DNA of 37,895 nt from an uncultured bacterium (GTDB taxonomy: Bacteria; Patescibacteriota; Minisyncoccia; Phycocordibacterales; Phycocordibacteraceae), in NCBI GenBank assembly GCA_963759775.1, contig CAVXAH010000001.1, positions 104,787 to 142,681 on the forward strand, in the 5' to 3' direction. A program made the translations under genes and the position numbers. This document shows positions 1-37,895 of this stretch, in pieces (positions within the stretch are counted from its first letter, which is position 1; every line of letters starts with the position of its first letter). The notes beneath the pieces were generated by a model. That model made no database searches and was not told where the DNA came from. It saw only the letters and a list, made by a program, of their open reading frames with translations.

Positions 1-7125: not shown

Positions 7126-7130
7126 TTCAT
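7017..7130 (-). CDS. element-spanning micro-ORF (37 codons) MNPVRNRGRCRGRDTGLFTSFYRIGFGRNIFASASYF
   Basis: The frame is open from the duplicated ATG (7128-7130) to the TAA inside the distal terminus, 4 nt before the hpf ATG. The peptide is conserved with that of element C. Confidence 0.4.
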   Translation of the reverse strand: MNPVRNRGRCRGRDTGLFTSFYRIGFGRNIFASASYF

Positions 7131-7161
7131 ACGAGACAGTATAGCATTTGATCTGTTTTTA

Positions 7162-7386
7162 TTACGAAATGGAAAATATTTTGTTTGGGGAGCGGAATCC
7201 CGCGACGAGCCGAAGTTTCCCCGGTACCACTTTCAATTCGCGCGCGAGGACGACTTTCACGCGTTCATTTGCAAGGTTTTGTTTTGCTGGCTCCTTCACT
7301 GCGATAGAAAACGTCGTTTCGTCTACCCTCTCAACCTTTTCGCGCTTCGCGCCAGGCATAACCTTCACCTTCACGTATCCACTCAT
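7162..7386 (-). CDS. DUF167 (YggU-family) protein
   Basis: The 74-aa sequence MSGYVKVKVMPGAKREKVE...LKVVPGKLRLVAGFRSPNKIF is characteristic of DUF167. Confidence 0.75.
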   Translation of the reverse strand: MSGYVKVKVMPGAKREKVERVDETTFSIAVKEPAKQNLANERVKVVLARELKVVPGKLRLVAGFRSPNKIFSIS

Positions 7387-7502
7387 CCCGTTAGAGATAG
7401 GGTACGAGCGTAGATGAACGCATCGGACTCCCATCGTGATTAGATCTTATAAAAACGGCATACCGTCGATCCTGTGTGCCGTGCCCGCTATCTCTAACGG
7501 GA
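7387..7502 (-). mobile_element. MITE-like short element B (116 bp)
   Basis: Termini are CCCGTTAGAGATAG (7387-7400) and ATCTCTAACGGG-A (7490-7502). CTCAT flanks both ends (7382-7386 and 7503-7507). Confidence 0.7.
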
Positions 7503-7507
7503 CTCAT
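7391..7507 (-). CDS. element-spanning micro-ORF (38 codons) MSPVRDSGHGTQDRRYAVFIRSNHDGSPMRSSTLVPYL
   Basis: The frame is open from an ATG that overlaps the glutaredoxin-like stop (ATGA) to the TAA 4 nt before the DUF167 ATG. Confidence 0.35.
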   Translation of the reverse strand: MSPVRDSGHGTQDRRYAVFIRSNHDGSPMRSSTLVPYL

Positions 7508-7749
7508 ACCTCTTGTTTATGGTAGTGCTTCTCTAGATAGCCAACGATATCCCTTGATTCATACATTTCAACGTTGCGCACGGGGTCTACTAAATACGGC
7601 ACCTGTTGCTTACCGCCGCGCTCAATAAGCTCTTTCGCATGCACGGGATTAGCGATGTTTTTCATTTCAAGCACAAGGCCAAGTGCATTTGCCGCGTGTA
7701 AAACATCTACGCAGTGCGAACATGTGGGGCGCATGTAGAGCGTGAGCAT
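7504..7749 (-). CDS. glutaredoxin-like thiol-disulfide protein
   Basis: 81 aa with a CSHC redox motif near the N-terminus and VPYL..D in the expected thioredoxin-fold position. Confidence 0.75.
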   Translation of the reverse strand: MLTLYMRPTCSHCVDVLHAANALGLVLEMKNIANPVHAKELIERGGKQQVPYLVDPVRNVEMYESRDIVGYLEKHYHKQEV

Positions 7750-7843
7750 GCTCGCACTATAACAAGCAATCGGACTTTCCTGCTCGTCAATTTTCCGCTA
7801 GAATGCCCGCACGCCCTTTGGGGCGCGTTTAGTTAGAAAGTAT

Positions 7844-8140
7844 TCCGGGATAGCTCAATGGTAGAGCAGCGCCCTGTGGCTTACGCAGCTTCCAGAGGAA
7901 ACTCTGGTCGAATAACAAGGTGAATTCGGGGAAACCCTCCCCTGCCAATCGGCAGACGGGCAATCCCGAGCCAAGCTCCGACGCATTGTCGGAGAAGGTG
8001 TAGAGACTATCCCTTCGGGGAGTAGGCCGTAAGGCCGAAGCGCCTTGCACCCTTCGGGGTGATGATATAGTCCATCCCTTTTGGAAAACTTAAGGAACGA
8101 TGTAAGGCGTTGGTTGTAGGTTCGAGTCCTACTCCCGGAG
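7844..8140 (+). tRNA. tRNA-Asn(GUU) interrupted by a group I intron in the anticodon loop
   Basis: Acceptor stem TCCGGGA/TCCCGGA, D arm GCTC-AATGGTA-GAGC, anticodon stem GCGCC/GGCGT and T arm GTAGG-TTCGAGT-CCTAC are all present. The spliced loop reads CTGT|TAA (CUGUUAA, as in E. coli tRNA-Asn) and the discriminator is G. Confidence 0.85.
7878..8102 (+). ncRNA. group I intron, IC3-like (225 nt, no ORF)
   Basis: P1 forms as CUGU/GCAG with a U.G pair at the 5' splice site, and the terminal G precedes the 3' exon. The core strings AATTCGGGGAAACC, GAGCCAAGCTCCG, GAAGGTGTAGAGACTA and CTTAAGGAACGATG closely resemble the Azoarcus and cyanobacterial tRNA introns as I recall them. Confidence 0.8.
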
Positions 8141-8145
8141 CCGAG

Positions 8146-8185
8146 GAAAAATGAAAACGCCCCGCAAGGGGCATTTTCATTTTCT
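8146..8185 (+). terminator. hairpin terminator after the tRNA
   Basis: The stem GAAAAATGAAAACGCCCC-GCAA-GGGGCATTTTCATTTTC has a T-rich 3' arm. Confidence 0.55.
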
Positions 8186-8233
8186 CCGAGGCGAACGGGA
8201 GAAAGCGCGCATGCGCTTACTACCAGAGCTTCC

Positions 8234-8270
8234 GGGGCTTTTTGTTTTTCGAGGATGCGACCGGGAGAAA
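8234..8270. repeat. 37-nt exact repeat, copy 1 (GGGGCTTTTTGTTTTTCGAGGATGCGACCGGGAGAAA)
   Basis: It is identical to 9453-9489. It forms part of ~80-nt units that begin with copies of the tRNA 3'-end 12-mer. Confidence 0.8.
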
Positions 8271-8331
8271 ACAAAGCGAAGCGACTTTACTCCCGGAGCG
8301 CCCCGCACAGGTAGAGGTAATTTGATTTCCC

Positions 8332-8814
8332 TCACCGCGCTTGTGACAAATCGGCAGAATTGAAGAGAACGCCAAACGTTTTACACCACGTCAGTACATA
8401 GGGGTATTGCGACACATCTACGCCAGCAGGAATTTCATAGTTGATATTGCCCTCGGTTGCCTTGACCTTGCCGAGGCTCACGAACTCCTTTGCTCCCAAG
8501 TCTTTGGACAGATACACGTAGATGTCCGGGCCGTTTATTGTCTGGAAGTTTTCGTAGCGCACGTATTTTTTGCCATCGGCTTCGACAATCCGCGCGGTAC
8601 CGGAGGCCGGATGCCCTGTGGTGCCTGTGACTTGCGCCGATGCCACTTGCGGTTGTTGCCCACTGGTCGGCGTTTGTGTCTGACTCGTCGTTGGCAGCGC
8701 ATCATCCGCTTTTATATTTCTGAAAAGCGGCGAAATGGCGTAGTACGCAAACGAAAGGATGACCACAGTAACGCCACATATGGTCGCTATAAGAATTAGC
8801 TTGTGAGTATTCAT
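8332..8814 (-). CDS. DM13-domain protein with an N-terminal membrane anchor
   Basis: The C-terminal block GHPASGTARIVE..KYVRYENFQTINGPDIYVYLSKD...YPYVLTWCKTFGVLFNSADL looks like a DM13 domain. The likely start is MNTHKLILIA. Confidence 0.6.
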   Translation of the reverse strand: MNTHKLILIATICGVTVVILSFAYYAISPLFRNIKADDALPTTSQTQTPTSGQQPQVASAQVTGTTGHPASGTARIVEADGKKYVRYENFQTINGPDIYVYLSKDLGAKEFVSLGKVKATEGNINYEIPAGVDVSQYPYVLTWCKTFGVLFNSADLSQAR

Positions 8815-8881
8815 AGTACTTATACTAGCAACTTCTGAGCGATTCCGGAGCCTTCGTTCAAATTCGTGATAGCATTTCAGC

Positions 8882-9067
8882 ATGAAAACTCTTAAATGCG
8901 ACTTGTGCGAAACAACAGTGGAGGCTGGGACCTTCGAGAAGTGGATGGAGGCGTTGAAGCCTCATTATTTCAGCATTCACGCTGATGTCATGAAAGATTC
9001 AAGCAAAACTAAAGAGGATATGGAAAAGTGGATGGTCGACAACAAGGCGCGGTTCGACGCTGCCTAA
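8882..9067 (+). CDS. hypothetical small protein (61 aa)
   Basis: The call rests on the ORF alone. It is divergent from the DM13 gene, and I recognise no family. Confidence 0.4.
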   Translation: MKTLKCDLCETTVEAGTFEKWMEALKPHYFSIHADVMKDSSKTKEDMEKWMVDNKARFDAA

Positions 9068-9080
9068 ACCCTCTTGGCTC

Positions 9081-9383
9081 ATGATGCCAAAGAAGACCTA
9101 TAAGATGCGCTCGAAGGTCTGGCCGTATCCTGGTATGGCGGGATGGCGCTTTCTTACCCTCCCCAAAAAACAAGGACAAGCAATTAAGGAGTCCTTTGGT
9201 AAAAACGCCCGCGGGTGGGGCTCGCTCCCCGTTTCGGTAACTATAAGAAAAACAATCTGGAATACCTCCATTTTCCCTGACAAGCAGTCGGGGTCGTATG
9301 TCCTACCACTCAAGGCAAAGGTAAGGAAGGTCGAAAATATATTCGACCATTCAACTATCACGTTTGAGCTCATGCTCCGTTAG
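9081..9383 (+). CDS. DUF1905-domain protein
   Basis: The pattern KVWPYPGMAGWRFLTLPKK...GWGSLPVSVTIRKTIWNTSIFPDKQSGSYVLPLKAKVRK is the typical DUF1905 pattern. Confidence 0.65.
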   Translation: MMPKKTYKMRSKVWPYPGMAGWRFLTLPKKQGQAIKESFGKNARGWGSLPVSVTIRKTIWNTSIFPDKQSGSYVLPLKAKVRKVENIFDHSTITFELMLR

Positions 9384-9433
9384 ATAAGCAGAAGACAAGT
9401 TCGAACATCCTCTACCCAGCGGAGCATCCGAGT

Positions 9434-9468
9434 AAAAACAAAGAGCCCTTTTGGGGCTTTTTGTTTTT
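9434..9468. terminator. bidirectional hairpin terminator between convergent genes
   Basis: The hairpin AAAAACAAAGAGCCC-TTTT-GGGGCTTTTTGTTTTT has an A-tract on one side and a T-tract on the other. Confidence 0.65.
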
Positions 9469-9489
9469 CGAGGATGCGACCGGGAGAAA
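9453..9489. repeat. 37-nt exact repeat, copy 2
   Basis: It is identical to 8234-8270. Confidence 0.8.
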
Positions 9490-9516
9490 GCTGTGCTTAC
9501 TCCCTAGGTCAAGAAA

Positions 9517-10080
9517 CTAAATAGACACCCTGCCCTTTCGTAAAACGATAACTGAATCGTGCTCATCAAATGAGATGAGTGTTGACGATGCGCCGAGACA
9601 CTCCCCACCGTCAAGGTAAAAGTCGACCTGGTCGCCGAAATACGTCTTTGCTTCATCAATAGTTGTCGCTGGTGGTGAACCTTCAGGATTCGCACTCGGT
9701 GCAACGAGGGGACCTGAGACTTTCAAGAACTCTCGGAGCCGAACATCGCCCGGAACACGGAACGCGAGCGTACCCATACCTCGATGGAGATACTGGGGAG
9801 TTCCAGTACCGGAAGGAAGAACGATGCTCACTGCTCCCGGCCAATACTGTGACAACACCTCTTCTTGTTTTTCCGTTGGCTTGATATCAAACAAAGAAAG
9901 CTTCGTGGGTGACGAAATGAGAACAATGCAGGGTTTGGTAGTCGTCCTACCTTTCAAATCATAGACGCGTTCGACAGCCTCTTCGTGGAGTGCAGCGGCA
10001 ACTATCCCATACAGAGTGTCCGTGGAAATTACCCCAATCTTTCCCTGTCGCAACATTTGCGCTTCGGTCATAGGAGCCAT
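9517..10080 (-). CDS. tsaC: L-threonylcarbamoyladenylate synthase (YrdC/TsaC type)
   Basis: The strings VISTDTLYGIVA, YDLKGR...KP and GPLVAPSANPEGSPPATT are YrdC-domain hallmarks. Confidence 0.8.
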   Translation of the reverse strand: MAPMTEAQMLRQGKIGVISTDTLYGIVAAALHEEAVERVYDLKGRTTTKPCIVLISSPTKLSLFDIKPTEKQEEVLSQYWPGAVSIVLPSGTGTPQYLHRGMGTLAFRVPGDVRLREFLKVSGPLVAPSANPEGSPPATTIDEAKTYFGDQVDFYLDGGECLGASSTLISFDEHDSVIVLRKGRVSI

Positions 10081-10166
10081 AATAGACTACGGCAGGCTCC
10101 ATCCACACGGGAAACTCGGACGTACGTGAGAGACGGAATTTCCCGTGCGTAAGGTAAAATACCCCT

Positions 10167-10426
10167 ATGACCGCTAAAAAAATATCCAGTGGTACGGTAC
10201 ATAAACTGCCAGACGGATTTGCGAAAGGCCATTCGTCTCAAACCCGACGGTGCGAGCACTGTGGGAAGACATCACGCCGCTTGCGCGCAATGAGTGGATT
10301 TGCTGGGTTACATCTGGCAAAAAAGAGGAGACGAGAGATATCCGTATCAAGAAGGCGTTCTCAAAACTTAAAGGCGGAATGCGTAGGCCATGTTGTTGGG
10401 CCGGTTGTCCTCATCGCTCCAAGTAA
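10167..10426 (+). pseudogene. YdeI/OmpD-associated-family-like protein, frameshifted
   Basis: The N-terminus MTAKKISSGTVHKLPDGFAK is in frame 1. The conserved C-terminus NPTVRALWEDITPLARNEWICWVTSGKKEETRDIRIKKAFSKLKGGMRRPCCWAGCPHRSK* is in another frame that has no start codon of its own. Confidence 0.55.
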
Positions 10427-10457
10427 CTTTCTCCACTCGGGACTCGTTGGTATAGGT

Positions 10458-10643
10458 ATGATTGAAAAAATCGCACTCAAAGTCTTTTGGATCTTCATGC
10501 TTCTGTGCGCAAGCTCGGCTTTGACGCTTCTGTGGGTGGAAAACATTTTTCCTGAAAAAATCATTGCGACCTTCTTTATTCCAGGCCTTGCGAGCTTCCT
10601 GATCTGGGCACCACTAATAACGTATAGATTCTTGGCAAAATGA
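10458..10643 (+). CDS. small two-TM membrane protein (61 aa)
   Basis: MIEKIALKVFWIFMLLCASSALTLLW...FFIPGLASFLIWAPLI contains two hydrophobic helices. The start codon is uncertain. Confidence 0.4.
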   Translation: MIEKIALKVFWIFMLLCASSALTLLWVENIFPEKIIATFFIPGLASFLIWAPLITYRFLAK

Positions 10644-10647
10644 TTAC

Positions 10648-10839
10648 GTGATGACTAACACAAAGACTATGGATGACAGGCAGGCAATTGTCATTTTAAC
10701 GGCTCTACTGAAGAAACATTCTCTAACAAAAGAAGAAAAAGAGGCTGTTTTGACAGCGATCGGTATTCTTAGTTGGTCTAAGTTATCTGAAGGCCGAATC
10801 AAAGCACTGAAGGCCAGTCGAGACAAAAAGACGCAATAA
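10648..10839 (+). CDS. hypothetical protein (63 aa)
   Basis: The call rests on the ORF alone. Confidence 0.35.
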   Translation: MMTNTKTMDDRQAIVILTALLKKHSLTKEEKEAVLTAIGILSWSKLSEGRIKALKASRDKKTQ

Positions 10840-10938
10840 TTCAAACATTCTCTGTCCAGTCGGAGATTGATTTATGAGAGGGTTGGAGTATAACAAAACC
10901 GGAGCAGTACCCTTTCAACTACAGACGAGGAGGTTCAC

Positions 10939-11577
10939 GTGCCTGCGCAAGTATTACCCGACGTCGAATCGTTCGGGCGTTTCAGAGACGCGCTTATACG
11001 GCGCGACTTCCGGGAAATGTCCCACATTGAGTTCAGGAGGGATTTCGAGCGACTAGACCTTAGGGCTCCCTCTCCTCGTGAAGGAAGAGAGGTCGGGCTT
11101 CAGTTCTTCGCAAACGGACTTCAGGTAGTGGTGTGGACGACTTTTCTCATCGGACAAGATTATGCCCGAGACCAGGATGCTGGCTGGGTCTTGATCAAGG
11201 ACGGCGATAGGGCGCGCTACTTCAAGATCTTTCACCGCACCAAAAACTTCCTTCACAGACTCGGCTGTTATGCGGTAATTGCGAAGGAGCGTGCGGTGCT
11301 TCGGCCGCTCTGTCCCAAATGCCGCCGGCGAATGAACATCGTCTACGGCAAGGGAATGAAGTCTCGTTTCTGGGGCTGCACTTCCCGTTCTCATGCCGAA
11401 CCTGCTTGGCTCTCATGGGATCACGGTCTTCCGGAAGCAATGCTCAAGTTCCTTAAGAAGGACCGGAGAAATAGCGCCCGTCGTCGTGCTCAAAGTCGGG
11501 CGGAAGGCAAATCGCCAGGAGCTGCGATACACCGACGTATTGGATGGATAAAAGGCCGACCAGAAAATGCTGTTTAG
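10939..11577 (+). CDS. hypothetical protein with a topoisomerase-type zinc ribbon
   Basis: 212 aa with a GTG start. CPKCRRRMNIVYGKGMKSRFWGCTSRSH resembles the Zn-ribbon of the topo I / YrdD family. The tail is basic. Confidence 0.5.
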   Translation: MPAQVLPDVESFGRFRDALIRRDFREMSHIEFRRDFERLDLRAPSPREGREVGLQFFANGLQVVVWTTFLIGQDYARDQDAGWVLIKDGDRARYFKIFHRTKNFLHRLGCYAVIAKERAVLRPLCPKCRRRMNIVYGKGMKSRFWGCTSRSHAEPAWLSWDHGLPEAMLKFLKKDRRNSARRRAQSRAEGKSPGAAIHRRIGWIKGRPENAV

Positions 11578-11581
11578 GTTG

Positions 11582-11610
11582 CCCCCGAGCTTGCTCGGGG
11601 GTTTGTTTTT
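11582..11610 (+). terminator. rho-independent terminator
   Basis: The stem CCCCCGAG-CTTG-CTCGGGGG is followed by TTTGTTTTT. Confidence 0.75.
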
Positions 11611-11685
11611 GAAGACAGCGACCTACATCTTCATGATTTCTACCGGGTATACTAACTATGATTACTGTACTAACCGCAAACTAAC

Positions 11686-12036
11686 ATGAAAAAATTCTTG
11701 GTTTTGTTTTTCGCGCCTAGTTCGGTACTCGACGATTGGATGAAAAAAGATGCCGAGACAAGGAAAACAGAAGAAGCGAAGATGAGCGGTGAGTGGCAAG
11801 CGTGGACGAAAGAGAATGAAAAAATGCTGGTCGACGCGCCCGCGGGAGCTGGCAAGGTGAAGCGCGTCACCTCAAGTGGCGTTTCCGATGAGAGAAACGA
11901 CGTGATGATGTATGCGGTCGTGCAAGCTGAGTCGCCTGAAGCGGCGGCAAAAGCGTTTGAAAGCCATCCGCATTTGCAGATTCCAGAATCTTCAATCGAA
12001 ATAATGCCGATTAATTACTTGCCGGGAATGAAGTAG
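11686..12036 (+). CDS. hypothetical protein (116 aa)
   Basis: The ORF has a plausible start. I recognise no family. Confidence 0.45.
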   Translation: MKKFLVLFFAPSSVLDDWMKKDAETRKTEEAKMSGEWQAWTKENEKMLVDAPAGAGKVKRVTSSGVSDERNDVMMYAVVQAESPEAAAKAFESHPHLQIPESSIEIMPINYLPGMK

Positions 12037-12064
12037 CTCAACTACGTACTGATATACTTGTTTC

Positions 12065-12493
12065 ATGAATAAAATACTTATTGCGGCAGCCGTGTTTGCG
12101 GTTCTTGGAGGGGGCACGTACGTATACCAGACATCCTCCCCTGCGGACGAAAAGAAAAGTGCAGTAACCGCCGACCAACTTTCGTGGGAATTTACCAATC
12201 GCGGCGAAGACACGGAAACGTCTGCGCCGAGAACACAAGTCACTTTGCATGTGGCGACAAAGGCGTACGACCTCGGAACCTATACGGGAAGTTGTTTTGA
12301 TATGAAAGGGTCAAGTTGGAGTCTTTCGGAGAACGAAGTTGCGGGGGCTATCTGTTGGTGGGCCGGCGGCGGAAAGGAAATCGGCGTATTCAAAGAAAAT
12401 GGCGGCCTCGTGGTGAAAGTCGGCGACCTTGATGAGGGTTCAGAAGAAACTCCTGGTTTCCGTGGCAACTTTAAGACAAAAATCAGCCTCTAA
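12065..12493 (+). CDS. hypothetical secreted/anchored protein (142 aa)
   Basis: The N-terminus has a hydrophobic segment, MNKILIAAAVFAVLGGG. Confidence 0.5.
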   Translation: MNKILIAAAVFAVLGGGTYVYQTSSPADEKKSAVTADQLSWEFTNRGEDTETSAPRTQVTLHVATKAYDLGTYTGSCFDMKGSSWSLSENEVAGAICWWAGGGKEIGVFKENGGLVVKVGDLDEGSEETPGFRGNFKTKISL

Positions 12494-12504
12494 ACAAAAT
12501 AGCT

Positions 12505-13497
12505 ATGTACTCAATTAAAACGCTCGTTAGTTTGCTCGGAGGAGTTCTTGTGCTTGGGGGAGCTGCTTATGTCGCTTCTTCAGATTCTTCTCCAAAAACC
12601 ACGCCTGAAGAGGTATTCGCGGCGGCCCTAGAAAAAACCCTGCACATTGAAACAACCCACTTTAAGCAGACGACGACTCTCGCGCTTACAAATCTCGATA
12701 TCGGTGCGGTCATGAACTTCAGTGGCTCAAAAGCAAATTTAGGAAAGACCCAAACTCCTGGGGAGCTGGCCATTACCGTCGTCGGCGATGTTGACCTTAA
12801 GGATTTCGCCCATCTCAAAAGCTCATTTGCGGTGACCGGAAATGCACACGGACTCGCATCTACCGATCCTTCCTATCCCTTCTCCATTGAAGTCCGACAA
12901 GACAGCGACATGGCGTACCTGCGAGTTCTTGACCTGCCCGCTCCGCTCAAAGTCTTTGCTGGCACTTTTCTGAATCAGTGGATTTCAATTCCCATTGATA
13001 AGTCTTCACTTCCCTCTCCTCTCCAAAAAACGCTTACCGAAGAACAGAAAGTCGAGATGCAGAAAGCAATCATGGAGTCGAAGGTGGTGTCGATCGTGAG
13101 CGAGCTTCCGGGTGAAAAAGTCGGTGGTGTTTCTACGCGCGTGTTTATTCTCGCTCTCGACACGGACAGAGCACTCTCTCTTGTCGTTCGTCTTCAAGAG
13201 ATAGTCGGCACTCCGCTTTCTGTAAAAGATAAAGCGCGCCTTGCAAAGGACATGGAAGCGACAATGTTCGGTGAAGTAAAAATCTGGATAGGAGCGCGCG
13301 ACCAGTACCCTTATAAAATTGTGGTTTCCGGTAGCGGAGACGACCCAACGACAACAGCTCACGAAGGAAACACCTTCGCGCACACACTTGAGCTCGGAAA
13401 TATCAATAAACCCATACACGTTGAGATTCCGACTGACGCAAGACCGATTGAGGAAATTATGGGTGAGCTTTTTGGTGGGATGATGCAAAACCGCTAG
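12505..13497 (+). CDS. hypothetical secreted/anchored protein (330 aa)
   Basis: The N-terminus has a TM/signal segment, LVSLLGGVLVLGGAAYVA. Confidence 0.5.
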   Translation: MYSIKTLVSLLGGVLVLGGAAYVASSDSSPKTTPEEVFAAALEKTLHIETTHFKQTTTLALTNLDIGAVMNFSGSKANLGKTQTPGELAITVVGDVDLKDFAHLKSSFAVTGNAHGLASTDPSYPFSIEVRQDSDMAYLRVLDLPAPLKVFAGTFLNQWISIPIDKSSLPSPLQKTLTEEQKVEMQKAIMESKVVSIVSELPGEKVGGVSTRVFILALDTDRALSLVVRLQEIVGTPLSVKDKARLAKDMEATMFGEVKIWIGARDQYPYKIVVSGSGDDPTTTAHEGNTFAHTLELGNINKPIHVEIPTDARPIEEIMGELFGGMMQNR

Positions 13498-14171
13498 GAA
13501 TTTTTTGTCTCAGAGATTATCTTCCCGTCGTCAAGTCGTATCACTTTCTGCGCAAGCGCCGCGTATTGCTCCTCGTGGGTAACCATAATAATGGTCTGCC
13601 CTGCGCGATGGAGCTCTTGAAACATTCCCATAATCACTTTCGCGGATTGGTTATCCAAGTTTGCGGTCGGTTCATCAGCAAAAAGTATCGCCGGCTTATG
13701 GGCAATTGCGCGCACAATAGAAACTCGTTGTTGCTCGCCACCCGAGAGCTGTGAAGGAGGATTTTCAAGACGGTCGGCAAGTCCGGCGCGATGAAGCTGA
13801 TCAATGGATTCTGCGTATGCATCCGCTTTTGATTTACCTTGCATGAGAAGCGGCAAAGCCACGTTCTCAAGAGCGGTGAGTTCCGGCAAAAGCGCATAGT
13901 CTTGGAAGACGTAGCCGAACTTCACCAGGCGGAAGCGCATTTTTTCTTCCGCGGACATGGTGTGCGTGTTGTGGCCGTCAATAATCACTTCCCCACTAGT
14001 CGGATCATCAAGCAGGCTCATCTGATACAGCAGAGTGCTTTTACCTGCGCCCGAGCGCCCCATAATAGCGACAAACTCGCCGCCCTGCGCCTTAAAATCA
14101 ATTCCCTTCAGCACAGGTGTTACGGCGTCGCCGTCTTTAAATGCCTTTGTGAGATTTTTGGTGGTAATCAT
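13494..14171 (-). CDS. ABC transporter ATP-binding protein (MacB/LolD type)
   Basis: Walker A is GRSGAGKST, the signature is LSGGEQQR and Walker B is ILFADEPT. The start is taken at MITTKNLTKAF, just after the permease stop. Confidence 0.88.
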   Translation of the reverse strand: MITTKNLTKAFKDGDAVTPVLKGIDFKAQGGEFVAIMGRSGAGKSTLLYQMSLLDDPTSGEVIIDGHNTHTMSAEEKMRFRLVKFGYVFQDYALLPELTALENVALPLLMQGKSKADAYAESIDQLHRAGLADRLENPPSQLSGGEQQRVSIVRAIAHKPAILFADEPTANLDNQSAKVIMGMFQELHRAGQTIIMVTHEEQYAALAQKVIRLDDGKIISETKNS

Positions 14172-14173
14172 GG

Positions 14174-15424
14174 CTAGTTGCGGCCGAGAATAGAATCCAG
14201 CGTGTTCTTCCGGATAATCATCCACGCCGGTATGAACCCAGCGATAATGGTGGAGAAGACAAGAAGGCCAACCCGGAAGAGCGTTCCTTCAAGCGGTGCA
14301 ACCAGAATGCCGTCGCTAAAAGGAAAATCAATCGGGTGTGCGAGAAAGAGCGGAACCAAAAAACCATAGAGAACGATAAGGCCAATGGCTGAACCGCAGA
14401 GCGCATAGAAAATGGACTGAAAGACGTAGGACATCTGTATGGCGTGGCCGTGTATTCCAATGCCTTTCAAGATGCCGATATATTTTCGGCGCGTGAGCGC
14501 GTTAATAAAGACCACGATGAAAATCGTGATGGACGCGACCACAAGTCCTATGGAGCCAAAAGCGGTGCCGAGCATGTTGAACGTATTGATGATGTCCTTA
14601 AGAAACTGCGGCTGCGCGTCTGCGTAGGTTTGTACTTTCGCGTAGTCATCAACGCCGCGGAGCTTGAGTGTATCTCGTACCGCAATCGGATCAGCCCCCG
14701 CCACAAGCTTAATGGCGAGCTGATCAACGTTCCCGTCATTTCGGCCAATCATGCTCCGGAATTGTGAGTCAATCATGAACGCATTTCTCGTGAGCGAGTC
14801 CACTTTGCTTTTGATAATGCCTTTCACCGTCACTTCTCTCGTCACCCCATCAACGACGATACGAATCTTCGTCCCGATACCGACATTTTCAAGCGCCGCT
14901 AAGTTCGGATCATCTACTGGCACGTATTGAGAAAGTAAGTAAAAACCGAGGATAATCTGATCGTAATCTCCTGGCGAAAGATAGGAGCCTTCCATGATTT
15001 TCCCTCCAAGCCCCGTAACTGCGTCTTCAGCGTAAGGGTCAATACCCATTATTTGGGCGGCCGCGATATTGGGCTTGTCGGTGTCTTTGCGAGTTTTGTA
15101 GTTCGCTTCAAGCGTTGCTCCTTCGGAATAGCGCGGCGACGCTGACTCAACCTCCGGAAGACTTTTGACGAGCGCGATCAGGTTTGGGCTATTTTCAATG
15201 TATTTCTTATCATCCAAACTAGAAATAATGACGTCGCTCGTAAACTCCGTACGCCAGGCGTTAATAGAACCTTGAATAAGGCCCACCAGAATTCCAGAAA
15301 CGACGACAAGGTTAAGAAACGTGAGCACCATCACGAAAATAATGAGGCTCGTTGTCCATACGCTTGCTCTCCGGAGCGCCCGAAACGCGAGGAAGGAGCC
15401 AATACGGACCGTAAGAGGAATCAT
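14174..15424 (-). CDS. ABC transporter permease, FtsX/MacB family
   Basis: 416 aa with an N-terminal TM helix, a large extracytoplasmic domain and a C-terminal three-TM FtsX-like bundle. Confidence 0.8.
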   Translation of the reverse strand: MIPLTVRIGSFLAFRALRRASVWTTSLIIFVMVLTFLNLVVVSGILVGLIQGSINAWRTEFTSDVIISSLDDKKYIENSPNLIALVKSLPEVESASPRYSEGATLEANYKTRKDTDKPNIAAAQIMGIDPYAEDAVTGLGGKIMEGSYLSPGDYDQIILGFYLLSQYVPVDDPNLAALENVGIGTKIRIVVDGVTREVTVKGIIKSKVDSLTRNAFMIDSQFRSMIGRNDGNVDQLAIKLVAGADPIAVRDTLKLRGVDDYAKVQTYADAQPQFLKDIINTFNMLGTAFGSIGLVVASITIFIVVFINALTRRKYIGILKGIGIHGHAIQMSYVFQSIFYALCGSAIGLIVLYGFLVPLFLAHPIDFPFSDGILVAPLEGTLFRVGLLVFSTIIAGFIPAWMIIRKNTLDSILGRN

Positions 15425-16872
15425 TATAATTCTGCAAGGACTTCTTCCCCTGCCGAAAGGCCAGAGATTATTTCAACCGTTCCTGAAGATGAGACGCTGC
15501 CGGTCACCACTTCTTGCTCGCGTACCTCATTTCCCTCTCTCACGCGCACAAAGCTCTTGCCGTCTCGCTTGGTTACCAACCCCTGCGGAATACTTATGAT
15601 ATTTTCCCTACGGTCCGTAGTGATAACCACATTCGCCGTCATGCCCGCCCGAACCCGCTCGTCCTGCTCATCGAAATATAAGACGGCGCGGTAGGTGGAA
15701 ACGCCGTCCCGAATCGTCTCTGCGGGGTCAATAGAAACAATGCGCGTCGCAAAAGGAACCGTAGAGCCATAGGCATCAAGCGTTACTTCAGCTTCGTCCC
15801 CTACTTTGAGAAGTGAAAGGTTTGTCTCTGGAACATAACTCTCTATTTGAAGTCCTTTGGCGCTTATAAGAGAAATTGCTGGTTCGTTTGAAGACGCGAG
15901 ACCGCCCACTTTTATGGGAACTGCGGTCACCACAGCATTAAAGGGCGCACGGAGGCTTCGCTCGCTGATCAATGTCCTGATGCGCGCAATCTCAGCTTCA
16001 GCGCTTTGCACTTGTGCATCAAGCACCGTTGAACCTTCTGTACTTCCCAGTTTTGCTTCAGCGTCCGCAATCGCGCGGTCGCGTGCACGAAGCGCTTCTT
16101 GGTACGCGTTGTAGTTCGCGAGGTACGAGGAACTTTTTGTGTTGGGAATCGTAACGTACCATATCGTGTCGTTATATTCATTTAGCAAGTCGGGGAACGA
16201 TACAAAAAGTCCATGCGTACCAAGTGCAGTAGGTTCGTTTTCAAAAATTTCTACTGGTCCGGTCTTCTCAAGGTTAAAAGTTCGCAATTCAAAATCGTCG
16301 GAAGTTGCGGTTCGTCTAGAAATACTAAGCTTATACGTACCCTCTGCGCCACTGTATCGACCAGTAATGAGTGGTGCCTCGGCCGTATAGGAAGACGAGT
16401 TTGGTACGGCTACCAAACCTTCGGAAAGAAGTTCGCTGTATGCGCTTAGAACCAGTTCGTTCTGCTCTTTGCGCACCTCTTCCAGATTTACCGAGGTGCT
16501 TCCCCGCTCTGCTCTTCGCACCGCAAGGTCGGCCTCCGCCGCGCGCAAGTTTGAGGCGAGTGCACTCGTGGTAAGGCTTGCAAGTACCTGACGTTCCGAA
16601 ACTTTGTCTCCTACCTTCACAAAAATAGAGGTTACTCGATCCGTATCTGGAAAGGATAGGTCAACGCTCTCGGTCGCGGTAACTTTCCCTGACACGGAAA
16701 CTTGCTGGAGGAATTCGCCCGACACCACAACGAGAGATTCCTCCTTTCCATTCTCGCTCGGATACAAGAAAACAACTCCTGCGAATACTAAAACTGCAGT
16801 TCCAACCAAAACGAGTGTTTTCTGATTTGAAAATATGTTCAGTAGTTTTTCCATGCCATCGCGAATTGCCAA
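15424..16872 (-). CDS. HlyD/MacA-type membrane-fusion (periplasmic adaptor) protein
   Basis: 482 aa with an N-terminal anchor, a lipoyl-like segment VKVGDKVSERQVLASL, a long coiled-coil and a beta-barrel C-terminus. It overlaps the permease start. Confidence 0.75.
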   Translation of the reverse strand: MAIRDGMEKLLNIFSNQKTLVLVGTAVLVFAGVVFLYPSENGKEESLVVVSGEFLQQVSVSGKVTATESVDLSFPDTDRVTSIFVKVGDKVSERQVLASLTTSALASNLRAAEADLAVRRAERGSTSVNLEEVRKEQNELVLSAYSELLSEGLVAVPNSSSYTAEAPLITGRYSGAEGTYKLSISRRTATSDDFELRTFNLEKTGPVEIFENEPTALGTHGLFVSFPDLLNEYNDTIWYVTIPNTKSSSYLANYNAYQEALRARDRAIADAEAKLGSTEGSTVLDAQVQSAEAEIARIRTLISERSLRAPFNAVVTAVPIKVGGLASSNEPAISLISAKGLQIESYVPETNLSLLKVGDEAEVTLDAYGSTVPFATRIVSIDPAETIRDGVSTYRAVLYFDEQDERVRAGMTANVVITTDRRENIISIPQGLVTKRDGKSFVRVREGNEVREQEVVTGSVSSSGTVEIISGLSAGEEVLAEL

Positions 16873-16938
16873 CGTGAGTAGAAAATGAAGGTTGAGTGAG
16901 CTTTGTTTTTTTATTATACCATTTGAAATACTTAATTT

Positions 16939-16963
16939 GTAACACTCTTGTCAATGAATCGTC
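16939..16963 (+). promoter_or_regulatory. candidate ECF-type promoter (GTAAC-N16-CGTC)
   Basis: An AAC motif ends at 16943 and CGTC starts at 16960, giving a 16-nt spacer. It lies about 70 nt upstream of the 87-aa secreted-protein gene. Confidence 0.2.
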
Positions 16964-17030
16964 TGCGTATACGAGCCTACGCACAGAGGCCCTATTGGCT
17001 CAGGGGCCAGTACCAAATAACAAAAACACC

Positions 17031-17294
17031 ATGATTAATGCAACATTCATGAATGTCGGGGCACGTGTTCTCATTGGAACGGGCCTCGCACTCACTACCT
17101 TTGCTCTTCCTAGCTTCGCCGCCGCAGCAACATATGCGTACGTGAACACGGCGGGTGAAGTACGTACGGTCAGTGCTGATGCACCCATGACCGCCATCGC
17201 AATCGCTCCAGGTATTGCGCTTCACAGTGGGGTTCTCCTGCTCGTCAATCCATCGGATGGAATTGTGGGCGACTCTGTGGGCGGTGCGAAGTAA
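17031..17294 (+). CDS. small secreted protein (87 aa), paralogue of 22063..22326
   Basis: The sequence has a signal peptide ending FAAAAT, then YAYVNTAGEVRTV...HSGVLLLVNPSDGIVGDSVGG. By hand alignment, 58 of 87 positions are identical to the paralogue. Confidence 0.65.
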   Translation: MINATFMNVGARVLIGTGLALTTFALPSFAAAATYAYVNTAGEVRTVSADAPMTAIAIAPGIALHSGVLLLVNPSDGIVGDSVGGAK

Positions 17295-17310
17295 GCTTCC
17301 CTACACTAAT

Positions 17311-17343
17311 AAAGAAAGCACCCGCTTTGCGGGTGCTTTCTTT
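17311..17343. terminator. bidirectional hairpin terminator
   Basis: The hairpin is AAAGAAAGCACCCGC-TTT-GCGGGTGCTTTCTTT and it lies between convergent genes. Confidence 0.7.
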
Positions 17344-17731
17344 ATTTTATAGATCTTTTCGTCCGCTTTATTCGAGAATTGTTCTGTCTTCCTGCACGTT
17401 TTATTTCCTTTTTTATCATTTCCCAATTTGCCTTCAGTTCGTTTGCCGCCCGCTTCATCTCCTTCGCATCTACTCTGCGCGCAACTTGGTACGTATCCGC
17501 GATACGATCCACTGCAGTTGCGAACGCTTTGGGACTCGCACGCTCAAGGCGTCCCATCTCTTTCAGCACTTCTTTTTTCATATCATTCGCCCATTTCGAA
17601 GCGCGTTTTCGATGATTCTTCGCATGTTCACTTCCGTAAAAATAATAACCTGTTGCTGCAGCAGCACCCGCCGCGATTAATCCTGCACCAACTTTCATCG
17701 CGTTCTTCCGCGCGTTCGATATATTTTTCAT
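17342..17731 (-). CDS. YtxH-like membrane-anchored stress protein
   Basis: An N-terminal Gly/Ala-rich helix, KVGAGLIAAGAAAATGYYFYG, is followed by a charged helical tail. Confidence 0.5.
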   Translation of the reverse strand: MKNISNARKNAMKVGAGLIAAGAAAATGYYFYGSEHAKNHRKRASKWANDMKKEVLKEMGRLERASPKAFATAVDRIADTYQVARRVDAKEMKRAANELKANWEMIKKEIKRAGRQNNSRIKRTKRSIK

Positions 17732-17775
17732 AGAGTGTGGAAGTTAAAGGAATTCTAATAAATAGAAATTGTGTA

Positions 17776-18039
17776 CTATTTTGACGTTCGTTTTTTTGTT
17801 TTACCGAAAAAATCAAAGAGTGACTTCAGTCTTCCTTTCCCACGACGGATATCGGAGCGCAGTAGAGCAAGATCAAGGCGGATGGTGTCACTTTCAAGTG
17901 CAATTTGTTCTGAAACATGTTCAAAATGTTTCAGAATACGCGCAATCCTCCAGAAAACGAACACCATTGAAGCCCCAAGAACGACGACCACTGTCGTTGT
18001 TGCAAAGAGAAGAAGATACATTTTCATGACATCATCCAT
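17776..18039 (-). CDS. DUF948-like membrane-anchored protein
   Basis: An N-terminal TM helix is followed by a helical segment, ILKHFEHVSEQIALESDTIRLDLALLRSDI. Confidence 0.45.
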   Translation of the reverse strand: MDDVMKMYLLLFATTTVVVVLGASMVFVFWRIARILKHFEHVSEQIALESDTIRLDLALLRSDIRRGKGRLKSLFDFFGKTKKRTSK

Positions 18040-18111
18040 AATGGCGTCTGTTCTTGAAGAGGGACTACTCTGTACCGAGTATCTTTCACTAATCCCGTCT
18101 GTCCGACAATC

Positions 18112-18360
18112 TTACTTTCGCACTATCTTAACGAGACCAATAAGCACAGATGCTCCAAGGAGAGCGACGAGGAAGCTGTAGAGGTTGAAGGTAGTAATAG
18201 CCGTTCCTCCGACAACACTCATAATCCAGCCGCCAATCACTGCACCCAGAATACCGACGACAATGTTCAGAACCGCGCCCTGCTGCGCATTCGTACCCAT
18301 AATCATGGAGGCAACCCAGCCAACCAAAGCACCAAATACAATCCAAAGAATAATTCCCAT
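18112..18360 (-). CDS. GlsB/YeaQ/YmgE-family stress membrane protein
   Basis: [23 protein letters not shown]...[14 protein letters not shown] is the canonical family pattern. Confidence 0.85.
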
Positions 18361-18444
18361 ATGTTTGTAAGTATTATAGTAGATAATAATATTTCCTCTT
18401 ACCTACTATGAAGCCGAGGCCCCCTGCAGGCTATTACACACGAT

Positions 18445-18696
18445 TTATTTTTTCACGACGACAATAGTACAGTCCGAGAGGAGTGCCGCGAGGGCACCTA
18501 CTGCCGCAAGTATCGGCACCAGGACGGCACCAACGGCACCCAAAGTAAGCGGTATCTCAAGGACGGACTCCCCTTTCTCATTCTTAATGATAATCCGTCT
18601 CGCATTACCTTCCTTAATAATCTTTTTTACTTTTTCAAGAATCCCATCACCGGTGACTTTAAACTCTTCCGTCTTTTCGTTGGTGGTATTTTCCAT
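18445..18696 (-). CDS. DUF4342-domain protein
   Basis: The EKVKKIIKEGNARRIIIKNEKGESVLEIPLTLGAVGAVL pattern is followed by a C-terminal hydrophobic segment. Confidence 0.65.
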   Translation of the reverse strand: MENTTNEKTEEFKVTGDGILEKVKKIIKEGNARRIIIKNEKGESVLEIPLTLGAVGAVLVPILAAVGALAALLSDCTIVVVKK

Positions 18697-18697
18697 T

Positions 18698-18946
18698 TTA
18701 CTTTCGGACTAACTTAACGAGACCGATAAGTACGCATGCGCCAACTATTGCAACGAGGAAACTATACAAATTGAAGCCTGTTACGTCCGATCCGCCCGTG
18801 ATACTCATGAGCCAACCCCCAATCACTGCACCCACAATACCGACGACAATGTTCAAAATTGCTCCTTGCTCGGCATCTGTTCCCATAATCATTGAAGCGA
18901 TCCATCCTACGAGCGCACCGAAGATAATCCAAAGAATGATTCCCAT
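18698..18946 (-). CDS. GlsB/YeaQ/YmgE-family stress membrane protein (second copy)
   Basis: 82 aa and highly similar to 18112..18360. Confidence 0.85.
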   Translation of the reverse strand: MGIILWIIFGALVGWIASMIMGTDAEQGAILNIVVGIVGAVIGGWLMSITGGSDVTGFNLYSFLVAIVGACVLIGLVKLVRK

Positions 18947-18952
18947 ATAGTT

Positions 18953-19312
18953 TTAGTTAGTTTCTTGTTTTTTTAATTCAACCGCTGCTTCTCCCGTCGA
19001 CACCGTCTTGCCCATCAAGAATAGTTTGATGATGCCGACAGCTACCATCCAATACACGACGATTGCCAGGAGCGTTGTCCATTCAAAAACGCTTCCTGAA
19101 ACGTAGGTGACCCGGAAGACATTCAGAAATGGCGCCGCGAAGACGTGCGTTGCCCCATAGATGATGCTCGTAAATCCGGCTTCAGGATTTGCTCCGAGCA
19201 ATTTCAATACAAATCGAAACGCAAGAAGTGCTTCTATAAGCCCGAGCACATACCAGACGACCTGTGTCCCTCGATAGATTGGTTTCGTGCTCGGTGAGTT
19301 GTAGGAGTCCAT
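18953..19312 (-). CDS. YggT-family membrane protein
   Basis: The pattern VVWYVLGLIEALLAFRFVLKLLGANP...FAAPF is typical of YGGT repeat proteins. Confidence 0.7.
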   Translation of the reverse strand: MDSYNSPSTKPIYRGTQVVWYVLGLIEALLAFRFVLKLLGANPEAGFTSIIYGATHVFAAPFLNVFRVTYVSGSVFEWTTLLAIVVYWMVAVGIIKLFLMGKTVSTGEAAVELKKQETN

Positions 19313-19332
19313 AAGAGGTTTAGAGGTTGCTG

Positions 19333-20412
19333 TTAATTTGTCTCAAACGAAACACGACTTCCGCGCACTAAACCGACACTGTTCTCCGCTACCACGCGGA
19401 AGAAGTACGTGGTACTTGAAATCAGGCCAGAAATATCGGCGGTAACAGAGACCGCGCCTGAATTTGCTCCAAGTGTTTTCTCAGCTGTCGTGCGAGCCAA
19501 CACTGAACCAAAGAGTGAGTCTGTGCTGTACTCAAACCAATAGGTTGTTGATGCGCCTTGCGGATCAACTACCGCGCGGAGCGTTGCGGTGGTTGTCGCG
19601 ACATTCGTTGCGCTCTCGGTCGTAGCGGAAGGTGACGCGGAGGCAGAGGGTCCCGCAGTTTTGAAGTTAAGAATTGCGCCGTTCACCGTGCCGAACTTAT
19701 TTTGAGCATTCAGGCGGAAGTGGTAGGCGGTGTTTGGGTCAAGACCTGAAAGCGAAAGAGAAACTTGTGTCTTGGTGCTCCCGTCACCGACCGATACCAG
19801 TGCGGTTGTGTTCCCTAAATTAGTCGTCTTTCCATACTCAAACCAGTACTGGGTGGTGGCTTTGTTTGGAGTGACTTCACCGTTCAGGTTTGCGGTTGTT
19901 CTTGATATCCCACTTGCGGGCGCGGTAGATGCTCCTGGTGCACTACCCACTGGGGGCGGAACATCATGCGTGGTTTGGAAGGTATATGTTGACCCTCTCG
20001 CAATACCATACTGGTTTTCAGCGGCAACACGGAAGTGATACGTCGTGTCTTTCGTAAGTCCTGTAATGTAGCCCGGCACTTCAATTGAGGCATATCCCGA
20101 ACCAATCATCTGGCGAGACGTCGTTTTCCCTAAGCTTGCGGTAGTTCCGTATTCATACCAGTAGTTCGTGAAGGAGCCGTTTGGCGTTACGATACCGTTC
20201 ACGATTGCCGTGGTGTCGGTGGTCGCAACCTTTATATGCGTAGCGGCAAAAGGCTTCGCAGGTTGCAACGTTTGTCCAACATTTCCTCCTGTTGTTGATG
20301 TGGAGGTTGCCGTTGGCGATGAAGTCCCATTTTTGTTAACGGTGTAGAAAACCAGCCCACCAACTACAGCAACGGCGACCACTCCTAGTATGATTGCAAC
20401 AGTCCGGTCCAT
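19333..20412 (-). CDS. membrane-anchored protein with three FN3-like repeats
   Basis: An N-terminal TM helix precedes three repeats, each with Y/WxEYG...TxYHFR(V/L)xAxNxxG. Confidence 0.65.
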   Translation of the reverse strand: MDRTVAIILGVVAVAVVGGLVFYTVNKNGTSSPTATSTSTTGGNVGQTLQPAKPFAATHIKVATTDTTAIVNGIVTPNGSFTNYWYEYGTTASLGKTTSRQMIGSGYASIEVPGYITGLTKDTTYHFRVAAENQYGIARGSTYTFQTTHDVPPPVGSAPGASTAPASGISRTTANLNGEVTPNKATTQYWFEYGKTTNLGNTTALVSVGDGSTKTQVSLSLSGLDPNTAYHFRLNAQNKFGTVNGAILNFKTAGPSASASPSATTESATNVATTTATLRAVVDPQGASTTYWFEYSTDSLFGSVLARTTAEKTLGANSGAVSVTADISGLISSTTYFFRVVAENSVGLVRGSRVSFETN

Positions 20413-20571
20413 AAAAAGTAAATAGAGTTATTAGTAGTGCTCTCGTATGCCTGACGCCGAGCTGTGCGCCAAACCATTACGGCCCATTACGATAAGAACG
20501 AGCTGTACTGTATACCAACGATAGATGTACTTTGAGTGAAGCTGGCTACTACGTAAGTAAACTGACTTCTT

Positions 20572-21126
20572 TTATGCGTGCGGATAGAGTTGTCGAAGCT
20601 TCACTAACCCTCGATGCAGTTGTACCGCCATGGTATTTTTTGACTCTCCCGTAATGAGAGACATCTCCGTGAGGGAAAGACCTTGTGTGTATCGCATGCG
20701 CATCACTTTTTGGTATTTCTCAGGAAGACGCATAATTAAAAGAAGTGCTGCCTTTCCATCAAGCGTATTGACCATACGTTCAGAATGATCCGCGCCTGGC
20801 TCAAACCCTCTTTCGAGAAGAACGTCGAGTGAGGTTGTTTTGCGCTTTCTATATTCATCGACGATAAGATTATTGAGTATATGGTAGAGAAACGATTTCA
20901 TTACCTCTATTTTTCCTCCTTTGACCAAGTAGCTCCATGTTTTCAGAAAAGTGTCTTGTACCAAATCTTCCCCTATTTCGTGACTGTGGAGTTTAAAAAA
21001 AGCATAGCGATTAAGGCTCTTGTTATAGTCCCCGTGCGCCACAGAGAGTGTCGTTTTTCGCTCTGCTTCCTGTTTTGGGGTCATCATGGGCGAAGCCGAA
21101 CGCGGCATTACACTATTACAGCACAA
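20572..21126 (-). CDS. ECF-type RNA polymerase sigma factor
   Basis: Region 2 is EDLVQDTFLKTW and region 4 (helix-turn-helix) is LSLTEMSLITGESKNTMAVQLHRGLVKLR. The true start may be an internal Met near 21087-21108. Confidence 0.8.
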   Translation of the reverse strand: MCCNSVMPRSASPMMTPKQEAERKTTLSVAHGDYNKSLNRYAFFKLHSHEIGEDLVQDTFLKTWSYLVKGGKIEVMKSFLYHILNNLIVDEYRKRKTTSLDVLLERGFEPGADHSERMVNTLDGKAALLLIMRLPEKYQKVMRMRYTQGLSLTEMSLITGESKNTMAVQLHRGLVKLRQLYPHA

Positions 21127-21186
21127 TTACAGTGAGACTGCCGTGAAGAACTCGGCAAAGGAGTACTTATAAAGGAAGTATAGCAT

Positions 21187-21810
21187 ATGCTCGGATTAAA
21201 ATCCTTGAAATATATTAAGCGTTTCTGCGGCATTCGTAGTATGAAAACAAATAAATCAAAAAATTCTCTCACGCCAGCCCGCGCGGACATGATCGAACGG
21301 TTGTGGGAAGAAAGCTGGACATATATTAAGACGGTGGTTGACATCGTGCGTGATCCCATTTTAATTCTCGACAAAGACCTTCAAGTCATGGCGGCAAACG
21401 AATCTTTCTATAGAACGTTTCAAGTCGAACGCAAAGATACGGAAAAGAAGATCGTCTATGGGCTTGGAAATGGACAGTGGGACATCCCTGCCCTCCGAAA
21501 GCTTCTTGAGGATATTTTGCCTAAAAATACCTTTTTCAAAGGTTTTGAAGTTGCGCATGAATTCCCTTTTATCGGACGCAAGGTGATGCTCCTCAACGCT
21601 CGCCAAATTCACTTCAAAGTGGATGCCGCATCTCCGCTGTTCCCCACAACAATTCTGCTTGCCATGGAGGACGTAACGGACATGATGCTCGTCGCTGAAA
21701 CACTCGCGAGTCATGCAAACCAGCTTGAAGCAAAGCTCGTCGAGCGAACACAAAAATTGGAGACCAAAATTGGCGGCTTAGAAAGGGAAATAAACGCCCT
21801 CAAGCAATAG
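21187..21810 (+). CDS. PAS-domain protein with a C-terminal coiled coil
   Basis: The PAS-like block is VRDPILILDKDLQVMAANESFYRTF...GRKVMLLNARQI. The tail is heptad-like, and an AAGGAAG Shine-Dalgarno lies upstream. Confidence 0.65.
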   Translation: MLGLKSLKYIKRFCGIRSMKTNKSKNSLTPARADMIERLWEESWTYIKTVVDIVRDPILILDKDLQVMAANESFYRTFQVERKDTEKKIVYGLGNGQWDIPALRKLLEDILPKNTFFKGFEVAHEFPFIGRKVMLLNARQIHFKVDAASPLFPTTILLAMEDVTDMMLVAETLASHANQLEAKLVERTQKLETKIGGLEREINALKQ

Positions 21811-21822
21811 CCGTAACCCTCT

Positions 21823-21969
21823 GTAAGCAAAGCTTACATCTGCCTCGCTCGTAAAAAATGAATGGGGCACTCATTTTGCTCCTCGCTCGTTGTTGTAAGT
21901 AAGCTTGCAACCGCCTCGTTCGGACAAAACGAACGAAAGGTTCGTTTTACTCCTCGCTCGTTGTTGTAA
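21823..21969 (+). repeat. tandem ~73-nt repeat (two units plus the start of a third), each with an A/T-tract hairpin and a CTCCTCGCTCGTTGTTGTAA box
   Basis: The 20-nt box is exact at 21879-21898 and 21950-21969. The hairpins are at 21855-21877 and 21926-21948. Confidence 0.7.
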
Positions 21970-22062
21970 TACTTGCATCAACGCAACGGCATCCTCTACG
22001 AGAGCCTAGAAACGAGAGGCCTTCCTCTCTCCTAAAGTTCTTATCAAATAATAACTATCACT

Positions 22063-22326
22063 ATGACTAAAACAATTTCAGTGAACATCGGTGCTCGTTT
22101 CCTCGTCGCAACAGCTCTCGCCCTTGCTACGTTTGCGCTTCCGAGCATGGCTTTCGCAGCAACGTATGCGTACGTGAACTCCACTGGCGAAGTGCGCACC
22201 GTCACCGCAAACACACCCACAGAAGCCCTCTCGACCGCTCCGGGCATTTCAACGCACAGTGGCGTTCTCTTGCTCAGCAATCCTTCAGACGGGATTGTGG
22301 GAAATTCAGTAGGAGGCACGAAATAA
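22063..22326 (+). CDS. small secreted protein (87 aa), paralogue of 17031..17294
   Basis: The sequence has a signal peptide ending MAFAAT, then YAYVNSTGEVRTV...HSGVLLLSNPSDGIVGNSVGG. Confidence 0.65.
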   Translation: MTKTISVNIGARFLVATALALATFALPSMAFAATYAYVNSTGEVRTVTANTPTEALSTAPGISTHSGVLLLSNPSDGIVGNSVGGTK

Positions 22327-22356
22327 CCAAAGCTTGCTGCCGTAGTTCACCTCAGC

Positions 22357-22392
22357 GAAAAAACGGCTCCCGTAAGGCGGAGGCCGTTTTTT
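22357..22392 (+). terminator. rho-independent terminator
   Basis: The hairpin GAAAAAACGGCTCC-CGTAAGGC-GGAGGCCGTTTTTTC has a T-run. Confidence 0.7.
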
Positions 22393-22426
22393 CGTCTTAA
22401 CTAGACATAACCTATACTACTCTTAT

Positions 22427-23536
22427 ATGACTACGCTACCCGGACTTTCTCTATCATCTCTGCGTTTCATTGCTCTCGTAACTACTGTGCTTATGGCGAG
22501 TATCCCCCTCTCTGCTTCTGCCGCAACCGCAAGACCAAGCTGTTATCTTCAAGTGTCCACCTCTCAAGGAGACGTGAAAATACGAGAAAAGGGCGAAGTT
22601 CTCCTTCTTCATGGAGACGAGCTTCGTATTACATGGGTGAGCAAAAACGCGACGGAAGCGACAAACGCAAATGGCGACCCGCTTTCGCTTTCGGGTGCGG
22701 AAACTTTTTCCCCGAGTGCATCTACCGCCTATTCGTACCGCTTCACTTCTGGCAGTAAAAAGACAACCTGTACGGTTACTGCACGCGTAGTTACCGGAAG
22801 TATCAATGCCTCTTCACTCACCTCTTCTTCACTAAAACCAACGCTTTCGGGTACCCTCACCGGTATAAAAACTGCGTATATAACCATACAGAAAACGGAC
22901 AGTACTAAAAAGATCTATACCAGTAAGTTGAAGGTGGTTAGTGGAAAATGGACAGCAAGAGTCTCAAAAAAACTCTCAAATGGAACGTATGACGTTATTG
23001 TGTCCTCTACAAAGAGCGCAACTCGAGGTGTCATCGTGCGAGGAGTCCTCACGGTTGACACGGAGAAAAAGAATTCTCCGAAAACAGCAACAACGTTTGC
23101 CGTGTCGTCAGTGCCACTTCTCTTCGGAGGAACCGCTCGTGCGGCGACCGCCGTGCCGGTTTCGTATCTTCAAATTACGAACACGGGTAAGGAGCCTGCT
23201 TCGCTCAAAGGATTCTGGATCAAACAAAACGGTTCTGCACCGACCGAATCAGTGATTGGTCTCTCAACTGTTGACGACCAAGGTGGCTCACGTAGTTCGG
23301 TAGGAGGTACAGAGGGTTCCCTGCTCTTTAAGAATGGGTCTGCTTTTGTTCCTACCGATGCGCTCTTTGAGCCCGGCCAAATGCGCCTCTTCACTATTAA
23401 AGCAATTCTTACCGGTAACACTTCGAACTTTCTCGGGACACAACTTGTAATTGATGTCACTGCACTCGATGCCAATGCATCAATACAAGAGGGCTCCTTC
23501 CCGATACGCGGAACGACCTGGACCATCGGCGGTTAA
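22427..23536 (+). CDS. hypothetical secreted protein (369 aa)
   Basis: The signal peptide is ...MASIPLSASAAT. The Ser/Thr-rich, beta-rich sequence suggests Ig-like domains. Confidence 0.55.
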   Translation: MTTLPGLSLSSLRFIALVTTVLMASIPLSASAATARPSCYLQVSTSQGDVKIREKGEVLLLHGDELRITWVSKNATEATNANGDPLSLSGAETFSPSASTAYSYRFTSGSKKTTCTVTARVVTGSINASSLTSSSLKPTLSGTLTGIKTAYITIQKTDSTKKIYTSKLKVVSGKWTARVSKKLSNGTYDVIVSSTKSATRGVIVRGVLTVDTEKKNSPKTATTFAVSSVPLLFGGTARAATAVPVSYLQITNTGKEPASLKGFWIKQNGSAPTESVIGLSTVDDQGGSRSSVGGTEGSLLFKNGSAFVPTDALFEPGQMRLFTIKAILTGNTSNFLGTQLVIDVTALDANASIQEGSFPIRGTTWTIGG

Positions 23537-23568
23537 AAGATTTTTCCCTTTGATTTTTCGAGGAGTTC

Positions 23569-23820
23569 GTGGTATTATTAAGAGTAATGAAATTGCCCGA
23601 TCTCGACAGGATTCGGAGCGAAAAAACGCTCTCTCTTTCGGACTTCTTGAAGTCTTATAACGAGAATCTGCCCCTCGGCTTTCCCCGCGCCTCCCTCTCA
23701 CTTCTTGAGGAGTTTCGAACCGTACACACTTCCCTCTTTAAAAACAACGGCCCATGGTCACTCGACCAGCACCGAAAGAAAGTGATGGACTGGCTCCCCT
23801 CTCGACTTAAGGTCTCCTAG
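23569..23820 (+). CDS. hypothetical protein (83 aa)
   Basis: The call rests on the ORF alone. The start may be the internal Met at 23587. Confidence 0.35.
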   Translation: MVLLRVMKLPDLDRIRSEKTLSLSDFLKSYNENLPLGFPRASLSLLEEFRTVHTSLFKNNGPWSLDQHRKKVMDWLPSRLKVS

Positions 23821-23932
23821 GTGGTATACTGGGAGTATCAACCAGCGCTGGATCCAAAGGAAGTGGGATCTCGAGCTTCTCTCTTCGGCACCCTGAATTG
23901 ATGTATTACACACAACAATTTACTCTCGAAGT

Positions 23933-24133
23933 ATGCAAGAAGGAACTGTAGCTAAGAAGACGGACAAGGGGTTCGGCTTCATCAAGCGCGATGGCCAGGC
24001 CAAGGATCTTTTCTTCCACTCCAACGAGCTCCAGAACATTTCGTTCGAAGAGCTCATGGAGGGAGACAAGGTTTCTTTTGAGGTCGGAGACAGCCCAAAA
24101 GGCCCAAATGCGGTCAACGTGAACAAGATCTAA
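23933..24133 (+). CDS. csp: cold-shock protein (CspA family)
   Basis: The RNP1-like motif is KGFGFI and the RNP2-like motif is LFFHS. The ORF is 66 aa and has a long 5' leader. Confidence 0.9.
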   Translation: MQEGTVAKKTDKGFGFIKRDGQAKDLFFHSNELQNISFEELMEGDKVSFEVGDSPKGPNAVNVNKI

Positions 24134-24167
24134 CGATCTTAAACAAAAAGCGCCCCTCACGGGGCGC
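24131..24167. terminator. bidirectional hairpin terminator
   Basis: The hairpin is AAACAAAAAGCGCCCC-TCAC-GGGGCGCTTTTTGTTTT. Confidence 0.8.
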
Positions 24168-24190
24168 TTTTTGTTTTGTATACAAGAACT

Positions 24191-24637
24191 CTAGATAGTC
24201 GGCTCTCCTTTCTGCATCCGTTTCGCATCAAGAGAGTACTTGCCTGCGCCCGTGATAAGCAGTGAGACTGCAGCGGCAAAAATGAGCAGAATAAACTCAT
24301 ACCCACCCTCAGCAACCGAGAATCCATTACGTAGGTGCACCGCAAAAAGAGCGACGACACTTACGATTCCCACAAACTTTGCGGCCCAGTGGGTAAAGAG
24401 ACCCACGATAAGAAGAAGTCCTGCGATGAGCTCACCGTAGGCGAGAACATACGCGAAGAATGTGGTTGCCGGAAACCCGAGCACGCCAAGAAAGTCAGCA
24501 ACCCATGGAATGCCTCTCGTAAACACCTTGTCAAAACCATGCCACACAAAAATAACGCCAAGCGCGACACGGAGTACGAGCGGAGCATGCTCCGCCCATT
24601 TCTCACTACAATTGCAGTTCATCAACTTGCTCATCAT
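24191..24637 (-). CDS. DoxX-family membrane protein
   Basis: The sequence LVLRVALGVIFVWHGFDKVF is followed by four hydrophobic helices. Confidence 0.75.
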   Translation of the reverse strand: MMSKLMNCNCSEKWAEHAPLVLRVALGVIFVWHGFDKVFTRGIPWVADFLGVLGFPATTFFAYVLAYGELIAGLLLIVGLFTHWAAKFVGIVSVVALFAVHLRNGFSVAEGGYEFILLIFAAAVSLLITGAGKYSLDAKRMQKGEPTI

Positions 24638-24719
24638 AACGGTAAACGTTAATTATTTATGAATAACTCTCAGGTTAGTGTAGCACCCCATCTGCCCAGG
24701 TAGGTATTATACTTGTGCC

Positions 24720-25790
24720 ATGGAAAACGACTCCCGTTTCTACCTCACTCCTGTCCTTGCGTGGGAAGCGATGCTCTCTGCCTGTGAAGAGGCGCTCACT
24801 TCTATTGATTGCGAGCAGTACATTTTTGAGCCAGATGAAATTGGTGAACGATTCGCAACACTTTTTATAAAAAAGGTTGCTGAGGGTGTTCGCGTTCGTC
24901 TTTTGGTAGATGGCATCGGAAGCTATCGTTTCATTGACTCCCCGCTTCACACACGCCTTACCGAAGAGGGTGTTGAGGTGGTTGTATTTAATCCTCCTCG
25001 TCTCTTTAGAAAACCACAATTCTCATCGCATTTTCTGCGAGATCACCGTAAAATCTTGGTGGTTGATTCGCGGGTCGGATTTACTGGCGGTGTTGGTATT
25101 TCATCTCCCATGAAATCGTGGCGAGACACTCAAGTGCGGTTTGAGGGGGATCTTGCACGCGAGGTGCAAGAATCATTTGAGACTATGTGGGGAATTGGTC
25201 TCCATGGCGGAAGACTCCACTTCCCAAAAAAATCTTCTGGAGAAAACTCATTTCGTATCCTTAATAATTCACCGCGCCTTCGGCACCGCCACATCTACCA
25301 CACACTCCTGCGCGGCATTAAAGCCGCAACAAAATACGTCTATCTTGAGACCGGGTATTTCGTTCCAAGCTTCCGCTTGACCCATGCTCTCCGGAAAGCT
25401 GCAAAACGCGGTGTGGACGTGCGCATTATGCTCTCTTCTGTTTCTGATGTACTCATTACTGACATCGCCGCTCGCTCATACTTTGGCGGACTCCTCAAGG
25501 CAGGGGTGAAAATTTACCGCTATCGGAACAACGTATTTCACGCAAAAACAGCCGTCGTTGACGATATGTGGGCCCTTGCGGGAAGCGCAAACCTTGACAA
25601 CTTGAGCCTCCTTCTCAACTACGAGAGTGCTTTGTATGGAACTGAGTCGTCTTTTGTGCGTGAAGTGAAAGAACAGTTTATACATGACATGACACACGCC
25701 GACCAAGTCATTTTGTCAGAGTGGGCACGCCGGCCGTTCATCGAAAGACTCCAGGAGTTGCTGGTGTGGCCACTTAGAGGCATTCTTTAA
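24720..25790 (+). CDS. cls: phospholipase D / cardiolipin synthase family protein (two HKD motifs, no N-terminal TM helix)
   Basis: The two HKD motifs are HRKILVVDSRVGFTGGVGI and HAKTAVVDDMWALAGSANLD. Confidence 0.8.
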   Translation: MENDSRFYLTPVLAWEAMLSACEEALTSIDCEQYIFEPDEIGERFATLFIKKVAEGVRVRLLVDGIGSYRFIDSPLHTRLTEEGVEVVVFNPPRLFRKPQFSSHFLRDHRKILVVDSRVGFTGGVGISSPMKSWRDTQVRFEGDLAREVQESFETMWGIGLHGGRLHFPKKSSGENSFRILNNSPRLRHRHIYHTLLRGIKAATKYVYLETGYFVPSFRLTHALRKAAKRGVDVRIMLSSVSDVLITDIAARSYFGGLLKAGVKIYRYRNNVFHAKTAVVDDMWALAGSANLDNLSLLLNYESALYGTESSFVREVKEQFIHDMTHADQVILSEWARRPFIERLQELLVWPLRGIL

Positions 25791-25819
25791 CTTCACGGAA
25801 ATTCAATGAAAAATCTCGT

Positions 25820-27035
25820 ATGCTTTCCGTTATGAATAAAACAACTGCTCTTTTTCTGGTGGGGGCAGTTCTGGTGGTAGGAGTTGGGGCGTATGTCGCA
25901 TTTGTTCCTACGATTTCTATACCGAGACCAGCGGACGATACCGATACGGGTACGAACCAAGTGTCTTACCTTCAAGTCCCGGAGGGGTTTGAAGCGACGT
26001 ACTACACCAAAGAGGTTCCTGGCGCGCGCGTGATGGAGTTTGTACCAGACGGAATACTCGTCTCGCAGACTAAAGAAGGAAAAGTATCGCTGGTGACCCG
26101 AAAACCAGGATGGGAGCACGCGCGTGACAGAGGTGCTTTCTGGACTTGATTCTCCACACGGACTTGCGACGAGATGTGACAACGCTGTCTGTGATTTGTA
26201 TGTCGCCACACACAGCGCGCTCACGCGTTATCGCTATGAGAGCGGAAATGTCAGCGCGGAAACAAAACTGCTTAGTCTCGATGCCTCCGCGACCGATAGA
26301 CACAAGACACGAACTCTCCTCTTTCTTCCCTCGCCCGATGACCAAACACTTCTTATGTCCGTCGGCTCTTCGTGCAACGTTTGCCACGACTCCGGACAAC
26401 GAGGGAAAATACTTGCTTACGGTACAAAAACTGGAGAGGTTGAGGAGTATGCGAAAGGACTGCGCAATTCCGTCTTCATGACCCTGAACCCCATAAATGG
26501 AATTGTGTTTGCAACCGAGATGGGCCGAGATGGACTTGGAGACGACATTCCTCCTGATGAGGTAAATGCTTTCACAGGTGAAATTCTCAGTCTTTCGGGT
26601 GGAGCGCCAAATTTTGGCTGGCCTGTCTGTTATGGGAAGAATATTCATGACACCGATTTTGATAAAAATACGTATATCAGAAATCCGTGTATGGAGCCCT
26701 TTGAAATCCCTTCGTGGCTTGATATTCCTGCACACTCAGCACCACTCGGGCTTTCTTTTATTCCGGAAGAAGGTTGGCCAGAGGATATGTGGTTTGATCT
26801 CGTCATCGCGTATCACGGCTCTTGGAATCGGAGCACTCCGACGGGATACAAAATCGTCAAACTGAACATAGACGGGCGAGGCAACCCGTCCATCCCAGAA
26901 GACTTTATTACCGGATGGCTTGCCCTGGACGGCACGAAACACGGCCGCCCCGTTGATGTAAAGGTCCTTCCCGGAGGAACGATATACATTTCAGACGATG
27001 AGGTGGGCGTTATCTATAAAGTATCCCGCAAGTAA
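25820..27035 (+). pseudogene. PQQ-dependent sugar dehydrogenase-like beta-propeller protein, split by a frameshift near 26094-26100
   Basis: The N-terminal part (25820..26149) and the main part (26124..27035) overlap in different frames. Removing one base near 26096 joins ..GKVSLV to PENQDGSTRVTEVLSGLDSPHGLA. Confidence 0.6.
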
Positions 27036-27076
27036 TTTCCCTGGTTCTAGACCCTCGTTCGGGTTAGAATTTCAAG

Positions 27077-28480
27077 ATGATTCCGAATATTTCTCCTTGG
27101 ATCAAACAGTTAAATCGCACCCGACCAGTGGTACCCCTTGGCGCTCACTCTAAGGCCGACGTCGCTATCGTCGGCGGAGGAATTGCTGGCGTCGTAACTG
27201 CCTTCTTTACGCTTCGCGATACAAAAGAGAATGTCGTCCTTCTTGAGGCAGACAAAATAGCGCACGGGGCTACCGGACATAATGCCGGACAAATCACCAG
27301 CTATTTTGAGCGGCCGCTTTCGGATCTTGCGAAGGAGTTCGGACTTCCCCTTGCCATAGATGGTCAGCGTGCGGTTGAGTCTGGCTGGATGTTGCTTGAT
27401 GAAATCATTGCGGAGGCAAAGCTCCAAACACCCATCTATCGCTTCACGGGCTATGCTGGACTTTCTGGTTTGGAACAAATACTCATCCATCTCAAAGACA
27501 ACCAGTGCCGTGTTGAGGGAGGGCTCCCCACCGAAGAGATGTTCATCTCCTCTTCGTGGAAGCATCTTGCGGATATACCACAAGAGTTTAAAGAACTTTA
27601 TCGGGTTGTGCCACACAAAGATTTGCTTAATCTTCTTGAGACAAAAAACAGTGAGTACGTTGCTCTTCTTTCCTACCGAAAAGGATGTATGAATAGCGCA
27701 CTCTTTTCAGAAGAGTTGGTGAGTTATCTTGCCACGACCTATGCTGAGCGTTTTTCTTTTTACGAAGGAAGTAAGGTTGAGACCGTCTCACTTGAGGCGT
27801 CGCACGCGACACTTTCCGTTGGTCCCCATGTCATTACTACAAAACGAGTAGTTCTTTGCACCAATGGATTTGAGAACTTTAAGATTCATCATGTCGGCGG
27901 TGATCGTATTGATACGGATTTCCATCACACCATCGCGGGACGTATTGGCTATATGTCGGCCTACGTTGAACCGCTTAGTAATCCGCCAACCGCAATTAGC
28001 TATTTCACGAAAACTCATGGGGATGCACGCATAGATCCAACCGGAGAGAGTTACTTTTATCTTACCCGTCGTCCACACGAACATGAAAGTGGAAAGACTT
28101 ATAACCTTATTTCCGCAGGTGGTCCTGACAAAGTACTTCCCAATGGCGCCGTTTACGACCCTAAAGATGATTGTTCTGAAGAAATGCGTGCGTCCATTGA
28201 TGAGTTTCTCCGTAGTAACTACCATGGTTATCCAAAAGAAGAAAACGAGTATCCTTTTTGTTGGCATGGATTAATGGGCTATACCCCAACCGGTGTTCGT
28301 CGGGTCGGTCCTGAACCTATAAACCCTGTTCTCCTCTACAACCTCGGGTGTAACGGAGTCGGTATTCTCCCTTCTATTTATGGTGGCAAACGTATTTCGC
28401 AATTTCTTAAGGGCGAGTCTCTTCCTTCCTCACTTTTTGACCCCCATGATCAACGGTGGGAGAACGACACTGCTGCATAG
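27077..28480 (+). CDS. FAD-dependent oxidoreductase (DAO family)
   Basis: The N-terminus has a Rossmann motif, DVAIVGGGIAGV. The ORF is 467 aa. Confidence 0.7.
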   Translation: MIPNISPWIKQLNRTRPVVPLGAHSKADVAIVGGGIAGVVTAFFTLRDTKENVVLLEADKIAHGATGHNAGQITSYFERPLSDLAKEFGLPLAIDGQRAVESGWMLLDEIIAEAKLQTPIYRFTGYAGLSGLEQILIHLKDNQCRVEGGLPTEEMFISSSWKHLADIPQEFKELYRVVPHKDLLNLLETKNSEYVALLSYRKGCMNSALFSEELVSYLATTYAERFSFYEGSKVETVSLEASHATLSVGPHVITTKRVVLCTNGFENFKIHHVGGDRIDTDFHHTIAGRIGYMSAYVEPLSNPPTAISYFTKTHGDARIDPTGESYFYLTRRPHEHESGKTYNLISAGGPDKVLPNGAVYDPKDDCSEEMRASIDEFLRSNYHGYPKEENEYPFCWHGLMGYTPTGVRRVGPEPINPVLLYNLGCNGVGILPSIYGGKRISQFLKGESLPSSLFDPHDQRWENDTAA

Positions 28481-28483
28481 TCT

Positions 28484-29413
28484 ATGTGGTATACCATTGC
28501 CCTCTTCTGCGTCTCTCTCATCGCTGTCGTGCGGGGCGCAACGGTTGCTACCAAATATGCCTCACGAATTGCTGAAGGATTTCGTTTACCAACCTATACC
28601 GTTGGGTTCATTATTGTGGCGCTTATTTCCATTTTGCCAGAAACAATAATTGCCATTAACGCTGCTTTCGCGGGAATACCTGCTTTTGGCCTCGGAGTTT
28701 TACTTGGATCAAATATCGCGGATCTCACCCTTCTTTTCGGTGTCGTGGTTCTCTTGGCGGGACGCGGTCTCAAAGTTGAAGGAGGCATACTCAAATACAA
28801 CAGCGTGTACCCCTTTCTTCTTATCTTGCCGCTTATTTTAGGATTTGACGGACATTTCTCACGCCTTGAGGGTGCGACACTCCTTATCATTGGTGCTCTC
28901 TTTTACTACTCAGCCTTCAAAGATTCTGGAGATGAAACAAGTGCTCCGTCGCAGGCGCGCAACCTCCTCAAGGATGGTTCTCTACTGGTAGCGGGAATAA
29001 CGCTTCTCCTCCTTGGCTCACACTTTACCGTTTCCTCTGCCGTAACACTGGCAACACTTATTGGGATAAGCCCGGTGCTTATCGGTATGCTCATTGTGGG
29101 ACTTGGTACCACAATGCCAGAATTTTTCTTCGCTCTCAAGTCAGTAAAAAATCGTTCGGACGCACTTGCGATTGGAGACGTACTTGGAACCGTGCTTGCG
29201 GACGCAACTATTGTGGTTGGTATTCTTGCTTTGATTTCTCCCTTCTCGTTCCCAGTGAAAATTATTTATCTTACGGGCGGGTTTATGGTGGTTGCCTCCT
29301 TTTTACTCTTCCATTTTATGCAAAGCGGTAAAGTGCTTTCAAAACGTGAGGCATGGATGCTTATTCTCTTTTGGATTCTTTTTATCTTCGTAGAATTTAT
29401 CGCCAACACGTAA
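28484..29413 (+). CDS. Na+/Ca2+ exchanger family (CaCA) membrane protein
   Basis: Two alpha-repeat-like segments are present: LPETIIAINAA...GSNIADLTLLFG and TTMPEFFFAL...GDVLGTVLADATIV. Confidence 0.7.
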   Translation: MWYTIALFCVSLIAVVRGATVATKYASRIAEGFRLPTYTVGFIIVALISILPETIIAINAAFAGIPAFGLGVLLGSNIADLTLLFGVVVLLAGRGLKVEGGILKYNSVYPFLLILPLILGFDGHFSRLEGATLLIIGALFYYSAFKDSGDETSAPSQARNLLKDGSLLVAGITLLLLGSHFTVSSAVTLATLIGISPVLIGMLIVGLGTTMPEFFFALKSVKNRSDALAIGDVLGTVLADATIVVGILALISPFSFPVKIIYLTGGFMVVASFLLFHFMQSGKVLSKREAWMLILFWILFIFVEFIANT

Positions 29414-29420
29414 AATAACT

Positions 29421-30425
29421 TTAAGCTGTGGGTCGGACACGAAGCGAGGAGTAGTACGCCGCGACGACAAACACGAGGCCGATTGTGCCCGTGATAACTT
29501 CCGGCACTTCAAGATAAAGGCCCGCATACATGGAGGCGGCGAGGCCGAAAATCGCCCAGTGCGCACCGTGCTCAAGGTAAACCAGTGTCTCAAGGGTGCG
29601 GCGCTCAACCATATAGACCGTAAGGGCTCGGACAAAATACGCGCCGATACCAAGACCGACCATAATGATGAGGAGCGAGCTGGTGAGCGCAAAAGCACCG
29701 ACGACGCTGTCGAGTGAAAAAGCGGAATCAAGCACGTTTAAATAAAGGAAAAGTGCGAGACTGCGTGTGCCCACGGAAGAAACTTCAAGCGAGAAGGAGT
29801 TTGCTATGCCCTCAACGAGAATGAATATGGCGATGCCGACCACACCCGCAAAAAGAATGGTCGCTTGCACGGCTGGCGGAGCAAGAGTCGCAAGGAGAAG
29901 AAGCAGGAGGAGCGCAACACCAATCTCAATAGCTTCAATACGTCCGAGCCGAACAAGGTTGCGCTCAATCGCTTGTATCCAGTGAACGGTTTTTGCGTCA
30001 TTGAAAAAATACTTGAGAGAAACCATGAGGAGGAATGTGCCGCCAAATGCGTTAATCGCCGCTCGCGAGCCCTCAAGCAAATGTGCGTAGCCTTCTGGGT
30101 TAAATGCCGCGAGCGCTAAAACTGCAACTGGCGAGAGCCAGGCGCTTGCCGAAACAATGAGTATAGGGAGTACCAGGCGCGTGCCAAAAACCGCAATCAA
30201 AATGCCCCAAGTAAGAAAACGCTTCCTCCATACCTCGGACATTCCTTGGAGAACCTTCGCGTTCACCACCGCGTTGTCAAAAGAGAGTGTTACTTCAAGA
30301 ACAGAGAGGAGAAACGCTGTAAGCAGGGCGGCAAATCCCCCGCCCCATACAAAAACAGCCGCGAGCGCGAGCAGTGATACAAGCGTAGGAAGCCAGAAAA
30401 ACCGGAAAAGAGAGTTTTGATGCAT
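29421..30425 (-). CDS. DUF475/TerC-like integral membrane protein
   Basis: It is a multi-pass membrane protein with an LEVTLSFDNAVVNAKVL motif. Confidence 0.6.
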   Translation of the reverse strand: MHQNSLFRFFWLPTLVSLLALAAVFVWGGGFAALLTAFLLSVLEVTLSFDNAVVNAKVLQGMSEVWRKRFLTWGILIAVFGTRLVLPILIVSASAWLSPVAVLALAAFNPEGYAHLLEGSRAAINAFGGTFLLMVSLKYFFNDAKTVHWIQAIERNLVRLGRIEAIEIGVALLLLLLLATLAPPAVQATILFAGVVGIAIFILVEGIANSFSLEVSSVGTRSLALFLYLNVLDSAFSLDSVVGAFALTSSLLIIMVGLGIGAYFVRALTVYMVERRTLETLVYLEHGAHWAIFGLAASMYAGLYLEVPEVITGTIGLVFVVAAYYSSLRVRPTA

Positions 30426-30458
30426 ATGCTATGCTTTTGTATGTAAAAGATAACACGC

Positions 30459-30962
30459 GTGTGTATGACACAAAAATCTATTATTTGGATTGTCGTAGCG
30501 GTCGTTGTGCTCGGACTTCTCGGTTGGTTTGTCTTTGGAAATCCCGCCCCCGCAAATGCACCAACCGAATCAAATACGGAGTCAAATGTGCCGTCCGCCA
30601 CTTCTCCTAAAACATCTGATCAAGCGCCTGCTCCAAAAACCGTAACCGTAACGTATTCGGATTCAGGTTTCTCGCCTGCTTTGATTGAGCTCTCCGCAGG
30701 AGACACGGTGAAGTTTGTGAACGCAAGTTCGCGAAATATGTGGGTCGGTGCTAACCAGCATCCGACGCACGGAGAATATGACGGCTCCACCAGAAGCGCC
30801 CACTGCATAGCAGGTTATGACGGACCAGCTCCTTTTGACGCGTGTGAGCCAGTTCAAAGCGGTAGCTCATGGTCCTTCACCTTCACCAAGAGAGGAACCT
30901 GGGGGTACCACGACCACATAAACGCAAGTGCACACGGCACCGTGGTTGTCTCCGGAACATAG
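30459..30962 (+). CDS. membrane-anchored cupredoxin-like protein
   Basis: An N-terminal TM helix precedes VTYSDSGFSPALIELSAGDTVKFVN..ANQHPTH and a C-terminal HDH...HGTVVV. Confidence 0.5.
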   Translation: MCMTQKSIIWIVVAVVVLGLLGWFVFGNPAPANAPTESNTESNVPSATSPKTSDQAPAPKTVTVTYSDSGFSPALIELSAGDTVKFVNASSRNMWVGANQHPTHGEYDGSTRSAHCIAGYDGPAPFDACEPVQSGSSWSFTFTKRGTWGYHDHINASAHGTVVVSGT

Positions 30963-30966
30963 TCAC

Positions 30967-31083
30967 ATGCGTCCCGTTAGAAATTGCGGACGCAGTCGAG
31001 GCTCTGACGCATGTTTGTTTATTAGCTTTAATCGGATAGGGTTCGGTCGCAAAATCTTTCTTGCGTCCGCGTCCTATTTCTAA
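30967..31083 (+). CDS. element-spanning micro-ORF (38 codons) MRPVRNCGRSRGSDACLFISFNRIGFGRKIFLASASYF
   Basis: The frame is open from ATG 30967 to TAA 31081-31083, 4 nt before the host ATG. 28 of 37 aligned residues match the element A peptide, with several synonymous third-position differences. Confidence 0.4.
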   Translation: MRPVRNCGRSRGSDACLFISFNRIGFGRKIFLASASYF

Positions 31084-31087
31084 CGGG
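30972..31087 (+). mobile_element. MITE-like short element C (116 bp), homologous to element A
   Basis: Termini are T-CCCGTTAGAAAT (30972-30984) and ATTTCTAACGGG (31076-31087). It shares an internal block GATAGGGTTCGGTCGCAA with A. It fills the whole intergenic gap. Confidence 0.7.
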
Positions 31088-31450
31088 ATGACTACTGAAC
31101 AGAAAGCCCACCTCGCGCTTCGCATTGGCGTCGCTTTTGCCTTTCTCTACCCTCCCTTTGCGGCGCTTTCTGACCCATACTCGTGGATTGGCTATTTCCC
31201 GAGCTTCCTCCACGCATTGCCGGTAAGTGAACTCGTGTTGCTCCACGCGTTTGGGGTTCTTGAGGTGGCAATCGCTCTCTGGATTCTCTCGGGACGGAAC
31301 ATCCGCATTCCTGCGGCGATCGCGACTTTCCTTCTGGTAGGGATTGTCCTCTTCAACCTTCCCGAATTCCCCGTCCTCTTCCGCGACCTCGCTATCGCCT
31401 GTATGACTGTCGCTCTCGTCCTCTGGCCAAGAACTGAAAGGACTGCCTAG
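31088..31450 (+). CDS. small hydrophobic membrane protein (120 aa)
   Basis: MTTEQKAHLALRIGVAFAFLYPPF... contains about four hydrophobic segments. The start is the ATG abutting the element. Confidence 0.55.
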   Translation: MTTEQKAHLALRIGVAFAFLYPPFAALSDPYSWIGYFPSFLHALPVSELVLLHAFGVLEVAIALWILSGRNIRIPAAIATFLLVGIVLFNLPEFPVLFRDLAIACMTVALVLWPRTERTA

Positions 31451-31452
31451 AA

Positions 31453-31595
31453 CTCATTTCAAAACTTCAACACGAGCGGGGCGCTGTCTCCGAGGGGGTC
31501 GCGAAGCACGACGGTGCGAGCGTTTCAGCCATTTTTTCAGCAGGAAAAATGGCGTACCCGAGGAGGCAGTGCCTCGTGAGTGGTTTTGAAATGGG
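31453..31595. repeat. nested inverted repeat (candidate structured RNA or compound terminator)
   Basis: The outer arms are CATTTCAAAAC..CACGAG (31455-31476) and CTCGTG..GTTTTGAAATG (31573-31593). The inner hairpin is GCCATTTTT-TCAGCAGG-AAAAATGGC (31528-31553). Confidence 0.4.
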
Positions 31596-31596
31596 T

Positions 31597-32202
31597 CTAA
31601 GTTTTATCTCGGTCGGCGATTTTCCAGAGCACGCGGGCGGCATAGGTGCGATACGGCGACCATGCACCAACGAGTGTTTCAAGTTTCTTTTCGTTTGGAA
31701 ATTTCTTAAATCCATAGAGCGCCACAAGACCTTTCCGAAGCCCTAGGTCTCCGTGTGAAAAGACATCTTCTCGGCCGAGCGAGAACATGAGAATCATTTC
31801 GGCGGTCCAGGGACCAATCCCCTTTACACGCGTAAGGCACTCGCGCACCTCCTCGTCCGTAAGCAAAGGAAGCTTTTTGAGATTAAGCTCACCTGTTTTT
31901 ACTTTTTGTGCGAAGTCGCGTATCGCATTTGATTTCGCTCCCGAAATACCACACGCACGGAGCGCTGTTTTGCGCAGACGAAGTACGTTCTCCGACGTTA
32001 CTTTTTTCTTCGGCATCCGCGCTTCAAGCCTTCCAAAAATAGTGTCCGCCGCTTTCCCCGAGAGCTGTTGTCCTATGATGGTCTGTACGACATCTTTAAA
32101 TACCGTAGGTGAACGTTTCAGATCTTGAATCGTATACAGAAGAGCCGCTCTATGGAGCTGTGGATCCACCTTCTTAAAGTGCTTTTTCGCTTTGTGGTAC
32201 AT
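31597..32202 (-). CDS. DNA-3-methyladenine glycosylase II family (HhH-GPD, AlkA-like)
   Basis: The sequence has IIGQQLSGKAADTIFGRL and the helix-hairpin-helix LTRVKGIGPWTAEMILMF, followed by a catalytic-region HGDLGLRKG. Confidence 0.78.
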   Translation of the reverse strand: MYHKAKKHFKKVDPQLHRAALLYTIQDLKRSPTVFKDVVQTIIGQQLSGKAADTIFGRLEARMPKKKVTSENVLRLRKTALRACGISGAKSNAIRDFAQKVKTGELNLKKLPLLTDEEVRECLTRVKGIGPWTAEMILMFSLGREDVFSHGDLGLRKGLVALYGFKKFPNEKKLETLVGAWSPYRTYAARVLWKIADRDKT

Positions 32203-32233
32203 ACGGACAGTATTGGTATACTACTCCCCACCC

Positions 32234-33142
32234 ATGGACTATAAAAATGTACCCGACTTCTTGAAGCATCTTTTGGTCGGAGAAAAGGTTCTTGCAGGAA
32301 GTTTCGTTCTCGTGTCAGCGGCGCTTGGTGGCGGCGCATGGTATGGCTATACAGCGCTTGATGCGAAAATCACCCTCCTTGATTCCGAGGTGGCTTCAAC
32401 CACCGCACTTCTCCAAGCTGCCCTCGCCGAAACCACAAGTACGCTTCAGAGCACGCTTGAGCAAGAAAAACAAAACATCAAGAACCAGCTTGGTGATTTT
32501 GAAGACCAAGTAGACGACGTTGCTGACTCAGTGGGCACTCTGGAGAAACTCGCCAAGACCGACCCAGAACTGCTCGCAAAATATTCAAAAGTCTTTTTCC
32601 TCTCCGAAAACTATGCACCGGCGCGACTCTCTCTCATTCCGACCGATCTCACCTACTCCGAGCAAAAGCCGATGCAGATTATCCCTCAGGTCCTACCCTT
32701 CCTCACGAAGATGATTGCTGCGGCAAAAAGGGACGGCGTGACGCTCTATGTCTACTCGGCATATAGGTCGTTTGCCACACAAGAGGCGCTCAAGGGTCAG
32801 TACAGCGTCACCTACGGCGCAGGGAGCGCAAACCAGTTCTCGGCAGACCAGGGGTATTCCGAGCATCAGCTCGGCACGACGGTTGACTTTATGACCACCG
32901 GAATCGGAGGCTCGCTTAGTGGTTTTGAAAATACGCCTGCCTTTGTATGGCTTACGAAAAATGCATACCGATACGGCTTTATACTCTCCTATCCAAAAGG
33001 CAACGCCTTTTATGTGTACGAACCGTGGCATTGGCGCTTCGTGGGCGAAGACCTCGCTCGTGACCTCAGAGATAAAGGCAAAAACTTCTACGATCTTGAT
33101 CAGCGCACGATAGACTCCTACCTCGTCTCAATTTTTGATTGA
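32234..33142 (+). CDS. D-alanyl-D-alanine carboxypeptidase family (peptidase M15B / VanY-like)
   Basis: An N-terminal anchor and coiled coil precede the motifs SAYRSF, SEHQLGTTVDF and EPWHWRFVG. Confidence 0.78.
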   Translation: MDYKNVPDFLKHLLVGEKVLAGSFVLVSAALGGGAWYGYTALDAKITLLDSEVASTTALLQAALAETTSTLQSTLEQEKQNIKNQLGDFEDQVDDVADSVGTLEKLAKTDPELLAKYSKVFFLSENYAPARLSLIPTDLTYSEQKPMQIIPQVLPFLTKMIAAAKRDGVTLYVYSAYRSFATQEALKGQYSVTYGAGSANQFSADQGYSEHQLGTTVDFMTTGIGGSLSGFENTPAFVWLTKNAYRYGFILSYPKGNAFYVYEPWHWRFVGEDLARDLRDKGKNFYDLDQRTIDSYLVSIFD

Positions 33143-33520
33143 CTCGCGAAGCATTCCTTGAACTGACTCAACAATGTTTTCAATGGAGGTATCTGCCTTT
33201 ACTAAGTAGTGATGTACCGTTTGGCTCATTGCTGAGTTTACATGAGCAAGGTCATCGGCATTCGTGAGCATAAGTATTTTTGCGGTTTTTCCCCACGCGT
33301 CCTCACGAAGACGTTTTGCCATTTCAATACCGTTCATCTTCGGCATCATGATATCAAGCACAATGACATCTGGGTGTTCGCGAAGTGCGATTTGGAGCCC
33401 TTCTTCTCCATCTTTTGCTTCAAGCACAGTAAACCCTTCTTTCATAAACGTGTCTCTTAGTGCGTTTCTTTGGGGCGCGTCATCTTCTACCGTCAAGACC
33501 TTTTTTGAAGTTTGATTCAT
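33128..33520 (-). CDS. response regulator, receiver domain only
   Basis: The sequence has VLTVEDD, the phospho-acceptor context DVIVLDIMMPKMNG and KILMLT. Confidence 0.85.
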   Translation of the reverse strand: MNQTSKKVLTVEDDAPQRNALRDTFMKEGFTVLEAKDGEEGLQIALREHPDVIVLDIMMPKMNGIEMAKRLREDAWGKTAKILMLTNADDLAHVNSAMSQTVHHYLVKADTSIENIVESVQGMLRESIKN

Positions 33521-33526
33521 AGAAAA

Positions 33527-33925
33527 TTAATCTTCTGTTTGTTGCAGTGATTTTCTAATTTCAGCAATAATGTCATCAAGTCTATTCTCGGCTTTGACAA
33601 AATATTTGTTCACGCCGAAACGGATGTAGGACTGCACTTTCTCTGGGCTTGCCGTGTTTGATACCACAAATACGGGAATGTCCTTCCAGCGTCCGTCGGA
33701 AGCCTTCAGTTTCATCACCAGGTCAAGACCGTTCTCTTTTCCAAGTAGATAGTGGTCAAGCCAAATCGCATCAATAACAACTTCCCCTTTGAGGTAGTCC
33801 AGTGCCTGTTCCACCGAGCGAGCCGTCACGACCTCAAAATCATTCTTCTTTAGCTTGAGTGCAATAGCGTCGGCGAGGGGGCGCTCATCTTCAACGACGA
33901 GAACCGTTGGGTTGTGACTGGACAT
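33527..33925 (-). CDS. response regulator, receiver domain only
   Basis: The sequence has VLVVEDE, IDAIWLDHYL and IPVFVVSN. The start is taken at MSSHNPT. Confidence 0.8.
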   Translation of the reverse strand: MSSHNPTVLVVEDERPLADAIALKLKKNDFEVVTARSVEQALDYLKGEVVIDAIWLDHYLLGKENGLDLVMKLKASDGRWKDIPVFVVSNTASPEKVQSYIRFGVNKYFVKAENRLDDIIAEIRKSLQQTED

Positions 33926-33944
33926 AAGTAATGTTGGTGTGAAT

Positions 33945-34193
33945 TTACGCGGTAATGGCGCGAATGCGGCCTTCGGCCTCACTTACCATATTTTTATCTT
34001 GCGTGAGAAGGCCGAGCGAGATGCGTACCGAGTCAGCAAGCTTGCTGACATCCTCTTTGGTGAGATTCTCAGGACTCTTGCTGTTAAAGTGAAAGCTTAT
34101 TTGTCTATCGATAAACCGTTTAGAGGCCGGGCCCAAGTAATCTTGAGTAACCGTAATGAGCTGTTCGTAGTAGGAAGCCATAATAGTTATCAT
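33945..34193 (-). CDS. hypothetical protein (82 aa)
   Basis: The ORF is tightly packed between the membrane protein and the receiver genes. Confidence 0.4.
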   Translation of the reverse strand: MITIMASYYEQLITVTQDYLGPASKRFIDRQISFHFNSKSPENLTKEDVSKLADSVRISLGLLTQDKNMVSEAEGRIRAITA

Positions 34194-35155
34194 GCGCTTT
34201 CAAGTTTACCGAGCTCGCGCGCACCCTGTGCGATAAACAAATAACCCACCGCGATGGCCGCAAGAAGCGCGTAAATAATGATTAGGATTGTCGCAAGACT
34301 TGTGTGCGCGAAAAACGCTCCTGTCTGGGCAAGAATTTGAAGACCAACTGAAAGCAAAACGAGCGAGGTTACCCCTCTTGCTATTGCCCGAAACGCTTTC
34401 TGGTAGACAACCCCATGCACAAATCTCGAAAAGTGCCTGAGGTAAGAAACCGAAAGTAGTCCCACTATCCATACAATGATGTATGGCATCACGACACCAA
34501 CTAAAATCCAGAAATCGGAACCTAGGTAGTAGGCTGGGCGCGTAACGCCCTCTGTTGTTGGAACCAATCGGTCCGGGTTGTTAAACAAGAAAAATGCATA
34601 TATACCCGCAAAGAAAACACCGGTAACACCCGAAATCACGACCGCTTTCGAAACAAGAAAATGTTCTGGTATGAGCGTAATGAGTCTTTTCCCACCAACG
34701 AGGAAGAAAATAAAAGCAATGAATGAGAATCCGATGGAGCTATAGAGATTCACAGTTGTTACTATGCGCTGAATATTTTCTTCGTTTGGAAAGTAGGCTT
34801 CCAGAAGTCCGACGTAGGAGGGTAAAACAAGACCGGCAATGAGTACGGAGAGTCCAAGTCCGATTGCGTGGAATCCAGAGGCTTCCGGCGATCCAGAAAT
34901 ACTCTTTGTATATTGCCAAAATCGGAATGTCCCGTAGAAAAGTGCGCCCCAAAGAATAAGAATGGGTATCTGAAATGAAATCCGAATGAGGTATATTTCC
35001 GTCGGAGAAAGGTCGTATCTTGCCGACCCAACCGGATCGATGGGCGCCACCATACCCGCAACCGCATACACCCCCCACGCAAGAAAGAGCCAAGGGAGAA
35101 ACGCGTATGTTTTACTTGTTCGTGGTGATGCGAGATCCTCGGTTGTGGTTATCAT
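34190..35155 (-). CDS. multi-pass integral membrane protein (about 8 TM helices)
   Basis: 321 aa and strongly hydrophobic throughout. I recognise no family. Confidence 0.55.
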   Translation of the reverse strand: MITTTEDLASPRTSKTYAFLPWLFLAWGVYAVAGMVAPIDPVGSARYDLSPTEIYLIRISFQIPILILWGALFYGTFRFWQYTKSISGSPEASGFHAIGLGLSVLIAGLVLPSYVGLLEAYFPNEENIQRIVTTVNLYSSIGFSFIAFIFFLVGGKRLITLIPEHFLVSKAVVISGVTGVFFAGIYAFFLFNNPDRLVPTTEGVTRPAYYLGSDFWILVGVVMPYIIVWIVGLLSVSYLRHFSRFVHGVVYQKAFRAIARGVTSLVLLSVGLQILAQTGAFFAHTSLATILIIIYALLAAIAVGYLFIAQGARELGKLESA

Positions 35156-35243
35156 CTTTAATTATTATAGGTTTTAGTAGGGATTCCCTCTACGAAGTAT
35201 ACGGCATCTTGCCCGCACTTCGTTTGGAGTGCGTGGACAGCTT

Positions 35244-36580
35244 TCACGACCCAAGGGACTTCGTTCCCTCTTTCTTTCGCATACCTTCAAGCGGCAGAAA
35301 GGCGGTAAAGGTCGTCCCTTTATTCTCTTCGGAAGTAAACGAAACGCCGCCCCCCGCCTGCTCAAGGATTGATTTGACAATATAGAGACCAAGTCCGGTT
35401 CCATCAGTTTCCTTAGTGCGTACGTTGTCGGCACGGTAGAGCTTCGTAAATATCTTCCCCACCGCGTCTTTGGGGATGCCGTAGCCGGTGTCGGAAACTA
35501 CAATCTGTAGTCTTTTGTCTCCTTTTTCTCCCATCACACTCTCAACCCGGAGGGTTACGTGTCCTTCGGGGGGGGTGTATTTAACCGCGTTTGAAACAAG
35601 ATTTTGGAAGATGATGCGCATGCAAAATTTGGATCAACGCTCATGGTGGGGATGTGTTTCCGCATAGAACTCTCGGAGATCCATTTTGCGCTCGAAAATC
35701 TTCGGCTCAAGCTCAAGCACTACTTCCTTTGCAATTTTTAATTATGTCTGTTGGTTTTGGATCAATAGCAAAAGTGCCAAGTTCAAGGCGTGAGACGTTG
35801 AGAAGTGTAGTCACAGAGTTTTACCATTCGTTCATTTCCTTTGTATATCTCTTCTACATATTTTTTCTGCTTCATCCGTTAGCGTTCCCGCGTCCCCTGC
35901 CGTAAGCATTTCTGCATACCAGTTGATCGTTGAGAGTGGGGTTCGAAGTTGATGGGAAGCGAGCGACACAAATTCACTTTTCACGCGATCAATTTCCCTC
36001 TCTTGGGTTACATCACGAAAAATCTGTATAGCTCCAACAAGTTCCCCCTTAAGGAGGATGGGCGTAACCGTAACCGAAGCGGCAAAGCGTGTCCCATCTT
36101 TCCGAACAAAATAAGGCGGTTCTCGCGGGTTACTCACGATCGCCTTTCTTTCCGTAAGTGCTCGCGAAATGAGTCGCTCTTCATCTGGTATTGGTCTGCG
36201 GTCCTCATGCTCGGCGTGAAAGACTCTGTAGCCTTTCCCCCTATGGATTCACCCTCTTTTATTCCAAGCATAGCGCCTGCGGAAGGGTTTATGAGTGTTA
36301 TGTTTCCCTCTTTATCAACCGCAACAAGTCCCTCTCCGATACTTGCAAGCAGTGCGTCATCTTTCGCTTTTGCTGAGGCAAGCTCCTCCTGTTCATCCTT
36401 AAGCGAAACGAGCAGATCGCGAGCCACCGCCTTTGTTTCCTCAAGTTCGTGCAACTGTTTTTCAAGTTCCCCTTCAAGCGTTTTTCTCTCAACGGTTTCC
36501 ACTATCGCTCTACGTTCTTTTTCGGAAAGAGCGGATAAAGAAAGATCATTTGTTTTGGCATCTTTACTCATAACCGGCAA
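35244..36580 (-). pseudogene. PAS-HisKA-HATPase sensor histidine kinase, fragmented by multiple frameshifts
   Basis: The coiled coil and PAS N-terminal part lie in 36134..36580. The PAS C-terminal part and the H-box SLASHQLRTPL lie in 35832..36137+. The dimerisation/linker segment is spread over three or more frames in 35622-35860. The N, G1 and G2 boxes lie in 35244..35621. Confidence 0.75.
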
Positions 36581-37256
36581 ATTCTTCCGCCAAAAATAAG
36601 TTACGGGGAATCCCTTGTCTTACTGACGCTTTTCTTACTTCGTCTACAAAACCTGGAGAGCCAGCAACATACCATCGTGCACCAGTGAGCATTCCTAAGT
36701 GTGGTGACAGAGACTCTTCATAAAAAGGAGAGAAAATGGGGTTTACGGAAAGAAGTGGGTTGTGAGAAGCCATTTCTCTTAGTGTAGCAAGGTATGGGGT
36801 ATTTTCTGGTGTCTGATTATAATAAAAAAGGATAAGTCGGCGAGGACTCTTCCTCGCGCTCGCTTCACGTATCATGCTCATAAAGGCAGTAATACCTATG
36901 CCTCCTGCCACAAATGCATGGAGGAGAGTATCTTCTGGAGAAAAAGTAAACGCGCCCTTCGGTCCCTGCACTTCAACGAGCGTCCCCAGAGGAAGAGACA
37001 GTAGCTTTTGTTTGAATGGACTTTGCGAAACACGCATTGCGATGCGGAGTGTTTCCTTCTCGTGCGGAGCAGACGCGATAGAAAAATCATGACGCTGGTC
37101 CACAAGAGACTCCGTTTCAAGGCCGGGCATTGTGATGCTTACATATTGACCCGCTTGAAAAGGAAAGGTGACTTGATTTATTCCAAAAGAAACCTCAAAG
37201 GTATCCTTTGCGATTTCGTGGCGAGCCAGAAGAGGCACCCGAATCGTGGAGACCAT
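36564..37256 (-). CDS. ferredoxin-NADP reductase-like FAD/NAD(P)-binding oxidoreductase
   Basis: The RHDFSIAS motif is of the RxYS type and AGGIGITAF is the NAD-binding motif. The ORF is 230 aa. Confidence 0.72.
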   Translation of the reverse strand: MVSTIRVPLLARHEIAKDTFEVSFGINQVTFPFQAGQYVSITMPGLETESLVDQRHDFSIASAPHEKETLRIAMRVSQSPFKQKLLSLPLGTLVEVQGPKGAFTFSPEDTLLHAFVAGGIGITAFMSMIREASARKSPRRLILFYYNQTPENTPYLATLREMASHNPLLSVNPIFSPFYEESLSPHLGMLTGARWYVAGSPGFVDEVRKASVRQGIPRNLFLAEEFAGYE

Positions 37257-37277
37257 GTAGAAATCCGCACGCGTGTA

Positions 37278-37748
37278 TTATCGAGTAACGCTCACGGTTG
37301 CACCCTGTTCTGCGGCAACCGCACATACGGTCACGCGTCCGTTTCCGTTTTTGGCAATGCGGTAGCCCGTGCCGTTTGTGGTCGTAGCTCCCGAAGGGTC
37401 GTTCGGAACAGAAACGATATATTTCTGATTGAGCGTGAGCACCGAGAGATCAACAAGGCTCGTGCAACTTGCGGCTCCGGTTGCGCAGATTTCATTCGTC
37501 GCTGTTGTTGCACATGTAGAGCTGGCGATGCCTGTAGGAAGCGTGCCGTTATTGTCTATGGCGTACTGGTAGGTTGCATTCAAAATAGTATTTACGTCCG
37601 CCTTGCGCTGAGCGTTTCGTGTATCACCGAGTTGTTTTGAGGGGTTAATGGCAAGAATAACGATGCCGGCAAGGATACCGATGGCCGCAACAACAAGCAA
37701 GATTTCTATAAGAGTAAAGCCACGATTTAAACGCGAGATAATTTTCAT
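37278..37748 (-). CDS. type IV pilin / pseudopilin with a prepilin N-terminal methylation motif
   Basis: The leader MKIISRLNRG is followed by FTLIEILLVVAAIGILAGIV. Confidence 0.85.
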   Translation of the reverse strand: MKIISRLNRGFTLIEILLVVAAIGILAGIVILAINPSKQLGDTRNAQRKADVNTILNATYQYAIDNNGTLPTGIASSTCATTATNEICATGAASCTSLVDLSVLTLNQKYIVSVPNDPSGATTTNGTGYRIAKNGNGRVTVCAVAAEQGATVSVTR

Positions 37749-37895
37749 AAGTATAATTCAGCAGTTATTAATATGATGATAGCACTAATTTGCGACCTCT
37801 TGCCATGAACTCACCACTATCTGTGGATTGATTGTCGTGATGGTAACACGCATCTTTCTTACGACCGTGCCAACCGTCCCAACCGCATCAACCGT

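Follow-up and report, generated by a model that had tools for sequence, protein, structure and literature searches.

The segment at positions 7844-8140 of the window (the whole 37,895-nt stretch of DNA analysed) raises the question of whether a tRNA gene whose cloverleaf becomes complete when a long internal segment is removed is a working gene, and of what kind of element interrupts it. With default settings, ARAGORN found no tRNA in the whole 38-kb window; when introns were allowed, as in the intron-aware scan proposed in a first-pass annotation of this DNA, it reported a tRNA-Asn(gtt) at 7844-8142 with a 225-nt intron at position 35, i(35,225). Joining the two exons (7844-7877 and 8103-8140; Table 1) produces a 72-nt tRNA-Asn(GUU) body with a normal cloverleaf and the anticodon loop CUGUUAA, the intron interrupting the anticodon between positions 35 and 36 (U35 and U36). 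The limits given in that annotation for the segment to be removed (7878-8102) were exact, and the break it placed in the anticodon loop (CUGU/UAA) agrees with both the ARAGORN output and the spliced loop. The 5′ exon supplies the acceptor strand, the D arm, the 5′ strand of the anticodon stem and loop nucleotides C32, U33, G34 and U35; the 3′ exon supplies U36, A37 and A38, the 3′ strand of the anticodon stem, the variable loop, the T arm, the acceptor strand and discriminator G73 (position 8140). The CCA end is not encoded, the bases after 8140 being CCG. These features, together with the structural and comparative evidence below, make it very probable that 7844-8140 is a tRNA-Asn(GUU) gene in working order, carried by an uncultured, ultra-small member of the Patescibacteria (CPR, Paceibacteria-like) and split at U35/U36 by a group I intron of 225 nt that contains no ORF.

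Table 1. Positions of the split tRNA-Asn gene, of the intron helices and of the downstream hairpin in the window
Feature	Position	Strand	Sequence and remarks	Basis
tRNA-Asn(GUU) 5′ exon	7844-7877	+	ends ...CCCUGU	ARAGORN with introns, spliced cloverleaf, sequence
Group I intron	7878-8102	+	225 nt	Rfam RF00028, helix map, covariation
tRNA-Asn 3′ exon	8103-8140	+	UAAGGCG...GGAG	ARAGORN with introns, sequence
P1	7874-7878 / 7884-7888	+	CUGUG / CGCAG; exon CUGU plus intron G7878	
P10	7880-7883 / 8103-8106	+	CUUA / 3′ exon UAAG; half of the internal guide sequence	
P2 hairpin	7892-7907	+	CCAGAG-GAAA-CUCUGG; GNRA loop L2	
P3, 5′ strand	7916-7922	+	CAAGGUG; partner 8041-8047	
P4	7926-7930 / 7965-7969	+	UCGGG / CCCGA; with J4/5 GAAA and J5/4 CAAU	
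P5	7935-7937 / 7958-7960	+	CCC / GGG	
P5a hairpin	7942-7955	+		
P6 and P6a hairpin	7970-7999	+	P6 GCC/GGU; P6a CUCCGAC-GCAUU-GUCGGAG	
P7, 5′ strand	8003-8009	+	G-A(bulge)-GACUA; pseudoknot with UAGUCC 8068-8073	
P7.1 hairpin	8010-8021	+	UCCC-UUCG-GGGA	
P7.2 hairpin	8025-8036	+	GGCC-GUAA-GGCC; GNRA loop	
P3, 3′ strand	8041-8047	+	CGCCUUG	
P8 hairpin	8048-8061	+	CACCC-UUCG-GGGUG	
P7, 3′ strand	8068-8073	+	UAGUCC; preceded by J8/7 AUGAUA 8062-8067	
P9.0	8074-8076 / 8099-8101	+	AUC / GAU; then terminal G8102	
P9 hairpin	8077-8095	+	CCUUUUG-GAAAA-CUUAAGG; tandem U·U	
Terminator-like hairpin	8159-8182	+	GCCCC-GCAA-GGGGC, then U-rich run	consensus scan only

A scan with the Rfam Intron_gpI covariance model (RF00028), which the first-pass annotation had also proposed, gave a match at 7805-8095 with 58.5 bits (E 1.7e-12), above the curated gathering score of 50 bits. 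This was the sole Rfam match in the window. Its alignment puts P1/P2 on an unrelated upstream hairpin, and its coordinates do not delimit the intron. Within the family this score ranks lowest (the nine homologues described below all pass the gathering score, at 59-92 bits), since the P7.1/P7.2 insert and the misplaced P1/P2 cost bits. The intron begins with a G and ends with G8102. The sole ORF spanning the insert starts with TTG on the minus strand (7855-8274) and gave no match in a Pfam search; the indels among the intron homologues, checked for coding potential, do not come in multiples of three. Upstream of the tRNA gene, no promoter could be recognised. Downstream, the terminator-like hairpin begins 19 nt after the tRNA.

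Nine more full-length introns were found at the identical 35/36 site of tRNA-Asn genes from CPR MAGs and metagenomes (L029, L030, L031, L034, L035, L036, L041, L043 and L046) in a survey of CPR relatives, a step the first-pass annotation had recommended. A fixed-spacing pattern search returned five true loci and two chance matches in GTDB genomes, and four true loci and three chance matches in metagenomes. This pattern under-counts: L043 and L046, whose P1-loop lengths differ, were reached via synteny. A variable-gap pattern (GGTAGAGCNNNNNNCTGTN{0,6}YTTAN{0,4}RCAG) run on viral contigs returned only intact tRNA-Asn genes and chance matches in coding DNA. Even with introns allowed, ARAGORN misplaced the intron and mis-typed the tRNA in three homologues (L029 and L041 as Thr, L046 as Asp); their exon boundaries were set by hand and the spliced forms re-checked as Asn. 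Once spliced, all nine homologues give tRNA-Asn(GUU), and every intron ends in G. In an alignment of the ten sequences, 95.1% of the cells in proposed pairs are paired, versus 30-42% in slid controls, with changes on both sides at 18 of the 52 pairs; none of 500 shuffles reached the observed covariation score. Covariation was also run on a set of eight sequences.

The individual helices behave as expected for a group I intron under this alignment (positions in Table 1). In P1, the wobble pair that defines the 5′ splice site (U7877·G7885) is invariant in all ten sequences, as are the four exon pairs; the inner pair is G-C in seven and C-G in one of the eight-sequence set. Both this pairing of the last 5′-exon U with a G and the intron-terminal G are as originally described. 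The P10 guide lies in the P1 loop (GCUUA, 7879-7883); 96.9% of the P10 cells are paired in the eight sequences, with one pair varying between C-G and U-G, and P10 is not universal, being absent in L046. P2 shows both-side changes at all six pairs and is 100% paired, with L2 reading GAAA, GGAA or GCGA across homologues. P3 is 95.7% paired, its second pair occurring as A-U, G-C and C-G. Three of the five P4 pairs are compensatory (100% paired), and P5 has one compensatory pair. P5a is specific to the window, and the single-sequence fold gives a shorter, 4-bp version of it. P6 is invariant; six of the seven P6a pairs are recovered in the single-sequence fold, and the size of this hairpin varies among homologues. 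All six pairs of P7 are invariant and paired in the ten sequences, and the G8003-A8004(bulge)-G8005/C8072-C8073 arrangement is present and invariant. Between P7 and the 3′ strand of P3, the P7.1 and P7.2 hairpins (8010-8036) occur in nine of the ten family members, the only one without them being L029. P7.1 is 100% paired, with one compensatory pair, and P7.2 is the element whose length varies within the family (12 nt in the window, more than 100 nt in L036). Compared with Azoarcus, the intron had been said to be expanded at 8020-8075; the expansion actually lies at 8010-8040 and consists of these two hairpins. P8 is compensatory at three of five pairs (98% paired). P9 has three compensatory pairs; all pairs of its hairpin are Watson-Crick in L029, and in L030 the hairpin is likewise paired throughout, one pair being G·U. 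Two P9.0 pairs are 100% paired. L9 is a 5-nt GAAAA in the window and a GNRA tetraloop (GAAA or GUAA) in homologues. The intron fold is also stabler than those of shuffled sequences (z = -3.1). A tRNA-Asn(GUU) split by a 225-nt group I intron, the central proposal of the first-pass annotation, is therefore supported by Rfam, by ARAGORN, by a full helix map and by covariation in nine independent same-site homologues.

Judged from structure and conservation, the intron probably splices itself. The pre-tRNA transcript would end at the hairpin at 8159-8172, and the intron RNA would fold into the P1-P9 architecture. Exogenous guanosine would then bind P7 at the G8005-C8072 pair adjoining bulged A8004, the presumed guanosine-binding site, an assignment in which we take the P7 of Azoarcus and Tetrahymena as the guide. 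The guanosine would attack the bond after U7877, held in P1 by its wobble with G7885. Terminal G8102 would next occupy the same site, with P9.0 and P10 (7880-7883 with 8103-8106) positioning the 3′ exon, and the 3′-OH of U7877 would attack after G8102, joining the exons and yielding the CUGUUAA loop. Ordinary end-processing and CCA addition would follow. Catalysis, autonomy from protein cofactors and the status of this gene as the sole tRNA-Asn are here inferred. The second of these bears on an alternative that is compatible with the main explanation and that we consider unlikely though not negligible: a genuine group I intron that in vivo needs a protein cofactor or chaperone. Such a need might be read from a P1 of only 5 bp, from the U·U mismatches in P9, from a P10 that some homologues, such as L046, form weakly or not at all, and from a P7.1/P7.2 domain resembling those of IA-type introns, some of which are protein-assisted in vivo. 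However, the intron is compact and GC-rich, encodes no protein, folds more stably than its shuffles and has GNRA loops at L2 and L7.2 (and at L9 in homologues). GNRA loops typically give RNA-only tertiary clamps, as in Azoarcus.

The gene neighbourhood bears on whether the split gene is used at all. The order MreB-MurA-Def-Fmt-...-Grx-tRNA-Asn is common to the window and to L034, L035, L037 and L031, with 60-85% amino-acid identity. At the same syntenic spot the close relative L044 has an uninterrupted tRNA-Asn, whose sequence (...CCCUGU/UAAGG...) equals the ligated junction predicted for the window gene; metagenome contigs likewise hold near-identical intron alleles together with intronless ...CCCTGT/TAAGGCG continuations. 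A look-up of contigs encoding the Sua5-like ORF of the window found no match on record. The Asn intron lineage looks old and mostly vertically inherited within the clade, with occasional loss or gain, and the data show the intron type to occur widely, and in stable synteny, across Paceibacteria-like CPR lineages. It might still be argued that the intron is catalytically dead and that the locus is a tRNA-Asn pseudogene whose work is done by another, uninterrupted copy elsewhere: the view covers 38 kb of a contig of roughly 595 kb, this window contains no other tRNA, and related organisms do have intronless tRNA-Asn genes. In the flanks examined, however, the syntenic spot holds either an intron-bearing or an intronless tRNA-Asn, never both. 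Exons and catalytic core are conserved in ten independent assemblies, with compensatory changes keeping P2, P3, P4, P8 and P9 paired and with P7, the U·G wobble and the terminal G invariant. Such a pattern points to a working ribozyme under purifying selection. In addition, the closed CPR genomes of Lui et al. 2021 had a full tRNA set only once intron-bearing tRNAs were counted. A dead intron is therefore very unlikely. An assembly or binning artefact, such as a chimera of a tRNA with an intron-like fragment, might be suspected in a metagenome-type assembly, the more so as genes of this sort are overlooked or mis-typed by ARAGORN and standard annotators. It is effectively refuted by the independent recurrence of this architecture, its exon-intron junctions exact, in ten assemblies (NCBI MAGs, JGI, ENA, Logan) and in contigs of separate public runs, and the flanking synteny is conserved.

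With a self-splicing intron in a working tRNA-Asn gene as the preferred reading, the kind of intron can be considered. The first-pass annotation called it IC3-like, which holds only for the P3-P6/P7 core. Like the classical IC3 introns of Azoarcus Ile(CAU), cyanobacterial and plastid Leu(UAA), fMet and Agrobacterium Arg(CCU), it is small and ORF-less and sits in the anticodon loop of a tRNA; a GNRA loop caps its P2, and it has a single P9 hairpin (GNRA-capped in homologues, GAAAA in the window). Four core strings had been said to match those of the Azoarcus and cyanobacterial introns; all four are found in the window, at 7923-7936, 7968-7980, 7994-8009 and 8089-8102. The first three (AAUUCGGxGAAACC, GAGCCAAGCU and GAAGGUGUAGAGACUA) are nearly identical to the Azoarcus olearius Ile2 seed (13/14, 12/13 and 16/16, respectively). 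The fourth match, CUUAAGGAACGAUG, is coincidental, since this string comprises the P9 3′ strand, P9.0 and the terminal G in the window while the Azoarcus look-alike sits in L8/P8. Unlike the window intron, the classical introns have a 3-4-nt J7/3 (GA-C in the seeds) and no P7.1 or P7.2; J8/7-P7′ reads AAGGGAUAGUCC in them versus AUGAUAUAGUCC in the window family, and the P3 sequences also differ. A profile of the window family matched the classical Leu, fMet, Arg and Ile2 seeds only partially, over the P4-P7 part, at 17-29 bits. The insertion sites differ as well (34/35 in classical Leu, 3′ of the anticodon in Ile and Arg, 35/36 in the window Asn).

P7.1 and P7.2 between P7 and P3′ are also found in the phage T4 td intron (IA2), and window positions 8005-8026 (GACUAUCCCUUCGGGGAGUAGG, P7-P7.1) are identical to it at 21 of 22 nucleotides. 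The td intron, in contrast, is roughly 1 kb in length, contains an endonuclease ORF and lies in a gene that codes for a protein. BLAST of the window intron against 50,697 phage records gave nothing beyond short matches to generic group I cores within phage genes, of no help in classifying the intron, with T4 absent among the best 25 of 29 matches, and no overall relatedness to IA2 phage introns was apparent in these 25.

The closest likenesses were to other introns of CPR tRNAs. The family profile matched the seeds Mba55.Phe.2Ug, Mga42.Leu.1Ug, Wba81.Asp.4Ug and Dba165.Lys.2Ug of Williams (bioRxiv 10.1101/2020.01.27.920355) with 57.8, 51.8, 45.5 and 32.5 bits, respectively, those at 45-58 bits nearly over their full length. 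These share P3 (GGUG...AGCGCC) and J8/7-P7′ (AUGAKAUAGUCC) with the window family, and the Phe, Leu and Lys seeds have one or more hairpins between P7 and P3′, while Wba81.Asp.4Ug is without the insert. They differ from the window intron in interrupting other tRNAs, at anticodon-loop positions 1, 2 and 4, and hence in their guide sequences. By sequence, the nearest relatives of the Asn intron are those of CPR Phe, Leu, Asp and Lys tRNA genes, and the best explanation places it in a group of tRNA introns found across the CPR, with P7.1/P7.2, at several anticodon-loop sites.

An Asn(GUU) host with a 35/36 break had been put forward as unfamiliar. It does fall outside the four classical cases, but the same preprint already lists a type 'Asn.4Ug', with Pam37.Asn.4Ug as its seed. 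The window intron has the defining features of this type: a tRNA-Asn host, a break after the fourth anticodon-loop nucleotide (CUGU/UAA), U-1 (U7877) and terminal G8102. It is therefore a new example of a catalogued type, neither host nor site being new. Pam37.Asn.4Ug shares these defining features with the window intron, along with extra P7-P3′ helices, and nhmmer aligned it to the family profile from P3 to the 3′ end (47.5 bits, E 3e-16), P1-P2 not being alignable. Unlike the window intron, it has a UGUA/UGUA P1 and an additional P2.1-like hairpin, whereas a short GCUUA P1 loop with a P10 guide sets the window sub-lineage apart. The preprint lists Asn.4Ug without analysing its structure or evolution. 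Literature searches for group I introns in tRNA-Asn returned only mitochondrial, chloroplast and unrelated papers, and those for group I introns in Parcubacteria anticodons returned nothing. A paper on cyanobacterial tRNAs (PMC5733544) was set aside as not relevant, its 'introns' being of 22-49 nt and in other tRNAs.

The Asn intron opens no new category of biology. What is added is a structure backed by covariation for an intron type otherwise represented by one line of the preprint's table, and its hybrid architecture (an IC3-like core with td-like P7.1/P7.2) in a small, GC-rich, ORF-less RNA may interest ribozyme structural biologists. We suggest tentatively, and with more doubt than confidence, that the CPR-specific tRNA introns form a structural subgroup of their own, in which an IC3-type P2-P6/P9 scaffold carries a T4-td-like (IA-type) P7.1-P7.2 with a third GNRA loop, that their guide has been retargeted to five or more sites in anticodon loops (Asn 35/36, Asp, Phe, Lys and Leu), and that in the clade of the window the intron interrupts the only tRNA-Asn gene. 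Were this last point true, the reading of every Asn codon would depend on ribozyme self-splicing. Since default ARAGORN misses the gene and its intron mode mis-types three of the homologues, such a genome would appear to be without tRNA-Asn, an apparent loss with consequences for estimates of completeness and for inferences on codon usage in CPR bacteria.

When ARAGORN was run with default settings, no tRNA was called in the whole 37.9-kb window. With introns allowed, it returned a tRNA-Asn(gtt) at 7844-8142 with a 225-nt intron from sequence position 35. The spliced tRNA forms a regular cloverleaf with the anticodon loop C-U-G-U-U-A-A, which places the break inside the anticodon (U35/U36); the boundary is fixed and cannot slide, since a one-base shift destroys this loop. 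CCA is not encoded. The first-pass annotation had proposed exactly this layout (exons, insert at 7878-8102 and tRNA-Asn(GUU) identity), and the covariance-model scan it had suggested gave Intron_gpI as the sole Rfam match in the window (58.5 bits, gathering score 50; E 1.7e-12). This match, in whose alignment the 5′ exon is treated as an insertion, spans 7805-8095; these coordinates do not delimit the intron and their start is misleading, because the model's P1/P2 were assigned to an unrelated upstream GC hairpin. The split tRNA-Asn is a real feature, correctly interpreted at first pass, and is supported by covariation across its family.

A complete set of standard group I elements could be placed in the intron, and their coordinates were checked (see Table). 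The U·G pair at the 5′ splice site and the intron-final G, both foreseen in the first-pass annotation, were found as U7877·G7885 and G8102. The peripheral expansion relative to Azoarcus that it reported is also real, consisting of P7.1 and P7.2, but lies at 8010-8040, not 8020-8075. Folding of the single sequence recovered P1, P2, P3, P7.2 and P8, most of P6a, and shorter versions of P5a and P9; the stability of the fold exceeded that of shuffled sequences (z = -3.1). No ORF lies within the intron. The sole ORF spanning it (7855-8274, minus strand, TTG start, 139 codons) is antisense to the 3′ exon, intron and terminator and has no Pfam match; it is likely a spurious gene call, of a sort through which automatic annotation overlooks intron-bearing tRNA genes.

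Table. Elements of the split tRNA-Asn gene and its intron (window positions)
Feature	Position	Strand	Details
GC-rich hairpin with U-rich tail	7805-7843 (hairpin 7812-7825)		CGCCC-UUUG-GGGCG; immediately upstream of tRNA-Asn
tRNA-Asn 5′ exon	7844-7877	+	UCCGGGAUAGCUCAAUGGUAGAGCAGCGCCCUGU
Intron (225 nt)	7878-8102	+	first bases GGCUUACGCAG, last bases GGAACGAUG
P1	7874-7878 / 7884-7888	+	CUGUG / CGCAG; U7877·G7885 wobble at 5′ splice site
P10	7880-7883		CUUA in P1 loop GCUUA; complementary to first four bases of 3′ exon (UAAG 8103-8106)
P2	7892-7907		GAAA loop
P3	7916-7922 / 8041-8047		CAAGGUG / CGCCUUG
P4	7926-7930 / 7965-7969		
P5 + P5a	within 7935-7960		
P6 + P6a	7970-7999		
P7 (pseudoknot)	8003-8009 / 8068-8073		G-A(bulge)-GACUA / UAGUCC
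P7.1	8010-8021		UCCC-UUCG-GGGA; between P7 and P3′
P7.2	8025-8036		GGCC-GUAA-GGCC; between P7 and P3′
P8	8048-8061		
P9.0	8074-8076 / 8099-8101		AUC / GAU
P9	8077-8095		GAAAA loop, tandem U·U mismatches
Terminal G	8102		
tRNA-Asn 3′ exon	8103-8140	+	UAAGGCGUUGGUUGUAGGUUCGAGUCCUACUCCCGGAG
Terminator-like hairpin with U-rich tail	8159-8182		3′ of tRNA-Asn

Homologues at the same site were sought with a fixed-spacing pattern combining the tRNA-Asn D arm, CUGU and the guide sequence. Five true loci were found in GTDB species genomes (L029, L030, L031, L034 and L032, the last cut by a contig end), all in CPR MAGs labelled Saccharibacteria, Parcubacteria or Patescibacteria, and four more in metagenome contigs (L035, L036, L041 and the truncated L037). 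Two others, L043 and L046 (the latter the same sequence as L047), were reached via homologues of the neighbouring glutaredoxin-like gene; their P1 loops differ in length, so pattern scans under-count the family. This made nine additional full-length introns of 194-315 nt, the exons of all of which splice to tRNA-Asn(GUU); all nine passed the Rfam gathering score (59-92 bits). Length varies mainly in P5a, P6a, P8 and, most of all, P7.2, which measures 12 nt in the window versus over 100 nt in L036. The latter intron (L036:690-1004; ERZ1292623, a Hainich groundwater contig) is 315 nt long and nearly identical to that of L035 apart from the ~100-nt insertion at P7.2, not long enough for a homing endonuclease. 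L029 lacks P7.1/P7.2 and has a simple J7/3, as in classical tRNA introns. The P1 loop of L046:2683-2905 (minus strand) is only AAA (CUGU|C-AAA-G-GCAG), so that no P10 can form with the 3′ exon; this lineage can therefore do without P10.

The helix map was scored on a MAFFT alignment of the window intron and these nine homologues. Standard pairs occupied 95.1% of pair cells, compared with 30-42% when partners were slid by 1-3 columns; both sides had changed at 18 of the 52 pairs, and none of 500 column shuffles reached the observed covariation score. Covarying pairs were seen in P2 (6/6), P4 (3/5), P8 (3/5) and P9 (3/7), and A-U, G-C and C-G all occurred at one P3 pair. No variation was found in P7 or in the four P1 pairs that contain exon bases, the U·G among them. 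In an eight-sequence alignment, L029 had C-G in place of G-C as the innermost P1 pair, and P10 was 97% paired. Such covariation and invariance are those expected of a ribozyme under selection, and fit poorly with an insertion in decay. Both the anatomy of the intron and its conservation are shown by these data.

Were splicing to take the route established for group I introns, the P7 pair G8005-C8072, beside bulged A8004, would bind an exogenous guanosine, which would attack after U7877. G8102 would next fill the same site, with the 3′ exon aligned by P9.0 and P10, and the 3′-OH of U7877 would attack after G8102, creating the GUU anticodon. Tetraloop-helix clamps stabilise small tRNA introns such as that of Azoarcus; candidates for this role are the GNRA loops L2 and L7.2 and, in the homologues, L9 (which is GAAAA in the window). 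Catalysis, autonomy from protein, and the status of this gene as the sole tRNA-Asn copy are inferred.

The four classical bacterial tRNA hosts, Leu(UAA), fMet, Ile(CAU) and Arg(CCU), all carry introns of subgroup IC3. The first-pass annotation did not recognise an Asn(GUU) host with a 35/36 site, which indeed falls outside these four but is already on record. K. P. Williams (2020; bioRxiv 10.1101/2020.01.27.920355) scanned ~80,000 genomes and raised the host/site types to 21; the seed alignment of that work includes Pam37.Asn.4Ug (tRNA-Asn, anticodon-loop position 4, CUGU/UAA, U-1, terminal G), identical in host and site to the window intron, and its consensus structure already has two helices between P7 and P3′. 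Lui et al. (2021) noted group I introns in some tRNAs of closed CPR genomes. The host and site are thus unusual yet previously recorded. A sequence profile of the family, scored on the Williams seeds, matched Mba55.Phe.2Ug (57.8 bits), Mga42.Leu.1Ug (51.8) and Wba81.Asp.4Ug (45.5) over nearly their full length, Pam37.Asn.4Ug from P3 to the 3′ end (47.5) and Dba165.Lys.2Ug from P3 to P7′ (32.5), and the classical Leu (29.0), fMet (24.2), Arg (20.4) and Azoarcus Ile2 (16.7) seeds in the P4-P7 region only. Three of the four core strings earlier likened to Azoarcus do match its seed (13/14, 12/13 and 16/16); the resemblance of the fourth is coincidental in position: it lies in P9/P9.0 in the window but in L8/P8 in Azoarcus. 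The P7-P7.1 stretch 8005-8026 is identical at 21 of 22 positions to the phage T4 td intron (the td sequence used was 100% identical to T4 records), and the remainder showed no specific similarity to phage introns. The label 'IC3-like' therefore holds for the core but not for the IA-type P7.1/P7.2 domain; the intron is best described as combining the two, not as a strict IC3 member, and it adds to a type that has been catalogued but scarcely described.

Azoarcus-like core strings (AATTCGGNGAAACC...GAGCCAAGCT) were also seen in thirteen IMG/VR contigs classed as viral, L001-L013 (e.g. L003:11300-11585, L005:4779-5064, L006:8723-9025, L007:9557-9829, L008:2832-3109 and L009:1630-1928). ARAGORN with introns placed six inside tRNA genes (two Met/Ile2(CAT), one Leu(TAA) and, less reliably, one Tyr and two Gln) and called no tRNA in the other seven; phage or mis-binned contigs thus also carry tRNA group I introns.

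The genes around the window tRNA-Asn are ordinary bacterial housekeeping genes (MreB, a MurA-like enzyme, a GIY-YIG-domain protein, peptide deformylase, Fmt, a ribosome hibernation factor, DUF167, a glutaredoxin-like protein, a DM13 protein, DUF1905 and Sua5/YrdC). Their order is common to L034, L035, L037 and L031 at 60-85% amino-acid identity (tblastx), and the glutaredoxin-like protein has named homologues in MAGs of Candidatus Paceibacteria, Minisyncoccia, Kaiserbacteria and Parcubacteria. This identifies the host as a member of the CPR/Patescibacteria, in agreement with the first-pass annotation. Within this neighbourhood the tRNA-Asn bears an intron in the window, L031, L034, L035, L037, L043 and L046. 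In a closely related Minisyncoccia MAG, this place beside Fmt and the glutaredoxin-like gene is occupied by an uninterrupted tRNA-Asn(GUU) (L044:1047-1119, minus strand; GCA_050730815.1, JBOHNZ010000264.1) that differs from the L043 exons solely by a compensatory 31-39 pair in the anticodon stem; intron presence is therefore polymorphic within the clade. Contigs from public metagenome runs likewise included near-identical intron-bearing alleles and intronless genes continuing ...CCCTGT|TAAGGCG.... [quoted passage not shown]

The GIY-YIG ORF (4244-4891, plus strand; Pfam E 1.4e-16) is flanked by the MurA-like and peptide deformylase genes and sits ~3 kb upstream of the intron. The syntenic L034, L035 and L037 share its C-terminal part, and an 81-aa GIY-YIG ORF occurs nearby in L046. 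The window ORF probably encodes a resident nuclease of housekeeping type, not a homing endonuclease. Genes for the haem-copper oxidase subunits COX1 and COX2 and for a SET-domain protein were called <2 kb from the tRNA-Asn of L046 (L046:1-981, minus strand; GCA_035547315.1, DASZVH010000006.1), in a MAG labelled Candidatus Paceibacter-like; to our knowledge, CPR genomes do not typically carry respiratory oxidase genes.

Even with introns allowed, ARAGORN can misplace the intron boundaries, typing tRNA-Asn as Thr(ggt) in L029, Thr(tgt) in L041 and Asp(gtc) in L046, a pitfall for isotype censuses in CPR genomes. The value of the finding lies mainly in annotation, as regards the tRNA-Asn that appears 'missing' in CPR genomes, and also in the intron as a compact ribozyme with an unusual mix of domains.

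Follow-up and report, generated by a model that had tools for sequence, protein, structure and literature searches.

The 115-base palindrome studied here, element C, belongs to a family of tiny mobile elements that insert exactly on start codons; the family is widespread and appears not to have been described before. We think it likely that element C is a non-autonomous, MITE-like copy of such a start-codon parasite, that the autonomous members are of the type of the coding elements E1 and E2 found in the same window (the whole stretch of DNA analysed, 37,895 nucleotides), and that translational coupling keeps the host gene expressed. A full-text literature search, in which the repeat sequence itself was included, found no published description of the element family. 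The locus of element C has the following parts:

30459–30962, plus strand: cupredoxin-like gene, with its stop 4 nt before the duplicated ATG
30967–31083, plus strand: upstream frame of element C, opened by the duplicated ATG (MRPVRNCGRS...ASASYF, stop)
30968–30971, plus strand: left target-duplication copy, TGCG
30973–31087, plus strand: element C, a short non-coding copy of the A/C type (30972–31088 with the terminal T at 30972 and the terminal A at 31088)
30973–30984 and 31076–31087, plus strand: terminal inverted repeats (TIRs) of element C
31088–31450, plus strand: host gene, a DoxX-like membrane protein

The terminal A of element C (31088) doubles as the first base of the host ATG, which is completed by the duplicated TG. 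The extended stem pairs CGGACGC with GCGTCCG and carries a TCCT bulge. An earlier reading of this DNA from its letters alone (the sequence-only reading) had claimed that the element fills the gap between the cupredoxin-like and membrane-protein genes, as it does: from the cupredoxin-like stop (30962) to the DoxX-like start (31088) the gap consists of TCAC, ATGCGT, and the element, and of nothing else. The upstream frame terminates at a TAA within the 3′ TIR, 4 nt short of the host ATG. The target duplication is imperfect at this locus, with TGCG on the left and TGAC on the right (31089–31092) matching at two of four positions. The empty ortholog of the cupredoxin-DoxX junction, L400, begins ATGACT. 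The range first singled out, 30967–31090, takes in the flanking ATGCGT and the host ATG besides the element.

The same reading had spoken of a third short copy. Three short ones are indeed present (A, B, and C, 112–115 nt), and the window holds five elements in all, not three, including the coding E1 and E2 (~275 nt):

4308–4311 and 4590–4593: target duplication of E1, TGAA
4313–4588, plus strand: element E1, coding, 276 nt (4312–4589 with terminal bases)
4589–4891, plus strand: host gene of E1 (host1), a conserved 100-aa protein of unknown function
4990–5274, plus strand: intact GIY-YIG ORF of E2, starting at the duplicated host ATG (MNPVRD...)
4991–4994 and 5272–5275: target duplication of E2, TGAA
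4996–5270, plus strand: element E2, coding, 275 nt (4995–5271 with terminal bases)
5271–5813, plus strand: host gene of E2, peptide deformylase (def)
6653–7012, minus strand: host gene of A, ribosome hibernation factor (S30AE/HPF)
7008–7011 and 7126–7129: target duplication of A, TTCA on the plus strand (TGAA on the minus strand)
7013–7124, minus strand: element A, A/C type, 112 nt (7012–7125 with the terminal T/A)
7017–7130, minus strand: upstream ORF of A, ending at the TIR TAA
7162–7386, minus strand: host gene of B, DUF167/YggU family protein
7382–7385 and 7503–7506: target duplication of B, CTCA on the plus strand (TGAG on the minus strand)
7387–7501, minus strand: element B, a short copy of another subfamily, 115 nt (7386–7502 with terminal bases)
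7391–7507, minus strand: upstream ORF of B, ending at the TIR TAA

Elements A and C are homologous end to end, as had been claimed, with 96/116 identical positions (82.8%) in a global alignment and 73% identity in the interior alone. They share the start CCCGTTAGAAAT(T/C)GCGGACGC, the internal block AGCTTT(A/T)ATCG(G/A)ATAGGGTTCGG(T/C)CGCAA, and the end GCGTCCGCGTCCTATTTCTAACGGG. The claim that both turn the same end to the host ATG is also correct, C lying on the plus strand and the host of A on the minus strand. The HPF gene carries TATACT plus 7 nt upstream of the duplicated ATG, and an orthologous copy of A, 87.8% identical, occupies the same HPF start in L212. In element B, the left ATGAGT contains the TGA stop of an upstream glutaredoxin-like gene; B is 79% identical to a copy at the def start of L207. 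The E2 nuclease ORF ends ...LSLTG, and its TGA overlaps the def ATG (ATGA). The def site is empty in ~44 relatives, where it reads TATACT/TATAGT-N7-ATGAAAGAAATCGTG. E1 is 90.6% identical to E2, and an extra G near 4525 shifts its nuclease frame, which thus continues into the host ORF (4307–4891). A murA-like ORF upstream of E1 now ends at a TAG (4318–4320) within the 5′ TIR. At the host1 start, L212 and L234 carry intact GIY-YIG copies, and ~40 relatives have an empty site.

The five window elements have common ends of the form Y-CCCGTTAGARAT...ATYTCTAACGGG-R. All five, and more than 240 copies elsewhere, carry the 13-bp terminal inverted repeat YCCCGTTAGARAT at each end. The 12-mer CCCGTTAGAAAT, with at most one mismatch, occurs 11 times in the window against 0.16 expected, a count reached in none of 100 shuffles. 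In a set of 124 copies, there is strict complementarity between the base before and the base after the CCCG...CGGG core (T..A in 68 copies, C..G in 53), and the next four bases outward from this pair form a direct repeat. This 4-bp duplication, TNNA and mostly TGAA, is present in all five window elements and perfect in four. Among A/C-type copies it is perfect (4/4) in 68 of 88, compared with 0–1 in shifted registers. Elements ending in C..G yield ATGAAC-element-GTGAAA, so the first base of the host start codon is derived from the element. Models with a 6- or 5-bp duplication have been rejected because these C..G-ended elements have an ATG at the left junction and a GTG at the right one. Some elements stand in tandem, the second of them sitting in the regenerated site. 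An all-against-all search of the 124 copies shows that interiors are nearly unconserved between lineages, hence there is no family-wide structured core. In 1.7 Mb of loci the copies fall into size classes of ~100–130 nt, ~270–290 nt, and a few of ~380 nt, with no others; no copy in these loci is long enough for a transposase. The 40 window ORFs have no match to transposase or integrase families.

The mobility proposed in the sequence-only reading is backed by the 4-bp duplication, by empty orthologous sites, by the diversity of flanks, and by independent re-occupation. Empty orthologous sites have been found in related Patescibacteria for def, HPF, DUF167, host1, and the cupredoxin-DoxX junction, and they are often leaderless (-10 box, 7 nt, ATG). 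A/C-type copies lie in 86 distinct, unrelated flanks, and the same gene starts are occupied independently in other genomes by other subfamilies. With 83% identity between A and C and 91% between E1 and E2, the window copies are old, and E1 has a frameshift; nothing therefore points to recent activity in the source genome. Exact-protein look-ups of DoxX, HPF, and def returned no strain-level insertion polymorphism on record. The viral contigs of IMG/VR yielded no element of either length, which gives no sign of phage carriage.

Polarity has been measured on metagenome A/C-type copies chosen solely by their 3′-end 20-mer, counting an ORF of at least 60 aa that starts 0–6 nt beyond the element end. 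A gene start is found at the 3′ end of 95 of the 103 evaluable copies and at the 5′ end of 9, with a random-position baseline of 8.2%. Copies in both orientations or away from gene starts at chance frequencies would have spoken against the earlier claim, and the census gives the opposite picture. An independent marker gives 29 versus 6, the inverted minority (6/35) coming from other subfamilies. In Omnitrophota and Planctomycetota, the elements lie 7–15 nt upstream of the start, before a Shine-Dalgarno motif, and not on the start itself. Replication-strand bias has been rejected as the cause of the polarity because E2 (plus strand) and A (minus strand), 2 kb apart, each follow their own gene.

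The only coding copies found with these repeats encode a GIY-YIG gene. The E2 protein has 94 aa, with the catalytic domain at residues 9–79 and no separate DNA-binding domain. It matches Pfam GIY-YIG (PF01541) with 63.4 bits against a cut-off of 22.6 (E = 2.5e-17), while the NCBIfam group I intron endonuclease model gives 16.5 bits, under its cut-off of 56. Among 34 homologs, Y13, Y24, R32, H38, and E70 are invariant and N84 is at least 90% conserved. By analogy with I-TevI, we take these Tyr, Tyr, Arg, His, Glu, and Asn residues to have catalytic roles. An AlphaFold model (pLDDT 75) is closest to the UPF0213 structure 1ZG2 (E = 7.5e-4) and then to Slx1, with weaker matches to I-TevI and UvrC. 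From the invariant residues, the Pfam score, and the predicted fold, the nuclease looks active. The family comprises 3281 protein clusters, and in the top 120 an M.PVR start is seen in 89 and a ..TG end in 109. The same repeats are present at 34 of 79 GIY-YIG loci. At the divergent GIY-YIG loci inspected, 23 of 28 have different but complementary repeats, mostly ending GGGATGA. Repeats and nuclease diverge together across subfamilies, and the coding frame of the nuclease extends at each end into the repeats. Some copies of the nuclease gene lack their own start codon (MNPVRAFHYVYV...).

Based on these observations, we propose that the autonomous member consists of the 94-aa GIY-YIG nuclease gene between 13-bp terminal inverted repeats and nothing else, with the nuclease as the putative catalyst of movement. 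Integration duplicates a 4-bp TNNA, in Patescibacteria overwhelmingly A-TGAA (the start codon, then A). The last A (or G) of the element and the duplicated TG rebuild the host start codon, while the original ATG remains 6 nt upstream of the element and retains the signals by which the host gene is initiated, whether these are a leaderless promoter or coupling to the ORF before it. The elements probably ride on the translation signals of the host gene. In coding copies, the frame from the upstream ATG is the nuclease, whose TGA stop overlaps the host ATG; in short copies the frame is a peptide of ~38 codons ending at the TAA of the 3′ repeat, 4 nt before the ATG. Ribosomes translating through the element would open its very stable hairpin and, having terminated at the host start, would begin translation again there, so that the host gene would stay expressed and the insertion would be tolerated. 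The junctions in the window are of the two types expected for such termination-reinitiation coupling, which may operate in these elements: a TAA 4 nt before the ATG (A, B, and C) and a TGA overlapping the ATG (E2).

The frames through the elements support selection for translation. The duplicated-ATG frame is open up to the stop of the repeat in 39/76 copies, compared with 12.1 ± 3.0 in shuffles; about half of the A/C copies have a stop within this frame and depend on an internal ATG. Any ATG-initiated frame reaches the 3′ end in 84/88 copies, compared with 49.8 ± 4.5 in shuffled and 49/88 in flipped copies. In-frame fusion with the host gene is found in a minority of 15/84 copies. Upstream of the duplicated ATG, a leaderless-spaced -10 box is present in 35/76 copies, the end of an upstream ORF in 35/76, and a Shine-Dalgarno motif in 3/76. 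Coupling may maintain the polarity at least partly. However, since flipped copies are still frame-competent in 49/88 cases, coupling-based selection alone is no obvious explanation, and on its own selection for translation seems too weak for the polarity seen. The hairpins have predicted energies of -48 to -51 kcal/mol (z = -4.2 to -5.2), with about equal stability for sense and antisense folds. The 19-bp stem hardly varies among A/C-type copies, with two double changes, both at one pair, so covariation is uninformative either way. Complementarity of the repeats is preserved across subfamilies of differing sequence, which is compatible alike with an RNA hairpin, a DNA hairpin, and protein-recognised repeats.

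The polarity may be set by the insertion mechanism and not by selection, a possibility that we hold tentatively; it concerns the polarity only and is compatible with the main explanation. One specific strand of the element, folded alone into a hairpin that carries the TCCT bulge, would enter a strand made single-stranded by transcription at or near the start site, and orientation would then follow the gene. The strength of the polarity (95/103), with the antisense side at chance, agrees with such a mechanism, as does the frame competence that 49 of 88 copies would keep when flipped. A leaderless-spaced -10 box is present at nearly half of the sites, where the target is the transcription start, the modelled nuclease fold is closest, after UPF0213, to the structure-specific Slx1, and E2 and A follow their genes rather than the direction of replication. 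On the other hand, about half of the sites lie within operons, where stop and start overlap and no promoter is evident, the single-stranded intermediate is purely hypothetical, the 13 bp at the ends are symmetric, and a minority of copies from other subfamilies (6/35) are inverted. No GIY-YIG enzyme is known to act as a transposase, and the protein is a bare 94-aa catalytic domain; an unrelated transposase encoded elsewhere could mobilise short and long elements, with the GIY-YIG gene as cargo or as an addiction/homing module. We consider this unlikely, given that the 1.7 Mb of loci contain no longer element with these repeats, that no transposase or integrase was found in the window, that the repeats diverge with the nuclease and overlap both ends of its frame, and that some copies of the gene lack their own start codon.

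Homing, in which the nuclease would cut empty alleles of the same gene, repair would copy the element in, and short copies would be relics decayed in place, appears quite improbable to us; the elements would then be free-standing homing endonuclease genes and not transposons. The def, HPF, DUF167, and host1 starts are occupied in several genomes, and GIY-YIG homing endonucleases are well known (PMC2988022). However, a 4-bp target duplication exists, A/C copies share a non-coding interior yet occupy 86 different flanks, one site is held by different subfamilies, tandem arrays have the second element in a regenerated site, and the protein has no DNA-binding domain for a long homing site. That the hairpin is a regulatory RNA of the host, acting in cis at gene 5′ ends (for instance as a thermosensor or a translational control element), and not selfish DNA is very improbable. 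Very stable hairpins that end exactly at the start codon and keep a constant position relative to genes would fit this idea, but orthologous genes lack the hairpin, the host genes are unrelated, interiors are unconserved between lineages, and there are target duplications and nuclease-coding versions with the same ends. No Rfam match was obtained for 30900–31150 even at E ≤ 10, and in the whole window at the gathering threshold the only match is an unrelated group I intron. A regulatory side effect of the hairpin is possible. As for the mobile start-codon parasite itself, there is in our judgement an even chance that it represents a new class of prokaryotic transposon, inserting with polarity at A-TGAA, whose sole protein is a minimal Slx1-like structure-specific GIY-YIG nuclease. 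Such an element would lack both promoter and ribosome-binding site, and some copies would lack a start codon as well; it would take over the leaderless or coupled initiation of the host and return ribosomes to a start codon that it has itself rebuilt, and would have spread, with its MITE derivatives, across many Patescibacteria lineages and into other phyla.

Several known systems share part of these features. Like the Correia/NEMIS elements of Neisseria, which are bacterial MITEs, the short copies are non-coding sequences of 100–150 bp with terminal inverted repeats and a short target duplication, dispersed beside genes, co-transcribed with them, and able to form long hairpins. They differ in that the duplication is TNNA (4 bp) and not TA, insertion is on the start codon with the codon rebuilt and with strong polarity relative to the gene, and the same-ended partner is a GIY-YIG nuclease and not a DDE transposase. 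Rickettsia palindromic elements (RPEs) are also short palindromic mobile repeats tolerated since they are translated through. RPEs lie in frame within coding regions and become part of the protein, whereas most copies here end the frame just before or on the host start, with fusions in only the 15/84 given above. Hairpin repeats with strand-specific polarity and a small nuclease in trans are found in REP/BIME sequences with RAYT (Y1 HUH) and in IS200/IS605; however, the present elements far exceed REPs in length, possess a duplication as well as terminal inverted repeats, and are found at the 5′ and not the 3′ ends of genes. No Pfam match to a Y1 HUH transposase was found in the 40 window ORFs, and none lies between the repeats. 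Integron attC sites have been rejected: GTTAGAR/YTCTAAC resemble RYYYAAC...GTTRRRY, but the order is reversed and the seventh position fails, no integrase was found, and a duplication is present. Free-standing Seg genes of T4-like phages (PMC2988022) and I-TevI are likewise GIY-YIG genes wedged between conserved host genes and reliant on host expression signals. Those proteins have a DNA-binding domain (>200 aa), their genes come with neither inverted repeats nor a target duplication, and their spread to the same locus is by repair-mediated homing, whereas the protein here is a 94-aa catalytic domain of the UPF0213/Slx1 branch. The missing DNA-binding domain, the duplication, and the 86 unrelated flanks set the present elements apart from homing endonucleases of the I-TevI/Seg type. 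Translational coupling by termination-reinitiation uses ATGA or closely spaced stop/start pairs (PMC6728339), and the junctions of element and host gene, with a TGA overlapping the ATG or with TAA-CGGG-ATG, are exactly of these forms; the difference is that here a mobile element creates them, its repeat providing both the stop codon and the base with which the start codon begins.

If the nuclease is the mobilising enzyme, GIY-YIG would be added to the catalytic types of prokaryotic transposases, and an element of ~275 bp would be about the smallest autonomous DNA element known. The insertion strategy suggests how a parasite can persist in tiny, gene-dense genomes, as the target would be the sole gene position where the duplication restores function and all expression signals would be borrowed from the host. 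For uncultivated Patescibacteria the sites are a natural indicator of leaderless and coupled initiation, and a nuclease that is small, prefers certain sites, and restores its target might be interesting as a tool. Annotation is also affected. Among ORFs that bear the label "GIY-YIG nuclease" or "excinuclease ABC subunit C", thousands probably belong to these elements, start codons can be converted from ATG to GTG, and gene starts are miscalled at the elements; in the window, the ORFs at 4244–4891 and 31061–31450 cross elements.

Five elements bounded by the same ends, in two size classes, have been identified within the window. E1 and E2 are coding copies with a GIY-YIG nuclease gene, and A, B, and C are short non-coding copies.

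Elements in the window, each with the host gene whose start codon adjoins it
E1, 4313-4588, 276 nt; host gene, conserved 100-aa protein (host1)
E2, 4996-5270 (+), 275 nt; host gene, peptide deformylase (def)
A, 7013-7124 (-), 112 nt; host gene, hibernation factor HPF
B, 7387-7501, 115 nt; host gene, DUF167 protein
C, 30973-31087 (+), 115 nt; host gene, DoxX-like protein

The terminal 12-mer (≤1 mismatch) is present at 11 places in the window, where 0.16 would be expected. In 5/5 elements the host ATG directly follows the end ...CTAACGGG, and ATGNNT precedes the other end (ATGAAT in three, ATGAGT and ATGCGT in one each). A and C belong to one short subfamily, the A/C type, and B to another. As described in the sequence-only reading, A and C align end to end, with 96/116 = 82.8% identity (73% for the interior alone); both start CCCGTTAGAAAT(T/C)GCGGACGC, both end GCGTCCGCGTCCTATTTCTAACGGG, and the internal block quoted there is common to the two. 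C had also been said to fill the whole gap from the cupredoxin-like stop (30962) to the DoxX-like start (31088), which is correct except for TCAC and ATGCGT. A second, better-scoring DoxX family gene lies at 24194-24637 (-), 6.5 kb upstream of C's host gene. A solitary 12-mer, CCCGGTAGAAAT at 11636-11647 (-), has one mismatch to the repeat and no partner, and is probably a chance occurrence.

The window copies have diverged. The 94-aa GIY-YIG protein encoded by E2 is intact (Pfam E = 2.5e-17). E1 is 90.6% identical to E2 but broken, since one extra G near 4525 shifts the nuclease frame into that of the host ORF (4307-4891), giving a 194-aa fusion. A murA-like ORF (2995-4320) now ends at a TAG (4318-4320) within the E1 5' repeat.

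The repeat pair has been searched for in one genome per species, allowing any 75-105 nt between the repeats and leaving the flanks unconstrained. At least 120 loci have been found, and the matches listed span many Patescibacteria lineages as well as Omnitrophota, Planctomycetota, Nitrospirae, Elusimicrobia, and others. Among the matches listed, the bases adjoining the CCCG...CGGG core are strictly complementary (T..A in 68 and C..G in 53 of 124 copies) and are therefore part of the element. In the same matches the next four bases outward form a direct repeat, clearest at its two middle positions, which are variable (74% match vs ~30% expected), and the target is TNNA, mostly with A or G before it. 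A perfect 4-bp duplication is present in 68/88 of the A/C-type copies listed, compared with 0-1 in shifted registers; the commonest among them are TGAA (44), TGGA (11), TGAG (10), and TGCG (7). The window duplications are TGAA (E1, E2, and A), TGAG (B), and the imperfect TGCG/TGAC (C). Elements ending in C..G yield ATGAAC-element-GTGAAA, so the element supplies the base with which the host start codon begins and an ATG start is turned into GTG, as in 10/88 of the A/C-type copies listed. These elements also exclude 5- and 6-bp duplication models.

In Omnitrophota and Planctomycetota, C..G-ended elements favour GTAAA, and their usual position is either 7-15 nt ahead of the start, preceding a Shine-Dalgarno motif (GTAAAGGAG...ATG), or right on a GTG start. 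The theme common to these sites and those of Patescibacteria is the immediate 5' edge of a translation start. Tandem arrays, with ATGAKT and a second element immediately after the first, have also been observed (fetched loci L288 6132-6366, L348 3481-3680, L352, L009 5899-, and L012); renewed insertion into the regenerated target would produce this arrangement.

About 45 def loci have been fetched from Kaiserbacteria-like relatives, in which def is 62-75% identical. The def start, which holds E2 in the window, is empty in nearly all of them (TATACT/TATAGT, 7 nt, ATGAAAGAAATCGTG), and the empty sequence is a -10 box at leaderless spacing. The HPF, DUF167, and host1 starts are also empty in most of these genomes. 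The same starts are occupied in a few loci: L207 has short copies at def, HPF, and DUF167, the def copy being 79% identical to B; in L212, the host1 start has an intact GIY-YIG copy and the HPF start an A-type copy, 87.8% identical to A; and L224, L234, and L239 have further copies at starts among these four genes. C's site is free of an element in a Parcubacteria genome (L400), where a 24-nt spacer separates the cupredoxin gene from ATGACTCCTGAG..., which encodes MTPERIANLALRIGVAFAFLYPP of the DoxX ortholog. Sequence comparison thus establishes that the element is bounded by repeats and flanked by a 4-bp duplication, that orthologous sites without it exist, and that its insertion sites are many and unrelated. 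In the Kaiserbacteria-like loci (L200-L245), many genes, including the def, HPF, and host1 starts, carry TATAnT exactly 7 nt before the ATG and lack a Shine-Dalgarno motif, pointing to frequent leaderless mRNAs in this lineage.

With the E2 protein as query, 79 loci were recovered, and 34 of them have the same repeats (≤1 mismatch), nearly always as ATGAAT-CCCG...CGGG-ATGAAA. Their ORF reads MNPVR...RFLSLTG, with a TGA overlapping the host ATG, and in some coding copies the duplicated (upstream) host ATG is the only methionine (MNPVRAFHYVYV...). More divergent homologs have different ends that are still complementary (CCCGTACGAAAT/ATTTCGTACGGG, CCCGATAGTG/CACTATCGGG, GCCCCGCACATAAC/GTTATGTGCGGGGT, and ACCCCCACACTCAC/GTGAGTGTGGGGGT), and most of these again terminate in GGGATGA. 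Compensated changes are also seen in single copies (e.g., ACCG.../...CGGT and CCTG.../...CAGG). The nuclease gene is thereby established, at the level of sequence, to co-vary with the repeats. In the 1.7 Mb of fetched loci, spans between repeat pairs are only ~100-130 or ~270-290 nt, with a few of ~380 nt, and none is big enough for another transposase. Among the window ORFs, no match to a transposase or integrase family has been found.

The E2 protein family comprises 3281 clusters at E ≤ 1e-5, annotated as "GIY-YIG nuclease family protein", "putative endonuclease", or "excinuclease ABC subunit C"; among the best 120 of the 3281, 89 start with M.PVR and 109 end with ..TG. The invariant residues of the nuclease are Y13, Y24, R32, H38, and E70. 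UPF0213 BH0048 is the sole sequence match among solved structures. It is also the closest to the predicted model (pLDDT 75, moderate confidence), followed by Slx1, a structure-specific nuclease, with I-TevI and UvrC farther away.

The same polarity of A and C toward the host ATG had been noted from the sequence, and a genome-wide orientation census had been proposed. In the genome set, orientation was set by a flank-independent internal marker, CCT before the 3' repeat; the host start is at the 3' end in 29 copies and at the 5' end in 6 among the matches listed. Metagenome contigs were scanned on both strands for the A/C-type 3'-end 20-mer CGCGTCCTATTTCTAACGGG, giving at least 120 loci, of which 103 copies were evaluable. 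Among the matches listed, an ORF of ≥60 aa begins 0-6 nt past the 3' end in 95/103, and such an ORF is found at the 5' end in 9/103; over all 103, the three bases that come right after the element are ATG in 89 and GTG in 11. Random positions give 8.2% by this ORF criterion, which is crude but controlled by that baseline, and 0.8% when ATG or GTG at +1 must open the ORF. The 3' end thus shows a >10-fold enrichment of gene starts and the 5' end the chance level, which bears out the consistent orientation. Several of the "neither" copies are tandem arrays with the second element in a regenerated site. In both censuses many loci come from a few groundwater datasets, although the flanks of the A/C-type copies are distinct in 86/88. 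The polarity tracks the gene and not the chromosome strand, as E2 (+) and A (-) lie 2 kb apart. Insertion at the start codon with the codon rebuilt, and gene-relative polarity, can thus be read from the aligned copies as established.

In another short subfamily, a small hairpin lies immediately internal to the 3' repeat (ACGG-stem-loop-stem-CCTATCTCTAACGGG; L009, L014, L029, L030, L031, L043, L062, L067, L080, L104, and others). Its stems vary yet stay complementary (GGAAATC/GATTTCC, GGTCGCC/GGCGACC, GGAGGCG/CGCCTCC), and four copies with the hairpin at the other end are the inverted minority.

The 5' repeat continues the frame of the duplicated ATG (ATG AAT CCC GTT AGA, MNPVR), and the 3' repeat accommodates all three possible frames. 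ATT TCT AAC GGG ATG carries on without a stop into the host gene; A TTT CTA ACG GGA TGA, the frame of E2, places a TGA stop over the host ATG; and TTC TAA, the frame of A, B, and C, stops 4 nt before the ATG. Among the A/C-type matches listed, the duplicated-ATG frame is open to the repeat's stop in 39/76 copies vs 12.1 ± 3.0 with shuffled interiors, and length mod 3 = 1 (the TAA frame) is found in 40 vs 19 and 17. Some ATG-initiated frame reaches the 3' end in 84/88 of those listed (TAA stop 61, overlapping TGA 8, fusions 15), compared with 49.8 ± 4.5 for shuffled copies and 49/88 for copies flipped in place. Internal ATGs are concentrated at element positions 30-45. The region before the duplicated ATG, again among the matches listed, contains a -10-like hexamer at leaderless spacing in 35/76, the end of a long ORF in 35/76, and a Shine-Dalgarno motif in only 3/76. 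A frame structure that would deliver ribosomes to the host start is established by these counts. The RNA hairpins of A, B, and C have energies of -48 to -51 kcal/mol (z = -4.2 to -5.2), and their base extends to the host AUG. Many otherwise divergent A/C-type copies have a weakly conserved block, AATCGRATAGGGTTCGG, at positions ~75-90 (element frame N-R/Q-I-G-x-G), whose AATAGG is complementary to TCCTAT at the 3' bulge.

Termination-reinitiation coupling is known to act on stop/start overlaps and short spacings like those between element and host (PMC6728339). On evidence that is comparative throughout, we propose that the GIY-YIG nuclease makes the cuts; its Slx1-like fold and the lack of a DNA-binding domain suggest that it may recognise the shape of a hairpin or cruciform. 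The nuclease or a short peptide would be translated from the hijacked initiation site, the translating ribosome would melt the hairpin, and the host gene would then be expressed by reinitiation, a need that may select orientation and frame. Selection alone seems too weak to account for the polarity seen, since half of the copies, if flipped, would continue to provide a frame. The same point favours a live alternative, in which a polar insertion step, e.g., a single-stranded intermediate entering transcribed DNA, sets the polarity.

The short copies are MITE-shaped, with Correia-like elements the closest. Free-standing homing endonuclease genes of T4-like phages (PMC2988022) likewise depend on a GIY-YIG gene, and Rickettsia palindromic elements are alike in being tolerated through translation. 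The elements depart in defining features from homing endonucleases (no DNA-binding domain here, a duplication present, unrelated targets), REP/RAYT (no HUH gene here), and integron attC sites (core order reversed here, no integrase). The elements match no Rfam family. In full-text literature including few subscription journals, GIY-YIG elements with inverted repeats, start-codon-targeting elements in Patescibacteria, and the repeat sequence itself were not found.

Other features have been observed in the window. Rfam calls a group I intron (58.5 bits) at 7805-8095 (+), whose flanks (~7843-7880 and 8100-8145) look like two tRNA halves with acceptor arms TCCGGGA/TCCCGGA; ARAGORN found no tRNA in the window. 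Direct repeats at 69-676 and 1383-1991 (~1.3 kb spacing, 80-86% identity) overlap an MreB-like gene (1927-2964) and the gene next to it (751-1833), for which Pfam gives no match. Three tandem paralogous ORFs of ~82 aa lie at 18112-18946 (-) (repeat D1, 76% DNA identity), and a ~70-nt unit is present in two tandem copies at 21830-21969, each ending CCTCGCTCGTTGTTGTAA. A 42-nt repeat family, unrelated to the five elements, occupies three intergenic places (8163-8204, 8229-8270, and 9448-9489); it consists of a GC hairpin, a T-rich run, and then ...CGGGAGAAA, and could represent a terminator-like module or some other small repeat.
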